Source: an uncultured Pelagibacteraceae bacterium (lineage in GTDB: Bacteria; Pseudomonadota; Alphaproteobacteria; Pelagibacterales; AG-422-B15). Taken from it: DNA of 64,000 nucleotides. The notes under the pieces were generated by a model. That model saw nothing but the letters and a program-made list of their open reading frames with translations, made no database searches and was not told the DNA's origin. Positions 1-64,000 of this stretch are shown here, in pieces (the stretch's first letter is position 1; the number at the start of each line of letters is the position of its first letter). The position numbers and the translations under genes are program-made. The stretch spans positions 57,087 through 121,086 of the forward strand of contig CACIQL010000002.1 in assembly GCA_902588785.1 (NCBI GenBank), in the 5' to 3' direction.

Positions 1-1685
1 TTGGACCCAATCCTAATGCTATAAAAAAAATGGGAGACAAAATTGAGTCTAAAAATCTTGCAATAAAACTTAAATTAAACGTAATACCCGGTCATACCGC
101 TCCGGTAAAAAACTCAAAAGAAGCATTAAAAATCTCAAATAAAATTGGATACCCGGTCTTGTTAAAAGCATCAGCTGGAGGTGGCGGTAAAGGAATGAGA
201 ATAGTAAGAAAAAATAGTGAATTAGAAGAAAATTTTAATGCTGCAAAGAGTGAGTCAAAGAAAAGCTTTGGGGATGATCGTGTGTTTATTGAAAAATATA
301 TAGAGCAACCAAGACATATTGAGATACAAATTCTTTGTGACAAACATGGAAATCAAGTTCATTTAGGTGAGAGAGAATGCTCAATTCAAAGGAGATATCA
401 AAAAGTTATTGAGGAGTGCCCGTCGCCATTTGTAGATGAAGAAATGAGAAATGAAATGGCTGCACAAGCTTTAACTCTTGCAAAGGAAGTTAAATACGAT
501 TCAGCGGGGACCGTAGAATTTGTAGTAGATGCTAACAAAAATTTTTATTTTCTCGAGATGAACACAAGACTTCAAGTTGAACATCCTGTTTCTGAGCTTG
601 TTACAGGCGTAGATTTGGTTGAACAAATGATTTATTGCGCGGATAATAAAAAGTTAAATATATCACAAAAAGATATTAACCTTAAAGGCTGGTCAGTTGA
701 GTCTCGTATTTATGCCGAAGACCCAACTAAAGATTTTTTACCTTCAATTGGTAGAGTGACTGAATACATAGAGCCATCAAAAATCGAGGATAAAGATCAA
801 ATTATCAGAAATGATACAGGAATAAATCCTGGATCTGAAGTTTCTTTATTTTATGATCCTATGATATCAAAGCTAGCGGTTCATAGTAAGGATAGAGCAA
901 CTGCTGTAGACTTAATGATCAATTCACTGCAAAATTATTACTTATCAGGAGTTGAAAATAATATTGAATTTCTGATTTCTATTTTAGATGACAAAAAATT
1001 TAGAAATGGCAATTTAAGCACAAATTTCATCAAAGAAAAATTCCCTAAGGGTTACTATTCTAATCATAATTTAAGTGAATATAAGAAACACAGAATTGCA
1101 ATTTTTGCCCAGGTTTTATTTATATTCCAATTACAAAAAAAGATATTAACTTCAAATGATTTTGTAATAAAGGTAGGAGAAGATTTTCTTAACCTCAAAG
1201 TTACAGAGTCTAAGTTTGAAAAAGAAAGATTTTATGGCACCTTTAAAATAGAAAAAAAAGAGTATGAGATTAAAACATCTATAAAGCTAAACGAGAGGTT
1301 ATGTCAGGTAAGTATAAATCAGCACATAGAGTATTTTAAATTAAATAAACTTGTAAACCTTAACTCTTCGGATGTCAGTTACTATGATTGTAGATGTCAG
1401 ACCATAGTTGTAAGTAAGCAACATGAAACTTATATACGGCTTATGCCAAAAATAAAATTAGAAGATTTATCAAAAAAATTAATTTCTCCAATGCCTGGCC
1501 TAATCAAGTCAATAGACGTATCTGAAGGACAAAAAGTCAAAAGTGGAGATCAATTGCTAATCATTGAAGCAATGAAAATGGAAAATATTTTAAAAAGTGA
1601 AAAAGACTGCGTAATTGATAAAGTTCTAATAAAGCCAGGTGATAGCGTGGGCGCTGATGAGGAGCTTATTCTATTTTCTAAATAG
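1..1685 (+). CDS. Biotin-dependent acyl-CoA carboxylase alpha subunit (biotin carboxylase plus C-terminal biotinyl domain; PccA/MccA type). The 5' end lies outside the window.
   Basis: The ORF stays open to the window edge (frame from nt 3: GPNPNAIKKMGDKIESK). ATP-grasp glycine loop KASAGGGGKGMR, EMNTRLQVEHP, and biotinylation motif EAMKMEN near the C-terminus. Confidence 0.9.
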   Translation, partial: GPNPNAIKKMGDKIESKNLAIKLKLNVIPGHTAPVKNSKEALKISNKIGYPVLLKASAGGGGKGMRIVRKNSELEENFNAAKSESKKSFGDDRVFIEKYIEQPRHIEIQILCDKHGNQVHLGERECSIQRRYQKVIEECPSPFVDEEMRNEMAAQALTLAKEVKYDSAGTVEFVVDANKNFYFLEMNTRLQVEHPVSELVTGVDLVEQMIYCADNKKLNISQKDINLKGWSVESRIYAEDPTKDFLPSIGRVTEYIEPSKIEDKDQIIRNDTGINPGSEVSLFYDPMISKLAVHSKDRATAVDLMINSLQNYYLSGVENNIEFLISILDDKKFRNGNLSTNFIKEKFPKGYYSNHNLSEYKKHRIAIFAQVLFIFQLQKKILTSNDFVIKVGEDFLNLKVTESKFEKERFYGTFKIEKKEYEIKTSIKLNERLCQVSINQHIEYFKLNKLVNLNSSDVSYYDCRCQTIVVSKQHETYIRLMPKIKLEDLSKKLISPMPGLIKSIDVSEGQKVKSGDQLLIIEAMKMENILKSEKDCVIDKVLIKPGDSVGADEELILFSK

Positions 1686-2763
1686 CCAAAGTTTTTAATT
1701 TGCTCTGAAAAATATCTCTATCCATGTAGCCTTGTCTAAAGTAGCGACGATTTTTAGTATCTCTATATGCACCCCTTCCATGCAATACACGATAATTATC
1801 TAAAATTAACATGTCACCTGGTCGTTGTTTAATGCGAATATTATTTTTTTTATTCTTAATTAAATCCCATAACTTTCTTCTTGCATTAATATAGTCGTCT
1901 ATTTTTTTATTTTTATCGAATGGAATTAATTCAGTTCTATTGTTGTACCTTACTTGTATTACATTATTCATATCATCTAACTCGATCAGCTTACATTTAT
2001 TTTCTAACCAGGCATTTTCATCTTTATATCTAAAAAAGGTATTGAAAGTTGTAAGCGTATTAAAGAATTGCTTATGTCTATCTCGCAAAATTTTTGCAAC
2101 ATTAAAACCATCAACTATTGTATTTTCTCCACCTATTGAAGCGTTTTCTATGCAATGTAAAAAAATATAACCTTGTGTAGGGAAGCGATATGGATTATCA
2201 GTATGGTTCTCGAGTGCTCTTGTTGTCATAGTTAAGTCATAGGCTTTTTTTATGTTTTTAACATCAGCAATACCACCCCAATTTGTTTTTTTAACTGGCC
2301 CAATAAGTTTCATAAGTTCATTTAAACCATTCTTAGTTTTTGGTATATTTCTGACTAAACAAAAACCAAATGTTTCAACAGATAATAAAATATCAGATAA
2401 CATTTTTTCATTTATTAGCAGAAAGTTATATTTTGGAATTTTAATACTTTCTTTATCCCATAAACATTTTTTGGACTTGAATTCTTCAGATTCTAGTTGA
2501 TTGTAGAGATAGTCAAATTGATACGAATGTTTTGAATTATCTGAAAATTGAATTTGTAAAACATTTTTGTTTATTTTGGCTGATTTAACGTATAAATGTT
2601 CATCTATCTCCGCCGCTTCTATTAATAGTTGATTAGTATAATTATCTCTTATCTCGCTGTTCGTGCTATGCTCATAAAGCCAGTGAGCATTTACTTCATA
2701 GTTCTTATTTTTATTTTTGAGATTGATAGTTTTTTTATTATTTTTTACAGAAGTAAAGTTCAT
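1678..2763 (-). CDS. Fe(II)/2-oxoglutarate dioxygenase, gamma-butyrobetaine hydroxylase / TauD-TfdA family
   Basis: 361 aa. H-x-D in ENHTDNPYRF and a distal His in NYRVLHGRG give the facial triad. The N-terminal extension resembles those of BBOX/TMLH-type enzymes. Confidence 0.75.
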   Translation of the reverse strand: MNFTSVKNNKKTINLKNKNKNYEVNAHWLYEHSTNSEIRDNYTNQLLIEAAEIDEHLYVKSAKINKNVLQIQFSDNSKHSYQFDYLYNQLESEEFKSKKCLWDKESIKIPKYNFLLINEKMLSDILLSVETFGFCLVRNIPKTKNGLNELMKLIGPVKKTNWGGIADVKNIKKAYDLTMTTRALENHTDNPYRFPTQGYIFLHCIENASIGGENTIVDGFNVAKILRDRHKQFFNTLTTFNTFFRYKDENAWLENKCKLIELDDMNNVIQVRYNNRTELIPFDKNKKIDDYINARRKLWDLIKNKKNNIRIKQRPGDMLILDNYRVLHGRGAYRDTKNRRYFRQGYMDRDIFQSKLKTLAI

Positions 2764-2764
2764 T

Positions 2765-3385
2765 TTAATTAAAATATTTAACTAGAGTTTTTTCAATTGT
2801 TTTATCAATTTCCTTACTCTTTATATTATAACCTAAATCTGAAAAACTAGTGACAAATTTGCTACTCATTCCGCATGGCTTGATACCTTCGTAGTGACTT
2901 AAATCTGGATTTATATTTATTGAAAAACCATGGTAAGTAACCCATTTTTTTACCTTTAGACCGATACTGGCAATTTTATAGAGTTGACCATTATTCTTTT
3001 TAACGAACACTCCATGATGATCAGGTATTGCTTCTGCAACAATGTGAAAATTACTTAAAATTTCTATGATCAATTTTTCAAGTTGGTTTACAAAAAACTT
3101 AATGTCTTTTTTTCTATTATTTAAATTGATCATAAGGTAGACAACTCTTTGTCCAGGGCCATGATAAGTATATTTTCCTCCCCGATTAGTCTTAATTACA
3201 GGTATTTTATTATTATTAAGAAGGTCACTTTTATGATCAGTAGATCCTGATGTATATATCGCTGGATGACTTAAGAGCCAAGCAAGTTCGTCATTCTGGT
3301 TTTTAATTATTTCATTCACTCTATTTTCCATATATTTAAGACTTTTTAAGTAGTCTTGAGCTGAATTATCGATCTTAATTTCCAT
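2765..3385 (-). CDS. lipB: Octanoyl-(ACP):protein N-octanoyltransferase
   Basis: 206 aa. LipB signature NRGGKYTYHGPGQRVVY. 1-nt gap to the downstream gene. Confidence 0.9.
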   Translation of the reverse strand: MEIKIDNSAQDYLKSLKYMENRVNEIIKNQNDELAWLLSHPAIYTSGSTDHKSDLLNNNKIPVIKTNRGGKYTYHGPGQRVVYLMINLNNRKKDIKFFVNQLEKLIIEILSNFHIVAEAIPDHHGVFVKKNNGQLYKIASIGLKVKKWVTYHGFSININPDLSHYEGIKPCGMSSKFVTSFSDLGYNIKSKEIDKTIEKTLVKYFN

Positions 3386-3428
3386 GTTTTTCTGGATAAT
3401 AACCTAAATTGATGTACATGTTTTTATT

Positions 3429-4805
3429 ATGAATAATATTGTAAATGAACCTCCTCAAAATGAGAATATTACATTTAATAATCAATTAATTAATGATGTA
3501 ATAAATTTTTGCAATAACAAAGAAAAAGATAAACTAACCAATATTATTTCTCCTCTTCATCCAGCAGATTTGGCCGATCTCTTTACTTTTCTTAGTAAAG
3601 AGCAACGATCTTACATTCTTAATAATCTTAGTGAAGACCGCTATACAGATGTTCTTGCTGAGCTAGATGACACTATTATTGATGAAACAGTTCAAGAATT
3701 AGAGGATACTAAAGTAGTTCGCTCCATTAGTGAGATGGAGACAGATGATGCAATTAACCTCATTGAGTCTTTAGAGCCAGCAGCTCAAAAGAAAATTTTA
3801 GACCAAGTAAACCCTACAGAGAGAGAAATTTTACAAGAAAGTCTTAATTACCCTGAAGATACCGCTGGAAGAAGAATGCAAAAAGAATTTGTTTCTATGC
3901 CAGGCTTTTGGACAGTAGGGCAGGCCATTGATCATTTAAGAGAACAAATTGACTTACCTGATGAATTCTATGAACTTTTTATTGTTGACCCGAGCAATAA
4001 ACCGTTGGGTAGCGCTTCAGTTTCTAAAGTTCTGAAGTCACATAGAGATACAAAATTAAATGAAATTTTAGAAGAAAACCCAAAATTTGTTAAGGCATCT
4101 ATGGATCAAGAAGAAGTAGCACTTTTCTTTGAGCAATACTCTTTGGTATCAGCTGGGGTTGTTGATGATCAAAATAGATTAATTGGAAGAATTACGGCAG
4201 ATGATATTGTGTGGGTTGTTCAAGAAGAAGCAGAAGAAGACATTTTGAGGTTGGGTGGTGTTTCAGAAAGTGAGATGAACCAATCCATTGGAAGATCAAC
4301 AAAGCGACGATTTATATGGTTATTTCTAAATTTATTAACTGCAATCCTTGCATCTTATGTAATAAGTCTGTTTGATGCCAGTATTGAGAAGATGGTAGCA
4401 TTGGCGATTTTAATGCCAATTGTTGCATCAATGGGTGGCAATGCAGGAACACAAACGTTGACACTAACCGTGAGAGCTATCGCAACTAAAGAATTAGTTG
4501 ATAATAATAGACGAAAAGTATTTTTTAAAGAAATTGCGATATCAGTATTAAATGGAATATTATTTGCAATTATAACAGGGTTTGCTGCTTGGATTTGGTT
4601 TTCTGATCTTAGTTTATCTATAATTGTTGGAGCAGCAATGGTAATAAATATTTTATCTGCGGGTTTGTTTGGTTTCCTAATTCCATATACTTTTAATAAA
4701 GTTAAGATTGATCCCGCTTTGGCATCAAGTGTATTTGTAACAACAATAACTGATGTATTTGGATTTTTATCTTTTCTAGGGCTCGCCTCAATTTATTTAT
4801 TTTAG
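3429..4805 (+). CDS. mgtE: Magnesium transporter MgtE
   Basis: 458 aa. N-terminal MgtE-N region, CBS pair, and a C-terminal TM domain with MGGNAGTQ. Confidence 0.9.
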   Translation: MNNIVNEPPQNENITFNNQLINDVINFCNNKEKDKLTNIISPLHPADLADLFTFLSKEQRSYILNNLSEDRYTDVLAELDDTIIDETVQELEDTKVVRSISEMETDDAINLIESLEPAAQKKILDQVNPTEREILQESLNYPEDTAGRRMQKEFVSMPGFWTVGQAIDHLREQIDLPDEFYELFIVDPSNKPLGSASVSKVLKSHRDTKLNEILEENPKFVKASMDQEEVALFFEQYSLVSAGVVDDQNRLIGRITADDIVWVVQEEAEEDILRLGGVSESEMNQSIGRSTKRRFIWLFLNLLTAILASYVISLFDASIEKMVALAILMPIVASMGGNAGTQTLTLTVRAIATKELVDNNRRKVFFKEIAISVLNGILFAIITGFAAWIWFSDLSLSIIVGAAMVINILSAGLFGFLIPYTFNKVKIDPALASSVFVTTITDVFGFLSFLGLASIYLF

Positions 4806-5635
4806 ATTTTTATATTGTCAATTAATCGAGTATTTCCTATTTTAGCCGCAATAAATATTCTTGATTTATCATTTATTTTTTTTCGAACAGAGAGATCATC
4901 ATTTAATACAGTCAGATAATCAATTTTATCAACACCATGATCTATCAGGACTTTTTTTGTGTGATTAAGTATTTTATTAATCTTTAACTTAGTTCTAATC
5001 AACGGAGGTAATTTTTTTAGTAATTTGTTGATTTTAATAGCAATTTTAAATTCCTGATCACTTAAATAGTTATTTCTTGATGAAAGTGGAAGTCCATTTG
5101 TATCCCTAACAGTTTTAACGCATATTATCCTTGTATTTAATTTTAATGACTCAGTCATTTTTTTAATTACCAAATATTGTTGATAATCTTTTTCACCAAA
5201 AAAAGCCGCATCTGGTTTCACTATATCAAAAAGTTTAAGTACAATATTTTTTACACCTGGAAAGTAATTTGGTCTTGATTTACCACATAGTCGTTTCTCA
5301 ATTTCAAACTGTGGACAATTATATTTTGTTTTATGGGAGAGAATTTGTTTTTGTATTGGAGTGAAGGCAATATCAGCACCGTATTTTTTTAAAACTTTAA
5401 GATCATTTTTGAGCGTCCTTGGGTAATCTTTATAATCTTCTTTTGGTCCAAATTGTGTAGGGTTAACAAAAATACTAACTACAACAATTGATTTAGGTTT
5501 TTTTGACTCCTTTACTAATTTTAAATGTCCTGCATGTAGAGCTCCCATTGTGGGTGTTAAGTGAATTTTAAAACCATCACTTCTATATCGATCTAGGATT
5601 CTATTAAGATATTTTATACTTTTAACTAATTTCAT
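4802..5635 (-). CDS. panC: Pantoate--beta-alanine ligase
   Basis: PTMGALHAGH (HIGH-type) motif. The start is placed at the internal Met (MKLVKSIKYL), which gives the usual ~27 aa before PTMG. The longest ORF reaches 5668. Confidence 0.88.
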   Translation of the reverse strand: MKLVKSIKYLNRILDRYRSDGFKIHLTPTMGALHAGHLKLVKESKKPKSIVVVSIFVNPTQFGPKEDYKDYPRTLKNDLKVLKKYGADIAFTPIQKQILSHKTKYNCPQFEIEKRLCGKSRPNYFPGVKNIVLKLFDIVKPDAAFFGEKDYQQYLVIKKMTESLKLNTRIICVKTVRDTNGLPLSSRNNYLSDQEFKIAIKINKLLKKLPPLIRTKLKINKILNHTKKVLIDHGVDKIDYLTVLNDDLSVRKKINDKSRIFIAAKIGNTRLIDNIKI

Positions 5636-6308
5636 TATGTATATCTTCAAAAATAATATTATCTGCAAACTGCTTTGACAAATTATACTTTTCCGTACTA
5701 TTAATTGTCCAAGTTAATAGTGGAATATTTTTCTTCCTTATACTTTGAATATTTCTCATACTTATTTTTTCTACATCAACCGCTAAAAAATTAATGCCGA
5801 GATGAGAAATCTCTTTAAAATGGATGTTATCATTACTAGTTATTAGGCCTGTTTTATAAAATGGAGCATTGATTTTAAACCATTCACACATTTTATAATC
5901 AAATGACTGCAAAGCAATTTCCCCATTATAAGCTCGAATTATTTCGATTAACCTTTCTTCAATTTCAGGATTAAAACCAGATTTTATTTCAATTAAAATA
6001 GGTGTTTGGCCATCTACTAAATGTAGCATCTCATCAAGTGATGGTATTTTACATTCTGTGTCTAAAAGCTTTAGTTTTCTTATTTCGTTTGTACTTAGAT
6101 CATTGATATTAGAATTTATTCCACACATCCTTTTTAAATCGTAATCATGAAATACTATAATTTCTTTATCCTTAGATAAGACAATATCACATTCTATTGC
6201 AAGGTTGTGTTCCATTGCATTTTCAAATGCTTCCAAAGAATTTTCAATGATTAATTTTTTATCATGAAGCCCTCTATGGGCAATCGGACGATCAAGAAAA
6301 GGTTTCAT
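5622..6308 (-). CDS. Glycerophosphodiester phosphodiesterase family protein
   Basis: 228 aa. GDPD motifs IAHRGLH, ECD, VFHDYDL, IEIK. Confidence 0.8.
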   Translation of the reverse strand: MKPFLDRPIAHRGLHDKKLIIENSLEAFENAMEHNLAIECDIVLSKDKEIIVFHDYDLKRMCGINSNINDLSTNEIRKLKLLDTECKIPSLDEMLHLVDGQTPILIEIKSGFNPEIEERLIEIIRAYNGEIALQSFDYKMCEWFKINAPFYKTGLITSNDNIHFKEISHLGINFLAVDVEKISMRNIQSIRKKNIPLLTWTINSTEKYNLSKQFADNIIFEDIHNEIS

Positions 6309-6772
6309 TATTTCAGAATTTCAAATATTGATGCAACTTCAACACTAGCATTTTTTGGAAGAGAGTTTGCTCCCACCGCAATTCTTGAATGCCTTCCTTT
6401 TTCCCCCATAATTTCACAAACAACATCTGATGCACCATTGATAACTAAGGGATGGTCAGAAAATGAATGATCAGCATTTACGTAACCAGCAACATGAATA
6501 CAATTAAAATCACTAAGTTCACATGAAGGGTTTAGTTGATCTAATATAGACAAAGTATTAAGCATACATATGCGTGATCCATATGATGCTTCTTTAATAT
6601 CAGTTTCTGATGGAACTTTGCCAGTTATAATTTTTTCATCTTTTATAGGAAGTTGCCCTGATACATAAACTAAGTTGCCTATTTTTTTAAAAGGCAAATA
6701 ATTACCAAGAGTTACAAGCTTAAATTGCTTATAATCTTTTTCTACTTCGAGTATTTTATCCGCTAACTTCAT
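6308..6772 (-). CDS. RidA/YjgF/TdcF-family (reactive intermediate deaminase-like) protein
   Basis: YjgF-like sequence (VYVSGQLP..., C-terminal ASVEVA). The start is moved to the internal Met MKLADK; the upstream 29 codons overlap the HAD gene. Confidence 0.7.
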   Translation of the reverse strand: MKLADKILEVEKDYKQFKLVTLGNYLPFKKIGNLVYVSGQLPIKDEKIITGKVPSETDIKEASYGSRICMLNTLSILDQLNPSCELSDFNCIHVAGYVNADHSFSDHPLVINGASDVVCEIMGEKGRHSRIAVGANSLPKNASVEVASIFEILK

Positions 6773-7421
6773 TAATAAGAAAATTATATATATCTTTCCA
6801 ACTATATGCACGAAAATCCGCCTCCTTCGGTGAAACTGCAAGTTTAGATAATCGTTCATCAGATATGTAATGAATAGTTTTAGATCTTGATACTTCTTCT
6901 TTTACGGAGGATATGTGGGGAGCTAAATCATCTATAAAAAAAACTTTTTCATTAAAGTCTCTAATTAATTCTTTAATTACCAGCCCTTTTGGTCCGTTTC
7001 CGGCAATTATTTGAAGATTAAGACCATTCTTTTGAAAACAATGCTTTCTATCATCCAAATATTTGAATGGAATATTAGTCAGCACTAAAATTTGAAAATT
7101 AGCGTCCAAAAGTTTATTGATAAAGTGTATTGACCCTTCGACAAAAGTTATATCTTTTGATTCTGTTCGAAAAAAATCGTCTAAATATTCAAGTATAACT
7201 TCATTAGACACAACTTCATCAGTTCCTTTTTGTTTTATATTTCCAAAAAGAGCGTATGAAGTTAGGTCATACCAAAATCCTTTATTTTCTAAATATATTT
7301 CAAAGCATTTTACGAAATTTAATAAGACTTCATCAGCATCAGTTATAAGCAGTGGTTTATTCTTTAAAAGGGTAGCTTTGTTTATTTGCTTTTGAAGGCC
7401 ATCAGATAGCTTATGTGACAC
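6756..7421 (-). CDS. HAD-superfamily hydrolase (putative phosphatase)
   Basis: 221 aa. HAD motif I LITDADEVL (DxDxV), motif II VLTN, motif IV FFIDD. Confidence 0.6.
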   Translation of the reverse strand: MSHKLSDGLQKQINKATLLKNKPLLITDADEVLLNFVKCFEIYLENKGFWYDLTSYALFGNIKQKGTDEVVSNEVILEYLDDFFRTESKDITFVEGSIHFINKLLDANFQILVLTNIPFKYLDDRKHCFQKNGLNLQIIAGNGPKGLVIKELIRDFNEKVFFIDDLAPHISSVKEEVSRSKTIHYISDERLSKLAVSPKEADFRAYSWKDIYNFLINEVSG

Positions 7422-7424
7422 TAA

Positions 7425-8915
7425 TTACTTAACTTCTATCAATGTAAGTTTTGTTTGAGTATATTGGCCAAGAGCTTCCAGAGATTTGTCTCTTCCAGAA
7501 CCTGACTGCTTGTATCCACCGTGAGGTAAAGACATATCTCCATCGCTCAAACTATTTATCAGAACTTTCCCACTTTTAATTCTTTTTGCAAGCTTGTGTA
7601 CTTTATTTAAATCATTAGACCATATCATTGCATTAAGTCCATAATGAGTATCATTTGCTATTTGAAGAGCTTCATCTTCATTTTCAAAATCTATGGCACA
7701 TAATACTGGTCCAAAAATTTCCTCTTTAGCAACAGTCATTGAATTTTGAACATCTTTAAAGACCGTAGGACTGACATAGTAGCCACCTGAATCTTGAAGC
7801 ACCTGATCACCACCAGTTATAACATTTGCACCTTCAGATTTACCTTTATCTATATAATTCATGATTCTTTCAGTTTGGGTTTTATCGACTATTGAGCCCA
7901 TTAAAGTGTTTGGATCAAACGGGTTACCTGGCATCCAAGGTTGAGAGTAGCTTACGACTTTTTCTAAAAATTCGTCTTTTATCGATTTTTGAAGTAGCAA
8001 CCTTGAGGGCGCATCACATACCTGACCACTGTTTCCAAACATACCATCAGCTGCCATTTTCGCAGCGTGATCTAAATCAGGCGCATCTGCAAATATTATA
8101 TTTGGAGACTTTCCTCCACACTCCAGTGAAACCCTTTTCATGTTGGACTCACCTGCGTAAGATAAAAAATATCTTCCAACTTCAGTAGATCCAGTAAATC
8201 CAAGTTTATCAACATCCATGTGAGTCCCTAATGCTTTTCCTGCAGTAGGACCATAACCTGGTACTACATTGAAGACTCCTTCTGGAATACCAGCCTCCAT
8301 TGCAAGTTCGGCAACTCTTAATGCAGATAAAGGCGATTGTTCTGCAGGCTTTAAAATAAAACTATTCCCAGTTGCTAATGCAGGAGCAAATTTCCAACAA
8401 GCCATTAACAAAGGAAAATTCCAAGGAGTTACTGCTCCAACTACACCTAGAGGTTCTTTTGTGATAGTGGCAATCAAATTATCACTTGTTGGTGCTACAT
8501 CATCATAGAGTTTATCAATTGCCTCAGCATACCATTTTGTACAATTAATACATGCCGCTATATCACCTGTTGCTCTAGTTATAGGCTTACCCATGTTTAA
8601 GGTTTCTAGCAAGCCAAGCTCTAAAATATTTTTTTTCATTAAGTCAGCGAAATTAAAGAGAATTTTTTTTCTTTTTGAAGGAGCCATTCTAGACCATGAC
8701 CCTTTTTCAAATACATCGCGCGCAGCTTTGACAGCTATGTTTATGTCTTCAACGTCACATTCTGAAACGCTAGTTATTATTGATCCATCAACAGGGCTAA
8801 TGCTCTCAAACGTTTTACCTGTTACTGAATTTATATAGTTTCCATTAATAAAAGCCTGATTTTTAAAATCCAGAGATGATTTTTTTTCCATCACATCGTT
8901 TAGAGCGAGAGCCAT
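7425..8915 (-). CDS. NAD(P)-dependent aldehyde dehydrogenase (PuuC / aminoaldehyde dehydrogenase-like)
   Basis: 496 aa. ALDH motifs VTPWNFP, LECGGKSP, catalytic Cys in GQVCDAPSR, EEIFGPV. Confidence 0.9.
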   Translation of the reverse strand: MALALNDVMEKKSSLDFKNQAFINGNYINSVTGKTFESISPVDGSIITSVSECDVEDINIAVKAARDVFEKGSWSRMAPSKRKKILFNFADLMKKNILELGLLETLNMGKPITRATGDIAACINCTKWYAEAIDKLYDDVAPTSDNLIATITKEPLGVVGAVTPWNFPLLMACWKFAPALATGNSFILKPAEQSPLSALRVAELAMEAGIPEGVFNVVPGYGPTAGKALGTHMDVDKLGFTGSTEVGRYFLSYAGESNMKRVSLECGGKSPNIIFADAPDLDHAAKMAADGMFGNSGQVCDAPSRLLLQKSIKDEFLEKVVSYSQPWMPGNPFDPNTLMGSIVDKTQTERIMNYIDKGKSEGANVITGGDQVLQDSGGYYVSPTVFKDVQNSMTVAKEEIFGPVLCAIDFENEDEALQIANDTHYGLNAMIWSNDLNKVHKLAKRIKSGKVLINSLSDGDMSLPHGGYKQSGSGRDKSLEALGQYTQTKLTLIEVK

Positions 8916-8977
8916 AGTTAACCTTTCAACTTGTTAATAAATTAATTTTTGTAAAGATTATAAAGATACAGGTTTTT

Positions 8978-11548
8978 TTATTTTTTAGAAGATTTTTTCT
9001 TTTTCTTACCTGTTTTTTCTAGTTTTTTTTCAATCAAATCAATAGCTTCTTCCATTAGAATCTCCTCAGGGTCAATATTATCGGGAATTGTGGCATTAAT
9101 ACTTTTATATTTAATATAGGGTCCGAACTTTCCTTTCATGACTTTGATTGGTTTTTTATCATCAGGATGTTCTCCTAAAGTTTTGATTTCAGATGAACTT
9201 TTAAGTCTGCCAGGCTTTGCATTAGCAAGTAGAGAAACTGCTCTATTAATACCAATATCAAAAATTTCAGAATTATCCTCAAGGCTAGCATTTTTATCAC
9301 CACAATTAATGTAGCCACCATAGCGGCCATAATTCACAGTAATAATTTCACCTGTTTCAGGATGACCACCTATCTCTCTTGGTAAACTTAATAAATACTG
9401 AGCTTTCTCTAAATCAATTGCAGAGGGGGAAATTCCTTTAGGTACCGAGGCTCTCTTTGGTTTTTCTTTTTCAACCACATCACCAAGCTGAACGTATGGC
9501 CCAAATCTTCCATTCAATAATTTAATATCTTGTTCTGACTCAGCATCTTTTCCAAGAATTGTATCTTCAAATGCTTCTTTAATTTTTTTATGAGAGATAG
9601 GTCTTGTAAACTTACAATCGGGATAGTTGGAACAGCCTACGAACGCTCCAAATCGACTTACTTTAAGACTTAGTTCACCTTCGCAGTTTTCAGAAGGGCA
9701 ACTTCTTGATATTGCCTTTTCTCCATTAGTTTTTTCTTTTTGTTCAAATATATGGGACTTAAGAATTTCATTTAAATTATCTAATATATTAGTAATTCTC
9801 AAATCAGTAACATCACCTACATTTGTAGAAAAATTTTTCCAAAAATTTTCTAAAAATTCAGTCCATTTTATTTTTCCAGAAGTAATTTCATCAAGTGATT
9901 CTTCCATTCCAGCAGTAAACTCGTAATCAATGTACTTTGAGAAAAATCCTTTAAGAAACGCCGTTATCAATATTGCTCTATCAACAGGTACAAACCTATT
10001 TTTATCAAGTTCAACATAATTTCTTGTTTTTAGAACTGATATTATACTTGCGTATGTTGACGGTCTTCCTATGCCCAATTCTTCTAATTTTTTTACTAAA
10101 CTTGCTTCAGAGTATCTCGGGGGTGGTAGAGTAAAATGCTGTGTTTTTGTTGGTGAAACTGACTTTATGTTCATTCCTTTCGAAATAGCGGGCAATGTAA
10201 CCTCATCTTCATCTTCCTCATTTTCATCTTTTTTAATTTGTTCATCTCTTTTTACTTTAAACTCACTATAAATATTCAAAAACCCATCAAATTTTACTAC
10301 AGAACCGTTTGCTCTCAGTTTCAATTCATTCTTTTCAGAGCTGATATCAATAGCTGTTCTTTCAAATACAGCAGAACTCATTTGACTTGCAAGCGCCCTT
10401 TTCCATATTAATGAGTATAATTTTAAGCTATCTGTATCTAAATATTTTGAAACCTGATCAGGCGTTAATTCAATATCAGTAGGTCGAATTCCCTCGTGAG
10501 CTTCTTGGGCGTTTTTAGCTTTTTTTGATTTGTAAGTTCTTACTTCATTAGGACAATACCCATTCTCAAAATTTTTTTTCAAATAGTTCCTGTACGTTTC
10601 AATTGCTTCTTTAGATATATCAGTACTATCAGTACGCATGTAAGTTATTAAACCAACTGTTTCACCATTAATTTCAATACCTTGAAATAATTTTTGTGCA
10701 ATTTGCATTGTTCGAGAAGCGCCAAAACCATAAATACTTGATGCAGTTTGTTGGAGTGTTGAGGTAGAAAAAGGTGGCTCCGGGTTTCTCGATGCTGGTT
10801 TTTTTGTAATATCTATTATTTCAAATTTATTATTTGAGAATAAATTTACAATTTTTTTCGCATCATCTTCAGACTTAAAGCTAAATTTTTCTACTTTTTT
10901 TCCTTCTACAGAAAGTAAATTAGATTCTATATTAAATCCATCTTCAAATTGTACATTGCCTTTAATTTTCCAATACTCATCAGGATCGAAAGATTCTATG
11001 GCAAGTTCACGTTCACATATCAATCTTAGTGCAACTGATTGAACTCTTCCTGCTGATTTAGCTCCAGGTAACTTTCTCCATAATACAGGTGATAAATTAA
11101 AGCCAAATAGATAATCCAGTGCTCTTCGAGCTAAATAGGCGTCTACAAGATCAGTGTCAATATCTCTTGGATTGGCAATTCCATTTTTTACTGCATTTTT
11201 TGTGATCTCACTAAAGACGACTCTCTTGACAGTTTTATCCTTTAATAATTTTTTCTTATTTAATAGCTCAACAATGTGCCATGCAATTGCTTCACCTTCT
11301 CTATCTGGGTCAGTTGCAAGATAAAGTGTAGATGCATCAGCACTGGCATCATAAATCTCTTTCATATGTTTCTTTGAAGTTGAAGAAACTTCCCACTCAA
11401 AAGCAAAATTATTTTCTGGATCTACCGAGCCATTTTTAGATGGCAAATCACGAACATGACCAAAGCTTGCAAGTACATTGAACTCACTTCCTAAGTATTT
11501 ATTTATTGTTTTAGCCTTAGCTGGGCTTTCTACTATTACTAAATTCAT
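8978..11548 (-). CDS. topA: DNA topoisomerase I
   Basis: 856 aa. Toprim start LVIVESPAKAKTI, DPDREGE, active-site region ITYMRTDS, and one C4 zinc ribbon CPSENC...CSNYPDC. Confidence 0.95.
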   Translation of the reverse strand: MNLVIVESPAKAKTINKYLGSEFNVLASFGHVRDLPSKNGSVDPENNFAFEWEVSSTSKKHMKEIYDASADASTLYLATDPDREGEAIAWHIVELLNKKKLLKDKTVKRVVFSEITKNAVKNGIANPRDIDTDLVDAYLARRALDYLFGFNLSPVLWRKLPGAKSAGRVQSVALRLICERELAIESFDPDEYWKIKGNVQFEDGFNIESNLLSVEGKKVEKFSFKSEDDAKKIVNLFSNNKFEIIDITKKPASRNPEPPFSTSTLQQTASSIYGFGASRTMQIAQKLFQGIEINGETVGLITYMRTDSTDISKEAIETYRNYLKKNFENGYCPNEVRTYKSKKAKNAQEAHEGIRPTDIELTPDQVSKYLDTDSLKLYSLIWKRALASQMSSAVFERTAIDISSEKNELKLRANGSVVKFDGFLNIYSEFKVKRDEQIKKDENEEDEDEVTLPAISKGMNIKSVSPTKTQHFTLPPPRYSEASLVKKLEELGIGRPSTYASIISVLKTRNYVELDKNRFVPVDRAILITAFLKGFFSKYIDYEFTAGMEESLDEITSGKIKWTEFLENFWKNFSTNVGDVTDLRITNILDNLNEILKSHIFEQKEKTNGEKAISRSCPSENCEGELSLKVSRFGAFVGCSNYPDCKFTRPISHKKIKEAFEDTILGKDAESEQDIKLLNGRFGPYVQLGDVVEKEKPKRASVPKGISPSAIDLEKAQYLLSLPREIGGHPETGEIITVNYGRYGGYINCGDKNASLEDNSEIFDIGINRAVSLLANAKPGRLKSSSEIKTLGEHPDDKKPIKVMKGKFGPYIKYKSINATIPDNIDPEEILMEEAIDLIEKKLEKTGKKKKKSSKK

Positions 11549-11635
11549 ATCCTTATAAACGCGCTCTTTAATATATTTTTGTGAGCTTTGTCAAATTTTC
11601 ACAAAAAATATTTTATAATTGGCAGAATATAAGGC

Positions 11636-12217
11636 TTAATACAATTTCTTTTCTTCACGCTTTAATAAGCGATTTATATTTTCATGATGAGAAAAGATCA
11701 TAATTAGATTTATAATTAAACACATAAAAGAAACATTGAAATCAAAATAAAATAATGAAGTTAACGAAATTAAATTTGCGGAAAGCAAACTTGCAAGTGA
11801 CGAATATCTATAAATTACAAAAATTATAATCCAACTTACTCCAAGAGCTAAAAATAAACAAAAGTTAACTGCAAATATAATTCCCATAAAAGAAGCATAT
11901 CCTTTACCTCCTTTTAAATCATCAAGCCATATAGGAAATATATGACCTATTAGAATAAAAGTTCCAGATATAAAAAGTAAACTATCATTGATTGCCAGAG
12001 TGAGGGTTATTGGTATTAACGCTTTAAAAAAATCAACAAATAGTGTAATTCCTGCAGCTGAAAAGTTTCCTGTTCTTAATACGTTCGTAGCCCCAATATT
12101 TCCTGAGCCAATACTTTTAAGCTCCCCTAAATTAAATAACCTTGATACCAAAATACCAGTTGGGATTGATCCTAGAAGGTAGGAAAAGTAAATTATTAAA
12201 ATTATCTCGAATATCAT
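11636..12217 (-). CDS. plsY: Glycerol-3-phosphate acyltransferase PlsY
   Basis: YLLGSIP and GSGNIGATNVLR motifs; multi-TM. The chosen start makes an ATGA overlap with the pyrB stop (tcat at 12214-12217). The longest ORF starts at 12238. Confidence 0.88.
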   Translation of the reverse strand: MIFEIILIIYFSYLLGSIPTGILVSRLFNLGELKSIGSGNIGATNVLRTGNFSAAGITLFVDFFKALIPITLTLAINDSLLFISGTFILIGHIFPIWLDDLKGGKGYASFMGIIFAVNFCLFLALGVSWIIIFVIYRYSSLASLLSANLISLTSLFYFDFNVSFMCLIINLIMIFSHHENINRLLKREEKKLY

Positions 12218-13152
12218 TTTACCATAATTGACAAACAAGCCATCCGAACAGCTACTCCATTTTCAACCTGTTCAGTTATCACTGATTTATTTACATCATC
12301 AGCTAGTTCATTCTCTATTTCTACACCTCGATTAATTGGACCAGGGTGAAGCACTAGTACTTCAGGCTTTGCTAATTTTAACTTTTCATAAGTAAGTCCA
12401 AAACTTCTAAAATAATCGTCTGCTGATGGAAGATTTAAATCTTTTATTCTTTCATTTTGGATTCTAAGCATCATTACTATATCAGCATCTTTTATGCCTT
12501 CTTCTAAATTTGTGAACGTTTCAACATCATATTTATCTAAATCTTTTGGTTTAAAATAATCAGGAAATACGAATCTAACTTTTGATTTCATTTTATTTAG
12601 AAGATAGTAGTTTGACCTTGCTACTCGACTATGTTCAAGATCACCACATATTGAAACTGTGATATCATTAAGCTTTCGATTGTGATTCATGATTGTATAA
12701 GCATCAAGCAATGCTTGTGTGGGATGTTCATTAACACCTTCTCCAGCATTTATAACAGGACATTCTAATATTTTAGCAATTTCTTTTGAGGCATCATTTT
12801 CTCCATGTCTGATAATTACAAGATCAGGGTTCATTGCTCCTAAAGTTTGAGCGGTATCAAATAAACTCTCACCTTTTCTTAATGAAGATCCTTCAATATT
12901 CATATTAATTACATCAGCGCCTAATCTTTTAGCAGCTATTTCAAAAGAGATTAGTGTTCTTGTAGAGGGTTCAAAAAAAAGATTTATAATTGTTCTACCT
13001 TTTAAGATCGGTATTTTTTTATCCTTTTCCTTATTGTGCTCTTTGAAAATTTTACTGAGTTCTAAAATATTATTTATATCCTCAATGCTAAGATTTTTTA
13101 TACCATGCAGATGGGTTTGAGAGATTTTAGGGATTTTAATGTTTTCAAGCAT
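12214..13152 (-). CDS. pyrB: Aspartate carbamoyltransferase catalytic subunit
   Basis: 312 aa. FFEPSTRT, HPTQ, HPGP motifs. Confidence 0.93.
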   Translation of the reverse strand: MLENIKIPKISQTHLHGIKNLSIEDINNILELSKIFKEHNKEKDKKIPILKGRTIINLFFEPSTRTLISFEIAAKRLGADVINMNIEGSSLRKGESLFDTAQTLGAMNPDLVIIRHGENDASKEIAKILECPVINAGEGVNEHPTQALLDAYTIMNHNRKLNDITVSICGDLEHSRVARSNYYLLNKMKSKVRFVFPDYFKPKDLDKYDVETFTNLEEGIKDADIVMMLRIQNERIKDLNLPSADDYFRSFGLTYEKLKLAKPEVLVLHPGPINRGVEIENELADDVNKSVITEQVENGVAVRMACLSIMVK

Positions 13153-13661
13153 TAATTCATTCTTTTAATATAATTTAATGCACCTTCCAAGATAAATGCT
13201 GAAGCGAGACTATCAATTTCTTTTTTTTCATTATGAGCTTTTTTTCTGCTTTTAGAATTATCTGTATATAACCTGTCCACAGCAACAGTAGAAAGTCTTT
13301 CATCCCAAAAAGAATAGGGAATATTCAAAGACAAATTTATAGCTCTTGATTTATCACGAATTGATTGAGCACTTTTTCCCTCACCACCATCCATATTTAA
13401 TGGCAGTCCAATGATGAGGGCTTTAACGGCGTGAAGTTTAACTAGCTCATTTAATTCTTTCAGAAAGTCTTTCATGTTTGAATATTTAATAGTTCTTAAT
13501 GGTAAAGCCCCCGTCATATCCGATGTAGAAATTGCAACTCCGATTCTTTTACTGCCAATATCCAATCCTAGAATTTTATGATTACTTTCCACTAATGACT
13601 TAAATTCTGCGATATCTACTTCTTTTTTTGTTTCATTAGTCATTTTTTGACTGTATATCAT
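13152..13661 (-). CDS. ruvX: Holliday-junction resolvase-like nuclease RuvX/YqgF
   Basis: ILGLDIGSKRIGVAIS start motif and a C-terminal DERLST(V) motif. The true start may be an internal Met. Confidence 0.85.
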   Translation of the reverse strand: MIYSQKMTNETKKEVDIAEFKSLVESNHKILGLDIGSKRIGVAISTSDMTGALPLRTIKYSNMKDFLKELNELVKLHAVKALIIGLPLNMDGGEGKSAQSIRDKSRAINLSLNIPYSFWDERLSTVAVDRLYTDNSKSRKKAHNEKKEIDSLASAFILEGALNYIKRMN

Positions 13662-13692
13662 ACATTAATTTAAGTTAGTACCTCATATAAAT

Positions 13693-13980
13693 ATGGAATT
13701 TGATAAGAAAAGTCTTTTAAAACTTGGAAAGTTAGCAAGAATTTCAATCAGTGACGATAAACTCAATAATCTTAGTAAGGATCTTAATTCAATCTTAGAA
13801 TTTGTTGATCAGTTAAAAGAAATTAAAACTGATCAAGTTGATCCGACATCTAATTCCCTTAATCAAAAATTAGAAGTTAGAGATGATAAAGTGGATACTA
13901 AGAATAGTGCTGAAGATATATTAGAAAATGCACCTGAAAAAGAAATGGACTTTTTTGTTGTTCCAAAAGTGATCGAATAA
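13693..13980 (+). CDS. gatC: Glu/Asp-tRNA amidotransferase subunit C
   Basis: 95 aa. Lies immediately upstream of gatA with a TAATG overlap. GatC-like LARISI...L..IL.FV..L pattern. Confidence 0.88.
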   Translation: MEFDKKSLLKLGKLARISISDDKLNNLSKDLNSILEFVDQLKEIKTDQVDPTSNSLNQKLEVRDDKVDTKNSAEDILENAPEKEMDFFVVPKVIE

Positions 13981-15456
13981 TGAAAGATAGTTATACATTA
14001 AAATCGCTGGCAGTTCTTTTGGAAAATAATAAAATATCATCGAAAGAGTTAACTTCAGAGTATTTAAAAAATATTAAAAATGGTAAAGAGTTAAATTGCT
14101 ATAATACTATATCACAAGAGAAAGCTCTTATTGATGCTGAAAAGTCTGACGAAAGAAGAAAAAGTCAAAATCTCAGAAGTAAGTACGACGGAATTCCAAT
14201 TGGAATAAAAGATTTATTTTGTACGAAGGGTGTGACTACTACTGCATCAAGTAAAATTTTGTCAAACTTTGTTCCAAATTATGAGTCTACAGTAACTCAA
14301 AATTGTGATGATGCAGGCTTGATTAGTTTAGGCAAATTAAATTGTGATGAATTTGCAATGGGTTCAACTAACAAAACTAGTTTTTTTGGTTCGGTTAAGA
14401 ATCCATGGAAATCTCTAAATTCTGATAATGAGCTTGTTCCAGGAGGATCATCTGGAGGTTCAGCAGCAGCAGTTTCAGGTGATCTTTGTGTAGCCTCTCT
14501 TGGAACGGATACTGGAGGCTCAATTAGACAGCCGGCTTCTTTTACAGGTACTGTTGGTTTGAAACCTTCATATGGAAGAGTATCCAGGTGGGGAATAGTT
14601 GCATTTGCATCTTCATTAGATCAAGCGGGACCAATTACAAAAAACCGTTGAAGACGCTGCAATCTTATTAGACATTATATCGGGTCATGATGAAAAGGAC
14701 TCAACTTCTTCGGTTAATCCAAAAGAAAATTATTATGAAAATTTAAATTCAGACATAAAAGGGATGAAGATTGGAATACCGAAGGAATTTAGAAGTGACA
14801 AGCTTCCAGCTAGTACTCAAAAAAGCTGGGATGAGTGTGCAAATGTACTAAAAACTAATGGAGCAGAAATAGTAGATATTAGCTTACCTCATACAATGAG
14901 CGCTTTGCCCGCTTACTATATTATCGCACCTGCAGAAGCTTCATCAAATTTAGCTCGCTATGATGGAGTAAGATATGGACTAAGAGTCAAAGGAAATGAT
15001 CTCATTGATATGTACGAAAAAACGAGATCAGAGGGATTTGGTGATGAAGTAAAGAGAAGAATATTAATTGGCACATATGTGCTATCATCTGGATATTATG
15101 ATGCTTATTATATTAAGGCACAAAAGATTAGATCATTAATAAAAAGTGACTACGCTGAAGCCTTTAAAAAAGTTGATGCAATTCTCACTCCTTCAACACC
15201 TTCAACGGCCTTTGAAATTGCAAATGAGCCTTCTGATCCAGTACAAAACTATCTAAATGACATTTTTACTGTTCCTGTAAATCTAGCGGGCTTACCAGGT
15301 ATATCAATTCCCTTCACAAATGACGAAAATAATTTGCCAATTGGCTTACAATTGATAACAAATTCATTTGAAGAACAAAAATTACTCAATGTTGCTAGAA
15401 ATATAGAGGAAACTATTAACTATTCAGAAACTCCAGAAAAATGGTGGCTTAAGTGA
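13980..15456 (+). pseudogene. gatA: Glu/Asp-tRNA amidotransferase subunit A with an interrupted reading frame. Frame-0 ORF 13980..14651 continues in the +1 frame from 14644 to 15456.
   Basis: Amidase signature GGSSGGSAAAV lies in the first part. The sequence CCA ATT ACA AAA AAC CGT TGA (A6 at 14639-14644) ends the frame. Skipping one A reads [26 protein letters not shown]... and continues into ORF 14764..15456. Confidence 0.9.
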
Positions 15457-16883
15457 TAGAGGGTTGGAATTTAGTTATTGGAATAGAGATCCATGCTCAA
15501 GTTAATTCAAAATCTAAATTATTTTCATCATCACCAACCGATTTTGGATCTAAACCTAATAGTCAAGTTAGTTTAATTGATGCAGCAATGCCAGGTATGC
15601 TGCCTGTAATAAATAAATTTTGTATTGAGCAAGCCGTTAAGTCAGGGATTGGATTAAATGCAAAAATAAATAAAAAATCTATTTTTGATCGTAAGAATTA
15701 TTTTTATCAAGACCTACCACAAGGCTACCAGATATCTCAGTATAAAGACCCAATAGTGGGAGAAGGATTTGTTGAAATAGAAACTGAAAACGGTCAAAAG
15801 AAAATAGGAGTTGAAAGACTTCATTTAGAACAAGATGCAGGGAAAAGTTTGCACGATCAGGATCCAAACTTCACTTTTGTTGACTTGAATCGATCAGGAA
15901 TTGCTTTAATGGAAATTGTATCTAAACCAGATATGAACTCACCAGAGGAGGCTGTTGAATATGTTCGAAAAGTTAGAAGTATTCTTAGATATCTTGGTAC
16001 ATGTGATGGAAATATGGAACAAGGATCTCTAAGAGCCGACGTAAATGTTTCTGTAAACAAGCCTGGAAATGAATTAGGTACAAGGTGCGAAATCAAAAAC
16101 TTAAACTCATTTAAATTTATTCATGCAGCTATCGTTTATGAAGCAAAAAGACAAATAAAACTAATTGAGCAAGGAGATAGTGTTAATCAAGAAACAAGAT
16201 TATTTAATACGCAGTCTGGTGAAACGAGATCAATGAGGTCAAAAGAAGATGCTCATGATTATCGATATTTTCCTGATCCAGACCTTTTACCACTCACTTT
16301 GGATGATGACTGGATTAAAGGTTTACAAGACTCAATACCAGAATTGCCAGATCAAATAAAAGAGAGATTTATTAATGAATACTCTCTTAGTTCTTATGAC
16401 GCAAATATTATTGTTTCAGACAAAGCAACAAGTGAATATTTCGAAGACGTTGTAAAGAATAGGAATCCAAAACTTGTAACAACATGGGTAACTGGCGAAT
16501 TATTTTCAATACTTAATAAAAAAAATCTTATTATTGAGGATAGTCCAATTACTTCAAAACAACTTGGTGAACTGGTTGATAACATCGAAAATGGTAAGAT
16601 TTCAAACCGTCAAGCAAAGGAAGTGCTGGAGGAAATGTGTGAAAGTGGCAAAGGTGCATTAGAAATTATTGATGAAAAAGGTTTGTCTCAAATTAGTGAT
16701 GAAAATGAAATAGAAAGCTTAGTTGATAATGTATTAAATTCAAATCCAGAAAACGTTAAAAAATATAAGAATGGAAAAGATAAACTTTTTGGTTTTTTTG
16801 TTGGTGAGGCTATGAAACTTTCTAAAGGTAAAGCTAATCCAAAAATAGTTAATGATCTTATCAAGAAAAAGTTATCACAATAA
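15453..16883 (+). CDS. gatB: Glu/Asp-tRNA amidotransferase subunit B
   Basis: 476 aa. [17 protein letters not shown], and a C-terminal GatB/YqeY domain. GTG start overlaps the gatA stop (GTGA). Confidence 0.95.
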
Positions 16884-16930
16884 AGTAATTTCTTTTAATC
16901 GATATAAATTTGATATATTAAAACAATGTG

Positions 16931-17025
16931 TGGAGAGATGGGTGAGTGGTTGAAACCGGCTCCCTGCTAAGGAGTTGTGCGGGCTTATACCCGTACCGAG
17001 GGTTCGAATCCCTCTCTCTCCGCCA
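16931..17025 (+). tRNA. tRNA-Ser (anticodon GCU)
   Basis: Acceptor GGAGAGA/TCTCTCC, anticodon loop CTGCTAA, long variable arm (~22 nt), T-loop GAGGG-TTCGAAT-CCCTC, encoded CCA. Confidence 0.93.
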
Positions 17026-17036
17026 CACTACTGTTA

Positions 17037-19151
17037 TTATGATTCTTTTTTCTTACTTGGTTTAATTAAGGTTTTTCCTCCAACATAAGCACGATTGAGA
17101 TTATAAGATAAAGAGTACTCAATTGGTTTCAATCCATTCTCAATAAATTCATATACTTGAATATTTTCCATTACTCTTTGTACATAGTTTCTTGTTTCTT
17201 TGAAAGGTATCAACTCTATCCAATTTTCACTTGTAATATCATCTTTTCTTGGGTCCCCATATTTTTTTATCCATCTGGAAACTCGTGATTCGCCTGCATT
17301 ATAAGCTGCAAGAGACAAAATGTATGAACCATTGTAGTTCGAGAGTAATTTATCTAAATAAGCACTTCCTAAAATTACATTATATTTTGGATCTTCAGTT
17401 AATTTACTCTTTGTATATTCAAGCTTTAACCCTTTTGAGACCCTTTTTGCAGTATACGGCATAAGTTGCATTAATCCTTTAGCTCCTGCATAACTTCCAG
17501 CTTTAGGATCAAACTGACTCTCTTGTCTTGTTACAGAATGTATTAGACTTTGTTCTGGAAAAATAATTTTTCCAAATTCAGGTCTTTCAATTTGAGGAAA
17601 GCTTAGAGGGTCAAGAATTGTGTGGTTATAATATAAAATTTTACCTGCTTGAACTGCAAAATCATGTCTTTCTATATCATTTGCAGTTTTGACAGAATTT
17701 ACAGAAGTACTAAGGTTGTCACGATCAGCAAGATCCCAAATAAATTTTTTAACCAATTTAGGTCTATCAAATTCATTTAATAAAGAGATTGATAAATAAA
17801 CTGGTCGATTTTCTTTATAATCAGTGTTGTTGGCATCGGAATACTCTACTAGCATTGGTTTAAATAATTTCTTTTCTGATAATTTGCTCGCCGCGAGCTG
17901 ACCATAAAAGGTAAGACTGTACAAAGAAGCCTTTTCATACCAGCTTTGCGATTCTTTAGAATTACCAACTTTCTTTAATGCATTTCCCATCCAATAGGCG
18001 GCTCTTGCTTTTGAGATTGGTCTTGATGAAACATTCCAAATTTCTTGAAAATGAAGATAGGCTGATTCTGGATTAGCTAAAAAAGTAAGAGCTATCCAAC
18101 CAGCTAACCACTCAGCCTCAGCAATATCTTTACTTTCATTCAAACCGTGATTTATGGCAAGCGCGTATGCAGTTTCATATTCATGACGGTCAATTAAACG
18201 CCTAATAAGAAAACTTTTTTTATCCCAAAATTTGTCTGGGCGAACTAACTCACTTGAATTAGATTTATTGATATCTAATAATAATACTAGTGCACTATCA
18301 TACTTTCTTTTTTTTATTCGCCAATTAATTCTATCATAAACAAGCCCAGGATCACTTTTCAATTCATCAGGAACCAGTTTTATTAAATTATCTACACCAC
18401 CTGCAAATGAAATTAATCCTATCCTGGCTTCAAATAGTTTTTGATAATCTTTATCAACATATTTTACCAATCTTGCTGCAGTCCTATATTTTCCGTCCCA
18501 CAGTAATTTATTTATTCTTCTTAGATGATGATCTTTATTTAAAATACTTTTATAAGTTTTTATGATTTGAGATTGTTCTTTTCTTGTGAAATTGCCATCA
18601 ATATAACCATCAATAATAAGTCTTTTTCCTTCTTCAGATTTGCCGCTATTTAAAAGTGCGTTACCTAGATAAATTTGACCCCAGCCTGTTTCTGGAGGAT
18701 TATCGCGAAAGTAATTTATTAAATCATCGTAATTATCTCTAAATGTGATTTTTGTTTCAGCTTTAAGTTTTATTTTTTCTATTTCAGGCCAATTTGAATT
18801 TTTCTCAATGTATTTTTTGTAATCAGAAAATGTTAAGTTACTTGCACCATTATAATACCTAAGCCAGTTTAATGTTTCTTTTGCTGTTTCATTATTAATA
18901 TTTTCGCTTATTCCAACCACACGATCCCATTTATATTCATCTGCCTTGTCGAGCGCTAACTCAAATAACTCATAGTCTTTATTGCTCAACAATTGAGAGA
19001 GTGCAGGCTGCACTGGTTTTTTTATTGGGGTCGAGAACCCAGGTCCCGGCAATTCAATGTATAGACTTCTCTTTACAGGCGTTATTTCTCCAAAAGAAGA
19101 TATTCCTGAAATAAAAAATAGACTTACTACAAAAATGATTAATTTTTTCAC
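17037..19151 (-). CDS. slt: Soluble lytic murein transglycosylase (Slt70 family)
   Basis: 704 aa. Signal peptide, long superhelical N-terminal region, and a C-terminal SLT domain ESQFDPKAGSYAGAKGLMQLMP ... AYNAG. Confidence 0.9.
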   Translation of the reverse strand: MKKLIIFVVSLFFISGISSFGEITPVKRSLYIELPGPGFSTPIKKPVQPALSQLLSNKDYELFELALDKADEYKWDRVVGISENINNETAKETLNWLRYYNGASNLTFSDYKKYIEKNSNWPEIEKIKLKAETKITFRDNYDDLINYFRDNPPETGWGQIYLGNALLNSGKSEEGKRLIIDGYIDGNFTRKEQSQIIKTYKSILNKDHHLRRINKLLWDGKYRTAARLVKYVDKDYQKLFEARIGLISFAGGVDNLIKLVPDELKSDPGLVYDRINWRIKKRKYDSALVLLLDINKSNSSELVRPDKFWDKKSFLIRRLIDRHEYETAYALAINHGLNESKDIAEAEWLAGWIALTFLANPESAYLHFQEIWNVSSRPISKARAAYWMGNALKKVGNSKESQSWYEKASLYSLTFYGQLAASKLSEKKLFKPMLVEYSDANNTDYKENRPVYLSISLLNEFDRPKLVKKFIWDLADRDNLSTSVNSVKTANDIERHDFAVQAGKILYYNHTILDPLSFPQIERPEFGKIIFPEQSLIHSVTRQESQFDPKAGSYAGAKGLMQLMPYTAKRVSKGLKLEYTKSKLTEDPKYNVILGSAYLDKLLSNYNGSYILSLAAYNAGESRVSRWIKKYGDPRKDDITSENWIELIPFKETRNYVQRVMENIQVYEFIENGLKPIEYSLSYNLNRAYVGGKTLIKPSKKKES

Positions 19152-19231
19152 GAAATAGTTATTTGTTTGATTTGCACAAGTATATTTATGATTAAGGTTT
19201 TTTTAAATAATTAAAAGTGCTATTGTAAACA

Positions 19232-20104
19232 ATGTTTAAAGGATCTCATACAGCATTAATTACGCCTTTTGACGGCAAATCTATTGATGAAAAATCATTT
19301 AGGTCTCTGATAGATTTTCAAATATCAGAAGGTATACATGGACTGGTTCCTGTAGGCACAACAGGCGAGTCACCAACTTTAAGCCACGAAGAACACAAGT
19401 TGGCAGTTGAAATATGTGTTGATGAAACAGCAAAACGTATTCCAGTAATAGCAGGAACAGGATCAAACAACACCGACGAAGCAATCGATCTCACCATGCA
19501 CGCTGAAAAAGCAGGTGCTGATGGAGCTTTAGTAGTTACACCATATTATAATAAACCTACACAACATGGTTTATACTCACACTTTGAGGCAATTAGTAAG
19601 GCAACTACACTTCCAATTATTATTTATAATATTCCTGGCAGATCAATCGTTGATATGAATACAAAAACAATGAGGGATTTGTTTAAAATTAAAAACATTG
19701 TTGGAGTAAAGGATGCTACTTCAGATATACCAAGAGTTTATGAAACCAAAACAACAATAGGAGAAAATTTTAATCAATTAACAGGAGATGATGCAACTAC
19801 TTTAGCTTTTATGATTTATGGTGGTCACGGATCTATCTCAGTGACGTCTAATATCGCCCCAAAATTATGTTCTGAATTTATGAAACATTGTTTAGATCAA
19901 AATTTTGCTAAAGCTTCTGAGATAAATGACAAACTGATGCCGTTGCATCATGCTTTATTTGTTGAGTCCAGTCCTGCCCCTGTAAAATATGCTGCTTCTA
20001 AGCTTGGTTTATGTAAGGATGACATAAGACTGCCGCTCACAAGTATATCGGATGAAACTAAGCAACTAGTTGATAAAGCTATGAAGCACGCATCATTAAT
20101 ATAG
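19232..20104 (+). CDS. dapA: 4-hydroxy-tetrahydrodipicolinate synthase
   Basis: 290 aa. [31 protein letters not shown]. Confidence 0.95.
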
Positions 20105-20106
20105 CC

Positions 20107-20544
20107 TTGCAAATAGCAGTTCAAAACAGAAAAGCAAAGTATAATTATACATTTGTTGAATTATTTGAGGCAGGAATTGAACTACAAGGCAGTGAGATAA
20201 AATCGCTTCGAAATGGAAGAGTTGAGATCGCCGAGTCATATGCAAGGGAAGATAATAGTGAAATATTTTTAATAAACTCACATTTTTCAAAATATTCTAA
20301 TGCTTCATATCTAAATCATGTTGAAAACCGTCCACGAAAGTTACTTTTACATAAAAAAGAAATCAGAAAAATCATTGGAAAATTAAATAAAGAGTCACTT
20401 ACTTTGATCCCAACAAAAATATACTTCAATAAAAAAGGTAAGGCAAAGTTGGAAATTGCTCTTGCTAAAGGAAAAAAACTACATGATAAAAGAGACTCAA
20501 AAAAAAGAAAAGATTGGGTTAGGGAGAAAAAAAAGTACGGATGA
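20107..20544 (+). CDS. smpB: SsrA-binding protein
   Basis: 145 aa. NRKAKYNY...[13 protein letters not shown] and a basic C-terminal tail. TTG start. Confidence 0.9.
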
Positions 20545-21059
20545 TTTATGCTTTAGGAATTGGGTCAAATTCTAACTCAAGATTTGGTAATAAATTAAAT
20601 ACACTTAAATTTGTTTTAAAAGAATTGGAGCGTAACAATATCAAAGTAATAAAAAAGTCCAAATTATATTCATCGCCACCTAAAAATTTTAAAACTGCTG
20701 CCGAAACCTTTTTAAACGCTGCTTTAGTTGTTGAAACAAAATTAAAACCTAAAAATTTACTAATAATTTTAAAAAAAATTGAAAGAATTACTGGAAGATA
20801 TGCCTACCGTAAAAATACTTCTCGGACATGTGATTTGGATATTCTTTTACTAAGTAGGTCCAGCAAAATATTGATAAATGATAAAAAAAATTCTATTGAA
20901 ATTCCACATCCAAGACTTCATGAGAGAAATTTTGTATTAAAGCCTTTAATGGACATTTGTCCTGGATGGCTTCACTCTGAAAAAAAATCATCAATTATGA
21001 GGCTTCATAAAAGCTTACATATTGAAGATAAATTATACAAAGTCTCTAATACCTTATAA
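20541..21059 (+). CDS. folK: 2-amino-4-hydroxy-6-hydroxymethyldihydropteridine pyrophosphokinase
   Basis: 172 aa. CDLDILL and [15 protein letters not shown] motifs. Confidence 0.88.
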
Positions 21060-21114
21060 ATAGTCAATTATTTTGGGCTTCACTTAGTATATAATGTATG
21101 ATTAATAGTGCATT

Positions 21115-23244
21115 ATGGCACAAACAACAGTCTATAAACCTGCAAAACCAATTGATAAGAATCTTGATTCTAAATTAATAGAAAAAGCTTATTCTTTTGC
21201 AGTAGAATGTCACAAGTCACAAAAAAGACATTCAGGAGATCCTTATATTTCTCACCCAGTTGCAGTTGCAGATATTTTATTAAACTTAAAGTTAGATACT
21301 TCCACAATTATAACGGGCCTATTACATGACACACTTGAGGATACTCTTGCTACAGAAAATGAAATTGAGGAAAAATTTGGGAAAGAAGTCCTTCAATTAG
21401 TAAACGGCGTTACAAAACTATCAAAAATTGAAACGTATACTGAAAACAAATTTCAGGCTGAAAATTTCAGAAAATTAATTTTAGCAATGTCGAAGGATAT
21501 CAGAGTTTTGTTAGTTAAGCTAGCTGACCGTTTGCACAATATGAGAACGATTCAATTTATTCCACAAGAAAAAAGACGACAACGTATTGCATCGGAAACA
21601 TTAGAAATCTATGCTCCCCTTGCTGGAAGATTGGGAATGCATGAATTCAAAGATGAGCTGGAAGATTTGTCATTTCAAATTTTAAATCCATCAGCATATT
21701 CCTCACTGATGACAAGAATTGAGTATTTAAAGAAAGATAAATCTAATTTAACTGATAAAATAAAGACAAGGATCTTTAGTCTTTTAGAAAAAAATGAAAT
21801 TGATTGTCAAATAATAGGACGTGAAAAAAAAATCTTCTCTGTATGGAATAAAATGCAGAATAAGCAAATTGCTTTTAGACAATTGTCGGATATTTTTGCT
21901 TATAGGATTATCACTAATAGCATCGAAGATTGTTATAGTATATTAGGCATCATTCATAACCGGTGGTCTGCTGTACCAGGCTCATTTAAGGATTATATAT
22001 CTACACCAAAAATAAATAATTATCAGTCAATTCATACAACGATTGTCGGCCCTGAAAGACAGAGAGTTGAACTTCAAATTCGAACGAATGAAATGAACAC
22101 TATAGCAGATAAGGGTATAGCCGCGCACTGGAGTTATAAAGAGAACTATAATTTAGTAAATAATTCCTCTTCAGATCCAGTTAATGTTACTTGGTTAAGA
22201 GACTTAGTGGAAATTTTAGACAGCGGTGGAAGCTCTGAGGAGTTGCTTGAAGCCACAAAATTAGAAATGTTCCAGGATCAAGTGTTTTGCTTTACACCGA
22301 AAGGTGACTTAATTCATCTGCCTGCAAATTCTAACTCAATCGATTTTGCATATGCCCTTCACTCTGAAATTGGCAATCGCTGTGTTGGATGCAAGATTAA
22401 TGGAAAACCAAGACCCTTGTTTACAAAACTTCAAAATGGAGATGAGATTGAAATACTAACATCAAAAAAACCATCTCCATCTGAAACTTGGGAAAATATT
22501 GTTACAACAGCAAAGGCGCAGTCATCAATTAAAAGATTTTTTAAAAAGCAGGAAAAAGATGAATTTACAGCTCTGGGATTAAAAATATTACACAAAGTTA
22601 CAGGTAGAAATGAAGATATCTCTAATACAGAAATAATTAATTTTGCAAAAAGTTTTAATAGAAAAAGTCCTGAGGAGTTTCTTGTTGCAATTGGCAAAGG
22701 AAGCATAAAGCCACATCAATTATCAAAGTTTAAGCCCCGTTCAACTTTATCATTTTTTTCTCGATATAGAAGAAGAGACACAAACGATAAGATGCCTTTA
22801 GAGATAAGCAACTTCCAACCTGGAATTGCAATTCATTATGCAGAATGTTGTTTCCCTTTGCCTAATGAAAATATTTTAGGACTTACATCAGAAGATTCAG
22901 GTATAATTATTCACTCTAGTTTATGTAAAGAGCTGGATAAAGAAACAAAGAAAGAGGATTGGATTACTGCTACATGGAAAGATGTGGACCCGAAACAGTA
23001 TTTTTCATCAAGAGTCAAAGTTTCAGTTAAAAATGAACCTGGATCTTTAGGTAAATTAGCGACCATTATTGGAAGTGCAGATGGAAATATAACTAACCTC
23101 AATATATCTGAAAAAGGTGATGATTATTTTGATATGATTTTTATTATTGACGTTCATAATCTTGATCATCTGGATAAGATTATAGAAACTCTCTCAGAGG
23201 TAGATATTGTAAGTACTGTGAGTAGGCTTTTGATAAATTTATGA
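21115..23244 (+). CDS. spoT: Bifunctional (p)ppGpp synthetase/hydrolase (RelA/SpoT homolog)
   Basis: 709 aa. HD domain (HSGDPYISHP, HDTLEDT), synthetase domain, TGS and C-terminal ACT-like domain. Confidence 0.93.
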   Translation: MAQTTVYKPAKPIDKNLDSKLIEKAYSFAVECHKSQKRHSGDPYISHPVAVADILLNLKLDTSTIITGLLHDTLEDTLATENEIEEKFGKEVLQLVNGVTKLSKIETYTENKFQAENFRKLILAMSKDIRVLLVKLADRLHNMRTIQFIPQEKRRQRIASETLEIYAPLAGRLGMHEFKDELEDLSFQILNPSAYSSLMTRIEYLKKDKSNLTDKIKTRIFSLLEKNEIDCQIIGREKKIFSVWNKMQNKQIAFRQLSDIFAYRIITNSIEDCYSILGIIHNRWSAVPGSFKDYISTPKINNYQSIHTTIVGPERQRVELQIRTNEMNTIADKGIAAHWSYKENYNLVNNSSSDPVNVTWLRDLVEILDSGGSSEELLEATKLEMFQDQVFCFTPKGDLIHLPANSNSIDFAYALHSEIGNRCVGCKINGKPRPLFTKLQNGDEIEILTSKKPSPSETWENIVTTAKAQSSIKRFFKKQEKDEFTALGLKILHKVTGRNEDISNTEIINFAKSFNRKSPEEFLVAIGKGSIKPHQLSKFKPRSTLSFFSRYRRRDTNDKMPLEISNFQPGIAIHYAECCFPLPNENILGLTSEDSGIIIHSSLCKELDKETKKEDWITATWKDVDPKQYFSSRVKVSVKNEPGSLGKLATIIGSADGNITNLNISEKGDDYFDMIFIIDVHNLDHLDKIIETLSEVDIVSTVSRLLINL

Positions 23245-23825
23245 AAACTGAAAAAGAAATAATAGATTTTTTTGAGAAAGTAAAAGCTATTCAAAATGGA
23301 CACTTCATACTCTCATCGGGAAAAAGATCTAAAATTTATTGCCAGTGTTCTAAGTTATTCGAGGACCCTCGAAATGGAGAGATGGTCTGTGATGAATTAA
23401 AGCACAGGGTGCAAGAAAATATTAGTGACAAGATTGATTATGTGATTTCTCCTGCTTTAGGAGGTCTTCTTGTAGGCTATGAGCTTGCAAGATCTTTAGG
23501 ATCTAAATTCATATTTTATGAAAGAATTGATAATGAATTTGAATTGAGGAGAGGCTTTAATATTCAAGAAAATACAAACGTCTTGTTCGTAGAGGATGTT
23601 ATAACAACTGGGAAATCAACAAACGAATGTTTAGAAAAACTACAACCCCTAAATATTAATTTATTAGGCATCGCAGCAATCGTTGATCGTTCAAATCATA
23701 AATTATTTAAAAATTACGATGTTATATCAGTTCTAAAACTTGATATTCCAATTTATGATCCTGATAACCTCCCAGATGATCTTAATAAAATACCTGCTAC
23801 AAAACCTGGCAGTAGAGTAATATAA
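23241..23825 (+). CDS. pyrE: Orotate phosphoribosyltransferase
   Basis: 194 aa. PRPP-binding loop VLFVEDVITTGKS. Confidence 0.88.
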   Translation: MKTEKEIIDFFEKVKAIQNGHFILSSGKRSKIYCQCSKLFEDPRNGEMVCDELKHRVQENISDKIDYVISPALGGLLVGYELARSLGSKFIFYERIDNEFELRRGFNIQENTNVLFVEDVITTGKSTNECLEKLQPLNINLLGIAAIVDRSNHKLFKNYDVISVLKLDIPIYDPDNLPDDLNKIPATKPGSRVI

Positions 23826-24566
23826 ATGAGTCTACCTCGTCTTGGTGTAAATATTGATCATGTAGCAACTCTACGAAATGCTAGAGGAGAAAACTATCCA
23901 AGCCCATTAAGAGCTGCCCTTTTGTGCCAAGAATATGGAGCAGATGGCATAACTACGCATCTAAGAGAAGATAGGCGTCATATAAGAGACGATGATATTA
24001 ATGAAATTATAAATAATATTTCCATTCCATTAAATTTTGAAATGGCGCCAACTGATGAAATGGTTGACATAGCAGTGAATGCAGGTCCGAATGCATGTTG
24101 TATTGTTCCAGAAAAAAGAGAAGAAATAACTACTGAAGGTGGAATAGATGTAAGAAATAATCATAATATTCTCGTGCCAAAAATTGAAAAGATAAAAAAA
24201 AATAACATAAGGGTCTCTTTGTTTATAGACGCTTCAACGGACCAAATCAAAATGGCCAAAGAGATTGGAGCTGACATTGTTGAGCTTCATACAGGAGAAT
24301 TTTGCCGTAAAATAAACTATAAGGAAGATGCCTCATCAGAACTTGAAAGGATTAAAGAAGCAGCAGATTTTAGTAATAGCATTGGACTTGAACTACATCT
24401 TGGTCATGGAATTACATTCGATTCTGTAGGGGAACTATCTAAGATAAAGGAAGTGAAAGAGTTTAACATTGGACATTTTATCATTTCTGAGTCAGTTTTT
24501 CTTGGACTAGAAAAGTCAATAAGTAAATTTAGAGAACTGATAAAAAAAGGAAGGGAAATTCAGTGA
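23826..24566 (+). CDS. pdxJ: Pyridoxine 5'-phosphate synthase
   Basis: 246 aa. LGVNIDHVATLRNARG, HLREDRRHI, ELHTG. Confidence 0.95.
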   Translation: MSLPRLGVNIDHVATLRNARGENYPSPLRAALLCQEYGADGITTHLREDRRHIRDDDINEIINNISIPLNFEMAPTDEMVDIAVNAGPNACCIVPEKREEITTEGGIDVRNNHNILVPKIEKIKKNNIRVSLFIDASTDQIKMAKEIGADIVELHTGEFCRKINYKEDASSELERIKEAADFSNSIGLELHLGHGITFDSVGELSKIKEVKEFNIGHFIISESVFLGLEKSISKFRELIKKGREIQ

Positions 24567-24943
24567 TAGGCCTAGGATCAGATTTAATTGATATACGCAG
24601 AATAGAAAACACACTTTCCAAGTTTGGAGATAGGTTTAAAAAAAGAATTTTTACAGAAAATGAGATAAAAAAATGTGAAAGAAGAAAAGAAAGTGCAGCT
24701 TGTTACGCTAAAAGGTTTGCAGCTAAGGAAGCTGCGGCAAAGGCTCTTGGTACAGGTTTTAGAAATGGAGTATTTTGGAGAGATTTAGAAGTTACCAATC
24801 TACCCTCAGGAAAACCTACAATTACTTTTCATGGAAATTCTCAACTTCAACTCAAAAAAATTGCGAACGATAAGGAGCCAGACATAAGTTTAACAATTAC
24901 TGACGAGTTTCCTTACGCTCAAGCAGTTGTAACAATTGATTAA
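24563..24943 (+). CDS. acpS: Holo-(acyl-carrier-protein) synthase
   Basis: 126 aa. GSDLIDIRRI, FAAKEAAAKALG. GTG start overlaps the pdxJ stop. Confidence 0.92.
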   Translation: MIGLGSDLIDIRRIENTLSKFGDRFKKRIFTENEIKKCERRKESAACYAKRFAAKEAAAKALGTGFRNGVFWRDLEVTNLPSGKPTITFHGNSQLQLKKIANDKEPDISLTITDEFPYAQAVVTID

Positions 24944-25682
24944 TTTAATGACTGATAAATTTCTTAGTAAATCATGGTTTAAATCAAATTTGTTAACATT
25001 GATTTATGCATTGTTAATAGCTTTATTGATCAGAACTTTTTTATTTCAACCATTTTTTATTCCCTCTTCCTCGATGGAGCCAAACTTACTTATTGGTGAT
25101 CGGTTATTTGCTTCAAAGTACGATTATGGCTACAGTAAACATTCATTTCCATTTAGTCTTGGGCCAATATCAGATCGAGTTTTATCAACAAATCCAGAAA
25201 GAGGAGATGTTATAATATTTAAACCGCCTCACACTAATTTGGACTATATTAAAAGATTAGTAGGTATGCCGGGTGATATTATTAAAGTTAAAGATGGTAA
25301 ATTAATCATTAATGGTGAAAGCGCTAAATATAAAGAATTAAGAGAGGATACGAAAATTTTAAAAAATGGACGCGTAGTAAAAGCAAGAGTTCTCATTGAA
25401 ACTTTACCAAATGGAAAATCATATGAAATTTATAATTATATAGACGGATCCCCTGGCGATAACACCAATGAAATCATTGTTCCTAACGACAGTTACTTTT
25501 TCCTAGGTGATAATAGAGATAATTCAAATGATAGCCGATTTTGGGGCTCTGTAAACTTTAATAGATTAGTAGGTAAGGCACAAATTATATTTTTTTCAAC
25601 TGAAGGTGGTTCAAAATTTTATGAAATTTGGAAGTGGCCTTTTGATATACAATTTAAAAGGTTGCTTAAGCTAATAAGTTAA
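24936..25682 (+). CDS. lepB: Signal peptidase I
   Basis: SSSMEPNL (catalytic Ser), IKRLVGMPGD (Lys), GDNRDNSNDSR. Start is either TTG at 24936 or ATG at 24948. Confidence 0.92.
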   Translation: MINLMTDKFLSKSWFKSNLLTLIYALLIALLIRTFLFQPFFIPSSSMEPNLLIGDRLFASKYDYGYSKHSFPFSLGPISDRVLSTNPERGDVIIFKPPHTNLDYIKRLVGMPGDIIKVKDGKLIINGESAKYKELREDTKILKNGRVVKARVLIETLPNGKSYEIYNYIDGSPGDNTNEIIVPNDSYFFLGDNRDNSNDSRFWGSVNFNRLVGKAQIIFFSTEGGSKFYEIWKWPFDIQFKRLLKLIS

Positions 25683-26362
25683 TGGCAAAAAATTTATCAA
25701 TTTTAGAAAAAAAAATTTCCTACAAATTTAAAGACAAAACCCTATTAAGACGGGCAGTCACACATAAGAGTTTCAAAAAACTAGAAAGTAATGAAAATTT
25801 AGAATTTCTCGGTGATAGGGTGTTAGGATTAGTAATTTCAGAAAAACTTTTATTAGATAAACCAGGTAAACAAGAGGGTTCTCTCGACAAAATGCTAAGT
25901 AGTCTGGTAGATAGAAATGCCTGCCATGAAATATCAAAAAAAATATCCCTTGGAGATTTTATTCTTTTAGGACAAACTGAAAAATCATCACGTGGTAACA
26001 ATAAAAAAAGCATTCTATCTGATGCATGTGAAGCATTGTTGGGAGCAATATATTTAGACTCTAGTTTTACTCAAGTAAGAAAAGTTATATTAGCATTATG
26101 GAAAAAAAAATTTGATAATATTGCTGAAGATATTATTGATTCAAAATCAAAGCTGCAAGAGTGGACTCTAAAAAAATATAAAACCCTTCCTAAGTATAAA
26201 ACAATCAGTAAAACTGGTCCTGACCATAATCCTAAATTTAAAATTCAAGTTGAATTTATGAATTATAAAAAAGCTATAGGAACTTCTTCATCAATTAAAG
26301 AGTCAGAAAAAAATGCTGCACTTGCTTTCATAGAGAAAAATAAGATAAATTCTATTAAATGA
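25682..26362 (+). CDS. rnc: Ribonuclease III
   Basis: 226 aa. RNase III signature NENLEFLGDRVLG and a C-terminal dsRBD. Confidence 0.93.
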   Translation: MAKNLSILEKKISYKFKDKTLLRRAVTHKSFKKLESNENLEFLGDRVLGLVISEKLLLDKPGKQEGSLDKMLSSLVDRNACHEISKKISLGDFILLGQTEKSSRGNNKKSILSDACEALLGAIYLDSSFTQVRKVILALWKKKFDNIAEDIIDSKSKLQEWTLKKYKTLPKYKTISKTGPDHNPKFKIQVEFMNYKKAIGTSSSIKESEKNAALAFIEKNKINSIK

Positions 26363-27207
26363 AGAGTGGAAACATTGTATTAATTGGACCAACAAATTCT
26401 GGAAAGTCATCTCTTGTTAATAAAATAATGGGACAGCGGGTATCACTTGTTTCAAGGAAAAAACAGTCAACTACATTTAATCAAAAGGTTTATAAGAAAT
26501 TCTCTGAAAACGAATTTATTATCCAAGATACTCCAGGCTTTTTTTCGAGTAGAAAAAAAATTAATAATAACATAATCTCATCTCCTCTTGCGGAAATTGA
26601 GACTTCAGATTTAATTTACGTTGTCGTAGATATATCGCTAAGAATTAATAATGAATATAAAAAAATTATTAACTCTCTAGAAAATAAAATTGAAAAACAG
26701 CATGTATTTTTAATACTAAATAAAATAGACAAAGTTAAGAAAGATAAAGTACTTAGCGCAATTAAATTTTATTCAAAAGAAAAAATATTTAATGAAATAT
26801 TTCCAATCTCAAGTCTTACAGGTGAAGGAGTTGCAAATCTCATAAAATTTTCAAAGAAATTTACTATTAAAACTTCAATAAAAAGCAAGCCCTCTAGTAA
26901 TTTACAGATTAAGAAGAAGCTATTTTACTCAGAAGTAACACGAGAAAAAATACTAGATAAGATACATAGGGAGATACCTTATCAGTGTGATGTCGTAACT
27001 GAAAAGATTAATAAGGTTGCAAGTCAAATCAAAATTTACCAATCGATTGTAGTTAAAAGACAATCACATAAGAATATACTTGTTGGAAAGAAAGGTTCAA
27101 TGTTGAAAGAAATTGGTCAAGCTTCAAGAAAAGAAATTGCAAGATTTGAAAACAAAAAGATTCACCTATTTTTATTTGTAAAGCTGGCTAAAGAAAAGAA
27201 AATATGA
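26359..27207 (+). CDS. era: GTPase Era
   Basis: 282 aa. G1 GPTNSGKSS, G3 DTPG, G4 NKID, and a C-terminal KH domain (VGKKGSMLKEIG). Confidence 0.9.
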   Translation: MKSGNIVLIGPTNSGKSSLVNKIMGQRVSLVSRKKQSTTFNQKVYKKFSENEFIIQDTPGFFSSRKKINNNIISSPLAEIETSDLIYVVVDISLRINNEYKKIINSLENKIEKQHVFLILNKIDKVKKDKVLSAIKFYSKEKIFNEIFPISSLTGEGVANLIKFSKKFTIKTSIKSKPSSNLQIKKKLFYSEVTREKILDKIHREIPYQCDVVTEKINKVASQIKIYQSIVVKRQSHKNILVGKKGSMLKEIGQASRKEIARFENKKIHLFLFVKLAKEKKI

Positions 27208-27926
27208 GGTGGTCTGGAACAGGATTTGTATTAGGATTTAAAAAATATAATGAGTCATCCTATATTTTAGATACGTTTACAGAAGACCATGGAAGGCATA
27301 AGGGATTAATTAGAGGAATACACTCAAAAAACTTACGTGCAGTAATAGAGCCAGGAAATGAAGTAATGTTAAATTGGTCTGGACGTTTAGAAAGCCACTT
27401 GGGTAATTATACTGTTGAACCTATTAAATTGTGGTCATCTTATATACTGAATCGTAAAGTAAATTTGCATGGGATAAATTCTATTTGTTCAATAATTATA
27501 TCTACTATGGCAGAGAAACAGCAAAATGCGTTTATGTATGAAAAATCACTAAGTCTAATAAAAGATATATGTAAAAATAAAGAAGATTGGATCAAAAGCT
27601 ATATTTTTTGGGAAATTGATTTACTGTCAGATATCGGTTACGGGCTAGATTTAACTGAATGTGCAGTAACATCTGAGAAAGAAAATTTAAAGTTTGTTTC
27701 GCCAAGTAGTGGAAGGGCTGTAACCATAGAAGGAGCAGGATCTTATAAAGATAAACTATTTAAACTACCCAACTTTTTAATCAACAGATCGTCTGAATAT
27801 AATAATGAGGATTTAGAGAACGCACTTAGTCTGACAGAGCATTTTTTTCGTAAGAGATTTTATGAACCAAATAATCTTAATTTCCCAAAAAGCAGGAATC
27901 ATCTAAAAATTTCAATTATAAAATGA
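27204..27926 (+). CDS. recO: DNA repair protein RecO
   Basis: 240 aa. Conserved position after era, N-terminal OB-like region, GYGLDLTEC motif. Confidence 0.82.
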
Positions 27927-30127
27927 ATATCAAAAACATTAACTTCACTGACGCGTTAGAAGAAAAGTATCTAGCATACGCACTCTCAACAATTACTCAT
28001 CGAGCGCTACCAGATATTCGTGATGGGCTAAAGCCAGTTCATAGAAGGCTATTGTTTGCAATGTTTCAATTAAGGTTAAACTCAAGTTCTGGTTTTAAGA
28101 AATCAGCAAGAATAGTTGGCGATGTAATTGGTAAATTTCACCCACACGGAGATCAGTCTGTTTACGAAGCGCTCGTGAGATTAGCTCAGAATTTTTCAAC
28201 AAGGTATCCGTTAGTTGACGGCCAAGGAAATTTTGGCAACATTGATGGAGATAATGCAGCTGCAATGAGATATACAGAGGCAAGATTGACTGCGTTAGCA
28301 GAACTGATGCTAAAAGATATATCAGAGGATACCATTGATTATATCAATACATATGATGGCATCGATCACGAGCCAATAGTTCTTCCATCAGCGTTTCCAA
28401 ATTTGCTAGCTAATGGAAGTTCAGGAATTGCAGTTGGAATGGCAACAAATATTCCTCCCCATAACATCAATGAATTGTTTAAGGCTTTATCAAAATTATT
28501 AAAAAATCCAAATTATACTAACTCACAATTACTAAAGCTTATTCCGGGACCAGATTTTCCAACAGGAGGCGAAATCATTGACAGTGATAATGCATTGAAA
28601 GATGCCTATGTTAAAGGAAAGGGAACAATAAGGCTTCGGGCAAGATGGAAAAAAGAAGATCTTGGAAGAGGTCAATATCAAATCATCGTCTATGAAATTC
28701 CCTATCAAGTAAACAAAGCTAGAATTATAGAAAAAATATCTGATCTTATTGATAATAAGAAAGCAAATTACCTAGAGGCAATTCAAGATGAGTCTGCAGA
28801 AGACATCAGAATAGTTCTCATTCCAAAAAATAGAAGTTTTAAAGCTGAAGTAATTTTTGAGGATTTATGTAAGAATTCAGATTTAGAAATTAGATACGCC
28901 ATCAATTTTAATGCGATAAATCACAAACTCGAGCCAAAATTATTCTCAATTAAAGAGAGCCTTAAATCATTCATTGACCATAGATTTAATGTTTTAAAGA
29001 GAAGGACAAAATATAGATTAATTCAAACCGAGAATAGACTAGAAATACTCAAAGGCTTTTTAATAGTTTATAAAAATTTAAATAAAGTAATAAAAATTAT
29101 TAGAACAGAGGAAGATCCTGAAAAAAAGTTGATTAGCGTATTTAGAATAAATAAGAGGCAAGCCGAAGCAATACTGGCAATGAGGCTAAGGCAGTTAAAA
29201 AAATTAGAAGAAAAAGAAATCAAAAAAGAAAATGAAGATTTGAATACATACAAGAAAGAATTAAACAAACTACTAAAATCAAAAAAAGAGCAAATTAAGG
29301 AATTAAATTTAGAATTCTCAAAAAGTTTAGAAATATTTTCAAAAGATGAAAATGCTACAAATAGAAAAACTATTGTAAATAAAGAATATAAAGAAATTGA
29401 CTACTCGACTGAAGAATTTGAAAGTAAAGATCCCATAACAGTGATACTCTCAAAAAATGGATGGATAAAAACTATAAAAGGGCATCAGGATGACTATACA
29501 AACGTGAAGTATAAAGAAGGTGATGCTGAGAAATTTATTATAAAATTAAAAAATAATAGTAAACTTCTGCTTTTTTCTACTTTAGGTAAATTTTATACAA
29601 TTAATTGTAATAAGATATCTGCAGGAAGAGGTTTTGGCGATCCTATCAGTCTTTTGATAGATAAAAATGATAATGAAGAAATTTTATTTGCAACCACTTA
29701 TGAGCAAGAGAGAGAATATCTAATTACCAGTAGTGCAGGAAAAGGATTTTTCGTAAATACCTCAGATTTAATGGCATCCACTAAATCGGGTAAAAGGGTC
29801 ATGAATTTAAAAGGTAATGATAAAGCCATCTCCTGTTTTCAAAAAAAAGGAGACTTAATAGCTGTTTTTAGTGGTGAAAAGAAAGCGGTAAAACTTCTAA
29901 TTTTTGATCATTCAGAAATACCTTTAATGCAAAAAGGAAGAGGAGTGACATTACAGAAATTCAAAAGTGGAAAAACTTTGAGTGGCATTTGCTTTGATTC
30001 TAAGGAAGGTATTTTAAATGAGAATAATGGTAAAACTCTATTGGCAGCTAATGAAATAAAAAAATGGCTAGGTAAAAGAGCTCAGGCTGGTAAAATTGAA
30101 CCTAAAAGTTTACATTCCAAAATTTAA
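27923..30127 (+). CDS. parC: DNA topoisomerase IV subunit A
   Basis: 734 aa. [15 protein letters not shown] and [10 protein letters not shown] (catalytic Tyr). No GyrA-box was recognised. Confidence 0.88.
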
Positions 30128-30145
30128 TATCTATCTTAGTTTTAT

Positions 30146-31435
30146 ATGGAAAACTATCCAGACAGTTACTATGCACTAAATATAGAGACCCTAAAGAAAC
30201 CTTATGACCAACTAATTGATAACCATGAGTGTGACATCTGTGTAGTCGGTGGAGGCTTTTCAGGACTATCAACAGCTATTGAGGCTGCAAAAAAAGGACT
30301 AAAGGTAATTGTTATCGAGCAAAATTTATTTGGATGGGGCGCTTCGGGCAGAAACGGAGGCCAAATCTGGAATGACGTATCATGGGGTATAGACGTAATT
30401 GAGAAGAAATATGGAATTAAACTTGCAAGGCAAATCTGGGATATATCTCAAGCTTCTGTAGATTTAATTGATGACAGAATAAGGGAATTTGGCATTGAAT
30501 GTGATAAAAAAAATGGGGGAATTAGTGCCGCTACTAGCGCGGCCAAACTAAAAGAGTACGAAGAAAACAGAGAGTATAAAATAAAAACATACAACTATAA
30601 TAATTTAGAACTCCTTGACAAAAATAGCGTCGATAAAGAAATTGGTTCATCAATTTACTACGGGGGTGTCCTTGATAAAGGGGCAGGGCATTTACATCCA
30701 ATTAAATATGCATTGGGTTTAGTAAAAGCGGCAGAAAAATTAGATGTGAAACTTTATGAAAGATCTGCGGTTACGAAAATTAATCAATCAAGTCATACAG
30801 TTGAAGTACTAACAGATAAAGGTATGGTAAAAGCTAAAAAAATAGCAGTGTGTTGCAACGCCTATATAAAAGGTCTCAATTTAGGTATTGAAAATAGAAT
30901 AATGCCATGTGCTACTTACATTGTCTGTACTGAGCCATTAAGTCAAAATTTACAAAGAGAAATATTGCCAAACGATTATTGCGTTAGTGATACAAATTTT
31001 GATTTAAATTATTATAGATTGTCTGACAGCAAGAGAATGATATTTGGTGGTGCAGTAGGCTATTCACTAAAGATTGTAGAGGGATTAAAAAAGAGAACCA
31101 AGAAGCAATTAAATAAAGTATATCCAAATTTAAGTGAATTAAAAATTGACTATATTTGGGGGGGATTAATAGCGTTAACAATGAATAGGGTGCCTGACAT
31201 TGGGACGGTGAATGATAAAATTTATTATGCTCAAGGCTTCTCAGGACATGGAGTTGCATTAACTGGAATTGCTGGAAAGATTTTAGCAGAAAATATGGTA
31301 AGTGAAAAAACAAAGGAGCTCGAGGCATTTGAAAAGATTAAACACAAAAATTTTCCTGGAGGAAGATTGTTAAGAATGCCTTTGCTTGTAACCATAAGCT
31401 CTATGCAAAGAATGATGGATATTTTCAATGTATAA
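30146..31435 (+). CDS. FAD-dependent oxidoreductase (DAO family; gamma-glutamylputrescine oxidase-like)
   Basis: 429 aa. Dinucleotide fold DICVVGGGFSGLSTA...VIVIE. Confidence 0.75.
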   Translation: MENYPDSYYALNIETLKKPYDQLIDNHECDICVVGGGFSGLSTAIEAAKKGLKVIVIEQNLFGWGASGRNGGQIWNDVSWGIDVIEKKYGIKLARQIWDISQASVDLIDDRIREFGIECDKKNGGISAATSAAKLKEYEENREYKIKTYNYNNLELLDKNSVDKEIGSSIYYGGVLDKGAGHLHPIKYALGLVKAAEKLDVKLYERSAVTKINQSSHTVEVLTDKGMVKAKKIAVCCNAYIKGLNLGIENRIMPCATYIVCTEPLSQNLQREILPNDYCVSDTNFDLNYYRLSDSKRMIFGGAVGYSLKIVEGLKKRTKKQLNKVYPNLSELKIDYIWGGLIALTMNRVPDIGTVNDKIYYAQGFSGHGVALTGIAGKILAENMVSEKTKELEAFEKIKHKNFPGGRLLRMPLLVTISSMQRMMDIFNV

Positions 31436-32291
31436 TATTCTTTTTATAGGGATTGGAAAAATGGGTTCTCCAATGGCTGGCTACCTATCAAAAAAACATA
31501 ATGTTTCTATTTATAATCGTACAAAAAGTAAATGTGATAACTGGATCAAAAATTATAAAGGAAAAGCTATTGATAAATTATCAGAAACTAATCAAAAATA
31601 TGATTTTATTATTTCATGTGTAGGCAATGATGAAGATTTAAAAGAAATCACTTCAATAGATAAAGGCTGTTTAAACTCTGTTAAAGAAAAGACAGTATTC
31701 ATTGATCATTCAACTGTATCTCCAAAGATAGTAAGAGAAGTAGAAAAAAACTTAGAAAATTTGGGTGTTAGTTTCCTTGATGCCCCAATATCAGGAGGAC
31801 AAGCGGGAGCAGAGAAAGGCCAATTAAGTATAATGATTGGAGGTTCAAAGGAGGCATATGAAAGAAGTATTGAAATATTAGGATCATATGGAAAAAAAAT
31901 AAAATATATGGGTCCTTCAGGATCTGGTCAGCTAACCAAAATAATAAATCAAATTTGTATTGCTGGACTAATTCAAGGCTTATCAGAATCTATTTATTTT
32001 ATGAAACATACTGATTTAAACCCTGATGATGTATTGGATGTAATTTCTTCAGGTGCTGCACAATCATGGCAAATGGATAATCGTTTTAAATCAATGGTAG
32101 CGGGAGAATTCGAATTTGGTTTTGCCGTTGATTTAATGAGAAAAGATCTTTCCATCGCATTTACAGAAGCAGATACACACGGCATTAATTTAGAGGTGAC
32201 TAAAATTGTAGATAAATTCTACAGTGATGTTCAAAACTTAGGTGGTAATAAACTTGATACATCAAGTTTAATAAAACGTTTAATTAACTAG
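31428..32291 (+). CDS. NAD(P)-dependent beta-hydroxyacid dehydrogenase (3-hydroxyisobutyrate dehydrogenase family)
   Basis: 287 aa. N-terminal FIGIGKMGSPMA Rossmann motif and DAPISGG motif. 8-nt overlap with the upstream oxidoreductase. Confidence 0.8.
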   Translation: MYNILFIGIGKMGSPMAGYLSKKHNVSIYNRTKSKCDNWIKNYKGKAIDKLSETNQKYDFIISCVGNDEDLKEITSIDKGCLNSVKEKTVFIDHSTVSPKIVREVEKNLENLGVSFLDAPISGGQAGAEKGQLSIMIGGSKEAYERSIEILGSYGKKIKYMGPSGSGQLTKIINQICIAGLIQGLSESIYFMKHTDLNPDDVLDVISSGAAQSWQMDNRFKSMVAGEFEFGFAVDLMRKDLSIAFTEADTHGINLEVTKIVDKFYSDVQNLGGNKLDTSSLIKRLIN

Positions 32292-33287
32292 TTTTAAAAA
32301 CTCTGAAACTTCAGGCGCAAAATATGTAATTATTGCATCTGCTCCTGCTCTTTTGAATGAAGACAATTGTTCTATAACCATAGTTTCTTCGTTAATTATA
32401 CCTTGCTGTGATCCGAATTTAATGAGTGAGTACTCACCTGAAACTTGGTAGGCAAATGTGGGATACTTAAGTTCATTCTTAATTCTGTATATGATGTCCA
32501 AATAGCTAATTCCAGGCTTTACCATTATCATATCGGCCCCTTCAGCTATGTCCATTGATGCCTCTCTGATTGCTTCATCAGAATTTAATATATTCATCTG
32601 GTAAGTTTTTTTATCTGTCTTTAAATTCTTGGATGAGCCAACAGCATCTCTAAATGGCGCATACATGCTTGATGAATATTTTGCTGCATAAGACAAAATG
32701 AGAGTATCCACAAACTTATTTTTTTCTAACTCGTCTCTAATCATGCCAATCCGACCATCCATCATATCTGAAGGAGCAATTATATCTGCACCATGTTCAG
32801 CAAGCAGGATAGATTGTTTAACTAAAACACCATTAGTTTCGTCGTTTAGAATCTTACCTTCATCGCTTAATAATCCATCATGGCCATGATCTGTATATGG
32901 ATCTAATGCAACATCGCACATAATACCAAAGTCAGGCTTATGACTTTTAAGCTTTTCAAGAGACCTACAAACTAAATTATCTGAATTTAGTGCTTCATCT
33001 CCATATTTTGTTTTTAGCTCCTGAGGCGTGAATGGAAATACAGCTATAAGATTTATTTTATGCTCACTAGCAATATCATAGACCTCATTTAAATTGTCTA
33101 TCGAATACCTATAAACATTAGGCATTGATTGAATTTCATCTTTGATATTGTTTCCTTCGCATACAAAAACTGGCCAAACTAAATCGTTTGAACTAAGCAT
33201 ATTTTCTTGAGTAAGGTTTCTGATCCATTTAGCTTGACGAGTTCGTCGCAACCTATTTTTTGGATATTTAAGTTTTGATACACTCAT
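32280..33287 (-). CDS. hemB: Porphobilinogen synthase (delta-aminolevulinate dehydratase)
   Basis: 335 aa. IIAPSDMMDGR and MVKPG active-site Lys regions. Asp-rich CDVALDPYTDHGHDG (non-zinc type). Confidence 0.93.
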   Translation of the reverse strand: MSVSKLKYPKNRLRRTRQAKWIRNLTQENMLSSNDLVWPVFVCEGNNIKDEIQSMPNVYRYSIDNLNEVYDIASEHKINLIAVFPFTPQELKTKYGDEALNSDNLVCRSLEKLKSHKPDFGIMCDVALDPYTDHGHDGLLSDEGKILNDETNGVLVKQSILLAEHGADIIAPSDMMDGRIGMIRDELEKNKFVDTLILSYAAKYSSSMYAPFRDAVGSSKNLKTDKKTYQMNILNSDEAIREASMDIAEGADMIMVKPGISYLDIIYRIKNELKYPTFAYQVSGEYSLIKFGSQQGIINEETMVIEQLSSFKRAGADAIITYFAPEVSEFLKLVN

Positions 33288-34051
33288 TTAGATTTTTTCT
33301 TTGGCAATATTATAAAAGAGCTAGTAGAGTTTATATACTCAGCATAACCATTCTTCTTTTTTGATAATCTATTTTCTAACATAGTCACACCAGAAACCCT
33401 AAGCAATAAGTAAGTCATTATTATTGGAGCAATAAAAATTAATAAATTGTTGGATAATGCAAAACAGTAAATTGTAATACCCCACCAAAATAGACTATCC
33501 CCGAAATAATTAGGGTGTCTTGAATAATACCAAAGCCCTTTATCCATAACTTTATTAATATTATTTTGATCTGATTTAAATTTGGATAATTGTATATCAG
33601 CTATCGTTTCAATAAGAATTCCTGAAAGTGCTATCAATATACCTACCCAATGGACAAAACTTAGATCAGTACTAGTGTCTAAAATGCTGATCAGGGGCAA
33701 TGATATAATTGGAATTAAAATTATTTGGATTAAGTAAGCTGTTAAATAAAGACCAATATCTCCTCTAGCTTCTCTAATTTTAACATATCTAATATCCTCA
33801 GTCTTATTAACATTTCTAATTAAAAGATAGATACCAAGTCTAAAACCCCATATTGTTGTTAGAAATAAGCATATTATTTCAGTAACAGAAAATGAATTAT
33901 CTAATACCAGAGCCAACAGAAATGAAAAAAAGAAACTGGGACCCCAGTAAATATCAATAAAATCTGCTCTTCTGGTTTTAAGGGACGATATCCACAAAAT
34001 AGTGATGACGATAAAATTGAAGCCTAATATAGTAATAAAATTAAGTAACAT
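33284..34051 (-). CDS. DUF1295 / steroid-5-alpha-reductase-like membrane protein
   Basis: 255 aa, polytopic. YSRHPNYFGDSLFWWG motif typical of this family. Confidence 0.7.
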   Translation of the reverse strand: MLLNFITILGFNFIVITILWISSLKTRRADFIDIYWGPSFFFSFLLALVLDNSFSVTEIICLFLTTIWGFRLGIYLLIRNVNKTEDIRYVKIREARGDIGLYLTAYLIQIILIPIISLPLISILDTSTDLSFVHWVGILIALSGILIETIADIQLSKFKSDQNNINKVMDKGLWYYSRHPNYFGDSLFWWGITIYCFALSNNLLIFIAPIIMTYLLLRVSGVTMLENRLSKKKNGYAEYINSTSSFIILPKKKSK

Positions 34052-34065
34052 AATTCAGTATATAT

Positions 34066-34815
34066 ATGTCTTTTAAATTTTTAGACAATTATAATTTTAT
34101 TCCATTCGCACATCGTGGCGGTTCCTATGATTTTTGTGAAAATACTTTAGATGCATTCAATAATTCAATTAATTTAGGATATCGGCACATCGAAACAGAT
34201 GTGAGGCATACAAAAGATAATAAGTTAATAATATTTCATGATCCAGATTTAAAAAGAATTCTTGGCCTAGATGTAAAAATAGAAAATTTAAATTATGAAG
34301 AGTTAAAAAATAAAAAAATTTTTGAGACACATACAATCCCATTACTTGACGAGGCCTTATCTTCTTGGCCTGAGATAAATTTTAATATTGAACCCAAAAG
34401 TTTAGAGTCTGCATACTTATTGAAAGATAAATTAAAATCTATGAAAAATATTGACAGGATATGTATTGGTTCATTTAGTAATACTAAGATAGATATTTTG
34501 AGAAAAGAGTTTAAAGATAATCTATGTTCATCGATGACTAAGAGTGAGACCATATTATTTTTTCTTAATAGATTATTTTCTATCTATGATAATAGTATTC
34601 CATGTCTTCAAATACCTATGACATATATGGGCTTTAGAATTGTTACTAGTGATCTAGTCGAGCATGTTCATAGTCTTGGAAAAAAAATACATGTCTGGAC
34701 AATTAATGATGAAAACCAGATGATAGATCTAATAAATATAAATGTTGACGGTATAATGACAGATAAACCGACAACTTTAAAAAAAGTCTTACAAAAAAAG
34801 TCTCTTTGGAATTAA
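34066..34815 (+). CDS. Glycerophosphodiester phosphodiesterase family protein (second paralog in the window)
   Basis: 249 aa. FAHRGG, ETDVR, IFHDPDL, VWTIN motifs. Confidence 0.8.
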   Translation: MSFKFLDNYNFIPFAHRGGSYDFCENTLDAFNNSINLGYRHIETDVRHTKDNKLIIFHDPDLKRILGLDVKIENLNYEELKNKKIFETHTIPLLDEALSSWPEINFNIEPKSLESAYLLKDKLKSMKNIDRICIGSFSNTKIDILRKEFKDNLCSSMTKSETILFFLNRLFSIYDNSIPCLQIPMTYMGFRIVTSDLVEHVHSLGKKIHVWTINDENQMIDLININVDGIMTDKPTTLKKVLQKKSLWN

Positions 34816-34870
34816 TTATTGTATTTTTTTATATACAAGATTTAGTATAATTAGTTTAATAATATCCTAT

Positions 34871-35308
34871 ATGAGTGAACAAACTAAAGTATCTATTGCT
34901 TCAGACCACGCAGGTTTTGATCTAAAAGATCAAATAATCAAACGCCTTTTAGATTGTGGAGTTGATGTTATTGATAGAGGGCCAGATAAAAAAGATCCAG
35001 TAGATTATCCTGACTACGCTTCAAAAGTTACAAATGATATTTTAAATGAAAAAGCTCATAAGGGCGTATTAGTCTGTGGAACTGGCCAAGGGATGGCAAT
35101 GGCAGCAAATAAAAAACCTGGGATAAGAGCTGCTCTTTGTTATAGCAGTGAGGTTACAAAATTAGCTAGGGAACATAATGATGCAAATATTTTGACTTTA
35201 GGCGCTCGTGTTATAGATCAAGCTACAGCCTTAAGTCTAGTTGAAACATTCTTAAATACGGACTTTGAAGGCAGCCGACACGCTGTTAGAATAAATAAAA
35301 TAGGATAA
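34871..35308 (+). CDS. rpiB: Ribose-5-phosphate isomerase B
   Basis: 145 aa. [10 protein letters not shown] and [13 protein letters not shown]. Confidence 0.92.
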
Positions 35309-35312
35309 ATAT

Positions 35313-36575
35313 ATGACTTTTTTTTCATCTCCACTTCAAGAAATAGATAACGAAATTCATGAAGCAATAAACAAAGAACTTTCAAGACAACAAAATCAGA
35401 TTGAGTTAATTGCATCTGAAAATATAGTTTCAAAAGCCGTATTAGAAGCTCAAGGATCTGTATTAACAAATAAATATGCAGAAGGGTATACGGCTGCCCG
35501 TTATTATGGAGGCTGTGAATTTGTTGATATTGCTGAGGACCTTGCAATTCAGAGACTAAAAAAACTCTATAAATGCGAATATGCTAATGTACAGCCTCAT
35601 TCAGGAGCGCAGGCTAATGGCGCGGTTATGTTAGCTCTAATAAAACCAGGAGATACAATTTTAGGTATGAGCTTGGATGCTGGTGGACATTTAACTCATG
35701 GTTCAGCACCATCCATGTCAGGAAAATGGTTTAATGCAGTTCAGTATGGATTGGATGATGAAGGGTTGATAAATTATGATGAAGTTGAGTCGCTCGCAAA
35801 AGAACATAAACCTAAAATAATAATTGCAGGAGGAAGTGCTTACTCGAGAATTATAGACTTCAAAAGATTTCGTGAAATTTGTGACTTGGTAGGAGCATAT
35901 CTGCATGTAGATATGGCTCACTTTTCAGGATTAGTTGCAGCTGAAGAGTATCCTAATCCTATAGAATTTGCAGATGTTGTTACTTCGACAACTCATAAAA
36001 CTATAAGAGGTGCTAGAGGTGGCATGATACTTTCGAATAATAAAGACTTAGGCAAAAAATTTAATTCAGCTGTATTCCCAGGGTATCAAGGTGGACCTCT
36101 AATGCATGTAATAGCAGGTAAAGCTGTTGCCTTTGGTGAAGCTCTAAAACCAGAATTTAAAGAATATATAAAACAAGTTATTAAAAATGCACAAACTCTT
36201 AGTCAAACACTAGTAGATGGTGGTCTCAAAATTGTTTCTGGAGGTACAGACACGCATTTAATATTAGTTGATTTAACCCCAATGGACCTGACAGGCGATG
36301 CGGCTTCAACAAGTCTTGAGGAAGCTCACATTACATGTAATAAAAACGGAATACCAAAGGACCCGAAACCCCCAAAAATAACTTCTGGAATCAGGTTGGG
36401 GACTCCTGCTGCTACAACAAGAGGTTTTAAAGAAAAGGAATTTGAAACTGTTGGAAATTTAATCCTTGAAACGTTATCAGGACTAAAACAAAACCCAAAA
36501 GATAATAGTAAAGTTGAAAAAATAGTAAAAGAGAAAGTGATAAATCTCTGTAATCAATTTCCAATTTATAATTAG
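35313..36575 (+). CDS. glyA: Serine hydroxymethyltransferase
   Basis: 420 aa. PLP-lysine motif [14 protein letters not shown]. Confidence 0.96.
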
Positions 36576-36583
36576 GTGACAAT

Positions 36584-37042
36584 ATGAAGTGTCCATTTTG
36601 TGGAAATAATGATACCCAAGTCAAGGACTCACGAGCTACGGAGGACAATTCTGCTATAAGAAGAAGAAGGTTTTGCTCTGCATGTGGCGCACGCTTTACA
36701 ACATTTGAACGTATACAATTGAGGGAACTGACTGTTCTTAAAAAATCAGGAAAGAAAGTCCCATTTGATCGTGATAAACTAGAAAGATCAGTGCAAATTG
36801 CTCTAAGAAAAAGACCAGTTGACAATGAAAGAGTTGATAGAATGATTAGTGGTATAGTTAGAAGAGTTGAGAGTCTAGGTGAAACAGAAGTTTCATCAGA
36901 TGTGATAGGTGAAATTGTTATGGAAGGATTGCAAAGCATTGACTCTGTTGCATATGTTCGTTTTGCATCAGTCTATAAAAATTTTCGTGAGGCAAAAGAT
37001 TTTGAAGAGTTCTTAGGTGTAATTTCTTCCACTGAAGATTAG
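36584..37042 (+). CDS. nrdR: Transcriptional repressor NrdR
   Basis: 152 aa. Zinc ribbon MKCPFCG...[12 protein letters not shown] plus an ATP-cone. Confidence 0.95.
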
Positions 37043-37050
37043 GTTAGCAT

Positions 37051-38136
37051 TTGAGTGAAAAAAATTATCTTAGAATCGCAGAAAGGATGGCACTTAGGGC
37101 CATTGGTACAACTTATCCAAACCCTCCGGTAGGAGCAGTAATTGTTAACAACGGTATAATTTTGTCAAGAGGCTGGACACAGCCTAAAGGGGTACCTCAC
37201 GCCGAAATTCATGCAATAAACCAAATTAAAAATAAAAAAGATATCAAAGGTGCTCATTTGTATTGCACTCTAGAACCATGTTCGCACGAAGGTAAAACCC
37301 CTCCTTGTGTTGATAAAATTATAGAACTCAAATTTGCAAAAGTGATTATCTCTCAGGTTGATAAAAATCCTCTAGTAAATAATAATTCAGTAAAAAAGTT
37401 AAGGTCAGCTGGTATTAAAGTTATTATTAAAAATTTTGGAGATAAAGTAGAAGAATTAAATAATATTTTTTTTAATTCAATAAAAGATCATAAGCCATTC
37501 ATAACACTTAAAATTGCATCTACAGCTGATGGCAAGATTGCGACAAATCTATACGAAAGTAAATGGATCACTAATTCAACTTCAAGAATGTTAGGCCATA
37601 AATTTAGATCGTTGAACGAATGTTTGATTGTAGGAACTGGCACAATAAGAAAAGATAACCCCATGTTAGATTGTAGGCTTGAAGGACTGAGTAAAAGATC
37701 TCCTGATATATTTGTTTTAGATAGAAGACTAGATTTAAAGCATAATTTAAAAATATTTAGTAATAAAAACCGTAAAATATATATTTTTCATTCTGATAAA
37801 ATGAAGAAAAAAATTTTAAATTCAAAGAATATAAAGTATATAAAAATTGAAGAAGTAAATAATGTGTTAGATATCAATACTGTCATAAGAAAAATATCTG
37901 ATTTAGGGTATATGAGAGTGTTGGTTGAAGGAGGCTCAAAATTATCAGCTTCTCTGTTGAATGAAAATCTTATTGACGAAATAGCTTGGTTTAGGGCGAG
38001 CAAAATAATGGGAAATAAAGGTATTAATGCTATTTCAAATTTAGATATTGATAGTATTGAAAATTTAAAAAAATTTAAATTAATTAGCGCTAAATCGATT
38101 GAAAATGATCAATTATCCATTTATAGGAAAAAATAA
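37051..38136 (+). CDS. ribD: Bifunctional diaminohydroxyphosphoribosylaminopyrimidine deaminase / 5-amino-6-(5-phosphoribosylamino)uracil reductase
   Basis: 361 aa. Deaminase zinc motifs HAEIHAI and CTLEPCSHEGKTPPC; C-terminal reductase domain. TTG start (alternative ATG at 37087). Confidence 0.92.
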   Translation: MSEKNYLRIAERMALRAIGTTYPNPPVGAVIVNNGIILSRGWTQPKGVPHAEIHAINQIKNKKDIKGAHLYCTLEPCSHEGKTPPCVDKIIELKFAKVIISQVDKNPLVNNNSVKKLRSAGIKVIIKNFGDKVEELNNIFFNSIKDHKPFITLKIASTADGKIATNLYESKWITNSTSRMLGHKFRSLNECLIVGTGTIRKDNPMLDCRLEGLSKRSPDIFVLDRRLDLKHNLKIFSNKNRKIYIFHSDKMKKKILNSKNIKYIKIEEVNNVLDINTVIRKISDLGYMRVLVEGGSKLSASLLNENLIDEIAWFRASKIMGNKGINAISNLDIDSIENLKKFKLISAKSIENDQLSIYRKK

Positions 38137-38139
38137 TCC

Positions 38140-38731
38140 ATGTTTTCGGGAATAATAGAAAATATAGGAACTGTTAAAGAGTATAAGAAACTAAAAGACT
38201 ATAGGCTTGTGCTTGATACTAATCTTAACTTTAATGATGTAAAAAAAGGAAGCTCAGTTTGCTGTAATGGAGTATGTTTAACTGTTACATCTAAAAAAAA
38301 ATTATCTAAAAAAACAAGGCTTAGCTTTGATGTTTCAAAAGAGACAGTAAATTGTACAAACTTTAATCATATAAAAATAGGCGATCAAGTAAATATTGAG
38401 AAATCTCTTAGAGTTGGAGACGAAATTAGTGGGCATTTTGTTTTTGGACATGTTGATGATACTGCTTCGTTAGTATCATTAATAAAAATTGGTGGCTCTT
38501 ATGAGTTGAAATTCAAAATTTCTAAAAAAATAAGTAAGTTTATCGCAAAAAAAAGGGTCTGTTGCCATAAATGGCATTTCTCTTACTGTCAATAATTTTA
38601 AAAAAAGTGAAATTTATCTTAATATAATTCCTTACACATGGAAAAAAACTAATCTTAATAAATTAAAAGTAGGCGATAGAATAAACCTTGAAGTAGATAT
38701 GCTTGCAAGATATGTTACGCAAAATCGTTGA
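38140..38731 (+). pseudogene. ribE: Riboflavin synthase alpha chain with an interrupted reading frame. Frame-0 ORF 38140..38595 continues in the +1 frame from 38555 to 38731.
   Basis: MFSGIIE start and first barrel GVCLTV. At GCA AAA AAA AGG (A8 at 38547-38554), dropping one A reads AKKGSVAINGISLTVNNFKKSEIYLNIIPYTWKKTNLNKLKVGDRINLEVDMLARYV*. This is the conserved second barrel. Confidence 0.9.
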
Positions 38732-38737
38732 CCTATA

Positions 38738-39865
38738 TTGCTTATGAATAATGAATTTATATCATCTATTGAAGAAATAATTGAAGACCAAAAAAATGGT
38801 AAAATGGTAATTATGGTCGATGATGAAGATCGTGAAAATGAGGGAGATTTGATCATTCCTGCAGCAAAAGTTGACGATAAGGCAATAAACTTTATGGCAA
38901 CTCATGGTAGGGGTTTAATTTGTCTATCGCTAACAGAGGAAAGAGTGAAGATACTTGATTTACCTTTGATGTCACAAAATAATGACTCTCGTGACTCCAC
39001 TGCATTTACAATATCCATAGAAGCAAAAGAGGGTGTTACAACGGGTATTTCTGCACAGGACCGAGCTGTGACAATCTTAACTGCAATTGATCAAAACAAA
39101 TCAAAAAAAGATATTATGAGTCCCGGTCATGTATTTCCATTAGTTGCCAGAGACGGAGGGGTATTAATGAGAGCTGGTCATACAGAAGCATCAGTTGATT
39201 TAGCTAGGCTTAGCGGACATTCTCCAGCGGGAGTTATTTGTGAAATAATGAATGATGATGGCACTATGGCTAGAATACCTGATCTTATTGCATTTTCAAA
39301 AAAACATAGAATCAAAATAGGAAGAATAGTGGATTTAATTTCACATAGAAGAGATAAAGATAAGTTTATTAAAAATTCTTATGACTCAGAAATAAACTTA
39401 GACTCAGGTGGTAAATTTAATATCAAAATATATGAGTCACTCTATGACGGGACCGAGCAAATTGTACTAACAAAAGGAGATGTGAGTGATGGAAATCCGA
39501 TTATGGTCAGAGTACATGTTACAGACTACTTTGATAATTTGTTTGGTAAATACGGAAGTGATGATGCTTCATTGCACAAAGCTATTAAGACCATTGAAAA
39601 GGAAAATAGAGGAGTCATTATCTTAATTAGAGATACTGGTAAATCTATAATTAATAATTTAATAAAAAACCAATCAAATCTAGGTAATCAAATACAAACT
39701 ACGAGTGACGAACTTAGAATTTATGGTATGGGAGCGCAAATCCTATCAGAAATTGGAGTAAAAAAAATGATACTTCTTACAAATACTGAGTGGAAATTTA
39801 TTGGTTTAGATGCTTTTGATATTGAAATTATTGAGACTAGATTTTTAAATACTATAAATGACTAA
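38738..39865 (+). CDS. ribB: 3,4-dihydroxy-2-butanone-4-phosphate synthase fused to a GTP-cyclohydrolase-II-like domain that lacks the zinc cysteines (RibBX type)
   Basis: 375 aa. DHBPS motifs DDEDRENEGDLI and RAGHTEASVDLA. The C-terminal half aligns to RibA, but the region VRVHVTDYFDNLFGKYGSD has no Cys. Confidence 0.88.
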   Translation: MLMNNEFISSIEEIIEDQKNGKMVIMVDDEDRENEGDLIIPAAKVDDKAINFMATHGRGLICLSLTEERVKILDLPLMSQNNDSRDSTAFTISIEAKEGVTTGISAQDRAVTILTAIDQNKSKKDIMSPGHVFPLVARDGGVLMRAGHTEASVDLARLSGHSPAGVICEIMNDDGTMARIPDLIAFSKKHRIKIGRIVDLISHRRDKDKFIKNSYDSEINLDSGGKFNIKIYESLYDGTEQIVLTKGDVSDGNPIMVRVHVTDYFDNLFGKYGSDDASLHKAIKTIEKENRGVIILIRDTGKSIINNLIKNQSNLGNQIQTTSDELRIYGMGAQILSEIGVKKMILLTNTEWKFIGLDAFDIEIIETRFLNTIND

Positions 39866-40271
39866 AAAATATAAATTCTTAATAGTAGCCTCGACTTTTT
39901 ATCCCAAAATAACAGAAGGTTTATTGAATGGTGCAGTTACTGAGTTGAAAAGACTAAAATTTAATTACGATGTATTTAGAGTAAACGGATCGCTTGAAAT
40001 CCCTGTTCAAATAGCGATACTTCTTAAAAGAAAAAGATACGATGCAGTTATTGCAGTGGGCTGTATTATTAAAGGTAAGACAGATCATTATGAGTTTATT
40101 GCAAATGCTATTACAAATTCACTACTTTCAATATCTGTTAAAAATAGAATTCCAGTTTCCAACACAGTTCTTACATGTTCAAGCATTAGGCAGGCAACTG
40201 AGCGATCTTCAAAAAAACTCAATAGAGCAAAAGAAGCAGTTTTAGCAGCTATATCAGTTTTAAAAAATTAA
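39858..40271 (+). CDS. ribH: 6,7-dimethyl-8-ribityllumazine synthase
   Basis: 137 aa. VNGSLEIP and GCIIKGKTDHYEFI motifs. Confidence 0.9.
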   Translation: MTKKYKFLIVASTFYPKITEGLLNGAVTELKRLKFNYDVFRVNGSLEIPVQIAILLKRKRYDAVIAVGCIIKGKTDHYEFIANAITNSLLSISVKNRIPVSNTVLTCSSIRQATERSSKKLNRAKEAVLAAISVLKN

Positions 40272-40277
40272 AAATCA

Positions 40278-40700
40278 ATGTCTGATGTAAAATCATATCA
40301 AAGGCTTTTAGCTGTTCAGGCTCTTTATGAATTTACTATTAATAAAAAAGGTTTAGACGACTCCTTTGATGAATTACTTCTACACATTGTTGAAAATAGT
40401 AATTTTAAAAATAAAATAAATAGCTCAAAACTTTTACTTACTAAAGAAATATTTAAAGGTGTTTTTTTTAATTTGAAAAAAATAGACTTAATATTAGAAA
40501 GTTCGCTTAAGAATAAAAGTAAAGTCCAATCTTTTGATAAATTACTATTATCTATCTTCAGGTGTGCAATATATGAGATTGAAGTAAAAAAAGAAATTTC
40601 GAAGAAAATTGTTATTTCAGAGTATTTATTGATATCAAATCATTTTTTTGGCAATAAAGAGGCTGCACTTTTAAATGGAGTACTTGATAACCTTAGATAA
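40278..40700 (+). CDS. nusB: Transcription antitermination factor NusB
   Basis: 140 aa. Conserved position after ribH; LAVQALYE start motif. Confidence 0.85.
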   Translation: MSDVKSYQRLLAVQALYEFTINKKGLDDSFDELLLHIVENSNFKNKINSSKLLLTKEIFKGVFFNLKKIDLILESSLKNKSKVQSFDKLLLSIFRCAIYEIEVKKEISKKIVISEYLLISNHFFGNKEAALLNGVLDNLR

Positions 40701-40782
40701 AATTAGAATAAAATAAAAGTTGCATATTTATGTAATTTTTGGCATTTTCTCCACCAGCAATAAACAATTAAGGACATAAGAT

Positions 40783-42855
40783 ATGAGTATATTAAACCTA
40801 ATTATTTTCTCAGGAATACTTTCAATTATTTATGGTTTTTGGGCTGGGAATTCAGTTTTAAAATCAAATCCTGGTAGTGAAAAGATGCAAGAAATTTCAT
40901 CAGCAATTCAAATTGGTGCCCAGGCATATCTAAATAGACAATATACAACTATTGCTATTGTAGGTGCAGTTATATGTGTTCTTTTATATTTGTTTTTTAG
41001 AGATTTTTGGGTTGTTGGAGGTTATTTAATTGGCGCAATACTATCAGGTGCGGCAGGTTACATTGGAATGATAATTTCTGTAAGAGCTAATGTTAGAACA
41101 GCTCAGGCAGCTAGTGAGAGTTTGGGTAAAGGTCTAAATGTTGCTTTCAAAGCTGGCGCTGTTACTGGCATGCTTGTTGCAGGTTTGGCTTTGTTATCTA
41201 TATCAGTTTACTATGCGATATTAGATTCTTATTCTGTATCTGAGGAGACACTCAAGCATGCGCTTGTTGCCCTAGGATTTGGCGCCTCACTAATTTCGAT
41301 ATTTGCAAGACTTGGAGGTGGAATTTTTACCAAGGGAGCAGATGTTGGAGCTGATTTAGTTGGCAAAGTTGAAGCGGGTATTCCTGAAGATGATCCTAGA
41401 AATCCTGCAGTTATAGCTGATAATGTTGGAGATAATGTAGGAGATTGCGCGGGCATGGCTGCTGATTTATTTGAGACTTATGCTGTTACAATTGTAGCAA
41501 CTATGGTTTTAGCTACAATATTTTTTTCAGGCGAAATTGCTCACATGATGACTATTTATCCTATGGCAATAGGAGGGAGCTGTTTGGTGGCTTCTATTAT
41601 AGGTACTTTTTTTGTAAGACTAGGATCTTCTCAAAGTATTATGGGCGCGTTATACAAAGGGTTTATAGCCTCAGCAATACTTTCATTGATTTTTATTTAT
41701 CCAGTAACTCAAATAGTATTAGGGGATATGTCAAAAGAATTCACTTTTGGCGAAACTACGTTTTCTGGTACTTCTCTATACATTTGTTCAATAATTGGAA
41801 TTGTAATTACAGGACTTCTAATTTGGATAACTGAATATTATACAGGAACAAATTATAGACCTGTTCAAAGTGTTGCAAAAGCTTCTACGACTGGCCATGG
41901 AACTAATGTAATACAAGGACTGGCAGTTTCAATGGAAGCAACAGCGCTTCCAGCATTGGTTATCGTAATAGGAATTGTAATGACATTTCAGTTGGCTGGC
42001 TTGTTTGGAATAGCAATTGCAGTGACTGCTATGCTTGCACTCGCTGGAATGGTTGTTGCGCTAGATGCATATGGTCCTGTCACTGATAATGCTGGTGGTA
42101 TAGCAGAAATGTCAAATCTTGATGAAAATGTAAGAAAAACTACGGATGCACTTGATGCAGTTGGAAATACAACAAAAGCAGTTACAAAGGGTTATGCAAT
42201 TGGTTCAGCAGGACTAGGTGCGCTTGTTTTGTTTGCTGCATATGTTGAAGATTTAAAATTAGTTCAAAACTTAACGCCTAATTTTAGTCTTGAAAATCCT
42301 TATGTTGTTGTTGGTTTATTGATTGGCGGGTTATTGCCATATTTATTTGCATCAATGGGAATGATGGCAGTTGGCAGAGCAGGTGGCGCAGTAGTTGAAG
42401 AAGTTAGAAAACAATTTGCTGATAATCCGGGTATTATGACAGGTGATTCAAAGCCTGATTACTCTAGATCAGTCGATATGCTTACTCGTTCAGCAATCAA
42501 AGAGATGATAATTCCGTCCATGCTGCCTGTATTATCTCCAATAATACTTTATTTAATTGTTTCAATTGTTGCCGATCAGAATGCAGCTGTTTCAGCTGTA
42601 GGCGCGATGTTGCTTGGTGTAATTGTTACAGGTATATTTGTTGCAATTTCAATGACTGCTGGTGGTGGCGCGTGGGACAATGCTAAGAAATATGTTGAAG
42701 ATGGAAATTTTGGTGGTAAAGGATCAGAAGCTCATAAAGCTGCGGTTACAGGAGATACTGTTGGAGACCCATATAAAGACACCGCAGGTCCCGCTGTTAA
42801 TCCGATGATTAAAATTACTAATATTGTAGCTTTATTATTATTAGCCGCACTATAA
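40783..42855 (+). CDS. hppA: Membrane-bound proton-translocating pyrophosphatase, K+-independent type
   Basis: 690 aa. [26 protein letters not shown] (Lys rather than Ala) is the published signature of K+-independent enzymes. Confidence 0.95.
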
Positions 42856-42863
42856 CTAATTAT

Positions 42864-43298
42864 TTACTGACCTCTCGTAAATGCGTCATAGAGTTGGTCA
42901 GTAATTCCGTAGGCATTTCTCTCTACCTTTGTTACATCGGAAGAAAAAGCAATTTTATTAAAGTTATCAGCAGTTAATAATGTTTGTTCAATTAATATTC
43001 CACTATTGTCAAATTCAAATCTATAAATACTCTGATAAAGTAGTTCATCTTCATCAAAAACCTTTCTTTCTTTAAGTGACAAAAGATAAATCCAAACATT
43101 CTCTACATCTTGGATCTCAATCGATGGTGAACCCATAGCTTCGAATACGTCATTTTTTGTAGTATTTTTTACTTCAAATTTTGATATTTTTTCTGAAGAA
43201 ACAAGAAAATCATCCAAAAGATAACCATGTTGCTTATTAATGGGAGAACAACTATATAAGATTATTAATAGAAAGATAAGATTATAAAATTTAAACAT
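42864..43298 (-). CDS. bamE: Outer-membrane assembly lipoprotein BamE (SmpA/OmlA family)
   Basis: 144 aa. Lipobox LYSC followed by INKQHGY, typical of BamE. Confidence 0.75.
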   Translation of the reverse strand: MFKFYNLIFLLIILYSCSPINKQHGYLLDDFLVSSEKISKFEVKNTTKNDVFEAMGSPSIEIQDVENVWIYLLSLKERKVFDEDELLYQSIYRFEFDNSGILIEQTLLTADNFNKIAFSSDVTKVERNAYGITDQLYDAFTRGQ

Positions 43299-43302
43299 TA
43301 TT

Positions 43303-43833
43303 ATGTTATTTAAGAATTCAGAATATACAATCGAAAAAATCTATCAGAATATCGTCGAAATATCGAGATCAAAATTTTTTTATATTGATTTTGAACTAGA
43401 TGACAGCTTTGAAACTAGGTTTGATTTAATCATATTTCACGCATTTATGATTTTTTATTTTTACAAAAGTAAAAATATTAACAACTCATCTTTATCACAG
43501 ATGTTATTTGATCATATGTTCAATGATTTTGAAAATAATCTAAGAGAAATGGGATTTGGAGATATTGCTGTTAATAAAAAAATGAAACTATTTATAAGGG
43601 CCTTTTATGGCAGGTTATCACAATATAGTAAAAGTTTGGATCTTTTAGAAAAAGAAGGTGATAAATCATTGCTTGAGCAAACAATCTTAAATAATATATT
43701 TAAAGGAAATTCATCAAATAAAATGAATGTTAGTATGTTTGTAAAATATATAATTAAAAATATAAAAAAATTTCAGAGTATGTCTGAAAAGGAAAATATT
43801 GATTGCAATTTTGAATTTATAAAATTTAGTTAG
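43303..43833 (+). CDS. Ubiquinol-cytochrome c chaperone (Cbp3-like) domain protein
   Basis: 176 aa. IYQNIVEISR..FY, FETRFDLIIFH, LREMGFGDIAVNKKMK, FYGR pattern. Confidence 0.7.
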   Translation: MLFKNSEYTIEKIYQNIVEISRSKFFYIDFELDDSFETRFDLIIFHAFMIFYFYKSKNINNSSLSQMLFDHMFNDFENNLREMGFGDIAVNKKMKLFIRAFYGRLSQYSKSLDLLEKEGDKSLLEQTILNNIFKGNSSNKMNVSMFVKYIIKNIKKFQSMSEKENIDCNFEFIKFS

Positions 43834-43837
43834 TATT

Positions 43838-44872
43838 TTGAAAAAGATTTTTAAATTAGCGGTTGATATATTGGGAAGCGAAACTAAAACTAGAGAAATT
43901 TTAAGAGGCTTAGAACAATCTTTATTAAGGAACATTAACTACAAATTTTATTTATTTGGAAATAAAGAGTCGATACTTAAAAATTTAGAAAAATTCCAAA
44001 AACTTCATTCAGCATCTGAAATAATTGATTGTTCAGATAGTATTTCGATGGACGACAAACCATCTGATGTTATAAAGTCAAAAGTACACTCAAGTATGTA
44101 TTTGGCTATTAAATCTACTCAAGAGAATGAAACAGACGCTATACTATCATTCGGTAATACCGGAGCATTAATGACTTTGTCATTATTAAATATCAAAACA
44201 TTATCTGAGATAAAGCGCCCAGCTATTGCATCAATATGGCCAAACATGAAAGGAGAGTCTATAGTTTTAGATCTTGGCGCAAATACTAAATTAAGTTCAA
44301 AGTATCTCGTAGATAGTGCAATTCTTGGCTCTAGTTTGGCAAGCATACTATTTAAAATAGATAATCCGTCTGTAGGCATATTAAATGTTGGTAAAGAGGA
44401 AATAAAGGGAAATGATGAAATTAAGAATGCCTCTGACAGATTACAAGAACTTAATAAATTAGACTTGATTAATTACTATGGATATATTGAAGGAAATGAT
44501 ATTTCTTTAGGAAAAACCAATGTTGTTGTAACAGATGGTTTTACTGGCAATATTGCTTTGAAGACAGCGGAAGGAACTGCAAAGTTATTTCAAAGTCACC
44601 TGAACAACGCTTATCAAAGCTCAATCTTATCAAAGCTAGGATATGTGTTATCTTCAATTTCTCTAAGATCTGTACGTGAAAGATTGGATCCAAGAGTGCA
44701 TAATTGTGGTATATTTATGGGGCTTAATGCATTGGTCGTAAAGTGTCATGGCAAGTCAGAGTTTAAGGGCGTTTCCTATGCTGCAGACATTATATATTCT
44801 TTGCTTGAGAATGACGTAAATGAAAAAATTAAGAAATATGTGAATGAAATGCAAAATAAAATAGCTGTTTAA
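43838..44872 (+). CDS. plsX: Phosphate acyltransferase PlsX
   Basis: 344 aa. SFGNTGALM, TDGFTGNIALKT. TTG start. Confidence 0.9.
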   Translation: MKKIFKLAVDILGSETKTREILRGLEQSLLRNINYKFYLFGNKESILKNLEKFQKLHSASEIIDCSDSISMDDKPSDVIKSKVHSSMYLAIKSTQENETDAILSFGNTGALMTLSLLNIKTLSEIKRPAIASIWPNMKGESIVLDLGANTKLSSKYLVDSAILGSSLASILFKIDNPSVGILNVGKEEIKGNDEIKNASDRLQELNKLDLINYYGYIEGNDISLGKTNVVVTDGFTGNIALKTAEGTAKLFQSHLNNAYQSSILSKLGYVLSSISLRSVRERLDPRVHNCGIFMGLNALVVKCHGKSEFKGVSYAADIIYSLLENDVNEKIKKYVNEMQNKIAV

Positions 44873-44931
44873 TGCATAAAAAAAGTAATTAATATATTGT
44901 TATAAGTTCCTAATTTAATATAATTTTTCTT

Positions 44932-45249
44932 ATGGATAAAACAACTACTAGATCAACACTTAGTGAAGCTGTTTTCAAGAATGTTGGCCTCTCTAGAAAT
45001 GAATCCGCCACACTTGTTGACTCAGTTTTCGGAGAAATTTTAAAAAGCTTAATTAATGGAGATGATGTAAAAATTTCATCTTTTGGGACGTTCGTAGTTA
45101 GACAAAAAAAAGAAAGAATCGGTCGAAACCCTAAGACAGGCCAGGAAGTTCCTATAACAGCAAGAAGTGTTGTAACTTTTCGTGCTTCTAATGTATTGAA
45201 GTCAAAAGTTAACACAAGAAATAAAATGAATTCAGAGGCAGTAATCTGA
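44932..45249 (+). CDS. ihfA: Integration host factor subunit alpha
   Basis: 105 aa. [27 protein letters not shown]. Confidence 0.9.
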
Positions 45250-45674
45250 TGAGTTCAAAGTCACCCGAAGCTTTTAGAACTATAAGTGAGGTATCGAAAG
45301 ATTTGTCTTTACCTCAACATGTACTAAGATTTTGGGAAACAAAGTTTGTACAAATAAAGCCAATCAAAAGAGGTGGCGGGCGCAGATATTATAGGCCTGA
45401 AGATGTAAAATTATTAAAGGGTATTAAAAGTCTTTTGTACAACGATGGATATACAATCAGAGGGGTTCAAAAAGTAATCAAGGAAAATGGTACAAAAAAA
45501 TTATTAACTATTCAGACAGAAAATAAGATCTTTACAGAAATAAAAAAAGATAATAATGATCATCATGAGCATCAAAGTTACCCTCAGCATTCTATTAATG
45601 ACTCAAAAAGAAAAAAATTAATGAATGTTTTGGATGATTTGGTTCAACTAAGAAAAAAACTTGATAGTAAATAA
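45249..45674 (+). CDS. MerR-family transcriptional regulator
   Basis: 141 aa. N-terminal [25 protein letters not shown] and [14 protein letters not shown] overlap with ihfA. Confidence 0.85.
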
Positions 45675-45865
45675 TGGCAAAAAAATCTACTGTAAAGGTA
45701 CGCCTAGTTCCTGAGGAAAAAACTGATAGCAAGTTTTATTACTATGCAAAAAAGCCCACTTCTGGTTTAAAAGCAAAAGACAAGTTAAGGATGAAGAAGT
45801 ATAATCCGGCAACCAAAAAACATGAATGGTTTGTAGAAAAGAAACTTCCACCTCATAGTAAATAG
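45674..45865 (+). CDS. rpmG: 50S ribosomal protein L33 (cysteine-free form)
   Basis: 63 aa. MAKK..VKVRL...FYYYAKK...KLRMKKYNPATKKHEWF matches the L33 pattern. No Cys residues. Confidence 0.75.
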   Translation: MAKKSTVKVRLVPEEKTDSKFYYYAKKPTSGLKAKDKLRMKKYNPATKKHEWFVEKKLPPHSK

Positions 45866-46159
45866 CTATTTTTTAAAATTTTTTTTCTCAAAATTAATAA
45901 AGTTTTTAATTATCGATACCCAAATATCACTAATCAATTTTGGATTTGCACCCAGTTTTTTTGCTTGATTTGAAACTTTCTTTTTTATCTCATTTATCCT
46001 CTTTGAATCGACAATCTCAGACTTTCTTGTTTTAAGACTTAGCGCTCTATTTACTAATTGAGATCTTTTAACCATCAATGGTAAAATCTGAGAATCAATC
46101 TTATCGATCCTTTTTCTTACCTCTTTCATCTTAGAAGAGTTATTTTTTTTTCTTATCAT
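45866..46159 (-). CDS. Chorismate mutase (AroQ class)
   Basis: MKEVRKRIDKIDSQILPLMVKRSQL and downstream helices are typical of AroQ. The start is placed at MIRKK, which forms an ATGA overlap with the upstream small ORF. The longest ORF reaches 46246. Confidence 0.8.
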   Translation of the reverse strand: MIRKKNNSSKMKEVRKRIDKIDSQILPLMVKRSQLVNRALSLKTRKSEIVDSKRINEIKKKVSNQAKKLGANPKLISDIWVSIIKNFINFEKKNFKK

Positions 46160-46350
46160 TTTTTTTTGAACGGTCTTAAAATATACATTGAAGGAAAAAC
46201 CCAGATAATACCTAATATAAAGTAAACAATAAATTCTATTAGCCAATGATTAAAGTTGATTTTAATTAAAAAAGCCATAACTACTATACAATATAAAAAC
46301 ATCATAAGTATAAAGATAATTATACTTAGTAGTTTTTTTGTTTTTTGCAT
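46156..46350 (-). CDS. Small two-TM membrane protein of unknown function
   Basis: 64 aa with two hydrophobic helices. Stop overlaps the chorismate mutase start (ATGA). Confidence 0.5.
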   Translation of the reverse strand: MQKTKKLLSIIIFILMMFLYCIVVMAFLIKINFNHWLIEFIVYFILGIIWVFPSMYILRPFKKK

Positions 46351-46374
46351 ATTTAATATTTAATAATTTAAATT

Positions 46375-47427
46375 ATGAAAATCAATATATTTTCAATTTG
46401 GCTCTTGTCTCTAATAGTTTCTATTTGCGCGATTATACTCATTGGTGGGTATACAAGAATATCTGATTCAGGCCTATCGATAACAGAGTGGCTACCAATT
46501 ACAGGCGTTATGTATCCATTAAACAATTATCAATGGCAAGTAGAATTCAGCAAATATCAACAAATTGATGAATTCATGCTCGTGAATAGCACTATGACAC
46601 TAAATGAATTCAAAGTAATATATTTTTGGGAATGGTTTCATAGATTTTTTGCAAGGTTGATAGGTGCTCTGTATTTAATACCTCTAATTTATTTGTTAAT
46701 TAAAAAGAAAATACACAGAAGCTATCAATTAAGAATATTCTCAATCGGATTTCTCTTGGGCGTGCAAGCCGTCATTGGTTGGTATATGGTAAAAAGTGGC
46801 TTAGTTGGGAGAATTGATGTTAGTCAATATCGTTTAGCAATGCATCTTACTATGGCTTTTGTTATTTTAGGTATTACTTATCAAACGCTCTTAGATTCTA
46901 ATATGAAATATATTAGTAACAAAAAGTTTTATTATAAACCAGGAAATGCATTTTTATTTTTATTATTATTTTTATTTGTTTTCTTACAAATTGTCTATGG
47001 TGCTTTTGTTTCAGGTACTCACTCAGGGTTATTATTTAATACTTGGCCAATGTATGATGGTAATATTTTTCCTTTAATTGAAAACAATCTTTTGAGTGGT
47101 TTTGTTAATTTTTTTGAGACGAGAGAATATATAATCTTTGTTCATCGAACATCAGCGTTATTAATTCTCTTATTAGTAATATATATAAATTATATTTTAT
47201 ATAAAAAAAATGGCGCCATTAGTAAAAGTTATTTATTACTGGCATTCAATTTTACTTTTATATTGCAAATTCTGCTTGGAGTTATGATGACTTTTCAAAA
47301 TATTCCTTGGCATTTAGCACTAGCTCATCAGGGAAATTCAATTATTTTATTTTTGATTTCACTATCAATGTGGATGTTAAGTAAAAAGTCTCTTCATAAA
47401 AATTTTAATGAAGAGACTTTAAGTTAG
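46375..47427 (+). CDS. ctaA: Heme A synthase (COX15/CtaA)
   Basis: 350 aa, 8 predicted TM. GGYTR...GLSITEW, EWFHR, conserved His pairs. Confidence 0.9.
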   Translation: MKINIFSIWLLSLIVSICAIILIGGYTRISDSGLSITEWLPITGVMYPLNNYQWQVEFSKYQQIDEFMLVNSTMTLNEFKVIYFWEWFHRFFARLIGALYLIPLIYLLIKKKIHRSYQLRIFSIGFLLGVQAVIGWYMVKSGLVGRIDVSQYRLAMHLTMAFVILGITYQTLLDSNMKYISNKKFYYKPGNAFLFLLLFLFVFLQIVYGAFVSGTHSGLLFNTWPMYDGNIFPLIENNLLSGFVNFFETREYIIFVHRTSALLILLLVIYINYILYKKNGAISKSYLLLAFNFTFILQILLGVMMTFQNIPWHLALAHQGNSIILFLISLSMWMLSKKSLHKNFNEETLS

Positions 47428-47428
47428 A

Positions 47429-48742
47429 TTATGCTGCGTCTAAAGCATTCTTTAGGTCTTCGATGATATCGTCGATATGTTCTATTCCAATCGAAAGTCT
47501 CACATAACTAGGATTTACTCCAGCCGCTTCCATATCATCATCTGATAGCTGAGAGTGAGTTGTTGATGCTGGGTGAATAGCTAAGCTTCGAGCATCACCA
47601 ATATTTGCAACATGATAGAACATATTTAAATTATTTATGAACTTTTCACCACTCGCTTTACCGCCTTTAAGTTCAATACCACAGAGTGCCCCATGACCCC
47701 CCTTAAGGTATTTGTTTGCTCTCTCACCAGCTTCACCTTCATCAAGACCAGCATAGATTACTCGTGAAACTTTATTATGTTTAGATAGATACTCAGCCAC
47801 CTTTGCAGCATTAGAGCAATGCTTTTCCATTCTCAAAGATACTGTTTCTAAACCTTGAATTATTTGAAATGCACTTTGTGGTGGTAGAGCTGGACCTAAG
47901 TCTCTCAACCCTACAAACCTAGCTCTTACGATGTAAGCGATCGGACCAACTGCTTTTGCAAATTCTGTCCATATCATACCATGATAACTTGGATCAGGGT
48001 TATTTAACATAGGTTGTCTTTTGGGGTCTTTAGCCCAATCAAATTTCCCACTGTCAACAATTATTCCTCCAATAGTAGTGCCATGACCGCCTATGAATTT
48101 AGTAAGTGAATGTACAACGATAGTTGCACCATGCTCAATTGGCTTACATATTACAGGCGCTGCAGTATTATCTACAATTAGAGGTATATTGTATTCGTCT
48201 CCTATATCTGCAACTTCTCTGATTGGAAAAACTTTTAGTTTTGGATTAGGTAAGGTTTCAGCGTAATACGCACGTGTATTATCATCAGTCATTTTTCGAA
48301 AGCTTTCAGGATCTGTAGGGTCAGCAAACCTAACTTCAATTCCTAAATCTTTCATTGTGTTAGCAAATAAATTCCATGTTCCACCATATAAATCTGTTGA
48401 ACTAACAATATTATCTCCAGCTTTAACTAAATTTTGAATGCTTAACATAGATGCTGATTGGCCAGAACTAACACATAATGCTCCTACACCACCTTCCATT
48501 GCTGCAACTCTTTTTTCAAGAACATCAACTGTAGGGTTCATTATTCTTGTATAAATATTACCAAAATCTTTAGCTCCAAATAAGTTAGCTGCATGTTCAG
48601 TGTTATGAAACTGATATGAAGTTGTTTGATAAATTGGAACAGCTACTGACGTTGTAGAAGGATCACTTCTGTAATCACCTCCATGTAATGCAATTGTTTC
48701 AGGGTTTACAGAATCTGCTGGATTAAATTTATTTTTTGCCAT
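47429..48742 (-). CDS. metY: O-acetylhomoserine (thiol)-lyase
   Basis: PLP-lysine motif HSLTKFIGGHG. The start is placed at MAKNKF, 7 nt after AGAGG. The longer ORF (TTG at 48787) begins inside a terminator U-tract. Confidence 0.92.
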   Translation of the reverse strand: MAKNKFNPADSVNPETIALHGGDYRSDPSTTSVAVPIYQTTSYQFHNTEHAANLFGAKDFGNIYTRIMNPTVDVLEKRVAAMEGGVGALCVSSGQSASMLSIQNLVKAGDNIVSSTDLYGGTWNLFANTMKDLGIEVRFADPTDPESFRKMTDDNTRAYYAETLPNPKLKVFPIREVADIGDEYNIPLIVDNTAAPVICKPIEHGATIVVHSLTKFIGGHGTTIGGIIVDSGKFDWAKDPKRQPMLNNPDPSYHGMIWTEFAKAVGPIAYIVRARFVGLRDLGPALPPQSAFQIIQGLETVSLRMEKHCSNAAKVAEYLSKHNKVSRVIYAGLDEGEAGERANKYLKGGHGALCGIELKGGKASGEKFINNLNMFYHVANIGDARSLAIHPASTTHSQLSDDDMEAAGVNPSYVRLSIGIEHIDDIIEDLKNALDAA

Positions 48743-48785
48743 TTTTATACCTCTATTTATTTTTTCTTCGAGTTTCACAGCAAAC

Positions 48786-48815
48786 AAAAAAACCGCATCA
48801 TAATACTATGTGCGG
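48786..48815 (-). terminator. Intrinsic-terminator-like hairpin plus U7 in the metY 5' leader (attenuator / riboswitch expression platform candidate)
   Basis: The minus strand reads CCGCACAT-AGTATT-ATGATGCGG followed by TTTTTTT, 43 nt upstream of the metY ATG. An upstream TGCGG (48838-48842) could pair alternatively with CCGCA. Confidence 0.6.
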
Positions 48816-48964
48816 CTGATGGCTTAGCTGTATAAGTCCGCAAGCTGTATTAAACTCGACAATATATTGAATAACACTCTAAGACTTATGTAAAGCGTAA
48901 TAATTTAAAAAGTATTATAATACCATTAATTAAATATATGAATTTATTATATAAATATATGTTG

Positions 48965-48993
48965 TTGACATATTTTACTGTATTCTCTAATAA
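48965..48993 (+). promoter_or_regulatory. Candidate sigma70-type promoter of rplM-rpsI
   Basis: TTGACA (48965-48970), 17-nt spacer, TAATAA (48988-48993). Only 8 nt lie between the -10 element and the rplM ATG. Confidence 0.4.
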
Positions 48994-49001
48994 GCAACAA
49001 T

Positions 49002-49469
49002 ATGACTACATCTAAGATACTAAAGCAAACAGCGTCTCTAAGAAAAGAGGACATTAAGAAAGATTGGCTCTTGATCGATGCAAAAGACATAGTCTTGGGC
49101 AGACTGGCTACAAATGTCTCAAATATTTTAAGAGGAAAGCATAAGCCCACGTATACGCCACATGTGGATTGTGGTGACAACGTTGTTATAATTAACGCAG
49201 AAAAAATTAAGCTTACGGGCAAAAAACTCGATGACAAAACTTATTATAGACACACTGGATATCCTGGAGGTATTAAGAGCATCAATGCTAGAAAGATATT
49301 AGACGGAAAATTTCCTGACCGTCTTGTAAGATTAGCTGTTAAGAGAATGATTCCTAAAGGGCCGCTAGGAAGGAAGCAGCTATCTAATATGAAAGTATAT
49401 GTAGGAGATAAGCATCCACACGAGGCTCAAAATCCTAAAACATATAACATACAGGATGTAGTTAAATGA
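49002..49469 (+). CDS. rplM: 50S ribosomal protein L13
   Basis: 155 aa. [15 protein letters not shown] and HTGYPGG motifs. Confidence 0.96.
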
Positions 49470-49912
49470 ACGAAACTATGAATAACAATACTGAAGAAAA
49501 TTTAGCTAAACCTGTATTAGATAATTTAGGCAGATCTTATGCAACAGGCAAAAGAAAGAATGCTGTAGCAAGAGTATGGATAAAAGATGGATCTGGAAAA
49601 ATTGTAATAAACGGTAAGGATGTAGATAAATACTTTTTAAGACCTGTTTTAAATATGTTAGTTAATCAGCCGCTAGAACTTACGAACAAAAAAATGAATG
49701 TTGACACAACAGTTACAGTTAGCGGTGGTGGAATGTCTGGTCAGGCTGGTGCTGTCAGACACGGAATTTCAAAAGCTCTAACTTTGCTAGATCCAAACTT
49801 AAGACCAATCCTTAAAACTGAAGGTTTACTTACTAGAGACTCTCGAATTGTTGAAAGAAAAAAATATGGTAGACGTAAAGCGCGTAGACGTTTCCAATTC
49901 TCAAAAAGATAA
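49466..49912 (+). CDS. rpsI: 30S ribosomal protein S9
   Basis: 148 aa. [19 protein letters not shown] and C-terminal [17 protein letters not shown]. Confidence 0.96.
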
Positions 49913-49950
49913 TTTTTTTCAAACTTCTATTTTAAAATTAAAAATTAATT

Positions 49951-50961
49951 ATGAAAAACGTAGCTATATTAGGTGCTAGTGGTTTTGTAGGAAAAGAAAT
50001 AATCAAAATTTGCCTCAACCACCCCCATGTTAAGATTGTTGCTTTATCTGCAAACAAGTCTGCAGGTGAGACAGTTCAAATCCATGACTCTGTTGGTATA
50101 CAAACACCACTCAAATACAAAAGCTATGAAGAGATAAATTTTAGTAGCATTGATTATGTATTTAATTGCTTACCAAATGAAAATCTTCACAAAAGAAGCG
50201 ATCTATTGAAATCAGATGTCAGTATAATTGACCTTTCAGTTGATTTTAGACTTGATGATAAAAATGATTATGAGAACTGGTATGGCTTTAAACACGGCAA
50301 CTTTGAGGTAAACGATGAATTCCAATATGGGTTAACAGAGTTTAATAGAAATAAGATAAAAAAATGTAAGCATATTGCAAACCCTGGCTGCTATGCAACT
50401 AGCATCTTAATCCCACTAATTGAATTGATAAAACAAAATGCAATTAAAACCGACGATATCGTTATTGACTCAAAATCAGGTTACTCAGGTGCAGGTAAAA
50501 CAAAGGGAAAAAAAGAGTTAATTAAGGAAGTAAATGAAAATATCAGAACCTATGGTATTGGTGATCACAAACACATAGCTGAAATAAACCAAGAACTAAG
50601 TAAAATCAAAAATATTCAAACTGAAGTTTTCTTTGCGGCTAATATATTACCTGTTGAAAGAGGTATTTTGAGTAACATATATATTGACACAAATGAGGTA
50701 TCTCAAAATGATATTTACGATATATTAAAAAAAAGATTTAATGATGAGCATTTTATACAATTGCTACCAATGAATGAAATTCCTTCCTCCAGGGAAGTAG
50801 TTGGTACCAATAACTTAGTCATAGGATTAAAAAAGGGATATAAAGAAAATAAATTATGCATTGTTAGTGTTTTAGATAATTTGGTAAAAGGTGCTGCTGG
50901 ACAAGCAGTTCAAAATTTTAATCTTATGAATGATTATGATGAGGGGTTAGGACTAGAATGA
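49951..50961 (+). CDS. argC: N-acetyl-gamma-glutamyl-phosphate reductase
   Basis: 336 aa. GASGFVG and catalytic NPGCYAT. Confidence 0.92.
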   Translation: MKNVAILGASGFVGKEIIKICLNHPHVKIVALSANKSAGETVQIHDSVGIQTPLKYKSYEEINFSSIDYVFNCLPNENLHKRSDLLKSDVSIIDLSVDFRLDDKNDYENWYGFKHGNFEVNDEFQYGLTEFNRNKIKKCKHIANPGCYATSILIPLIELIKQNAIKTDDIVIDSKSGYSGAGKTKGKKELIKEVNENIRTYGIGDHKHIAEINQELSKIKNIQTEVFFAANILPVERGILSNIYIDTNEVSQNDIYDILKKRFNDEHFIQLLPMNEIPSSREVVGTNNLVIGLKKGYKENKLCIVSVLDNLVKGAAGQAVQNFNLMNDYDEGLGLE

Positions 50962-51155
50962 GAAAAAAAATAATAATTATTTTTAATTTATTTTTATTTT
51001 TATTTACTTTCAATGCCTGTTCATCAGCAAAAAATTTTTCTTTTTATGAGTTTTTTATCAACCCAAATGCTGCAGAATTAATTTTAGATGATCAAGAAAA
51101 TGCTCAGAAACCAGATTTAGAGAGCGTACCAGAAAAGGTTGAAATCGATGAGTAA
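50958..51155 (+). CDS. Small putative lipoprotein of unknown function
   Basis: 65 aa. Signal peptide with lipobox FNAC. ATGA overlap with argC; the 3' end overlaps the hom start. Confidence 0.45.
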   Translation: MRKKIIIIFNLFLFLFTFNACSSAKNFSFYEFFINPNAAELILDDQENAQKPDLESVPEKVEIDE

Positions 51156-52437
51156 AACTTATGGTGTCGGAATAGCAGGACTTGGAACAGTTGGATCGGG
51201 GTTTCTCAAACAATTAAAAAATTTTAAATCGCCTTCTCAAAAAACTGCAAATATCAATGTAATTAAAATTGCTGTTAAGAACTTAAGAAAAAAAAGAAGT
51301 TTATCTGTTAAGTCTCTACCGTTAACAACTGATACAATGTCATTAGCAACAAATGACAATGTAGATATTTTAATTGAGCTCATTGGTGGTTCAAAGGGAA
51401 TAGCATATAACGTTGTTAAAAAAGCACTCCAAAATAAAAAACATGTAATTACCGCTAATAAAGCTTTGCTTGCAGTACATGGAAATGAGTTATCTAAAAT
51501 TGCTGAACAAAATAATGTTTGTCTCAATTATGAAGCAGCTATTGCTGGCGGTATACCAATTGTAAAAGCTGTAAGAGAAAATTTGCGACTTAATAAAATA
51601 AGCAAAATTTATGGTATTTTGAATGGTACTTGTAACTACATTTTAACAAAGATGGAAAATAATGTGGGAGATTTTAAAAATGTATTAAATGATGCTCAAA
51701 AAAAAGGTTTTGCTGAATTAGATCCAACATTTGATATTCAGGGTATTGATGCAGCTCATAAGATTACATTGTTATCAAGTATTGCTTTTGACATTCCTGT
51801 AAATTTTAAAGCTACTTTTATAGAAGGTATTACTAAGATTGATAAATATGATTTTGTTTTTGCAAAAGAATTAGGATACTCAATAAAATTGTTATCAGTT
51901 GCTTCTAAAAAATTAAGTAAGATCGAACAAAGAGTTCATCCTTGTTTTGTTAAACTAAAATCAGATATTGCAAAAGTGAGTAACGAGATTAATGCTGTCG
52001 TTGTAAATGACTTAGTAATTGGAAAAAATATTTTTGAGGGCCCTGGCGCTGGAGCTGGACCAACGGGAGCCTCTGTTATGTCAGACCTTATGGACATCAT
52101 AAGAGGTACTTATAATTATCCATTGGGCGTATCAATGAAAAAGAAAAAGAAGTTAAAAATCCAGAAAATTGATGATTTGTCATTTCCATATTATTTGAGA
52201 ATTACAGCCAAAGATAAAGCCGGGGTAATGGCAAAAATTTCAAAAGCTCTATCAAAAAGAAAAATTTCGATTGAAAGTATAATTCAAAAGCCATCGAAAA
52301 GGTCAAATTTTGCTGAAATTATTTTGATAACTCACACAGTTAAAGAATCTTCGCTTTTATCATCTATTAAGCAGATAAAAAGATTACCAGAAGTAAGCTC
52401 ATCTGTTAAATTTATCAGAATTGAAGATTCGTTATGA
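51139..52437 (+). CDS. hom: Homoserine dehydrogenase
   Basis: 432 aa. GIAGLGTVG NAD fold, central catalytic domain, C-terminal ACT domain. Alternative start ATG at 51148. Confidence 0.92.
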   Translation: MKSMSKTYGVGIAGLGTVGSGFLKQLKNFKSPSQKTANINVIKIAVKNLRKKRSLSVKSLPLTTDTMSLATNDNVDILIELIGGSKGIAYNVVKKALQNKKHVITANKALLAVHGNELSKIAEQNNVCLNYEAAIAGGIPIVKAVRENLRLNKISKIYGILNGTCNYILTKMENNVGDFKNVLNDAQKKGFAELDPTFDIQGIDAAHKITLLSSIAFDIPVNFKATFIEGITKIDKYDFVFAKELGYSIKLLSVASKKLSKIEQRVHPCFVKLKSDIAKVSNEINAVVVNDLVIGKNIFEGPGAGAGPTGASVMSDLMDIIRGTYNYPLGVSMKKKKKLKIQKIDDLSFPYYLRITAKDKAGVMAKISKALSKRKISIESIIQKPSKRSNFAEIILITHTVKESSLLSSIKQIKRLPEVSSSVKFIRIEDSL

Positions 52438-53384
52438 CCGTAATATCAACTCAATATGCATCAGGAATTGTAGCTGCAACTGAAAAGGCTGCAATTGCAT
52501 CGTCTAAATTAATAGGTCTTGGTGACGAAAAAGCAGCAGATCAAGTTGCTGTAGACGCAATGAGAACAGCTTTAAACGCAATTGATTTTGATGGCAGAAT
52601 TGTTATTGGTGAAGGTGAGAGAGATGAAGCGCCAATGCTTTATATTGGCGAGGAAGTAGGAACAGGCAGAAATCACGAAGTTGATATTGCGTTAGATCCT
52701 TTAGAAGGAACCACTATCACAGCTAAGGGCATGCCAAATTCATTATCTGTAGTAGCTGCAGCTCAAAAAGGAGGGTTGCTTTATGCGCCAGACACTTACA
52801 TGAATAAGATTGCAGTTGGTAGTAGTCTTCCTAAAGATGTAATAGATCTTGATGCAGCTGTCGAAGATAACATAAAAAGTATCGCGGAAGCTAAAAAAGT
52901 TAAAATTAGTGAAGTTACTGCCTGTGTATTAGAAAGACCCAGACACGATGATATAATTGAATCTTTAAGAACAATCGGCTCAAAAATTGTTCTTATTCCT
53001 GACGGCGATGTGGCAGGAGTAATTATGACAACACAAGAACATAATCCAGTTGATATTTACCTTGGCATCGGTGGAGCTCCTGAAGGAGTTTTAGCTGCTG
53101 CAGCACTGCAATGCATTGGCGGTCAAATGCAAACTAGACTTGTAATCAACAATGACGATGAAAAAAACAGAGCTGAAAAGATTGGTATTAAAGACCTAGA
53201 AAAAAAATATAATCTTAATGAACTTGCACACGGCGATATTATCTTTTCTGCTACAGGTGTAACAGAAGGTACTATGGTTAGAGGAGTAAGATCTGACAAC
53301 AGTCACTACATAACCCATTCACTAGTTCTAAGAACTGGCGAAGCCTCATCTCAGTATATCGAGACTTATCACAAAAAAGATTGA
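52434..53384 (+). CDS. glpX: Fructose-1,6-bisphosphatase class II
   Basis: 316 aa. VAVDAMR, GEGERDEAPML, DPLEGTT, GGAPEGV. Confidence 0.93.
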   Translation: MTVISTQYASGIVAATEKAAIASSKLIGLGDEKAADQVAVDAMRTALNAIDFDGRIVIGEGERDEAPMLYIGEEVGTGRNHEVDIALDPLEGTTITAKGMPNSLSVVAAAQKGGLLYAPDTYMNKIAVGSSLPKDVIDLDAAVEDNIKSIAEAKKVKISEVTACVLERPRHDDIIESLRTIGSKIVLIPDGDVAGVIMTTQEHNPVDIYLGIGGAPEGVLAAAALQCIGGQMQTRLVINNDDEKNRAEKIGIKDLEKKYNLNELAHGDIIFSATGVTEGTMVRGVRSDNSHYITHSLVLRTGEASSQYIETYHKKD

Positions 53385-53387
53385 ACT

Positions 53388-55169
53388 ATGAGAAAAGATT
53401 CTTTCGACGAAGATTTTTTTTCTCTAACAAATAAAAAATGGTCTTTAAAAGAATATAGCGAAAAAGATACGGAATATATTTCGCAAAGTTACGAAGTAAG
53501 CCCACTAGTTGCGAAATTACTAAGTATTAGAAAAGTAAATTTAGACGATATTATTTCTTATATAAGTCCCTCATTAAAAGAAAGTTTACCTGATCCATAC
53601 GTTTTAGCGGATATGGAAAAAGCCTGCGAGAGACTTTATCAGGCAATAATTAATAAAGAACGAATTGCAGTATTTGGTGACTATGATGTTGATGGCTCAA
53701 CCTCGACTTCGACTTTAATTAATTATTTTAAACAAATTTCAGTGAATCTAAAATTTCATATACCCGATAGATTTAGTGAGGGGTATGGTCCAAGTATTCA
53801 AACCTTTTCAAATTTTAAAAAAAGAGATGTAAAGATCATTTTTACCGTCGATTGCGGAACAATGGCCTTTTCTGAGATTGAATATGCGAGAGAGCAAGGT
53901 ATGGATGTAATTGTCTTAGATCATCACATTCCAGAAATAAAACTACCAAAAGCAACAGCAATTATAAATCCAAACAGAATGGACGATAATTCAGGATTAA
54001 ACTATCTTTCTGCAGTTGGTGTAACTTATATGTTCATTATCGGGCTTAACCGGAAATTAAGACGTGAAGATTGGTTTAAAAAAAATGACTTAAAAGAACC
54101 AAACCTTATTGCTTTGTTAGATCTTGTTGCTTTAGGAACTGTTTGCGATGCTGTTCCACTAAAAGGATTAAATCGAATTCTAGTTTCAAAGGGAATCGAA
54201 GTAATACAAAAACGATTAAATCCAGGTTTAAATTCATTGATTGAAAAATCAAAAATAAAATCAAAAGTAAGTGTTCATGATCTTGGTTTCAAGATTGGTC
54301 CAAGAATTAACGCTGGCGGAAGATTAGGTTTTTCAAACTTTGGCACAGACTTATTAACTGAAAGTGAAAAAAGTAAAATCGATAGTATCTCAAACGATTT
54401 AGATAAATTTAATTCTGAGAGACGTACTATAGAAAGTTATGTTTTAGATCAAGCTATCGCCCAAGTTGATGATAAAAAACTAAAAAATAAACTACTGATC
54501 GTATCTGGTGAAGGATGGCATGAGGGGGTAATTGGTATCATTGCAAGTCGACTTAAAGATAAATTTAATAAGCCTAGCATTGTTTTCTCAATAAATAATG
54601 GTGAAGCTAAAGGTTCTGGACGTTCAATAAAAGGTATTGATCTTGGTCAGTTAGTTATTTCTGCAGTTCAAAGTAATTTGCTTAAAAAAGGCGGAGGACA
54701 CTCAATGGCAGCTGGATTAACAATAGAATCTGAAAAGATAGAAGAATTAGAAAAATTTTTTGAAAAACAATTGACCAATAAAGTAATAAATACTCATGAT
54801 AATAAAATTTTATTTGCTGATGACATTTTAAGTACATCAGCAATCAATTTAGATGTTCATAGGGAAATTGAAAAAATTGGTCCTTTTGGATCAGAGAATC
54901 CTGAACCATCTTTTATTTTTAAAAATGTGATACTCGCGACCGTTGATCAAATAGGTGAGGAGCATTTTAAATGTCTTATTAAATCTGATGGAGGAAAATT
55001 TATTGAAGCGATGGCTTTTAGAAGTGCAAAAACACAGCTTGGAGAAGAATTAATAAAAAATAAGGGTTCATCAGTTTGCTTATTCGGCAAAATAAAGATC
55101 AATGAGTGGGGGGGTAAAAAAATACCTCAAATACATATTATTGATATTTCCGCATCACAAAATAGTTAA
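53388..55169 (+). CDS. recJ: Single-stranded-DNA-specific exonuclease RecJ
   Basis: 593 aa. DHH motifs GDYDVDG and LDHH; DHHA1 motif GGGHSMAAG. Confidence 0.93.
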   Translation: MRKDSFDEDFFSLTNKKWSLKEYSEKDTEYISQSYEVSPLVAKLLSIRKVNLDDIISYISPSLKESLPDPYVLADMEKACERLYQAIINKERIAVFGDYDVDGSTSTSTLINYFKQISVNLKFHIPDRFSEGYGPSIQTFSNFKKRDVKIIFTVDCGTMAFSEIEYAREQGMDVIVLDHHIPEIKLPKATAIINPNRMDDNSGLNYLSAVGVTYMFIIGLNRKLRREDWFKKNDLKEPNLIALLDLVALGTVCDAVPLKGLNRILVSKGIEVIQKRLNPGLNSLIEKSKIKSKVSVHDLGFKIGPRINAGGRLGFSNFGTDLLTESEKSKIDSISNDLDKFNSERRTIESYVLDQAIAQVDDKKLKNKLLIVSGEGWHEGVIGIIASRLKDKFNKPSIVFSINNGEAKGSGRSIKGIDLGQLVISAVQSNLLKKGGGHSMAAGLTIESEKIEELEKFFEKQLTNKVINTHDNKILFADDILSTSAINLDVHREIEKIGPFGSENPEPSFIFKNVILATVDQIGEEHFKCLIKSDGGKFIEAMAFRSAKTQLGEELIKNKGSSVCLFGKIKINEWGGKKIPQIHIIDISASQNS

Positions 55170-55216
55170 TCAATTATTGATTTAGACCGATTATTAGATA
55201 TATAAATAAGGTATAA

Positions 55217-55292
55217 GGTCCCTTCGTCTAGCGGTTAGGATATCTGGTTTTCATCCAGAAGATCACGGGTTCGAATCCCGTAGGGACCGCCA
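55217..55292 (+). tRNA. tRNA-Glu (anticodon UUC)
   Basis: Acceptor GGTCCCT/AGGGACC, anticodon stem-loop TCTGG-TTTTCAT-CCAGA, T-arm ACGGG-TTCGAAT-CCCGT, encoded CCA. Confidence 0.95.
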
Positions 55293-55379
55293 TTTTTATG
55301 GTCTTATCTGTGACAAAATGTCAGTAAAACATCCGTTTTATAGTATTTAATTTCTATAAATAAATATTATCTATTTAGT

Positions 55380-56048
55380 ATGAACGAAATGTTTAAGCAC
55401 TATAAACCGATAAACAATAGTGACCGCATAGCTCTATTATTTACAAAAGCCCTCCGTCTTTTCGCTGATCTTTTCTTTAAAAAACGTTACGGGCACAGAG
55501 CGGTTATATTAGAGACTGTAGCAGCTGTCCCTGGAATGGTCGCCGGCATGCTTAATCACTTAAAAAGCCTTAGAAATATGGAGCAAGATAGAGGCTGGAT
55601 CAAAACACTTTTAGATGAAGCTGAGAACGAAAGAATGCATTTAATGACTTTTATTAATATTGCAAAGCCATCAGTTTTTGAGAGATTTTTAGTGATCATA
55701 GTGCAAGGAATATTTTTTAATCTTTATTTTGTAATGTATTTAGTATCACCTCGTACCTGCCATAGGATTGTGGGATATTTTGAGGAGCAAGCAATTATAA
55801 GTTACACAGAATATTTAGATGAAATTGAAAATGGTAATATTGAAAACGTTAAAGCACCACAGATAGCAATTGATTATTGGGGTTTATCACAGTTTGCAAA
55901 ATTAAAAGATGTTATTATTGCTGTTAGAAACGATGAGATGGGTCACCGTGATGTTAATCATGAATTTGTAACACTTATTGATCAAAAAGACCATAAAGAG
56001 ACTTATACAGATTCAAGGGAAATACTCTCAAAAGATAATACTAAATAA
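55380..56048 (+). CDS. aox: Alternative oxidase (cyanide-insensitive di-iron ubiquinol oxidase)
   Basis: 222 aa. All four di-iron motifs are present: [40 protein letters not shown]. Confidence 0.93.
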
Positions 56049-56055
56049 GATTATA

Positions 56056-56469
56056 ATGTTGGAATTTGGAATTTTTCTACATTCTTTAATTATTGGATTT
56101 ATGATTTTTTTTATGTCTGTTGTAACCCCATCTGTATTTTCAATTTTAAATGAAGATGAGGCAGGCAAGTTATTACGAGTTATTTTCCCCAGAATGTTCA
56201 TTTATGGGTTAATCATTACTATTTTTTCTTGTGCTGTTTTTTTTGTCATTAGTATAATTGATTTTCTGATTATATCGTTGGTTTCCGCTGCTTTCTTTTT
56301 AATCAATCTCATTTATCTAACTCCTAGAATCAATATTTATAGAGATAAATTTAAAGGTGGTATCGTTGAGGCTGAAAAAAAATTTAAAATGCTTCATTTT
56401 TTCTCAGTAGTTTTATTTATTTCACAGCTTTTTGGATCTATCTTTATTGTATTTGTATATTTTTATTAG
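56056..56469 (+). CDS. Four-TM membrane protein, DUF4149/TMEM205-like
   Basis: The start is placed at MLEFGIF, 7 nt after the aox stop (the longer ORF from 55978 overlaps aox). Hydrophobic, with a PSVF...LFP-type pattern. The family assignment is from memory only. Confidence 0.55.
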   Translation: MLEFGIFLHSLIIGFMIFFMSVVTPSVFSILNEDEAGKLLRVIFPRMFIYGLIITIFSCAVFFVISIIDFLIISLVSAAFFLINLIYLTPRINIYRDKFKGGIVEAEKKFKMLHFFSVVLFISQLFGSIFIVFVYFY

Positions 56470-56478
56470 GAGGACAAT

Positions 56479-56661
56479 ATGAAAATTTTAAAAACATTTG
56501 AAGATGCAAAGCTAATTATAGTTGATCTTGAGGTCAATCTAGGTAATCAGAAAAGAAGTGCTCCAACTTTGTGCGCGCAGTATGATGGAAAAATTATTCC
56601 CCTAAGTACAGCTCATGATGGAAGACCTATACTTATGAATATAGATAATGCGATTGAGTAA
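56479..56661 (+). CDS. Hypothetical 60-aa soluble protein
   Basis: Preceded by AGGAGG (56468-56473), 5 nt before the ATG. I recognise no family. Confidence 0.55.
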   Translation: MKILKTFEDAKLIIVDLEVNLGNQKRSAPTLCAQYDGKIIPLSTAHDGRPILMNIDNAIE

Positions 56662-56671
56662 ATAAATTTGC

Positions 56672-58150
56672 TTAGCTTGTATGCTCTCTGATAAAAATTT
56701 CTGCCTTCTGTAGTATTCTTTTCTTTCGATCCTGTTTCATTTTATCAAATACATTTACCATCATATTTAGTCTTGGGTTGCTACTGAAGAATTTTCTATT
56801 TTTATTTATAAATCTCCAATATAAACCATCGACAGTCTCACACCACTCTCCTTTTTTGAAGTCCATCATTTTCAAATAATAGCTTGAACCACAAATATAT
56901 GGTTTGGTTGCGAAGATGCCTCCATCACTAAATAGTCCCATCCCATAGACATTTGGCACCATCACCCATTCAGAGGAGTCAGCAAACATTTCCATAAACC
57001 ATTTATAGACATATTTTGGGTGTATTTCACACAAGTTCATTAAACTAGACAGTATCATTAGCCGTTCAATATGATGCGTCCAACCAAAATTAAGAGCATT
57101 TTTAATTGAATGATCTAAAGGAGGTATACCTGTTTCAGCAGTATACCAATCATTTTTGAGTTTTCTTTTATGATTAAAAAAATTAGATGATTCCATTTTA
57201 GGCGAGTAGTTATGATAAATACCTCTCATAAATTCTCGCCATCCAATAATTTGTCTAATGTATCCCTCAAGTGAATTTATACTTATTTTTCCTTTATATT
57301 TTTTTAATCTATTAATTATTTCTTGGGGTGTAATCAATCCTATATTAATAAGCGGGCTTAATGCGCTATGAAACAGGATATTATCTCTTTGACTTACTGC
57401 GTCTTCGTAGTCTCCAAATAAATTCAGTTTATTTTTAATGAAATCGTCCAGCCAATCTGAAGCATCTTTATGTGTTGTTGGTAGCCAAAAGTTATTTGTA
57501 CTACCAGGGTGTTTTTTAAATTTTTCTTCTATGAAGTTTTTTAAATGTTTTGTGTGTTTGGTTTCACTTGATTTAGGTTGTTTTGGAAGATTTAGGTCTT
57601 GTGGGAGTTTTTTTCTATTATCTTTATCAAAGCTCCATTTGCCACCGACAGGTTTTCCGTTTTCAATTAGTAAGTCAAATTTTAATCTACTTTCTTTATA
57701 ATAAGTTGCCATGAAAGGCTTTTTTTGTTTTGACAGATATTTTTTAAAGTCATCACGTGAATTAAGAAACATAGGTGTTTGTATTACGTTATGCTCAAGA
57801 TTTTTTTGAATAATAAATTTTTTAATACGTTTTTCGAATGGCGTGTCTTCAATTTCAAAGTGGCTTACTTTATTTATTTCATTTTTTTTTATAGATTTTT
57901 CTAATTTATCTTCATACTTTTTTTCAAAATTGTTTTGACAGTCATAATAGTCAACTGAAAAACCTTTCTTTATTAATAAATCTCGGTAACTTCTCATAGA
58001 GGAGAGAAACTGAAGAATTTTTAGCTTATGATGTTTTTCATAAGAACACAGGCCAAGATCCTCACACATGAATATCTTATTCTTTTTATATTTACTTAGA
58101 TGTTTTGGATCAAAAAGCTGATTTCCTAGAATAATAAAAAGATCGCTCAT
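56672..58150 (-). CDS. Cryptochrome/photolyase-family protein (COG3046, CryB/PhrB 'photolyase-related' type)
   Basis: 492 aa. N-terminus LFIILGNQLF is typical of this family. GWREFMRG, WTHHIERLM, and C-terminal KPY..GS.Y...M. Confidence 0.85.
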   Translation of the reverse strand: MSDLFIILGNQLFDPKHLSKYKKNKIFMCEDLGLCSYEKHHKLKILQFLSSMRSYRDLLIKKGFSVDYYDCQNNFEKKYEDKLEKSIKKNEINKVSHFEIEDTPFEKRIKKFIIQKNLEHNVIQTPMFLNSRDDFKKYLSKQKKPFMATYYKESRLKFDLLIENGKPVGGKWSFDKDNRKKLPQDLNLPKQPKSSETKHTKHLKNFIEEKFKKHPGSTNNFWLPTTHKDASDWLDDFIKNKLNLFGDYEDAVSQRDNILFHSALSPLINIGLITPQEIINRLKKYKGKISINSLEGYIRQIIGWREFMRGIYHNYSPKMESSNFFNHKRKLKNDWYTAETGIPPLDHSIKNALNFGWTHHIERLMILSSLMNLCEIHPKYVYKWFMEMFADSSEWVMVPNVYGMGLFSDGGIFATKPYICGSSYYLKMMDFKKGEWCETVDGLYWRFINKNRKFFSSNPRLNMMVNVFDKMKQDRKKRILQKAEIFIREHTS

Positions 58151-58165
58151 AAGTAATTAAAAGAA

Positions 58166-58711
58166 TTAAAGCTGAAGAGCTTTTTCTATTTCACTTATAA
58201 ATTTTTTAGAGGACGGACGAGTTAATGCCGTATAGCCTGCAATTGCATTACCATCTTTGCCTATTATAATTTTATGAAAATTCCACCTAGGAACTCCTCC
58301 GATAAAACCTAATTCTTTTTTGGACCATTTGAAAAATGGATGAGCATCTTTACCTTTGACAACATTTTTTTCTGTAAGTGGAAACGTTATACTAAAAGTA
58401 CTCTCACAAAATTCTTTTACTTCACTATTTGTACCTGACTCTTGATTTCCAAAATCATTTGATGGGACACCCAATACAACCAGACCTTGATCTTTATAGT
58501 CATCATAAAGTTTTTGTAGCCCATCGTATTGATAAGTAAAACCGCATAAACTTGCAGTGTTTACAACGACAAGCGTTTTACCCTTGTAGTCTGACAGGTT
58601 AATCACATCTTCTTCATTAATATCTTTAAAAGAATAACTATATGCATTTTCTGACATTGAGGATCCTGTGTTTAAGAGAAATATAAGGCAAATAGTTAAA
58701 AAAACTCTCAT
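58166..58711 (-). CDS. Glutathione peroxidase (Cys type) with an N-terminal signal peptide
   Basis: 181 aa. VVNTASLCGFT (TGC Cys codon), PSNDFGNQE, WNFHKII. Confidence 0.92.
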   Translation of the reverse strand: MRVFLTICLIFLLNTGSSMSENAYSYSFKDINEEDVINLSDYKGKTLVVVNTASLCGFTYQYDGLQKLYDDYKDQGLVVLGVPSNDFGNQESGTNSEVKEFCESTFSITFPLTEKNVVKGKDAHPFFKWSKKELGFIGGVPRWNFHKIIIGKDGNAIAGYTALTRPSSKKFISEIEKALQL

Positions 58712-58717
58712 TCTGAA

Positions 58718-60010
58718 TTAAAAATTTATCAATATATGCACATAGACACTTGCAAAGTATCCAATTGCAATAATTGGTGTCCATTTTAAATGACCAAAGA
58801 AAGTATACATACCTCTTGACTGACCCATTAAAGCAACGCCTGCTGCTGATCCAATAGACAACATACTGCCGCCAACACCAGCAGTTAAAGTAACAAGCAG
58901 CCATTGTGAGTCTGGCATCGCAGGTTCCATTGTTAATACTGCAAACATCACTGGAATATTATCTACAATAGCTGAGAGTATGCCAACTAAGACATTGGCA
59001 GTAGTTGCACCCAAGTCTGTGTACATAAATTCTGATACGTATTCTAGATAGCCTATGAATCCCAGGCCTCCAACCGACAGAATTACACCAAAGAAAAATA
59101 ATAATGTATCCCACTCAACACGAGCAACATTCTCGAAGAAGTCATATTTTTGCTCCTCAATGTCTTTAACACTAATTTTAATATAAAAACTGTAGAGCTG
59201 TAAGTATGCCAGACCAGTCATCATTCCAAACACTGGAGGAAGATGTAAAAAATTATGAAAACTTACAGCAGTCACAATTGTTAAAAGACCAAGTAGAATA
59301 ATTGTCTTTCCGCCATATTTGATTGTTACGCTTGTCTCTGCAACATCGGGCTTATGATCTGAAACAAAAAAGTGCATTATGCTTGCAGGAATAATATAAT
59401 TTACAACAGATGGAATAACCAAAGCAAAGAATTGTAAGAAGTCTAATTGACCAGCTTGCCATACCATTAAAGTTGTAATATCGCCAAAAGGACTAAATGC
59501 ACCACCTGCATTTGCAGCAACAACAATATTCACACAGGCTAATCCAACAAACTTAGGACTTGATGAACCTACAGCTACTACAACCGCACATAACACTAAA
59601 GCAGTTGTTAGATTATCAGCTAATGGAGACAAGAAAAATGCTAATACGCCTGTAATCCAAAATAATTGTCTGTAACTAAATTGATTTTTAATCAACCACG
59701 ACTTAAGAGAATTAAACACATTGCGTTCTTCAAGAGCATTTATATATGTCATCGCAACTAAGAGAAAAAAAGCAAGTTCTGTATATTCTAGAAAGCTGTG
59801 TCTAATTTCATGTTCAACCATTTCGTAATGAGGAGTGTTGGAATATGCAATTGCAATCATTCCCCATATTAAGCCAGCCGCAAGTACAACCGGTTTTGAT
59901 TTTCTTAAATGAGTGAATTCTTCTGCCATCACAAATGCATAAGCGATGACAAAGACAACTAAAGCTGAGAAACCAGCCCAGTGATAGGTTAAATCTAATG
60001 AGTGTTCCAT
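58718..60010 (-). CDS. NhaD/ArsB-superfamily ion transporter (Na+/H+ antiporter NhaD-like)
   Basis: 430 aa, polytopic. SAIVDNIPV and LSPLADNLTTA motifs. 16-nt overlap with the thiP 3' end. Confidence 0.75.
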   Translation of the reverse strand: MEHSLDLTYHWAGFSALVVFVIAYAFVMAEEFTHLRKSKPVVLAAGLIWGMIAIAYSNTPHYEMVEHEIRHSFLEYTELAFFLLVAMTYINALEERNVFNSLKSWLIKNQFSYRQLFWITGVLAFFLSPLADNLTTALVLCAVVVAVGSSSPKFVGLACVNIVVAANAGGAFSPFGDITTLMVWQAGQLDFLQFFALVIPSVVNYIIPASIMHFFVSDHKPDVAETSVTIKYGGKTIILLGLLTIVTAVSFHNFLHLPPVFGMMTGLAYLQLYSFYIKISVKDIEEQKYDFFENVARVEWDTLLFFFGVILSVGGLGFIGYLEYVSEFMYTDLGATTANVLVGILSAIVDNIPVMFAVLTMEPAMPDSQWLLVTLTAGVGGSMLSIGSAAGVALMGQSRGMYTFFGHLKWTPIIAIGYFASVYVHILINF

Positions 60011-61539
60011 AACTTACCTTTCATAAATACGTATGAAGCTCCAAAGTAACAGATGCAAAACATTAGCAATATTAGAGAAACTGAATATGCTTCATCCATC
60101 CTATAACTTCCCATAAGTCTATATATTGTTTGAGTTAGAGTTGACAAGCTATTCGTACCAAAAAAGGAAATGATAACGAGATCACTTGCAGATAATATTG
60201 AAGATACTGAGAAAGCGGTAATTATTGGTACTTTTAGTCTAGGAAAGTCAATAATTAGAAATCTCTGTAATCCATACATGTTGATACTTTTTGAGATGTC
60301 TTCATTCTCATGCGTAACTTTAAAGTAAGACGGTGCTAGAAAGTTATATGTAAATGGCAGCGAAAAAATTGCGTTTAGAACGATTACAATAAGAATATTC
60401 GGTATATCAAACAAGCTGATTTTAAATAATAAAATATAATATCCAACAGCCATTACAACTGGCGAAAATATAATAAGTGAATAAATCAATATTTCTGTAA
60501 AATATTTTTTGCGATAGATCAAATTAAGGTAGTTGAGAGCTACAAAAACTGAAATAGTTCCTGAAAAAAAACAAATCACAAATGTGTTATTTATTGCATG
60601 CCATAAATATGATGATGAAAATATATTTATTAGTTCTTTATTGAATCCATTTAAGATTATGAAGCATATCGGAGAAAAAATGAAAATAGAAATCAGTATT
60701 ATGAATATAATTTCAAAATAGAAAGAAAATCCTCTTTTTTTATTTTCATAAAAATTTCTTTTTTCATCAATTATAAAATTTGAACTTTTAAAATTTTTAA
60801 AGAAAGCAGCGTATATGAAAAGACATATTGATAATTGTATTAGCAATAAATTTAGGGCTGCATTAAAATTATTATTAAAAATTACAGAATAATAAATCGC
60901 TACTTCTAAAGTTGAATATTTTGGGCTTCCACCCAGAATTAAAACTGGGGTAAAGCTTACAAAGCATATAAAAAAGACAATAACAAAGAGACTGGGTATA
61001 TTTTTTTTTATAATAGGCCATTCAATAGCAAAGAAAATTCCTAACTTGTCCAAAGACATTTGTTTTGCAAGCATATATTCATTTGAACTGATATCATTTA
61101 GACTTTGAAATATAATTCTTGTTATTAATGGAGTGTTTAAAGTTGTATGACCAAGTAATATGCCAATTATTCCATAAATAGAAAAATATTGTCCGTAAAA
61201 TGTTAAGATACCCAATACTGATAATATTGTTGGTAATACAAATAAAATTGACAAAAAATTTACGATAAGTTTTATGGTTTTATGATGCCTGTGCCTTATT
61301 AATAAAAGTGCAAATACGGTACCTATTACTATAGAAAAAAAGGCAGAGGCAAATGATTGAAAGATTGTAAAAAAAATAATGGTAAAATAATAATTTGAGA
61401 AATTAAGTGTGAAACTAAAATTGTAATAATAAACTAAACTAAATACAGGCAACACAACTGCCGCTAAAACGAGAAAAAAAACTCCTATTGGAATTAAATT
61501 TTTTATATTAGCCTGCAATAGTCTCAAGCCAAGTTTCAA
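59995..61539 (-). CDS. thiP: Thiamine ABC transporter permease (duplicated-domain ThiP type)
   Basis: 514 aa with about 12 TM in two ABC-permease repeats. Lies immediately downstream of, and overlapping, thiB under a TPP riboswitch. Confidence 0.8.
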   Translation of the reverse strand: MKLGLRLLQANIKNLIPIGVFFLVLAAVVLPVFSLVYYYNFSFTLNFSNYYFTIIFFTIFQSFASAFFSIVIGTVFALLLIRHRHHKTIKLIVNFLSILFVLPTILSVLGILTFYGQYFSIYGIIGILLGHTTLNTPLITRIIFQSLNDISSNEYMLAKQMSLDKLGIFFAIEWPIIKKNIPSLFVIVFFICFVSFTPVLILGGSPKYSTLEVAIYYSVIFNNNFNAALNLLLIQLSICLFIYAAFFKNFKSSNFIIDEKRNFYENKKRGFSFYFEIIFIILISIFIFSPICFIILNGFNKELINIFSSSYLWHAINNTFVICFFSGTISVFVALNYLNLIYRKKYFTEILIYSLIIFSPVVMAVGYYILLFKISLFDIPNILIVIVLNAIFSLPFTYNFLAPSYFKVTHENEDISKSINMYGLQRFLIIDFPRLKVPIITAFSVSSILSASDLVIISFFGTNSLSTLTQTIYRLMGSYRMDEAYSVSLILLMFCICYFGASYVFMKGKLWNTH

Positions 61540-62404
61540 TTAATGGTTCAGACTCTAGAAATACTTTATAATCAATCTCTTTTGGTTTTATTAAATTTTT
61601 CATTTTTTCCGGAACTAGTTCAGTTTTATCAACTGATGGATACATAATGTTCATTGAAGATATTATTTTTTGAATTTCATCCTCAATAATGAAATCTATA
61701 AATTTTTTTGCAAGTTTTTGATTCATTGACTCCTCTCGAACATAAACAATCTCCCTTGTGGCTAAGTGACCCTCAGTAAAATTAAGTGACTTGTATTTGT
61801 ATTCATTTTCATATTCTTGGTGATAAAATGGTGAAGTGCTATAACTCAAAACAAGGTCTGCATTTCCTTCAAGAAAAATTCCATAAGCCTCAGACCATCC
61901 TGGCGAGTATGTTATTATATTTTGATCTAATTGTTTTAACTTATTAGAGAAGTCATCTTTAAATATTGATTTCATCCACCTTAACAAACCAATCCCAACT
62001 GGACTTGTACGAGGATCTTGCACAACGATTTTAAGATCTTCACGATTTACCAATTCATCAAAAGTTTTAGGTAGGTTAGTTAGTTTACTACTGTCATAAA
62101 TAAACGAAAAGAAACCATGATCATACTCATGCCAATCTTCAATTGAATAATTAAATTCGTGCATTTCTACGCCAAGAATCACATCCTTACCATTCAGAAA
62201 AATTTCATTATTTAAAGTACCTGCTTGACTGGTTGAGATGAATTGAAGATCGCAATTGCAAATTTTTTCAAACTTTTCTTCTATAATAGGTCCTGGCCCC
62301 CAATCAGCTGAGAAAGAGTCGTAGGTTCCAACAACCAATTTTTCTTGGGCAAAGGAGCTGTTTAAAAAAATAAAAAAAAATAAAATAATTGATATTTTCT
62401 GCAT
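61508..62404 (-). CDS. thiB: Thiamine/TPP-binding periplasmic protein
   Basis: 298 aa. Signal peptide, then GTYDSFSADWGPGP...CNCDLQF, QDPRTSPVGIGLL, GWSEAYGIFL, DLVLSYSTSP. The match to E. coli TbpA is close. Confidence 0.9.
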   Translation of the reverse strand: MQKISIILFFFIFLNSSFAQEKLVVGTYDSFSADWGPGPIIEEKFEKICNCDLQFISTSQAGTLNNEIFLNGKDVILGVEMHEFNYSIEDWHEYDHGFFSFIYDSSKLTNLPKTFDELVNREDLKIVVQDPRTSPVGIGLLRWMKSIFKDDFSNKLKQLDQNIITYSPGWSEAYGIFLEGNADLVLSYSTSPFYHQEYENEYKYKSLNFTEGHLATREIVYVREESMNQKLAKKFIDFIIEDEIQKIISSMNIMYPSVDKTELVPEKMKNLIKPKEIDYKVFLESEPLIETWLETIAG

Positions 62405-62485
62405 ATTTCCTCCGCTAGCATTATCTAGATCAGGTTTTGGGTCGTTCCGTTATTTGGAACCTCTCAGCAATAGCTCCCCATAATC
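62405..62485 (-). promoter_or_regulatory. TPP (THI-box) riboswitch in the thiB leader
   Basis: The minus strand reads GGGGAGC-TATTG-CTGAGA-GGTTCCAAATAACGGAAC-G-ACCC-AAA-ACCTGATCTAGATAATGCTAGCG-GAGGAAATATG. Every conserved THI-element block is present, and the 3' end runs into the SD-like GGAGGAAA and the start codon. Confidence 0.93.
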
Positions 62486-62493
62486 TTCAATCA

Positions 62494-62523
62494 ATTATAT
62501 ATTTATCATTCATCATTAATCAA
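62494..62523 (-). promoter_or_regulatory. Candidate promoter for the TPP-riboswitch/thiB transcript
   Basis: The minus strand has TTGATT (62523-62518), an 18-nt spacer, and TATAAT (62499-62494). The predicted start lies just 5' of the aptamer. Such matches are common by chance in AT-rich DNA. Confidence 0.35.
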
Positions 62524-62536
62524 ATATATTTTTGCA

Positions 62537-62971
62537 ATGCAAACTAACATATTAAAAAATATAAAAAACTATACCAAGGATACTGATCCTGGACCGTTCT
62601 CAAAAAATAATGGTTTTCTCTATAATTTAGAACTCGATGGAATTTTTTATAAAGGATTTACGGTTGAGGAAATTAATTGCAATAAAGCCGGTATAGCGCA
62701 TGGAGGTACACTGATTGCATTTGCAGATGGAATTATGGGGTATACTGCTTGGAAAAAAGACTCATTCCCGTGCTTAACTGCTAAACTAAACGCTAATTAT
62801 GTAGGTCCCGCTCCAAAAGGATCCTGGGTATATGGTTTTGCAGAAATTACGAGAGAAACAAAATCAATTTTATTTATGAAGTGTAACTTATTCATAGATG
62901 ATAAGATTATTTTTACATCAGACGGGATTTTTAAAATTTTAAGAAATCACGGAAAAAAGGATCCATCTTAA
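62537..62971 (+). CDS. PaaI-family (hotdog-fold) thioesterase
   Basis: 144 aa. NKAGIAHGGTLIAFADGIMG motif. Confidence 0.75.
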   Translation: MQTNILKNIKNYTKDTDPGPFSKNNGFLYNLELDGIFYKGFTVEEINCNKAGIAHGGTLIAFADGIMGYTAWKKDSFPCLTAKLNANYVGPAPKGSWVYGFAEITRETKSILFMKCNLFIDDKIIFTSDGIFKILRNHGKKDPS

Positions 62972-62973
62972 CA

Positions 62974-63918
62974 ATGTTTAATAAGAAAAATTTTAAAATT
63001 ATTAAAAATAAGAATATCGAAATCAATACATATATTGATGGAAAGGGTCCATTAGTAATAATGGCTCATGGGTGGCCAGAGTCATGGTATTCTTGGAGAC
63101 ATCAGATTACTTCTTTAGTTAAAAACGGTTTCAAAGTAGCAGTACCAGATATGAGAGGTTACGGAAAAACTTCAAAGCCAACTGAAATCGATGCTTACAA
63201 TATTATGGAGCTCACTTCAGATATTATTGCTATAGCAGATGAGATGAATGAAGATAATTTTTCTCTAATTGGACACGACTGGGGAGCGCCAGTTGCTTGG
63301 AATACGTCATTATATCATCCTGACCGAGTTAATAAAGTTTGTGGAATGAGTGTGCCATATGTAGTTTCAAAAATGCCACCGATTGAAACAATGAAATTTT
63401 TATTCAAAGACGTATTTTTTTATATGATTTATTTCCAAGAAGAGGGACGTGTCGAAAAGGAATTAGAGCAAGACATTAGAAAATCTTTGATTGCAGTATA
63501 TAGTTCTCTCACAAGCGATGGAGAAGAGTCACAAACTTTTGAACCTAAGCCGTATACAGATGAGATGACTTTCTTAGATTCACTTGGTGAACATAATAAA
63601 ATTCCTGATTTTATGTCAGAAGAGGATTTTGATTTTTATCTTAAAGAATTTGAAAATGGAGGAATGCGCGGACCAATTAACTGGTATCGAAACATTGACA
63701 AAAATTGGGAAATTACAAAAGATACTCATGAGAAAAAAATATCACCTCCTTCATGTTTTATTGTGGGCGAGCACGATCCTGTGGCTAAGTGGAGTTTGAT
63801 AAATCCAGCCCTACATGAAAACCTTGTCTCAAATCATATAATTAAAAATGCAGGTCATTGGGTACAACAGGAGAAGCCTGAAGAAGTAAATAATATACTA
63901 TTAGATTTTCTTAAATAG
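62974..63918 (+). CDS. Alpha/beta hydrolase, epoxide-hydrolase-like
   Basis: 314 aa. HGWPESWYSWRHQ (HGXP oxyanion motif), nucleophile elbow GHDWGA, C-terminal GHW. Confidence 0.8.
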   Translation: MFNKKNFKIIKNKNIEINTYIDGKGPLVIMAHGWPESWYSWRHQITSLVKNGFKVAVPDMRGYGKTSKPTEIDAYNIMELTSDIIAIADEMNEDNFSLIGHDWGAPVAWNTSLYHPDRVNKVCGMSVPYVVSKMPPIETMKFLFKDVFFYMIYFQEEGRVEKELEQDIRKSLIAVYSSLTSDGEESQTFEPKPYTDEMTFLDSLGEHNKIPDFMSEEDFDFYLKEFENGGMRGPINWYRNIDKNWEITKDTHEKKISPPSCFIVGEHDPVAKWSLINPALHENLVSNHIIKNAGHWVQQEKPEEVNNILLDFLK

Positions 63919-63959
63919 ATTGAAGATTTATCTGTTTTTAGATACATTCTCACTCGTTT

Positions 63960-64000
63960 CGGGGCGTAGCGCAGTCTGGTAGCGCATCTGGTTTGGGACC
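63960..64000 (+). tRNA. tRNA-Pro (anticodon UGG), 5' part only; truncated by the window end
   Basis: CGGGGCGTAGCGCAGTCTGGTAGCGC, then anticodon stem TCTGG and loop TTTGGGA. Confidence 0.8.

Follow-up and report, generated by a model that had tools for sequence, protein, structure and literature searches.

The locus analysed here raises the question of whether an alternative oxidase (AOX) of the SAR11 bacteria is encoded together with partner proteins of its own, or whether the two genes that follow it belong to a unit independent of the oxidase. Alternative oxidases of bacteria (PF01786) are exemplified by those of Novosphingobium aromaticivorans and Vibrio fischeri, and E. coli is known to yield active AOX, whether of bacterial or of eukaryotic origin, from a single polypeptide. 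In the window, i.e., the whole 64,000-nt stretch of DNA that was analysed (G+C content 31.8%) and that belongs to a SAR11 (Pelagibacterales) genome, aox (nt 55380..56048, + strand, 222 aa) is followed head to tail by a gene for a DUF4149/TMEM205-family membrane protein (nt 56056..56469, + strand, 137 aa) and by an ORF, here termed ORF3, encoding a soluble protein of 60 aa (nt 56479..56661, + strand). The gaps between the three genes are only 7 and 9 nt, and ORF3 lies in the same frame as the preceding DUF4149 gene. The original prediction had described this cluster as an operon in which the two smaller proteins might anchor, regulate or assemble the oxidase, and the coordinates it gave were all borne out by the ORF check.

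Directly upstream of the aox leader region, a tRNA-Glu (UUC) gene was located by ARAGORN (nt 55217..55292, + strand), and aox is likewise preceded by tRNA-Glu in two loci of the sister lineage (L123 and L124). At the other end, a convergent gene of 492 aa related to DPRP and photolyases (nt 56672..58150, − strand; PF04244, E=2e-57, plus FAD_binding_7) has its stop codon 10 nt from that of ORF3. Each of these four genes was found only once in the window. The next gene (nt 58166..58711, − strand) is glutathione peroxidase-like, as suggested by the GSHPx Pfam annotation of locus L023, and is matched by the glutathione peroxidase families of NCBIfam below their cut-offs. A scan of nt 55100–56900 retrieved neither a terminator-like site nor more promoter-like sites than shuffled sequences contain. 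Given genes spaced by only 7 and 9 nt and no terminator in the scanned region, co-transcription of aox, the DUF4149 gene and ORF3 is likely in the clade of the window.

The aox product matched PF01786 with E=2e-86 (289.4 bits against a cut-off of 22.7), over profile positions 10–214 of 216, and showed homology with the trypanosomal AOX structure 3VV9 (E=8e-49). When 14 further AOX sequences were aligned with it, the di-iron ligands E45, E84, H87 and E135 showed no variation and E186 and H189 hardly any, thus giving the AOX set of four Glu and two His; the motifs LET, NERMH, (L/F)EE and DE..H are present, and the six ligand positions align to the sequence of the trypanosomal structure. The di-iron motifs are therefore intact, as had been claimed from the first reading. 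Judged from its sequence, the aox product is a typical AOX, predicted to work as a single-subunit di-iron, cyanide-insensitive ubiquinol oxidase.

The assignment of the 137-aa protein to DUF4149, made in the original prediction, was confirmed by a score of 37.3 bits against PF13664, over the cut-off of 24.6, and by this profile match the protein is a bona fide member of this orphan family. AlphaFold2 modelled it with high confidence (pLDDT 92.6) as four helices (residues 2–30, 33–65, 68–100 and 105–136), for which Foldseek retrieved from the PDB only generic or designed four-helix bundles at E values of at least 0.66, a result that is uninformative. An alternative TTG start at nt 55978 would extend the protein to 163 aa; nearly all of the 106 homologues found are 137 aa long, thus supporting the ATG start at nt 56056. 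With its seven Lys/Arg, the loop at residues 89–112 is expected from the positive-inside rule to be cytoplasmic; the second conserved polar loop (residues 27–46, with the invariant E33, R41, F44 and P45) would then be on the same face of the membrane. None of the literature retrieved on DUF4149 gives a function for the family. Its human member TMEM205 is an orphan four-TM protein whose physiological function is not known and which has been linked to platinum-drug resistance (PMC9333335), and XanD, a fungal DUF4149 protein, does not contribute to the metabolites of the gene cluster that encodes it.

As for ORF3, a single-sequence query retrieved 355 homologous clusters, almost all of 60–66 aa, and a profile search 1571 homologues, the best 120 of which were inspected and were all close Pelagibacterales sequences. 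The matches listed are 65–98% identical and those bearing a name belong to Pelagibacterales or Alphaproteobacteria; the exact ORF3 protein of the window is present on at least 999 contigs. The family is characterized by a near-invariant core, APTLCxxYxGKIIPLx(S/T)AHDGRPILM, within a protein in which Cys32, His46 and Asp47 are invariant. Among 77 distinct coding sequences, compared in thousands of pairs by the Nei-Gojobori method, the median dN/dS was 0.08–0.10 in every divergence bin with pS above 0.1, so that synonymous changes dominate and conservation of ORF3 at the protein level, one of the points on which the original prediction had been made to depend, is verified. ORF3 is thus a real gene under strong purifying selection. 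Being short and without a database family, it could also be regarded as a chance ORF or as the mis-called tail of a neighbouring gene; this reading, to which we assign next to no probability, is already refuted by the constant length of the 355 to 1571 homologous clusters, the low dN/dS, the occurrence of the exact sequence on at least 999 contigs and the conservation of its Shine-Dalgarno site (see below).

No match to ORF3 was found in Pfam or NCBIfam, nor among PDB sequences (best E=1.4), in agreement with the earlier statement that no function can be assigned to it. AlphaFold2 predicted, with a pLDDT of 75.6, a beta-hairpin (residues 11–21 and 24–35) plus a short strand, and the model had no significant neighbour among PDB folds (best E=2.7). 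ORF3 therefore belongs to no described family and represents an undescribed one of Pelagibacterales. Two candidate relationships were rejected: with CsrA, since hhalign against the E. coli protein gave a probability of 0.12% over 7 aligned columns, and with FliN, since FliMN_C hit a single one of the 62 members, at E=0.008. One ORF3 homologue carries a FliN label in a JGI record. Viral contigs contained just an 11-residue fragment match, indicating that ORF3 is not a phage gene. The protein has no signal sequence.

The Shine-Dalgarno site of ORF3 had been singled out as unusually strong for the window, and the comparison with the other ORFs agrees. The AGGAGG at nt 56468–56473 (+ strand) overlaps the TAG stop codon of the DUF4149 gene (nt 56467–56469) and ends 5 nt before the ORF3 ATG; none of the 63 other ORFs of at least 100 aa in the window has a 6/6 match at a spacing of 3–10 nt, and only 2 reach 5/6. 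The bare hexamer is not enriched in the window, with 17 occurrences against 14.4 expected from shuffles. A match of at least 5/6, placed 3–7 nt upstream of the start codon, was found in front of most ORF3 homologues and in every gene arrangement. Such a site suggests more efficient translation for ORF3 than for the genes beside it.

The relation between the three genes was examined from both sides. Eighty aox loci were fetched from species-representative genomes with an alignment of bacterial-length AOX sequences (29 from Pelagibacteraceae and 51 from other bacteria) and scanned with HMMs of the SAR11 DUF4149 and ORF3 families. ORF3 was found within 2 kb of aox in 3/29 Pelagibacteraceae loci and in 0/51 of the others. 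The operon with aox, DUF4149 and ORF3 in this order was present in one locus of the 80 only (L033), a Pelagibacteraceae single-cell genome of the window's own species and the best match in the set (96%). In the other two, ORF3 is divergent from aox, standing alone 165 nt upstream in L063 and followed by DUF4149 1.8 kb upstream in L061. The gene after aox varies in the remaining 26 SAR11 loci, where aox may stand alone before a convergent hisD or be followed by flavodoxin and MsrB, cupredoxin and DUF4396, MsrB, LysE, a 2OG-Fe(II) oxygenase or Flavodoxin_2. A Pfam scan of the 117 ORFs flanking aox in the 51 non-SAR11 loci showed no family in more than four of them, and DUF4149 at most in one; AOX thus has no conserved neighbour in bacteria. 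The expectation that the two small genes would accompany aox in related genomes was therefore not borne out, as both are absent next to it in 26/29 Pelagibacteraceae and 51/51 non-SAR11 loci. The claimed pairing with aox is further contradicted by the single-cell genome AH-287-F15, which carries aox (76% identical) on contig 8, followed by LysE, and DUF4149 (54% identical) with ORF3 (73%) on contig 2, apart from aox.

From the side of ORF3, 80 metagenomic loci were analysed, being the best-scoring 80 of 312 by the ORF3 profile, a sample in which the clade of the window is over-represented. Five situations could be distinguished. The aox-DUF4149-ORF3 order was found in 12/80 loci, which constitute the window clade. 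In 10/80 loci DUF4149 precedes ORF3 without aox, and the upstream sequence is sufficient to show the absence of aox in 6 of them. The inverted order, with ORF3 followed after a 3-nt gap by a DUF4149 subtype of 129 aa (51.3 bits against PF13664), was the most represented (27/80), three of these loci having a divergent aox 163–1761 nt upstream. DUF4149 is on neither side of ORF3 in 21/80 loci, and the last 10/80 are cut on one side, one of them with a divergent aox at 163 nt. Divergent aox genes, at 163–1761 nt upstream, characterize loci L063, L127, L144, L176, L177 and L061. DUF4149 directly adjoins ORF3 in 49/80 loci, preceding it in 22, with gaps of 8–14 nt, and following it in 27. On the other hand, aox lies within 2 kb of ORF3 in 16/80 loci, leaving 64/80 without a nearby aox, so that the pair is found mostly in aox-less contexts, the very outcome that had been named as counting against a link with the oxidase. 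Since DUF4149 and ORF3 are adjacent in both orders in 49/80 loci, as compared with 16/80 for aox, the conserved unit is DUF4149 plus ORF3. Adjacency that is kept, at minimal spacing, even when the order of the two genes is inverted is a classical signature of functional, and often physical, partnership.

When the ORF3 sequences were clustered at 88% identity, gene arrangement tracked lineage: three related clusters have the aox-DUF4149-ORF3 order, one large cluster has ORF3 before DUF4149, at times with a divergent aox, several have DUF4149 before ORF3 without aox, and in several others ORF3 is alone. Counting, for each neighbour, the ORF3 lineages in which it lies within 3 kb placed DUF4149 first (10/19 lineages), followed by AOX (5 lineages, one with a degraded copy), Flavodoxin_2/FMN_red (5), DPRP (4), a membrane protein of 63–98 aa without Pfam match (4), an ABM protein scoring as the HmuQ haem-degrading equivalog (3), and nitroreductase, DoxX and Fe/Mn-SOD (2 each). 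Further neighbours of ORF3 or DUF4149 were flavodoxin, cupredoxin, DUF4396, ferrochelatase with coproporphyrinogen oxidase (HemH/HemF), P450 and photolyase-like genes. Exact-protein look-ups added ORF3 alone beside an ammonium-transporter cluster, ORF3 among small ORFs, and DUF4149 with ORF3 behind a 431-aa protein without Pfam match. A common theme runs through the aox and the ORF3 neighbourhoods, in which there are flavodoxins, MsrB, cupredoxin, SOD, peroxiredoxin, glutathione peroxidase and photolyase-family genes, as well as HmuQ with nitroreductase, ferrochelatase with coproporphyrinogen oxidase, a UbiH-like FAD monooxygenase and P450.

Within the clade of the window the block is stable. 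The DPRP gene is convergent to ORF3 throughout, even where the outer flanks differ, and synonymous sites are saturated across the clade. The window compared with L015 or L123 shows 79–80% identity for AOX, 52% for DUF4149 and 78–83% for ORF3, and the DPRP proteins of the window and L015 are 70% identical.

A possible regulatory link was looked for upstream of aox. In about 24/29 SAR11 loci a 16-nt element, GnCAAnTTTnGCnCAT, precedes the aox ATG by 34–36 nt; scored with a position weight matrix, it is nearly missing elsewhere in 894 kb of SAR11-like DNA. The window carries the similar sequence CTGTGACAAAATGTCAG (nt 55306..55325, + strand), which includes the inverted repeat TGACA-N3-TGTCA (nt 55311–55323); a variant, CTGTGACAATATGGCAT, is found in L123, where aox is also preceded by tRNA-Glu, and ACAGATTGTCGCATA in the shared intergenic region of the divergent aox lineage. 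We regard the CTGTGACAAAATGTCAG/GnCAAnTTTnGCnCAT element as a candidate aox operator or promoter. It was not found before the DUF4149/ORF3 modules lacking aox; an operator common to these modules and aox was thus rejected, the element being specific to aox, and nothing but physical linkage therefore points to a regulon shared by them.

On the whole, the gene calls, the DUF4149 assignment, the Shine-Dalgarno site and the orphan status of ORF3 stood as originally predicted, and the dedicated AOX module did not. As a general rule, DUF4149 and ORF3 as dedicated AOX partners are not supported, because the pair is absent beside most aox genes (present in 3/29 and 0/51 loci) and occurs mostly in aox-less contexts (aox near 16/80 ORF3 loci). 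The string of three genes is a variant of one clade and does not characterize bacterial AOX in general; there remains a clade-specific operon, together with a recurrent, loose proximity of aox to a pair that is conserved independently of it. Indeed, aox is found near the pair in two layouts, co-directional in the window clade and divergent elsewhere, and more often than random placement predicts, which makes some functional or regulatory link to AOX possible.

We consider it probable that DUF4149 and ORF3 are a separate module on which AOX does not depend. Such a module, made of a predicted four-helix inner-membrane protein and a 60-aa cytosolic, beta-rich protein, would have landed directly downstream of aox in the clade of the window, where it is most likely carried on one mRNA from the aox promoter, with the canonical Shine-Dalgarno site boosting, as we suppose, the translation of ORF3. 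The two proteins most likely cooperate as a small complex between membrane and cytosol: the prediction puts the two conserved polar loops of DUF4149 in the cytoplasm, where ORF3 would sit, and a docking surface for ORF3 on this face is plausible given the position of the loops and the lack of a signal sequence in ORF3. The pair would not be a subunit of AOX, nor would AOX need it; rather, it probably belongs to a flexible set of SAR11 genes for redox, haem and oxidative stress, aox included, which are repeatedly reshuffled side by side, and from this company we infer a stress-related role.

Three other explanations of the locus have to be weighed against this one. The juxtaposition with aox might be meaningless, flexible genes simply gathering in the same variable region and the operon being one clade's frozen accident. 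The wide variation of the gene downstream of aox among SAR11 species, and equally varied ORF3 contexts, are what such a scenario would predict; however, the block was kept through a large divergence, aox recurs near ORF3 in two layouts, and the varied neighbours are not random but share a redox, haem and stress theme, so that we hold this explanation to be rather unlikely. The opposite view, that DUF4149 and ORF3 are dedicated AOX accessories (an anchor, an assembly factor or a regulator) acting in cis here and in trans where unlinked, could account for a tight operon, with its 7- and 9-nt gaps, kept across a clade with saturated synonymous sites, and for the second, independent layout, in which aox and ORF3, with or without DUF4149 behind it, stand back to back over a shared 163-nt intergenic region; with about 19 ORF3 lineages, a 4-kb target and a genome of 1.3–1.4 Mb, two chance juxtapositions are unlikely by our rough estimate. 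Nevertheless, the lack of both genes near aox in 26/29 SAR11 and 51/51 other loci, the 64/80 ORF3 loci without aox, the confinement of the upstream element to aox and the activity of AOX enzymes as single polypeptides in E. coli make it improbable.

The third explanation concerns the pair itself. ORF3 alone might be a small soluble factor for haem, iron or oxygen-dependent metalloenzymes, with DUF4149 as one frequent neighbour among several. A strict dependence of ORF3 on DUF4149 is doubtful in that about a third of the ORF3 genes are not adjacent to it, and DUF4149 is on neither side in 21/80 loci; ORF3 genes lacking it are found beside ferrochelatase and coproporphyrinogen oxidase, or directly after HmuQ, and in a P450-ORF3-Sir2 string the gaps flanking ORF3 are 4 and 8 nt. 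The invariance of Cys32, His46 and Asp47, and a conservation far higher than that of DUF4149 (65–98% versus about 50% identity), would also suit such a factor. We consider it unlikely all the same, as DUF4149 is by far the commonest neighbour of ORF3 and their adjacency outlasts the inversion of gene order with minimal spacing. The separate DUF4149-ORF3 module thus remains our preferred reading. A bolder extension, in which the two proteins are an undescribed two-part membrane module acting in the physiology of AOX, i.e., quinol over-reduction, oxygen and haem or iron stress, and perhaps coupled to AOX in the clade of the window, is offered as a doubtful speculation. If true, SAR11 would open a first route to the function of the TMEM205/DUF4149 family, which extends from bacteria to humans.

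What is new is a conserved DUF4149-ORF3 pair in the most abundant heterotroph of the ocean. For annotation, AOX is here an enzyme without an obligatory partner and its operon mates are a separate, widely distributed pair, to which attention should be directed. This pair ties an orphan membrane family to a 60-aa protein without annotation, which shows extreme conservation and apparently strong translation and recurs in the company of haem, flavin, quinone and oxidative-stress genes. The pair is a starting point for assigning functions to both.

Compared with known systems, the AOX of the window is of the short bacterial type (about 200–230 aa), without the eukaryotic N-terminal extension, with all di-iron ligands and about 45–65% identity to other bacterial and eukaryotic AOX sequences; unlike the usual bacterial gene, aox heads a three-gene string in this clade. 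A literature search retrieved no paper naming DUF4149 together with alternative oxidase, and the literature on AOX in SAR11 or Pelagibacter was uninformative about operon partners. The DUF4149 protein resembles TMEM205 (PF13664; TCDB 9.A.55.1) in passing the Pfam threshold and in its four-helix topology, but unlike TMEM205 and the fungal XanD, for neither of which a partner of this kind is described, it is a bacterial protein encoded beside a conserved soluble protein of 60 aa. ORF3 is similar in size to the small beta-proteins CsrA and FliN/SpoA, and beta-rich like them, while being a member of neither family. Mini-proteins known from terminal oxidases are CydX of cytochrome bd and CcoQ of the cbb3 oxidase, described as single-pass membrane peptides that strictly co-occur with their oxidase. 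ORF3 is like them in concept, being a mini-protein encoded in a terminal-oxidase operon, but differs from both in being soluble, beta-rich and usually encoded away from aox.

Within the AOX clade to which the window belongs, the aox gene, coding for the alternative oxidase, was found embedded among photolyase/cryptochrome-family genes, thus hinting at a light-stress context. In the window the photolyase-related DPRP gene (56672–58150, minus strand) converges on ORF3, the gene of the 60-aa mini-protein, and in two other loci (coordinates local to each locus here and below) a FAD_binding_7 protein is encoded upstream, on the minus strand in both (L015:1322–2461 and L034:3917–5065). A 16-nt element, GnCAAnTTTnGCnCAT, was conserved in most SAR11 lineages 34–36 nt 5' of the aox start codon (L059:5501–5516, L049:1995–2010, L044:5952–5967 and about 20 further aox loci) and was nearly missing at other places in the 894 kb scanned; the window carries a variant at 55306–55325, with the inverted repeat TGACA-N3-TGTCA. 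The element is a candidate operator or promoter.

Several other proteins recur around aox, ORF3 and the gene of the four-helix membrane protein DUF4149. In some SAR11 species (L040–L047 and L055; aox +680 to +1640), aox is followed by a cupredoxin gene and then by DUF4396, whereas in others (L172:2390–3434) DUF4396 directly precedes the ORF3>DUF4149 pair; it is a further recurrent uncharacterised membrane protein of this gene pool. A 63–98-aa membrane protein with the core MQILAFMWSGVFSLYIVDSLYVFG, showing no match in Pfam, lies near the three genes in four ORF3 lineages, i.e., clusters of ORF3 sequences (L025:6251–6442, L122:3394–3690, L189:2845–3123 and L015:2468–2731, all on the minus strand). 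The slot held by aox in the window, directly 5' of DUF4149>ORF3, is occupied in three lineages by a 431–434-aa protein having a signal-peptide-like N-terminus and no match in either Pfam or NCBIfam (L025:3660–4955 and L189:233–1537, both on the plus strand).

The window's cluster of aox, DUF4149 and ORF3 was also present on a low-coverage contig (L014:3122–4180; coverage 0.18), with aox and DUF4149 fragmented and ORF3 altered, which is probably an assembly error and not a pseudogene. In the protein collection, the window's AOX (222 aa) shares one 90%-identity cluster with its DUF4149 protein (137 aa), presumably because a gene call that was chimeric, or that read through from one gene into the next, joined the two; a TTG-started 163-aa ORF overlapping the aox 3' end exemplifies a possible call of this kind.

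In one lineage (L131:3193–5436, L184:3695–5930) ORF3 is flanked, on the same strand, by genes for a cytochrome P450, 4 nt away, and a Sir2-family deacetylase, suggesting a different operon that uses the same mini-protein. In another (L128:2752–6326), ferrochelatase and coproporphyrinogen III oxidase genes are followed by ORF3, which is faced by a UbiH-like FAD monooxygenase gene, a context of haem and quinone biosynthesis. The ABM-family protein encoded near ORF3, DUF4149 and aox (in L063; L192:2916–3221, plus strand; L162:6424–6726, minus strand) scored 166.6 bits, against a cut-off of 130, with the equivalog model of HmuQ, a haem-degrading protein. A nitroreductase gene is located about 1.7 kb from the ABM-family gene in L192; in L063 the HmuQ-like gene (7281–7583) is directly preceded by a nitroreductase-family gene (7588–8151), both on the minus strand, an arrangement that looks like a SAR11 haem-oxygenase-plus-reductase pair.
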